Assembly (NCBI GenBank): GCA_030167865.1
Contig: JALAGF010005483.1
Location: 52,806 to 72,805 of the forward strand
Origin: Craspedostauros australis
Taxonomy: Eukaryota
DNA: 20,000 bases
Direction of reading: 5' to 3'
Shown: one piece after another, positions 1-20,000 of the stretch
How the letters are laid out: each line of letters starts with the position of its first letter
Position numbering within the stretch: the stretch's first letter is position 1
The notes under the pieces: model-generated
Told to the model about the DNA's origin: nothing
Databases searched by the model: none
Seen by the model: only the letters and a program-made list of their open reading frames with translations
Made by a program: the position numbers and the translations under genes

Positions 1-551
1 TTGTTAGAGTAATGATACAGTTATCGCGGTTGTTGTGGATGCTTTGCATACGTATGTACGCGCACGTGTACTAGTATGGCATGGCACATCACCCGTCGTT
101 CCCCTCTTCTGGCCTTGCTCGTGATGGCCTTTGGTTGGTATGGTACTTGTGGGGATGGTGGAATGCACCTTGGGAGTGCTTGTCTGTTGGTCTGTTTGGT
201 TTGGTCGTGCATGTTAGTTGGCTGGCCGATTATGTGCTTCCTGTTTGTTCTTTGATCGGCGCCGCCGCCTGCTTTCTTGCCACGGTCGCAAGGCTTCTTT
301 GTCTTCGTTGTCTCTTGGGGCCACCTTGCCCTCTTCTCGTGTGTAGTTGTGGGGTACACTCATTTGCTGATGTGGATGTATGCCTAGTTCTCATAGCGCA
401 TGTAGGGATGGATACGGCCGTTCATGAGCAATGTGGCACTCGGTGCATTTTGTTGCGCTTTGTGCATTGCGCCTTGAACTTGCTGCTTGCTTCTTTGGTT
501 GCGGCGCATCGTGGATAGATGCTCCGTACCTACTCGTAGGAATATGCAGTG

Positions 552-2021
552 TTAGCAATCGTGGCGGTATTCTTTGAGTTGCAGCCCGTTCCTGAGGAAC
601 CAGTGCAGGACGTTCGGGTCTTGGTCGGTGGCCGCCCTGACGACAACCGTTTGCCACGGAAGACCCTCCGTCCTTGCGAGGGGGTCGTTGACGACGACGT
701 TCCGGCCGCACCTATTGAGCTTCAACCAGTAGTGCATGGGCTTGAGGAATTTCCGGTACTGCAGTTCGCAATCGATCAGGAACTGTGTTAGGTTGTAGTT
801 GGCCTCCATTGCCTCAGCGACAGCGAGGACGGCCTTCTTGGGAAGAGGACTTGTCTCCTTGGGATTGTTGAGCACGAGGCTCTTGAGCGATTTGTTGTTG
901 CGGATGCAGTTGACCAGCGGGACTTCGTCATGGATGCGGCTTCCTCGGGAAACGAAGGATCGCAGGACGCATTGCGAAGGTGCCTCGGCCAGGAGGTTGA
1001 GGGTCGTGCATAGATTCTTGTTCTGCACATCGCAGAAGGAGCACTCAAGCTGGCGTATCTTGCCGGACTCTGCGCAGGCCCTGGCGATGGCAGGCACGGC
1101 GTCCGATATTTGGAAGTTTCCCGCGATGGAGATGCTGTTGAGTCTGGAATCAGCTGGGAGGTTGGCGATGGCGTCTGCCAGCACGAGCCCGTCCTTGTCG
1201 TCCAGATCGCAAAGGCTGATGTCGAAGCTTTCCAGCTCGGGGAGCTTGTGGAAGATCTGCTTGATCCAGTTGGACTTGCAGTCGAGATGTCTGTTGTTGC
1301 GCAAGCTGAGCTTGGTGATGGGTGTTTGGACCTTGGCCCGTTTGCGGAGATCGCGGATGAGCTGGCCCATGTGCTCGACCTCGATGTCGCAGTCATTGAG
1401 CCGCAGGCTGTCCGCGGCTGTGGGGAGGAAGGGGATGATCTGGATGATGTTGTCATCGCAGACAGCGGCATCGTCGTCCTGCAAGTTGTCATGATGGTGG
1501 TGATGACGGCGGCTGCTGCTTTGGTGATGCTTGTGATGATGACCGTGATGGGCGGGGGTGATCTGGAACTGGAACTTGCGGAAGGAGGTGTTGTGCCTCG
1601 GATCCGACTGCACCTGCCTCTGAATGCGCGTGCAGCGGATGTCGATCTCGGTGATGGAGTTGTTCTCAAGGAACCTCCACTGCATGGAAGATGGGAGCCA
1701 CGAGTCGAGGATCAGCTGCATCTTCTTGAGGTTCGCCTTCTTTAGGAGCAGAGGCAGCAGCTCCTTGCACACCAGCCGATGATCGCGCGGCTTGAGCCTC
1801 CAGCCGACGCGAAGGGACTCCAGACAATCCAGGGGCTGGTTGCGCACGACGGTGATCAAGTGGGGGAGGTCGTACTTGCTGAGCTGAGCGTCGGTCATCC
1901 CCAGCTTGATCTCCTTGAGCCTCTGTTGGGAGAGCTGCTGGCACATCTGGCGCATATGCCATGAGGCATTCTCGGCAATGGCCGAGGCCTTGAGTTTCCT
2001 GGAGATCTTTGGGATGTGCAT
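552..2021 (-). CDS. Leucine-rich repeat protein (RNI-like superfamily) with a His-rich insert
   Basis: 489-aa ORF with strong GC3 codon bias. LxxLxLxxN/C repeats (SLRLNDCDI, KLSLRNN, ESFDISLCDL, NSISIAGN, KSLVLNN). The C-terminal cap 'NYNLTQF...YWLKLNRCGR...W...LHWFLRNG' resembles diatom RNI-like LRR proteins as I recall them. The N-terminus is uncertain because the frame stays open upstream to 2558. Confidence 0.85.
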   Translation of the reverse strand: MHIPKISRKLKASAIAENASWHMRQMCQQLSQQRLKEIKLGMTDAQLSKYDLPHLITVVRNQPLDCLESLRVGWRLKPRDHRLVCKELLPLLLKKANLKKMQLILDSWLPSSMQWRFLENNSITEIDIRCTRIQRQVQSDPRHNTSFRKFQFQITPAHHGHHHKHHQSSSRRHHHHHDNLQDDDAAVCDDNIIQIIPFLPTAADSLRLNDCDIEVEHMGQLIRDLRKRAKVQTPITKLSLRNNRHLDCKSNWIKQIFHKLPELESFDISLCDLDDKDGLVLADAIANLPADSRLNSISIAGNFQISDAVPAIARACAESGKIRQLECSFCDVQNKNLCTTLNLLAEAPSQCVLRSFVSRGSRIHDEVPLVNCIRNNKSLKSLVLNNPKETSPLPKKAVLAVAEAMEANYNLTQFLIDCELQYRKFLKPMHYWLKLNRCGRNVVVNDPLARTEGLPWQTVVVRAATDQDPNVLHWFLRNGLQLKEYRHDC

Positions 2022-4480
2022 AGTGGTTGTGGCTGAGATCGTGGCTGAGATCGGGGTTGTGGTGGCTGGATGGTTGTCCTGATTGTGACCGTCCTCCTGG
2101 TGATTGGCCAGACGCGTGTTTGGAGCGAAGCGAACGATGGTTGAAGGTGGATGGCCGCAGGCGATGCGTTCGTTTCGGTGGGGGCGCTGGCTTTGGAGTG
2201 GTTGTCGGATGGGATCTGCCTCTCGTTGGTGAACTTCTTCGTCCGAACAGACCTCGGATTGTGGGCGGAAATTGTGTCGATCGTATACTACTAGTATAGG
2301 TGTCAGGGTCCCTGATTGTTCCTCTGGAGTTCTCGTGAGAGGTGAGTGAACTGCCTTTGGCGTGAGTGCTGCGTGAATGCCTTCGCTTGTGCGGATCGAT
2401 CGGTGCTGAACTGATTGCTTTTGACGTCTCCTGCCAATGATGACAACTGTTCTGACGCGGTGATCGCTTCTGTGAGCAGCTTGATACTTTGAAATCTGTT
2501 GCTTCGGTGTTGGGTTCTTGTGAATATGAACTGTGCTTCGAAGTGCGCCAGGTTGGAGCTACGGCTACTCGTTGGGATTGTGCTTGTCTCCTTCCTTACA
2601 GAGTGTCTCTGTCTGTCGAGGTTGGGTTGAAGGGTCTGAGGGGTCTGAAGGCTTTGGAGGTGATGCCGACGGAATACTATGCTGTGGAATGCAACTTAGT
2701 GGAATACGAGTATTCGCATGGTGCAAGCAGATCGTGATGAACCAGCCACGCACAAGGAGGTGTGAGAAGAAAAAAGAGAAGAAGCCCCGTGGAGGATGGA
2801 GAGGAGGATGTCTTCGTTGGTACAGCCAGATGGTTGTGCTTTTGGCAGTGTTGTCAACGGCACGAACTGCACCTGATTTGATTGGTTTCTGGTGTTCTGG
2901 GTTTGTGGTATTTTCTAAATTTGTGTGCATTCTTCGCTGTTTCTGCTCCTGTGTCTGATTGGGTGAAGGTGATTGTTCTGCGTATTCGTGGGGCGCGCTG
3001 GCTCTCTGTTGCTTGTGGTCTCGTCTTCATCGCGTCACGCGCAGCCATGTCTCATTCCACCCGTGCTCCTTTTTACGCTCCCTTGTTCGTACGACTCCTT
3101 ACGGTCATTGCGTGTCTGCTTGTCTGTGTGTTTCCGTGTCGCTTCGGCTCTTCTGTCGAGTGCACCGAACATGCCGAATTGGTTCTTCGCTTCCATTTGA
3201 GGTGTGGTGTCACTCCAAGTTTGGCGGTCAAACTTTATCCGGCCCAAGTTCGGTGGGAAGGAAGCGTTCTCCATTTAACGCCGCCGATGTCCGTGATGTC
3301 GCTGCCATCGTGTCATGTCGCGAACTCCACCTGAGAGGCATCACAAAAACAGCCGCCAAGTGCGAATTCGATGCAAAACGGAGTCATCGTCGCCAGTTTG
3401 TTCGTCGAAAGAAGGAGGCGCTTCCCTCTTGACAGCGCGCACGTCGCATCGTGTCACGTTCGGGTAGAGCAAAGGCGACGAGAAGCGCGCACAGAATTCA
3501 AGACTCCTTTCGTCGAAGGGTCTCCTCCGTTCGTGTCAAAAGACACGAACCAGCTGGCTGTCTGTTCGGACAAACTGGGGACGAAATGGTGCCGTCACCA
3601 TTCCTTGAGTTCTCTCGCATTTGGCTTTGGAGCGCGCGTCGAGAGATCCGCAACCCATCGCAACATGAGGGCGAAATGCACCCTCCTTCCTGTTGCGTTG
3701 TGGAGTAATCCAAAACATGTTCTCGCACCGCCATCTGCTGTTGCCTCCTGCCTCACTCACTTCGTTTGTGGCACATGCGGCAACCGACACGAGCTACTCT
3801 ATCCGTTCGACCGAACGAGCACCAGCTTTCCCAGATGGCGAGGCTATCCCGTGCCATCTATTTCGAATTCCGCGGAGGCTTGGGAAGCTCTTTCGAGCTG
3901 CTCCACCTATTATACTAGTACTATCCTCCATTGCATAATAGAATAGTATAGTGGTATGGTATTCGTTGTGAAGTGAATGATAGGAGAATGGTTGGTTGGA
4001 GCACTGATTGCTATGAGCTGCCTATGGTACGGATACAAGCCACGAGTGTGGGTATCTGTATTGCTTGAGATGTTCGTGGGGGAAGGTCGTATTGTACAAA
4101 CTACATTGTGCTCGTGGATAGTCCATGCATGATCGCCAGCCTCTTTGGGATCTTCATCTCTGGCTGTATCCAATCAATCGATGGTACACTCTATCATGCA
4201 TCGCTCCAGACTTCTTGAAGTTCGCACAGTCAAGGCTGATGCACGTGGCGGAGCTTCGCATACTCGGCCTCTCCTGCCAATCTCTGCTACTCGCACGGGC
4301 TCGGCACTCGTACGCCTATGCTTGTTTCTTTGGGCCGATTTCACCAGAATGAAGACAACGTCGGTCGCAATTGTTGCCCAACCTGTTGCCTGCACAGAAT
4401 CGCTCTTCGCGTCAACACCTATTGCTCGGCCTCGCTTCTTCTCGCCTGTTTCCAACCCTTCGGCTCTCCTCAGCTCGTCA

Positions 4481-5508
4481 TCAGAGACAGCAAAGGGGCA
4501 GTATGAAGAGTAGTGGCAGCAGCAAAGGTACCGCAACCATCGACAAGCCGCACGTGCATGGGCTGATCACGACGAAGAACAGGATCAGCCCCAGCACTGA
4601 GCAGCTCACCATGAAGCATCCGCCCCGCAAGCGCCGATGCACGAACACCGTCACCCCGTCATCGTCAAAGATTGAAAGGCATCTATCTTCCTCACCATGT
4701 GTCGTTCCTGCCGGATCCCCCACCGTCAACATCTTGCCCTTGGCGGAGAAATAAACATCCTCCATGGTAATGTAGGGATAGTTCTTCGTCACTTGCTGCC
4801 TCAGCACTCCCATGATTTCGTCTGCATCGGCTGTCTCACACTCCAATGTGCAACAGAGCAGCTACTCGTGATATTCCGTGTGGCATTTGCAGATCCATGG
4901 CAATGGAATGTTGGAATACGAGTACGCACGAAGGATGGAACCGCTCAAAGTCAAGAAGGTCCATTATGATTGTCAGCGGCCATCGTTTGTCCATCGTTGG
5001 CGCGCCGTACATGAAGGGATGCGGCAGCATATCACACGGCGTAATGCATCAAAAGCAATCAAAGCGACATGAGATTGTATGGTACGACAAGAAACAAATG
5101 AATGGTGAGCGCTGGTCCGCAAATGCATTTCGCAAAAGTCACCATTCGCCTCGTTGATGCATCAGATGGAGAATATCACTTTGCCCGTCGACGAGTAGAC
5201 ATCCATAGGGTCGCCGCAAGCGTCACCTCCATCTACCATATTACACTGGCCACCACCATTCTTGGTGCTAGTGTCGTGCGTACCTTGCCATCCCAACACT
5301 TCAGGAAGACGTTCCGCTTCTTCGTCATCTCGCCATTGGTGGCTCCTCCAACACCGTTTGGATCTGCGCTTGGGACAATCTGTTGCGCTCGTATGCGTTC
5401 ACGCCAACCATCTATCGAACAATCAACATCTGCATCCCTGCCCATCATCTCCGTCGCAGTAGGTATGCCATCGTGATCGCTGCACGCTCGATGAACTGTC
5501 GCAGCCAT
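4481..5508 (-). CDS. Ubiquitin-like domain (..RLRGG) fused to a hydrophobic Cys-rich C-terminal tail; 2 exons: 5508-5284 and 4861-4481 (~201 aa)
   Basis: Exon 1 ends NVFLKCWDGK|GTACGC (donor). The acceptor ...GAGTAG|CTG CTC TGT TGC ACA TTG GAG gives the in-frame join NVFLKCWDGK-LLCCTLECETAD...VYFSAKGKML...TVFVHRRLRGG. This aligns by eye with ubiquitin [20 protein letters not shown]...LIFAGKQL...TLHLVLRLRGG. An alternative in-frame upstream ATG lies at 5832. Confidence 0.8.
4862..5283 (-). other. Predicted GT-AG intron (422 nt, phase 0) of the UBL-membrane-tail gene
   Basis: Minus-strand donor AAG|GTACGC at 5283 and acceptor TAG|CTG at 4862. Splicing restores a continuous ubiquitin-like beta1-beta2 hairpin. 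Confidence 0.75.
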
Positions 5509-5897
5509 GTATTTTATGGTGTAATAGTTTGCGTCAGCAGGATGCGAGGGAGAATGGCGGAGAGGATCCTGTACGAGTGTGTCGATGCCAAGATCCTGTT
5601 CGTGATCTTGTGCTTCAACAGGGACTGTGATGCTTCGTCGTCTCGCGTTGGGAGCTGGCGATGCAACCGGAAGCCAGCTGCGGAATGGCGTCCGTTCCCT
5701 GATGATCTGATGGTCTGTTTGGCTGCGATGTGATGCGATGCGATGCAGTGCGATATAATTGTGGTGCGGCGCAACGCGGTCCGATCCTTGTGCAGCTTGT
5801 CGGAACTCGTATCTGATTGCTCTCCTCTGCATTCAAGAGTACATCCATCGGTATGTTCCACGAATCCTTGAATGAAAGCCGAAGGCTTCACAATTAC

Positions 5898-5933
5898 ACC
5901 AACACCAACACCAACACCAACACCAACACCAAC
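5898..5933. repeat. (ACCAAC)6 microsatellite
   Basis: Six perfect hexamer copies read directly. Confidence 0.95.
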
Positions 5934-6187
5934 GATGATCGTATGAACAACGCAACCGTGACCACAACCACAACCACACATACAGAACAGAACACACAAT
6001 CGCGGCTTGGCGATCTTTGGCTGTGTTGGCGCCAAGAAGAACAAGAAACCGAAGGTTGGCAATCCATCACTCCAGCCTCCGTGATTGGCCCAAGAACAAC
6101 ATCTTGGTGCAACCATGACGTCATCGCCGCAGGAATTGTCTCTGCCTCGGACATGTCCGGCTGTCTATCAAAGTTTGCCAGCGAGGC

Positions 6188-6217
6188 TAGATAGATAGAG
6201 AGAGAGAGACAGAGAGA
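6188..6217. repeat. Compound (TAGA)n/(GA)n microsatellite
   Basis: tagatagatagagagagagagacagagaga. Confidence 0.8.
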
Positions 6218-6417
6218 AGCCAATACCAACCAGACCACCAACAAGGCAGGAATGCGTCGATTCTGCCCAACTCAAGTTTGCTGTTTTATTCAATGTCCGA
6301 TTACGAGCTACTCAACTGCGACCATTGGATACCAGCCTTCTCCGTGTTTGCAAATGACGATCCCTTCTGAGAAAAGGATAATATTATCCACAAGGATTGT
6401 ATGGTTGGAGAGACGAA

Positions 6418-8274
6418 TTACAACCCCATTCGAGCCATCGCCGCATCCGCAATCTGAGCGCGCTTGTGCTTCTTGACGCAATCGGAGCTGCAAAATTTGA
6501 AGTCATGCAGGAAGAACAGACTCTTGCGCGGTTTGCGGCTGATGTCGCTGTTGCACCAGTGGCATCCAGTTCTGGTTGTACTTCCGACGGTGGACAGTTT
6601 CTGCTTCTGCTTCTCCTCTTCGTCCTTCTTGGCTTTCTCAGCAGCCTCCAACTGTGCCTTGTCGGCGGCCTTCTTCTTCTTTTGGCGCGCTCGCTTCTGC
6701 CTGCGTTTCTCGGCCTCCTTTTCCTTCTTGGCCTGCATGGCGTCTTCCGTGAGGGCCGGTCCTACCTTGGCGTCCTTCCAATCGCAGTACTCTTCGCCGA
6801 GAGTGCCACGGGCCATTCGGAATGCCTCTCTGACCTTATCGTGAGCTGCCAGGAAGTACGGCGGTCGTCCTCGAACGTCGAGAACGCAGGGATCGGCATG
6901 TCCCTTGAGCAACAGCGCTGATACGCACTGCGCTGCGACGGCTTGGTCAATGGCCACGGACTCTGCTGCAAAGTGGAGCGGCGTGCTGAAGTTCTCACCA
7001 GCCTGGATATTGATTTGATCGGCGATGGTGTCAACCATCAACCACTCTAGAATTTTGTCGACATCGCCATCCATGGCTGCTTCGTGCAACGGAGTCAACG
7101 GCACAATCAGGGCCTTCTTCTTCTCCTCCTCTTCCTCGATCTCCTTCTCTTTCGCGTTCTCGGTATCTTTGATGGTTTCCAGTTTGCCACCAACGACTGG
7201 GCCTTGTCCTGCTGCCGCACTATTCGGTGTCACATCAGAGGTGAAATTGGCATCTATTGACCGTGCAGCCATATGCATCATCACATCATGGGTAACGCAT
7301 ACGCTTTCGAATGTCGGCCGGCCGATGTCGAATGGGACCTTGCGGATTCGGTCGTCGTCACGTGTGATGACATCCTTCACAGAATCTGCAAACACCGTGC
7401 TGGTCATGGTCTTGGGACACGAAACCAGCACAAGGCACGCCGACTCGATGTGAGACTTCCAGCTCAGCAGCGTCTCGTGAATATCTTCCTTCAAAGATAT
7501 CTCACCTGCACGCCGCAGCTGCGCTCCCATCGATTTGGCCTTTCGCTTCGAGTTGTCCTGCGCAGACTGGGCCTTGCCCTGCCCCTTGCGGATCGTGTAG
7601 CGTTGGCATGCTCGATGGATGAGACACTTGTCACGCTTGAAGACGCCACCTGCGAACCGTCCGCTACGAATCAGGAGCACCACCACTGTTTGCTGCTGCA
7701 AATTCGCGGACAGCGATCGAAACAACGAGCATTGCTGCGCGATTCCAACGCCAGGCGTCCTCAGCGGCTTTGGAAGCAGTGAGAGCGGCAACACCACCTC
7801 GTTGTCATCGTCGATTGGAAAAGCTGGCGCGTTGGCGGCTGAGAGCTGCTGGTGGATGAGATGCCTATTCTCTGCGACCTTCTTGTTTCTGCCTGGCTTC
7901 TGCTGCTTCTGTTTGTGCGCCTGTGCTTGTTTTCGATGGGGCTTGTGCTTTGAACTCTCATTCTGTTGCTCGTCTTGTCTCCGTGCGTCATTGGCGACGC
8001 TGTCACTGCTTTCGACGCGACTGCCATCAGCAGCACCTTCACCTTCGTCCCCTGACGACAGACCAGAGTCGTCTTCGCTGTCGTCGCTTTGCGAGTCAAT
8101 CGCACTCTCATCCTCGGAAGATGACGTGTCTGCATCATGGTGGTAGACCCTGCCTGGGACGGCATATTGCTGACTCTTCACTAGCTCATCATGGTTGCTT
8201 TGGACCCTTTTCTCGGCCTGCTCCAGCAGCTTCAGTGCCTCGCTGGTGTACAGTAGATGCGTCTCCATCGTCAT
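6418..8274 (-). CDS. VMS1: Vms1/ANKZF1-family VLRF1 ribosome-quality-control peptidyl-tRNA release factor (tRNA endonuclease) with ankyrin repeats, coiled coil, treble-clef Zn finger and VIM
   Basis: VLRF1 motifs 'VLLIRSGRFAGGVF...IHRACQRYTIRKGQGKAQSAQDNSKRKAKSMGAQLRRAGE' (compare yeast Vms1 YTTRRKQGGSQS..D...ANSAGSALRRYNE). Ankyrin motifs TPLHEAA, TPLHFAA and GRPPYFLA. K/E-rich coil. CxxC...FCSSDC treble clef. C-terminal R-x5-AA-x2-R (RAQIADAAMAR) matches the VCP/p97-interacting motif. The first ATG is at 8274; the ORF track starts at a GTG (8280). Confidence 0.92.
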   Translation of the reverse strand: MTMETHLLYTSEALKLLEQAEKRVQSNHDELVKSQQYAVPGRVYHHDADTSSSEDESAIDSQSDDSEDDSGLSSGDEGEGAADGSRVESSDSVANDARRQDEQQNESSKHKPHRKQAQAHKQKQQKPGRNKKVAENRHLIHQQLSAANAPAFPIDDDNEVVLPLSLLPKPLRTPGVGIAQQCSLFRSLSANLQQQTVVVLLIRSGRFAGGVFKRDKCLIHRACQRYTIRKGQGKAQSAQDNSKRKAKSMGAQLRRAGEISLKEDIHETLLSWKSHIESACLVLVSCPKTMTSTVFADSVKDVITRDDDRIRKVPFDIGRPTFESVCVTHDVMMHMAARSIDANFTSDVTPNSAAAGQGPVVGGKLETIKDTENAKEKEIEEEEEKKKALIVPLTPLHEAAMDGDVDKILEWLMVDTIADQINIQAGENFSTPLHFAAESVAIDQAVAAQCVSALLLKGHADPCVLDVRGRPPYFLAAHDKVREAFRMARGTLGEEYCDWKDAKVGPALTEDAMQAKKEKEAEKRRQKRARQKKKKAADKAQLEAAEKAKKDEEEKQKQKLSTVGSTTRTGCHWCNSDISRKPRKSLFFLHDFKFCSSDCVKKHKRAQIADAAMARMGL

Positions 8275-9384
8275 TCTCACTGTTGTTGCCGTTGTTGTTG
8301 TTCTTCTTCTCGCTATCGTACGACTACAAGGAATCCGATCGTGTTCTTGTTGGTTTGCTGAGTGTATGAACCTTGAATTTGTGATCGTTGTTGGTTTGTT
8401 GCTCTTGGCCGCTGTTGCGGGTAGGTACGATACGATTGTTTCATTCTGTTTGTGTCATTTGTGTTGCGGCCACGAACGTGTGGTGGTGATTCACAACATG
8501 GCACCGTTGCCGTCTCTCTTTGCTGTTCGTTTCGATTCTTGGAACGTCTGAATAGTGCACGAATGGGAAAGTGCAGTACACGACTGGAATGTGATCGAAT
8601 GGGTCTCACGCGCAACGGCCTGGGATAGTGGTAGGTACGAAGCTAGATAGATGTCGTGGAAACACGATCGGTTGTGTTTGAGATTGATACAACTATCATC
8701 GTGAAGTACGAGTTGCGAGTACGACCAACGCGCATGAGCTACAATCAAGAGTGAATAGATCGTACGCATGCAAGGCATCACCAGTTGGCAGATCTTGATG
8801 TGAGTGGTGGTGATTGATTGCCGATGATTGCCAGTAAGAGAGAGTCGGTGAGGAGCAGAAGTAGATCGTACCCATCGAAGTGTAGGTAAGTATGCACTTC
8901 GCGGCTGGCAGAAGTGAAGTGGCTCTTGTTCATATAATTAGTCGTCCTTGCAGGTCGTACTGGTGGTCATTGTAGCCAAGAGGAAGGATTGGATCATGGA
9001 TCTGACAGAAGTGAAGGATGCCTGCCTTTGCACGAACCGCTCTTCACTGTTCCCAAGTCGGGACCGTTCGGACAGAACAGGAAAAAGGAATCGTGGATCT
9101 CGGAAATACCTGGTACGACTCGGAAGGATGAGCACATCACACTTCGCTCCCTCCGCACCTTACCCGTTCTCTGTTTGTGCTGAGGCAGATTTCTTCCTGC
9201 GATCAAAGTTCAGCATCTGAGATCCAGCACCGGATGGGAGGTGATACTCACAAGTGCGTGCAGACACAGGACGGACGGGGCAGATATCATAGTATACTTT
9301 GAGAACAGGAACACAAAGCAGCATCACCGCGACCAAACGAGACAGCATCGAAACTTTGTCATACCCACCAGTGTGACACCGTGC

Positions 9385-9414
9385 TGAGACTGAGACTGAG
9401 AGTGAGACTGAGAC
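9385..9414. repeat. (TGAGAC)5 imperfect hexamer repeat upstream of the PH-UIM gene
   Basis: tgagac tgagac tgagag tgagac tgagac, ending ~50 nt before the ATG at 9467. Confidence 0.9.
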
Positions 9415-9466
9415 GGGCACCGGTACCGTCTTCTGCTCAAGATCGCACACTCACAAAGCCCACCAC

Positions 9467-11536
9467 ATGGAAATGATGGCTCCGCTTTCCGAGAACCAAT
9501 CGACCAAGATGCCTGAGAGTCCCACCACCATGCCATCGGTGACGGAGATGCCTCGATCATCTCCGCCGTCACTCCCTTCAACAGACAACGCTGCAAAGAC
9601 AAGGAGGAAGGAGAAACGCAGGAGCGGCGAAGGCTCCGGCAAGCACAACCTGGGTCTGTCTGAGCTCTCCAAGCAACTGCGCATCCTGCAGAATCAGAAC
9701 AAGGTGCAGCAGATCGAGATCGATCGCCTGGAGAGGCAGCTCAAGCTGCTGGCGGACTTGCAGAATGTTTCGGTTGGAGACCTGCGCAGCGCCCTCTTGA
9801 AGGCCTGCCAGGGCGAGGCCCATGCGGAGCTGCAGAGGACAGTGGCGTCGCTGAAGGCGCAGCTGCAGGCGGCGACGCTGGCCAACCAGAAGGGAACCAG
9901 CATCAAGGAGGTCTCCGCATCCAACGACATTGCGAATCTGCAGCTGCGCCTGGGCGAGATGGAGGAAGTCGAGGATGGGCAGAAGGCGGAAATCAAGAAG
10001 CTGTATGCCTACTTGGCGAAGGAGAAGGAACGTGCCGCACGGTTCAAGGCCAAGTGTGCCAGCCAGCGATCCGAAATGGAGCAGATGAAGGCCCAGGCGG
10101 AACGGGAGAAGCTGGAAGTTGACGACTTCATGAAGCAGCTCAAGGATTACCAGGCCAAGCTCGCCTTCATGGAATCCACAGTGCGGCTGCAGCAGAACGA
10201 GTTGGACGAGTGGGCGGCGCTGGGCAAACGGCTCAAGGCCAGCCAGGATGACAAGAACAGCATCATGGAGATGCAACGGTCGGAGGCGGACGAGGCGCAC
10301 ATGAAGCAGATGCGCGATCGCTTGCAGGCGGAACGGGAAAGCAACAAGAAGCTGGAGAATGCCATCCGAGCCGCCAAGTTCGACATCTCCGCACTACGCG
10401 ACGAGGCCAACCGTGCCAAGATGTTCGAAGCGAAGAGCCGCAGCGATGCTGATCTGGAGGTTCAGATATGCAAGGAGAAGGTGGGCGTGCTGGAGGACCA
10501 GCTGACGGCGACCAACGAGAAGTACAAGCTGCGCAATGACCAGTTCAAGGCCAGGTTTGCGCTGCAGGGAGAACGCATTCAGGATCTGGAGCAGCAGCTG
10601 TCTTCGCTGTACGTGGCGTTCGAGCTTCTGAAGAATGACCGCAGCGCGGAGGATGCCACTCGTGAGGCATTGCGCGCTAACCTGGCAACGGCGGACGCTA
10701 CCGTGGCACAGCAAGTGGAGGAGATGGAGAAGAAGAAGCGCGGTGGCGCCCATCGCAGTCAATTGACTCCGACTCCACCAGCACCGCCGTCGCCGTCGAC
10801 ATTCGCAGCAACAAGAATGGCGACGGCAGCAGCAGCAGCAGCGAGTCCGGTAGGCAATGAACAGGCGAGAGTGGATGCGCCCGGTCTCTCGTCTCCGCCA
10901 GTATCCGCACGAGCCCCAGCCCAAACGACGCCATCGTCAACCAGATCGCCATCTCCCGCGCGCTCTCCCACCAACGCATCGGAATCTCCGCAGGGTCACA
11001 ACAAGCTTGTGATGACAGGGCAGATCCTGCTGCGCACGAGCGGCATGGTGAAGCAGTGGAAGAAGCGGACTGCCAGCCTGTACCAGTCGGACAGCAGGTA
11101 CAAGCTGGTGGTCTTCGCTGACGAATCGTCCAAGCAGAAGGTGTTCAGCGCACCTATCGGTGTGTCGCGAGTCGAACAGTTTCCGAGGCAACAGTTCGGC
11201 TTCCAGATCCATATCAATCCGCGCAATGCCAACGCCCCCGTGGTGTGCGCGGCGGCCTTGAATGACGACCAGTACAACGAGTGGATTTCTGGCTTGATGT
11301 TCGCAACTAACACCAAGAGCAACCGCCAGGCCGCATCCGCGTCTGGCCCGCGGTCCCAGCCATCGCCGGAGCCTGCACAAGGTAGCCAAACACCCACGCG
11401 ACCGTCACCCGTACAGACGCGATCCCCGATGCGATCACCATCAGCAAGTTCAAGAGGTAGACAGCGGCCAATGACCCCAGCAGAGCAAGAGCAACGGGAT
11501 CTGGAGCTTGCACTGCGGCTCTCAGCGCAAACGTGA
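9467..11536 (+). CDS. Coiled-coil protein with C-terminal PH domain and ubiquitin-interacting motif (UIM)
   Basis: 689-aa ORF with strong codon bias. About 360 aa of heptad-like E/K/Q/L-rich sequence, then a S/P/T-rich linker. PH-like segment 'VMTGQILLRTSGMVKQWKKRTASLY...FGFQIH...VVCAA...YNEWISGL'. C-terminal 'EQEQRDLELALRLSAQ' fits the UIM consensus (acidic-L-x-x-A-L-x-L-S). Confidence 0.88.
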   Translation: MEMMAPLSENQSTKMPESPTTMPSVTEMPRSSPPSLPSTDNAAKTRRKEKRRSGEGSGKHNLGLSELSKQLRILQNQNKVQQIEIDRLERQLKLLADLQNVSVGDLRSALLKACQGEAHAELQRTVASLKAQLQAATLANQKGTSIKEVSASNDIANLQLRLGEMEEVEDGQKAEIKKLYAYLAKEKERAARFKAKCASQRSEMEQMKAQAEREKLEVDDFMKQLKDYQAKLAFMESTVRLQQNELDEWAALGKRLKASQDDKNSIMEMQRSEADEAHMKQMRDRLQAERESNKKLENAIRAAKFDISALRDEANRAKMFEAKSRSDADLEVQICKEKVGVLEDQLTATNEKYKLRNDQFKARFALQGERIQDLEQQLSSLYVAFELLKNDRSAEDATREALRANLATADATVAQQVEEMEKKKRGGAHRSQLTPTPPAPPSPSTFAATRMATAAAAAASPVGNEQARVDAPGLSSPPVSARAPAQTTPSSTRSPSPARSPTNASESPQGHNKLVMTGQILLRTSGMVKQWKKRTASLYQSDSRYKLVVFADESSKQKVFSAPIGVSRVEQFPRQQFGFQIHINPRNANAPVVCAAALNDDQYNEWISGLMFATNTKSNRQAASASGPRSQPSPEPAQGSQTPTRPSPVQTRSPMRSPSASSRGRQRPMTPAEQEQRDLELALRLSAQT

Positions 11537-11550
11537 CCATGATGGCGAAC

Positions 11551-11553
11551 ACC

Positions 11554-11585
<32 letters not shown>

Positions 11586-11589
11586 CAAC
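11551..11589. repeat. Compound (ACC)6(AAC)7 trinucleotide microsatellite just after the stop codon
   Basis: Read directly, starting 15 nt downstream of the TGA ending at 11536. Confidence 0.95.
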
Positions 11590-12238
11590 GTATAACATTA
11601 TATAATAATTCATAGGAACATTCGTTTGGACTCGTCGCAACGTTAATATTATTGACGTTGGCATGATTGATCACATTCCACTCTACTCTCCGCTACTCTA
11701 ATTGTATAGGAGGAGTGCCTGGTCACCTCCTGGTTGTAACGCTATGTGGAGGCTTGCTCTTGTGATGCCTTCTCCATTCGTATTCTACTCTGCTCGTGCG
11801 CAAGAGAGCAATAGCATTATTACCACTTCCAATAATCTCTCTCCCGCTCCCCGAAGTCTCGTGGTTTGGGTTTCGCAGGGCAAAATACGCATTCTTCGGA
11901 CCGTTGAAAATAGGACAGAAGAATGGTGCCCGAGTGTGTCTTCGCATGACCGTGACAACCAACAACCAACAACCAACAACCAACAAATGACACGAGTTGA
12001 GCTGAAACCAACGCGGCGGATGCGCACAAATCAGCATCTTGGGTCATTGAACATCAAAGACTATTATAACAATCTCGCGACCAATAGACTGAAGCATCTG
12101 TCTTCCACTTCTGCGCACTACTATATTGCGATTGTAATAGTATACGAAGAAATAATACAATACAAAACAATACACGACAGAAGACACAGCTACTCTCTGC
12201 GAGTACTATTCTATTGGAATATAACAGAAGACGAGACC

Positions 12239-13810
12239 ATGGTGAACCCACAAGCATCCAGCGTGCGATCGAGGAGGGTGCAACCGCAACAGAATCACAG
12301 CGCTGCGTCAGAATCCAACAGCAACGATGACGATCCGCAGAGAACGTTCCCGCTCTCATCGCCATCGTCGATGTCGTCGCCGCGCAAGTCATCTCGAGCG
12401 AAGCCTGTGAGGACATCTCAATCCTCGGTCACCGAATTCGTGCTGATCGCATTCCTGTTGGCAGTGACGGGTGCCGTCTTCTTCTTCAACTTTCCCAACC
12501 AGGCGGATGCATCGTCGACCAGTCTCACGCGTGGCGCATCAAACGGCGCAGCTGCCACTTCGTCCCATCCGGAGAATGCCAGATCAGCAACGCCCAAGGC
12601 TCCCGTCATCGCGTACGCCATCTCCCTCATCGAATGCAACGGCGTCACCGGTGCCGGCTTCGTCGATGCGGCAGTGGTGCTGCGCCATTCCGTGCACCAG
12701 AACTCCATCCGCAACCCAGCCTCGGGGTCCAAGTACGATTACAAGATGTACGCCATCGTGCACAAGCAGGCCGCGAGGTGCGCGCCGACCTTGGAGATGG
12801 CAGGCTTCGAGGTCCTCATCCGCGCGCCGCCGCTGCAGCCCAGCCAGATCAAGGACGAGTACCTCAAGCGCACCATCCATCGCGAGAGGTGCTGCGGGCA
12901 TGACGAATTCGTCAAGCTCTACGCCTACCAGCTGTTTGATCACAAGGTGGTCGTGCATGTGGATATCGACTTCATCTTCCACAAGCCGATGGACGACGTG
13001 ATCGACGTCATGCTGGGCGATCGCAGCAAGCGGTCCCAGCTGCCACTCGAGGGTGGATTCGAGATGCCGGACGGTGACATCGAGGCCATGATCACGAAGG
13101 ACTGGCCGTCTGTCAACGTCGCGGGACGCAAGGCGGGGTTCCAGGCAGGTTTCTGGGTGCTCAAGCCATCGCAGAAGCACTTCGATGCGCTGGTCAAGAT
13201 CGTGCTGGAGGGCAACTACGTCGAGGGATTTTCGCGGGAGAATGGCTGGTACGGGTTGGGCTACGGTGGCTTCGTCGGCGCCATGGCGATGCAAGGTCTC
13301 GTCGCGTACTACTACGACATCGTCGTGCCTGGGACGTGGGTGGAGCTCAATCATTGCAAATTCAATCACATCGCTGCCTACACCAAGGTGAAGGGCAAGT
13401 GTCGCAATGGCCAGCCAGAGTGCGAGCAGTGTCAAGTCACGCCGGCGGAGGAGATCTTCAACATCCACTACACGGCCTGCCGGAAACCCTGGCAGTGCAT
13501 GGCGAAGGGATCGAGGTTCCCGGATGCCAAGAACCTCAACAGGAAGCAGGTGCTGAACCAGGGCATGGTGATCGTCGAGCACTGCATGGACCTGCTCAAG
13601 ATCTGGCATGGCTACCGCATCGATCTGGAAAACAAGCTGTATAAGCTGACGCAGGATGAGGGCGTGATGCAGGCGCAGGTGGGATCGTACAACAAGGACT
13701 TCTTCCTGGGACATTGCACGCAAGATCAGGAATCCGGATACCTCAAGCTGGCGAGCGGGAACGAGGATACCCTGAAACGGATCCCGGAACTGTACCAGGA
13801 AGAATTGTAA
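12239..13810 (+). CDS. GT-A fold glycosyltransferase, GT8-like, type II membrane protein (~523 aa)
   Basis: Cytosolic S/R-rich N-terminus, a single TM segment (FVLIAFLLAVTGAVFFFNF) and a stem. Then 'AAVVLRHSV', 'EFVKLYAYQLFDHKVVVHVDIDFIFHKPMDDV' (DxD), 'FQAGFWVLKPS', 'MQGLV' and 'IHYTACRKPW', all matching GT8/glycogenin-like motifs. The ATG at 12239 (gacc ATG G) was chosen because coding-like composition starts there. Confidence 0.87.
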   Translation: MVNPQASSVRSRRVQPQQNHSAASESNSNDDDPQRTFPLSSPSSMSSPRKSSRAKPVRTSQSSVTEFVLIAFLLAVTGAVFFFNFPNQADASSTSLTRGASNGAAATSSHPENARSATPKAPVIAYAISLIECNGVTGAGFVDAAVVLRHSVHQNSIRNPASGSKYDYKMYAIVHKQAARCAPTLEMAGFEVLIRAPPLQPSQIKDEYLKRTIHRERCCGHDEFVKLYAYQLFDHKVVVHVDIDFIFHKPMDDVIDVMLGDRSKRSQLPLEGGFEMPDGDIEAMITKDWPSVNVAGRKAGFQAGFWVLKPSQKHFDALVKIVLEGNYVEGFSRENGWYGLGYGGFVGAMAMQGLVAYYYDIVVPGTWVELNHCKFNHIAAYTKVKGKCRNGQPECEQCQVTPAEEIFNIHYTACRKPWQCMAKGSRFPDAKNLNRKQVLNQGMVIVEHCMDLLKIWHGYRIDLENKLYKLTQDEGVMQAQVGSYNKDFFLGHCTQDQESGYLKLASGNEDTLKRIPELYQEEL

Positions 13811-14698
13811 GCGCCTGAATGATGGATGACAGGTGGCGTGGTAGGTCGCGCTGCGCCATGCAATATCCGTACTAGTACAATATCATTTTAGAGTGAGCGG
13901 ATCGGCGTCGTCCTTTCCTGAAGCTTCGTGGTGATGCTCCGTGAAGATTATTATTCTACACTCCTCGTCTGGTAATTGGACTCAGTATAGCCGTAGTATA
14001 TTTACTCCATGTCACTGGCGCGCATGGCAAGAAAGGACGAGCTATTACATGTATTACATGAAGAGTGACGAGGCATGGGCATGGTGCAATGCGAATGGAC
14101 TATAGACGAAGCTACGAGGAGTAGTTGATTGAAGCTGAGGAGAGTAGATCGTAATCTGGAATGGTCTCCCAGTTGAATTGCTGTGCATGGGTACGACTAC
14201 CTGCGAACATCATTTTGATTCCTCGGTGATTGCACTTGCAAACATGCGGTGGCCAAACGTGGGCTACGCTGTTTGTGTTGGCATATCCCAATCGTGCATG
14301 GTCCGCACACCACGCACAATCGCACCAACAAATCTTGTGTTCTCTTGAGACAGATGAGTCAAACGCAGAAGATCGGTGGACGAAACCCACCACACAAATC
14401 TGCTCCACTGATGCCATCTTCCGCGCCTTTCTGCGTTGTGCGAACTGAGAATGGCAACAGAGGCGCGTCCACGATGACGACCAAGAGAACGGCGAGAAGA
14501 GCAACGACGACGACGGCATGTTGAACCGAACTGCGTCGGACTGAATCAAGCCGAGTTGTTGACTGTCTCCATGATCTCACAAAATCGAAACAACGTCTCA
14601 TTGAAACCGTTTCCGAAAGCCACGAAGTACATTCCACTCCGCGCTACTCCACGCTGCTCCACGCTACTCCATCTCGCTACACACTGCAAGAACAAAAG

Positions 14699-16899
14699 AT
14701 GAAGCTCAATCTCTCCCTCTTCCTCACTGCCATGTGCATGTCCACCAGCACAGCCTTCTTGGGACCCGCAAGCGTGGCCTCTGCCTCCACTGGAAAGGCC
14801 GCAGCATCGACCACCAACCTGGGAGCCACGGTCGAGAAGACTGCTTCCTCCGGCTTGGTGCCTCCCAAGACGATGGCAGAGCTGGCAGGTGAGGAATGCC
14901 AGAACGTCTACACCTCCAACGTCCAAGCCACATACGGGTAAGCCATTCACGTTCTCTTCGTATCCCTATCATGCGTATGGCACGAGTGCGTACTAGTAAT
15001 AATACTAGCACTCCTGTCATCAGATAGACATGGTAGGCTATGCCACGAATGTGCACTTGCGTGTATGGTACTAGTGCGCGCAAGTCAATCAACAGCAACA
15101 GCAACAGCAAGGATGTTGAGGCAGCCTTACAGACTGCCTTCCAACGCGCCATGCCATACACGCGAACACTTCCTTCTCAATCACGTCTCTTCTTGTCATC
15201 CATTGGTTCATCCATTGGCTCATCCATTCGTTCATCCATTCGTTCTTTCTTTTCATCTCACTTTACCTTCGTTTCGACTTGTTTCATCTATTGCATTCAC
15301 TTCTTTTTTGCATTGGATGCGGTGCAATCTCAACACGATCGATGGCGGCAACAATACTTCTCTGCTCCGTACTCACATGCATCCCATTGAGACAACCACT
15401 GTGACTCCAACGACGACCGTCACTATCACCATTCTCATTCCCATAACAGTCGTTACCCGCTCACAATCCAGTCCGGAAAGGGATCCTACCTCACCACCAC
15501 CGACGGCAAGCAATTCTTGGACTGCGTCAGTGGTATCGCCACCTGCGCCTTGGGCCATGCCAACGACAAGTTGACGGAGGCCGTCACCGAGCAGATGAAC
15601 TCCGTGCATCATGTTTCCAACCTGTACTTCATCCCGCAGCAGGCAGCGCTCGCCAACTGGCTGTGCGAAAACTCGGATGCTGAGAAGGCGTTCTTTTGCA
15701 ATTCCGGTGCCGAGTCCAACGAAGCTGCCATCAAGCTGGCACGTCGCCACGCTTCCAATCGTGGAATCACGGTGAGTGCGCATTGCATTAATTTGCATTG
15801 GGGCCTGAGTGGAGCGGAGCTGAGTTGAATGGAATTGAATGAAATGAATCGAATTGCATTGAGTTTGATTGGCAATGTGACCATGGATGATGTCGTCGTG
15901 TGGAATGGGAACATATTCAATGCTCTCTCACATTCTACTCAACGAAACACCGGTACAAATGGAATCTCATTATCATCGTCACTACCATCGGTGCACTTGA
16001 ACCGCCTTGAACCATTGCACGATACGTGCGTTTATGATCAACAGAAACCAGTCATCATCACAGCCGAGAAGTCATTCCACGGAAGAACATTGGCCGCGCT
16101 GAGCGCCACTGGACAGGCGAAGTATCATCAGGGATTCGGATATGACGGAGAAATGGTCAAGGGCTTCGACTATTGCACATACAATGACATCGCCAGTTTG
16201 GAGGCGGCCGTCAAGCGTGCCACCTCCGATGGGCAGGGATTGGCGGCCATCATGCTGGAGCCGCTGCAAGGCGAGGGTGGAATTGTTCCCGGCGATGTCG
16301 AGTTCTTCCAAAAGGCTCGTGAGATCTGCGATGCTAACAACGCGCTCCTGATGATCGACGAGGTGCAGGTCGGCATGGGACGTTCTGGAACTCTGTGGGG
16401 GCACCAGCAATTGGGCATCGTCCCAGACGTCTTCACCAGCGCCAAGGCGTTGGGCGGAGGTGTGCCGATCGGTGCCATGATGGCCCGCGGAGAAGCTGCG
16501 ACCACGTTCGGTCCAGGCGATCACGCCAGCACCTATGGTGGCAATCCGTTGGCATGCGCGGCCGGTTTGGCCGTCGCGCAGTACATCTGCGACAATGACA
16601 TCCTCACCAACGTCGAGGCACGTGGCAAGCAACTCACAGCTGGTCTCGTGGCGTTGTCCGAGAAATACCCAACCATTTTGGGTGAGGTCCGCGGATGGGG
16701 TCTCCTTCAGGGAGTGGAGTGCATCGCCGAAGGCATGGGTCCAGGGGATTTGGTCGGTGAGGCCATGAAGGAAGGACTGCTGCTGGTTCCAGCCGGCACC
16801 AACGTCGTCCGATTCGTCCCACCGTTGATTATCACGGAATCCGAAATCGATGAGGCGCTGTCCAGATTCGAGAAGGCCATCATCGCCGTGAGCTCATAA
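14699..16899 (+). CDS. argD: Acetylornithine aminotransferase (class III PLP-dependent), probably plastid-targeted; 3 exons: 14699-14937, 15450-15771, 16045-16899 (~471 aa)
   Basis: Spliced product ...NVQATYG|RYPLTIQSGKGSYL..DGKQFLDCVSGIATCALGH..HVSNLY..FFCNSGAESNEAAIKLAR..GIT|KPVIITAEKSFHGRT..EPLQGEGG..DEVQVGMGRSG..SAKALGGGVPIGA..HASTYGGNP..VRFVPPL. Canonical splice sites. The N-terminus MKLNLSLFLTAMCMSTSTA-FL resembles a signal peptide with an ASAFAP-type cleavage. Confidence 0.95.
14938..15449 (+). other. argD intron 1 (512 nt, phase 2)
   Basis: GG|GTAAGC donor and AACAG|T acceptor. The join restores the conserved TYGRYP motif. Confidence 0.9.
15196..15243. repeat. 12-bp minisatellite (TCATCCATTSGY)x4 inside argD intron 1
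   Basis: tcatccattggt tcatccattggc tcatccattcgt tcatccattcgt. Confidence 0.9.
15772..16044 (+). other. argD intron 2 (273 nt, phase 0)
   Basis: ACG|GTGAGT donor and AACAG|AAA acceptor. An in-frame TGA at 15826-15828 means it must be removed. Confidence 0.9.
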
Positions 16900-17512
16900 A
16901 CGTCCTGAAGTATGCACGTTATGAAATTATCGGCGGCTATTTGGTCGGATGCTTATGGACTAGAAAGCTTGCCTCGATTCCATTGAATTGAATTGGAGTG
17001 GAGTGGATTGCATTACATTACATTGCAATGCATGGCGAATGAGGAGCGGCATCAATTATCTTCTTGGTGCAAACACTTCACTTACAAGCACAAGCATTTG
17101 GAGCAGCCGCGCCTGTCACCTCTTTGCATCCAGCCTTGCATCAATACGTGAATGCATAACCATTATTCTGTAGAAATAGCACAGAACATAGTGGGCTGCT
17201 TTCGCTATCGTACTACCATACCGTGATGTGTACATACTACTCTGGTACACTGATATGTAAGCTGTGTGACCATCATTTCTGATTACGAATAGGAGAGTAT
17301 TTTATGTTGGGAGTTTAGCTCCGGAAGCGGCACTCCTGTCCGCTTCAGTTGCGACTCGAAGTAAGCACGTCATCTTGACAGAGTGGAAAGTCTTGCAGAT
17401 AAGCGTACCTACACTACTCTGCTCTACTCAGGAGTGCATCATTCTGTTCTGCCATACGAGGACTGCTCGTTGCATGATCCAGTTGTATCATCATGCAGTA
17501 TCATCTATCCAT

Positions 17513-18847
17513 TCACTTGTGCGCCTCGATGGTCCTCATCAATGCTTCTCCGAGCTGCGTCGGTGACTCCCACGGCATCACATTCTGCCCCTCGATGTAC
17601 TTCATGGTGCATCCTTCGATGCGCTCCTGATATTCCGGTCGCGGTCGTTTGTCGTCGTTGCCGGCAAAGATGGTGAGATGCTGCTTCATGTTGACCAGCT
17701 CCTCTTCGTATGATCGATGCAGGCAGAATCCCGCATTGAACGCCATCACAGGAGGCCGTGCTGCTTTGCATGCCTCTGCGTCAAGCTCATCCAGCCAGTC
17801 GGCATCGCACGGTTTGCTGAAGAGGAAGGCGTTGGAAAAGAACTCCAGCGCCCCTCGCGATTCCAACAACTGGAAGGCCAGGTTGCCCCAGATCGGATTC
17901 TTGAGGAAGTCAAAGTTGCGCTGCAGCTCGTTGGGCGGCACCGGCGTCGTGAGGTCGTTCCATTGCGGCGGAGACGTGAGGATGAGCTGGTGGACCAGGT
18001 CTGGGTTGCGATGCGCCAGCTGTATTCCGACCGGTGCCAAACCACCCTGCGCGACGACCACGAACGATTTGTTCCGCGATTTGGTCGTTCTGAAAGCGGC
18101 AGAAGCACTCGATGTCAGGGATGACAGCCATGAAGGCGATTTGCCATTGTTGGCGCTGCTGCCTTCGGAATCTGTAGAGGGAGAACCTCCACCCATCACA
18201 TCAAACATCATCGCCTCGCACCCCTTCGTCCAGCTGAGGGGGAAGAAGAGACCGCGCTCATCGGGATCCCACGCGTCGCTGCCCTCGCTGATACCACAGC
18301 CGATCAAGTTGGGTGCGTAAAGTGCGGGTCCCACCCAGCCATCCATCATCCTTTTCCAGAACCAGGAGGACAGGCCGATGCCGATGGGGTGAATGAGGAG
18401 CAATGGTCTTTGTGATTCATATCCTGGCGAGGCCTTGCGATATCGGTAGGTCAACTTCCATCCATCGTGCTCGTAGGTCTCTATTGAAGATGAGTCTCGT
18501 GATACGGAATCTGCAGGTCCTGACCCAGCACTGGTCATTGTCGCTGATCTCGCCACGCACGCCTTGCTGCGAACGAAGGGCGTGATGCTCCTCTTGGACT
18601 TGTGTGCTTTAAAATGATTGTCGGCGCTGCGCTCTCCGTTTGGAACTTTGCGACTCGACCCGGCGCAGGTTCTGGTGGCAAGGGGAGCTTCGGTGCTGAA
18701 TGCATCGACACCACCGATGATGCGAACGGCATTTGGACATTGGTCAATCTGCAGAGCCACCAAGATTATGGCCATCGCCATGATTGGCACGAAGCGGACG
18801 GTGCTGCGATTGAACCTTGCGGATGGTGCTGATGAGTTCATCTTCAT
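17513..18847 (-). CDS. Alpha/beta-hydrolase-fold protein, possibly plastid-targeted, with a non-canonical active site (~444 aa)
   Basis: 'PLLLIHPIGIGLSSWFW', 'LYAPNLIGCGIS', 'VGIQLAHRNPDLVHQLILTSP', 'LTIFAGNDD' and 'VMPWESP' follow the abhydrolase motif order. A hydrophobic stretch MAMAIILVALQ is followed by 'VDA-FS'. The start is uncertain (other in-frame Mets lie upstream and downstream of 18847). Confidence 0.85.
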   Translation of the reverse strand: MKMNSSAPSARFNRSTVRFVPIMAMAIILVALQIDQCPNAVRIIGGVDAFSTEAPLATRTCAGSSRKVPNGERSADNHFKAHKSKRSITPFVRSKACVARSATMTSAGSGPADSVSRDSSSIETYEHDGWKLTYRYRKASPGYESQRPLLLIHPIGIGLSSWFWKRMMDGWVGPALYAPNLIGCGISEGSDAWDPDERGLFFPLSWTKGCEAMMFDVMGGGSPSTDSEGSSANNGKSPSWLSSLTSSASAAFRTTKSRNKSFVVVAQGGLAPVGIQLAHRNPDLVHQLILTSPPQWNDLTTPVPPNELQRNFDFLKNPIWGNLAFQLLESRGALEFFSNAFLFSKPCDADWLDELDAEACKAARPPVMAFNAGFCLHRSYEEELVNMKQHLTIFAGNDDKRPRPEYQERIEGCTMKYIEGQNVMPWESPTQLGEALMRTIEAHK

Positions 18848-18979
18848 GGTATCGGTATCAGTATCAGTACCACCGCTGGCATTGGCATGCGTGGATCCAG
18901 ATACGACGTGCATTCTTTGCACTGTTGCGAGCCACGAGCGACGGGCTGTTCCTGTTGCTGCTGCTGTTGCTGCTATCAC

Positions 18980-19019
18980 AGTTGCGAGTTGCGAGTTGTG
19001 AGTTGCGAGTTGCGAGTTG
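18980..19019. repeat. (AGTTGCG)5+ heptamer tandem repeat upstream of the hydrolase-fold gene
   Basis: agttgcg agttgcg agttgtg agttgcg agttgcg agttg. Confidence 0.9.
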
Positions 19020-20000
19020 GGAGGAGCATGCGCGTCGAACAGCAATGGTATCTTTAGATTCTTTGGTCTTGTCTCTGTTGCTCACACGTCTCTTGAGGTC
19101 TGACTTGTTCGTTTGCGTGGTGTATTTGTTCAGTACGTACAACTGTGTGCGTTTCATGTGATGTGATGTGTTGCGTTGTGCGTCACAGTGCGTGTGCTGA
19201 CACGCATGTTGGTATCTTCTTGTCGACGAGCAATCGTCTTGGTCGACTGTTTACTGCCCGACCTTCTGGGGCAATTCCGAAAGAAGGGGACAAAAGAGAA
19301 GAGGGTGCCTCCTCCACGTGTGGTTGCCCAGACGAAGGAATTGAGCAACGATCTATGCTCCACACATAGCCTTCGATGTGTTTGAGTGCCAGTTGAGCCC
19401 AAAGATCTGCAAGAAGACAGTCGCGGCGATCGCAAGGCACAGACATGATCATGGATTCGGCAGGTTGATGCGCAGAGTGTGGAGGAAGGGTGACGAGCCC
19501 GCGTCCATCGCAAGCTGTTCTGGTGTCGAGCGCACAAGCTTCGCCCCGCATTGGTGGACTGGGCAGCTGGTGGTGACAACCGACACCACCTGCTCATGTT
19601 TGTTTTTGTCCTGTTCTGATGCGGATTGGCCAATGGGAGAACGACAACAGCTTGTGCGGGATGAAGCGGAGGAACCCTCGCCATGAGGTTGGTGTCAACA
19701 GGAATGAACGATCCTTGTTCGCGTCTGGGGCAGGAGTGCGCGATGAGTTCCACTTCAAGGATCCTTCTGCCCACTTTGGAGGGGTACTTGGGTCTCCAAG
19801 ATCGTCAGATCCTTTCCTTCGGGGAGTGCTCAAGTGAAGGGCAAGAGGAACGGTTGATAGCTCGTACTATATTCTTGCATTGCATTATGACCCGGGTTCA
19901 ACAGGATCGATGGATATTCCCCGATGATTCCAAATTGCTGCCTCTTAAACTTCACACATCGATAGCCCTATATGTGAGGACCCTACACAACCCTCAAGAC

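What the first reader, a model, noticed from the sequence alone, without database searches (positions are those of the whole stretch)
4481..5508. Hidden spliced gene: ubiquitin-like domain with intact RLRGG fused to a 45-aa hydrophobic Cys-rich membrane peptide
Seen: splicing 5283-4862 joins two unremarkable ORF fragments into a ubiquitin-like sequence ending HRRLRGG (LRGG at 4630-4619). It is followed directly by CFMVSCSVLGLILFFVVISPCTCGLSMVAVPLLLPLLFILPLCCL-stop: two hydrophobic stretches separated by a CTCG turn, 6 Cys and no charged residue. Established: Ub/UBL fusions (Ub-ribosomal proteins, FUBI-eS30, Sde2) are cleaved after GG by deubiquitinase-type proteases, while membrane-anchored MUB/UBL3 proteins lack the di-Gly and use a CaaX tail. 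Inference: this protein matches neither class. It could be a membrane-tethered precursor whose cleavage frees a new conjugatable modifier and/or a small membrane hairpin peptide starting with Cys, which could be acylated or act as an N-degron. I do not recognise this architecture as characterised.
Basis: partly seen in the sequence, partly recalled or inferred. Interest (0 to 1): 0.85.

Follow-up and report, generated by a model that had tools for sequence, protein, structure and literature searches.

The report
Ubiquitin-like protein fused to membrane micro-peptide
This is a real, spliced and transcribed diatom gene for a ubiquitin-like domain joined at its Gly-Gly end to a very conserved 45-residue, cysteine-rich membrane hairpin, and it belongs to an undescribed algal and oomycete family that probably uses ubiquitin as a removable carrier to make a tiny membrane protein.

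Summary
On the minus strand, exon 1 (5508-5284) and exon 2 (4861-4481) are joined across a 422-nt GT..AG intron. A public transcript ORF of 201 aa equals the predicted joined protein letter for letter. One contig of a public run bridges 4861|5284 with no mismatch.

The N-terminal part is a true ubiquitin homologue. A family profile aligns to ubiquitin residues 2-76, RGG on RGG. The AlphaFold model has a beta-grasp whose best Foldseek matches are ubiquitin, SUMO and ISG15. The tail has 45 aa, no charged residue, 6 Cys and 4 Pro, and is modelled as a helical hairpin.

New here: this is a large family. Of 183 tail-bearing proteins, 181 have GG directly before the tail's first Cys, and none lacks a ubiquitin-like part. 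Named members come from diatoms, Triparma, Nannochloropsis, an oomycete, a cryptophyte and dinoflagellates. In Symbiodiniaceae the same tail follows canonical ubiquitin.

The tail is far better conserved than the UBL, 59% against 27%. My best reading is a cleavable ubiquitin/UBL-fusion precursor of a membrane micro-protein. Cleavage is inferred, not shown. No Pfam family or paper was found for the tail.

The parts
5284..5508 (-). Exon 1 coding part. Met1-Lys75 of the 201-aa form: a variable N-terminal extension (residues 1-63) plus beta-strand 1 of the UBL (NVFLKCWDGK).
   Evidence: Translation. Identical to residues 1-75 of transcript ORF P0003. AF2 strand E64-70.
4862..5283 (-). Intron, 422 nt, GT..AG, phase 0, between beta-strands 1 and 2 of the UBL.
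   Evidence: A contig of run X1 skips exactly 4862-5283. P0003 reads across the junction. Splice-site letters.
4619..4861 (-). Exon 2, UBL part. Residues 76-156: beta 2 to beta 5 of the beta-grasp, ending HRRLRGG. LRGG lies at 4630-4619.
   Evidence: Family profile aligns to ubiquitin 2-76. AF2 and Foldseek beta-grasp. Column map to ubiquitin.
4484..4618 (-). 45-aa tail, residues 157-201. Helix 1 is CFMVSCSVLGLILFFVVIS, the turn is PCTCG (CTCG at 4558-4547), helix 2 is LSMVAVPLLLPLLFILPLCCL.
   Evidence: 0 charged residues, 6 Cys, Kyte-Doolittle 19-aa window means 1.7-2.6. AF2 helices H156-174 and H181-199. Conservation.
4481..4483 (-). Stop codon TGA.
5509..5842 (-). Transcribed 5' region. 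It holds an upstream in-frame ATG at 5832-5830, which would give a 309-aa form (P0173).
   Evidence: The contig reaches 5842. P0173 sequence. ATG list.
4300..4480 (-). 3' untranslated region. The transcript contig runs on beyond the stretch that was laid.
   Evidence: the contig covers 4300-4861 and continues past 4300.

Best explanation
The gene encodes a precursor in which a ubiquitin-derived domain is fused, through its Gly-Gly end, to a 45-residue two-helix membrane micro-protein.

The most likely course has three steps:
1. The soluble UBL is translated first. It acts as an in-cis carrier that lets a peptide too short and too greasy to be made alone be translated, kept soluble and delivered to a membrane after translation.
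2. The hairpin inserts with both ends on the cytosolic side.
3. A deubiquitinase-type protease cuts after Gly156. This frees the UBL (in dinoflagellates, plain ubiquitin) and a 45-aa peptide that starts with Cys.

The conserved, selected product is the peptide. The UBL is a dispensable-in-sequence helper, as FUBI is for eS30.

Shown here: the splice, the transcript, homology to ubiquitin, the beta-grasp plus hairpin model, and the family-wide invariance of GG-C and of tail length.

Inferred: cleavage, topology, the chaperone role, and what the peptide does. One guess is a small structural or regulatory membrane subunit with a CxC turn on the far side of the membrane and acylatable Cys at both cytosolic ends.
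For: 1. GG is kept in 124 of 124 aligned members and directly precedes the tail's Cys in 181 of 183 tail-bearing proteins. The rest of the UBL drifts to about 27% identity. The positions of ubiquitin R72 (98 of 124) and R74 (91 R plus 15 K of 124) are also kept.

2. In Symbiodiniaceae and another dinoflagellate the same tail follows canonical ubiquitin (P0163, P0167, P0243). In a cryptophyte it follows a domain with 45 of 76 residues identical to ubiquitin (P0229). By established knowledge (recalled), linear fusions after ubiquitin G76 are cleaved by cellular deubiquitinases.

3. The tail is the constrained part. It is 45 aa long in 78 of 85 complete tails. Mean pairwise identity is 59% against 27% for the UBL, and the tail is the higher of the two in 7611 of 7626 pairs.

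4. The tail never stands alone and never follows another domain. The only precomputed Pfam families shown among the 120 listed longer hits (of 168) are PF00240 and PF11976. All 23 short hits carry the end of a UBL plus GG.

5. Precedents, from paper listings and abstracts only: Ub-eL40 needs its ubiquitin for productive expression (PMC6721733), and FUBI-eS30 is cut by USP36 (PMC8354635).
Against: - No data on the protein itself. Nothing here shows cleavage or membrane insertion.
- The surface that most deubiquitinases grip is not kept in the stramenopile members. At the L8 position the residues are P, L, V or W. At I44 they are V, I, T, M, S or E (the window has S). At V70 they are S, Q, G or H.
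- The L73 position is Q or N in 63 of 124 members, and the R74 position is Pro in 6 of 124. Generic enzymes may therefore not cut the diatom proteins.
- One member has AG-C instead of GG-C (P0076).
- GG could also be kept simply as a flexible hinge before a membrane helix.
- The K48 position is kept in 113 of 124 members. The carrier reading does not explain this.
- Hydrophobic segments have a higher chance identity than soluble domains, so the 59% against 27% contrast overstates the difference somewhat.
Confidence: 0.5

Rival explanations
1. An uncleaved, hairpin-anchored ubiquitin-like protein. The tail is a permanent membrane anchor that displays the UBL on the cytosolic face. There the UBL recruits a partner such as an E2, a proteasome receptor or Cdc48, as MUB/UBL3, HERP/Usa1 or TMUB1/Dsc3 do.
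For: - The architecture is a UBL followed by a C-terminal double hydrophobic segment.
- The deubiquitinase-binding patch is poorly kept in diatom members, which could make them resistant to cleavage.
- The K48-equivalent Lys is kept in 113 of 124 members. This could be a site of modification on a displayed domain.
Against: - Anchored UBLs of known families have lost the di-Gly (recalled). Here it is invariant, in 124 of 124 members.
- A displayed recruiting domain should keep a binding surface, yet the UBL averages 27% identity.
- The canonical-ubiquitin versions in dinoflagellates would be expected to be cut.
- No Pfam match to the HERP, DUF2407 or MUB type families was found. Only ubiquitin-type families turned up, such as PF00240, PF11976, PF14560 and PF00789.
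Confidence: 0.25
2. A membrane-parked pro-modifier. The UBL is held at a membrane until a regulated cut after GG releases it for conjugation to targets, as TUGUL is released from TUG.
For: - The tail of the window's protein is exactly RLRGG.
- R72, R74 and GG are kept across the family.
- TUG and Sde2 show that internal UBL-GG sites can be cut on cue (PMC9556833 and PMC5131917, listing and abstract only).
Against: - A modifier with its own activating and conjugating enzymes should keep its surfaces. This one does not.
- Many members carry long, variable insertions inside the UBL.
- The part under the strongest constraint is the tail, not the UBL.
Confidence: 0.12
3. Self-processing at Gly-Cys. 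The first Cys of the tail attacks the Gly156 carbonyl (an N-to-S acyl shift), giving a thioester that transfers the UBL or the peptide without a protease, as in Hedgehog or intein (Hint) domains that also begin GG|CF.
For: - GGCF is nearly invariant. C is 78 of 78 and F is 75 of 78 at tail positions 1 and 2.
- The representative search also pulled out a ubiquitin-repeat protein, P0164. In it RLRGG is followed by CFLPSALITLKDG..., which looks like a Hint-type domain. That name is recalled, not tested.
Against: - The tail is 45 hydrophobic residues modelled as two helices. It is far too small and of the wrong kind for a Hint fold.
- No Hint family was matched in Pfam.
Confidence: 0.03

Closest known systems
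Ubiquitin-ribosomal protein fusions (Ub-eL40 / UBA52, Ub-eS31 / RPS27A)
   Same: A single N-terminal ubiquitin is joined at G76 directly to a short C-terminal extension protein. Dinoflagellate members of this family carry canonical ubiquitin in that position. The ubiquitin serves as a helper for making a small partner (PMC6721733, abstract only).
   Different: The partner here is a 45-aa uncharged Cys-rich membrane hairpin, not a basic zinc-binding ribosomal protein. The family is patchy (stramenopiles, cryptophyte, dinoflagellates among named records), not universal. In diatoms the ubiquitin part has diverged strongly.
FUBI-eS30 (FAU)
   Same: A diverged ubiquitin-like domain that kept its C-terminal GG, is fused to a small partner, and is removed by a deubiquitinase (PMC8354635 and PMC10611586, abstracts only). 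This is the best analogy for the diatom proteins.
   Different: The partner is a ribosomal protein and the fusion is restricted to holozoans. Cleavage is shown for FUBI and not for this family.
MUB / UBL3 membrane-anchored ubiquitin-fold proteins
   Same: A ubiquitin fold held at a membrane by its C-terminus.
   Different: MUBs lack the di-Gly and are anchored by a prenylated CaaX box (recalled). Here GG is invariant and the anchor is a 45-aa hairpin. The window ends LCCL with no Cys at position -4, and only 11 of 85 tails have a Cys there.
HERP/Usa1 and TMUB1/Dsc3 (UBL plus membrane hairpin proteins of ER/Golgi ubiquitin-ligase complexes)
   Same: An N-terminal UBL and C-terminal hydrophobic hairpin or hairpins facing the cytosol (recalled).
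   Different: Those proteins are much larger, have linkers between the UBL and the membrane part, and have no di-Gly at the junction. No Pfam match to their families was found among the 124 members.
Algal ubiquitin fusions described in PMC6332867 (Ub-NiSOD, Ub-'integral membrane protein')
   Same: Lineage-patchy ubiquitin fusions found largely in algae with complex plastids. One of them has a membrane protein as partner.
   Different: The 'IMP' partner there is similar to bacterial integral membrane proteins at E<=1e-10 and was analysed over 155 alignment sites. Its ubiquitin sits at the N-terminus, the C-terminus or internally (passages read). It is not a 45-aa Cys-rich tail. The passages shown for my search terms did not describe such a tail. 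The supplementary PDF could not be read.
TUG/ASPSCR1 and Sde2 (UBLs cut internally after GG)
   Same: A UBL-GG site inside a longer protein is cut by a USP-type enzyme to give two functional products (PMC9556833 and PMC5131917, abstracts only).
   Different: Their partners are large soluble proteins. There is no membrane hairpin, and no family-wide fixed 45-aa partner.

Membership tests
Ubiquitin family (beta-grasp, PF00240) | Sequence homology to ubiquitin over the whole domain. | tested here: met
   The 17-sequence family profile hits single ubiquitin chains at E 1.6e-6 to 1.6e-5, aligning profile positions 17-98 to ubiquitin 2-76. 50 of 124 members pass PF00240 at E<=0.01. The window's own protein alone matches no Pfam family.
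Ubiquitin family (beta-grasp, PF00240) | Beta-grasp fold. | tested here: met
   The AF2 model has beta-beta-alpha-beta-beta-alpha-beta with pLDDT 82-93 in the core blocks. Foldseek against the PDB gave 219 matches at E<=1e-3, the best being ubiquitin, SUMO and ISG15 at probability 1.00 and target TM about 0.7.
Ubiquitin/UBL C-terminal-extension fusion precursors (Ub-eL40, Ub-eS31, FUBI-eS30) | An N-terminal Ub/UBL whose C-terminal GG abuts the partner with no linker. | tested here: met
   RLRGG|C in the window. GG-C is direct in 181 of 183 tail-bearing proteins. The GG aligns to ubiquitin G75-G76.
Ubiquitin/UBL C-terminal-extension fusion precursors (Ub-eL40, Ub-eS31, FUBI-eS30) | The precursor is cleaved after GG by a deubiquitinase. 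| not testable with these tools
   This needs protein-level data. It is only inferred from GG invariance and from the canonical-ubiquitin members.
Ubiquitin/UBL C-terminal-extension fusion precursors (Ub-eL40, Ub-eS31, FUBI-eS30) | The partner is a ribosomal protein. | tested here: not met
   The tail is uncharged and hydrophobic with no Pfam match. It fits the architectural class, not those families.
MUB / UBL3 | A C-terminal CaaX prenylation box and no di-Gly. | tested here: not met
   The window ends LCCL, with Cys at -3 and -2 and not at -4. 11 of 85 tails have Cys at -4. GG is present in all members.
CYSTM cysteine-rich tail-anchored module (family and accession recalled) | A match to the family model. 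| tested here: not met
   No Pfam family at E<=10 for exon 2 including the tail. No such family among the 124 members at E<=0.01.
Hedgehog/intein Hint domains (GG|CF autoprocessing) | A Hint fold of about 130-150 aa after the Gly-Cys junction. | tested here: not met
   Only 45 residues follow, modelled as two helices. No Hint family was matched in Pfam.
Plastid-targeted ubiquitin (SELMA sUb / PUBL) | An N-terminal signal or bipartite targeting peptide. | tested here: not met
   No 19-aa window with mean hydropathy above 1.6 lies before residue 162 of the 201-aa form. This is a simple hydropathy test, not a dedicated predictor. The family description is from PMC5487736 (listing and abstract only).

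The most novel reading that the evidence does not exclude
An old, undescribed third kind of ubiquitin extension protein, shared by stramenopiles, cryptophytes and dinoflagellates. It would be a natural version of the 'ubiquitin fusion technique'. Its purpose would be to expose an N-terminal Cys on a 45-aa membrane hairpin.

That Cys is invariant, in 124 of 124 members. It would then be either fatty-acylated, giving a doubly anchored lipopeptide, or oxidised and arginylated, so that the amount of the micro-protein tracks oxygen or nitric oxide through the Cys branch of the N-degron pathway.

The CxC turn on the far side of the membrane could bind a metal or form disulfide-linked oligomers.
Probability: 0.15. 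Interest if true: 0.85.

Novelty: new variant of a known kind. Interest (0 to 1): 0.62.

Why it matters
As far as I recall, textbooks list only two near-universal ubiquitin fusion partners, both ribosomal proteins, plus a few lineage-specific ones.

A fixed-length, Cys-rich membrane hairpin that always sits directly behind a ubiquitin-type Gly-Gly would be a new class of partner. It occurs in several major groups of marine primary producers and in oomycetes.

It would also be a natural case of ubiquitin used as a carrier for a membrane micro-protein. Small membrane proteins of this size are routinely missed by gene finders. Here the coding sequence is split by an intron, and exon 2 has no start codon of its own.

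The family gives a direct experimental handle on three questions:
- how cells make and insert very short hydrophobic peptides;
- whether diverged UBLs keep dedicated proteases;
- what an N-terminal Cys produced by a deubiquitinase does.

Tried and rejected
- **Pfam and PDB with the window's protein alone.** Pfam on exon 2 and exon 1 gave nothing except a sub-threshold DUF6810 match (E 0.024, 15 bits against a cut-off of 25) on exon 1. Single-sequence phmmer against the PDB gave only peroxiredoxin-5 noise at E 0.13-0.18. Homology to ubiquitin became visible only with a family profile.
- **Whole genome.** None is held for this window, so paralogues in the same genome could not be looked for.
- **ESM Atlas** on residues 150-201 gave no usable hit.
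- **Earlier findings of this scan.** Nothing by sequence, words or place.
- **Rfam** on the whole window gave 0 matches at gathering score, so there is no known RNA in the intron.
- **Sequencing runs.** No RNA holder is listed as such. The one holder, X1, is 'RNA?' by guess, and two further runs of the same study held next to none of the words.
- **Stand-alone tail or tail behind another domain.** Not found among the 120 hits listed (of 168) in the longer search or among the 23 short hits. The longer search scored only the 8000 candidates that shared the most words. One protein, P0072, joins a bacterial IclR-type N-terminus to the tail. I take this for an assembly chimera.
- **Literature.** Eight full-text searches found no description of a ubiquitin or UBL fused to such a tail. 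Four gene identifiers of named homologues occur in no held paper. The library lacks most subscription journals.
- **PMC6332867** was checked through passages. Its Ub-membrane-protein fusion is a different, bacterial-like partner. Its supplementary PDF could not be read.
- **Complex or oligomer prediction** of the tail was considered and not run, because I make no binding claim.
- **'Not a real gene'** was rejected on the transcript evidence and the conservation.
Full report
**1. The observation**

- An ATG at 5508 opens 75 codons that end ...NVFLKCWDGK at 5284.
- The next letters are GTACGC. The stretch 5283-4862 (422 nt) ends ...GAGTAG.
- The frame continues at 4861 with LLCCTLECE... through HRRLRGG (LRGG at 4630-4619).
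- It then runs through 45 further residues to TGA at 4483-4481.
- The 45 residues hold no charged residue, 6 Cys and 4 Pro. Their hydropathy over 19-aa windows is 1.7-2.6 throughout.

**2. The splice is real**
- A search of about 5.8 billion proteins with exon 2 alone returned a transcript ORF of 201 aa, P0003. It is 100% identical over the query. Its sequence is exactly exon 1 plus exon 2.
- One 1564-nt contig of a public run (X1, kind guessed as RNA) lies on 5842-5284 and 4861-4300. It skips exactly 422 nt with CT..AC ends on the + strand and has no other differing letter.
- A sister record in the same 90% cluster, P0173, has 309 aa. Its source names it as an uncharacterised protein of Craspedostauros australis. 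It starts at an upstream in-frame ATG at 5832.
- The extra 108 residues look like a translated leader, and relatives have short N-termini. The start is nevertheless not settled.
- Several metagenomic ORFs of relatives begin with ...Q directly before the TFCL that follows DGK or EGK in full-length transcripts. Compare P0009, P0010, P0012 and P0015 with P0011, P0016 and P0179. I read this as a CAG acceptor at the same place, which would mean a conserved intron position. That is inference only.

**3. The N-terminal domain is a ubiquitin homologue**
- Alone, the window's protein matches no Pfam family. It finds only noise in the PDB.
- A profile of 17 family members finds ubiquitin end to end. Profile positions 17-98 align to ubiquitin 2-76, with the family's RGG on ubiquitin's RGG. 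Single ubiquitin chains score E 1.6e-6 to 1.6e-5.
- 50 of 124 family members pass PF00240 at E<=0.01.
- The AlphaFold2 model (17-row alignment, mean pLDDT 71.8, core blocks 82-93) has strands 64-70, 76-82, 111-115, 118-120 and 146-151 and helices 88-102 and 135-141. Two further helices, 156-174 and 181-199, make up the tail.
- Foldseek against the PDB gives 219 matches at E<=1e-3. The best are ubiquitin variants, SUMO-2/3 and ISG15, at probability 1.00 and target TM-score about 0.7.

**4. It is a family, and the tail defines it**
- The profile search of 1.84 billion representatives gave 1037 hits at E<=1e-3. In the top 150, proteins that carry the tail are mixed with polyubiquitins.
- Two more searches used an alignment of 14 tails (A2). 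They gave 168 hits among proteins of 103-2000 aa and 23 among proteins of 30-102 aa.
- Of the 261 proteins then held, 183 carry the tail's xCGxS landmark near the C-terminus.
  - 181 have GG directly before the tail's first Cys.
  - P0165 has an insertion inside the tail, with RGGC further up.
  - P0076 has AG-C.
  - All have at least 25 residues of UBL before the GG.
- The only precomputed Pfam families shown for the 120 listed longer hits are PF00240 and PF11976.
- Complete tails are 45 aa long in 78 of 85 cases, 46 aa in 6 and 42 aa in 1.
- In the 124-sequence alignment A3 the invariant positions are G155, G156, C157, C179, G180, S182, P191, L196, P197 and L201.
- At least 90% conserved are K118, F158, S161, T178, L183, P187, L189 and L193.
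- Mean pairwise identity is 59% in the tail and 27% in the UBL. The tail is the higher in 7611 of 7626 pairs. Hydrophobic composition inflates the tail figure somewhat.

**5. Who has it**

Records that carry a source name come from these groups:
- diatoms: Craspedostauros, Cylindrotheca fusiformis and C. closterium, Amphora coffeaeformis, Mayamaea pseudoterrestris, Fistulifera solaris, Synedropsis;
- the bolidophyte Triparma verrucosa;
- Nannochloropsis oceanica and N. gaditana;
- the oomycete Lagenidium giganteum;
- the cryptophyte Hemiselmis andersenii;
- dinoflagellates: Effrenium voratum, Fugacium kawagutii, Symbiodinium pilosum, Durusdinium trenchii, Cladocopium, and an unnamed dinoflagellate.

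Most hits are unnamed metagenomic or transcript records, so the range is a lower bound. Databases call them 'hypothetical' or 'Ubiquitin-like domain-containing protein'.

**6. The key comparison**
- In the dinoflagellates the N-terminal 76 residues read as canonical ubiquitin (my reading of the printed sequence; no call compared them with a reference). They are followed at once by CCWFFSF...PCTCGTS...LPCFCL (P0163, P0167, P0243).
- In the cryptophyte type 45 of 76 residues equal ubiquitin (P0229).
- In stramenopiles the domain has drifted so far that a pairwise alignment of the window's UBL with ubiquitin is barely detectable (score 33).
- Mapped onto ubiquitin numbering, the family keeps G47 (90 of 124), K48 (113), L50 (106), T66 (98), R72 (98), R74 (91, plus 15 K) and G75-G76 (124).
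- It does not keep the L8, I44 and V70 patch. L73 is L in only 27 of 124 members.
- The window's protein is one of the minority with an exact RLRGG.

**7. How it most likely works**

The pattern has three elements: a partner of fixed length, always glued to a ubiquitin-type GG; canonical ubiquitin in some lineages; and a free-drifting UBL in others.
- This is the pattern of the ubiquitin extension proteins and of FUBI-eS30. In those, the ubiquitin part is a removable helper for making a small partner (PMC6721733 and PMC8354635, abstracts only).
- I therefore read the gene as a precursor. The UBL carries a 45-aa hairpin peptide through translation and post-translational membrane insertion.
- A deubiquitinase-type enzyme then cuts after Gly156, leaving a micro-protein that begins with Cys.
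- With two helices, both ends would face the cytosol, where such an enzyme can reach the junction. The CTCG turn would face the other side. Cys157 and Cys199/200 would sit at the cytosolic interface, where S-acylation is common (recalled).
- All of this is inference. Nothing here shows the protein, its cleavage or its location.

Against it:
- The loss of the I44 patch and of L73 in most stramenopile members means that generic enzymes may not cut them.
- The conserved K48 position is unexplained.

I put this reading at 0.5. The rivals are an uncleaved anchored UBL at 0.25, a regulated pro-modifier at 0.12 and self-processing at Gly-Cys at 0.03.

**8. Comparison with what is known**
- By architecture it belongs with the ubiquitin/UBL C-terminal-extension fusions: the GG abuts the partner, and this was tested and met. 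The partner is new.
- It is not a MUB/UBL3. There is no CaaX in the window, only 11 of 85 tails have a Cys at -4, and the di-Gly is present.
- It is not a Hint-type autoprocessing protein, because the tail is too short and helical.
- It does not match CYSTM or any other Pfam family.
- It is not a plastid-targeted ubiquitin, since there is no N-terminal hydrophobic segment.
- The survey of algal ubiquitin fusions (PMC6332867; passages read) describes Ub-NiSOD and a bacterial-like integral membrane partner, not this tail. Its supplementary PDF was not readable here.
- Eight full-text searches found no description.

**9. Verdict**

Its family is wider and more regular than could be seen from one window. 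It is a new variant of a known kind, a ubiquitin-fusion precursor with a membrane micro-protein as partner. Its biochemistry is entirely untested.

Interest is 0.62: a clear, conserved, easily testable oddity in the ubiquitin system of major algal groups, but without functional data.

Noticed in passing
window 6421-8454 (-): The gene next upstream on the same strand encodes a Vms1/ANKZF1-like protein. Pfam gives VLRF1 release-factor domain at E 2e-41, ankyrin repeats, and a VATC treble clef below its cut-off. It is a ribosome-quality-control / Cdc48-linked factor lying beside a ubiquitin-like gene. In a eukaryote this adjacency is probably coincidence.
   Followed up: partly
window 5830-5832 and 5844-5850 (-): Upstream ATGs lie in the transcribed leader. 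The one at 5832 is in frame and gives the 309-aa form P0173. The one at 5848 opens a 77-codon ORF in another frame. The real start and any upstream-ORF control are open.
   Followed up: partly
window about 5890-5945 (-): A (GGTGTT)n microsatellite lies just upstream of the 5' end of the transcript contig.
   Followed up: no
window 15829-16896 (+): Class-III aminotransferase (PF00202, E 4e-81). The match begins at profile position 114, so earlier exons must lie upstream.
   Followed up: no
P0164 (992 aa, representative search hit): A ubiquitin-repeat protein in which RLRGG is followed by CFLPSALITLKDG.... This looks like an intein/Hedgehog-type autoprocessing domain placed between ubiquitin units. 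It shares the GG|CF junction but is otherwise unrelated to the tail. The domain name is recalled, not tested.
   Followed up: no
P0072 (206 aa): A bacterial IclR-type regulator N-terminus joined to the last strand of a UBL plus the tail. It is most likely a chimeric assembly.
   Followed up: partly
P0034, P0068, P0228, P0226, P0037 and others: Many diatom members carry a long insertion between helix 1 and strand 3 of the UBL. It contains a hydrophobic or aromatic stretch (for example ...SLLWLSSLLHAW...) that the window's protein lacks. The window's protein instead has a 13-residue insertion after strand 4.
   Followed up: no
P0044 (1039 aa): A protein with six ubiquitin repeats. Its last RLRGG is followed by a different Cys-first hydrophobic extension (CGIFCVMMVEIEIIFCCYIV...). 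Cys-first hydrophobic ends after ubiquitin may be more widespread than this family.
   Followed up: no
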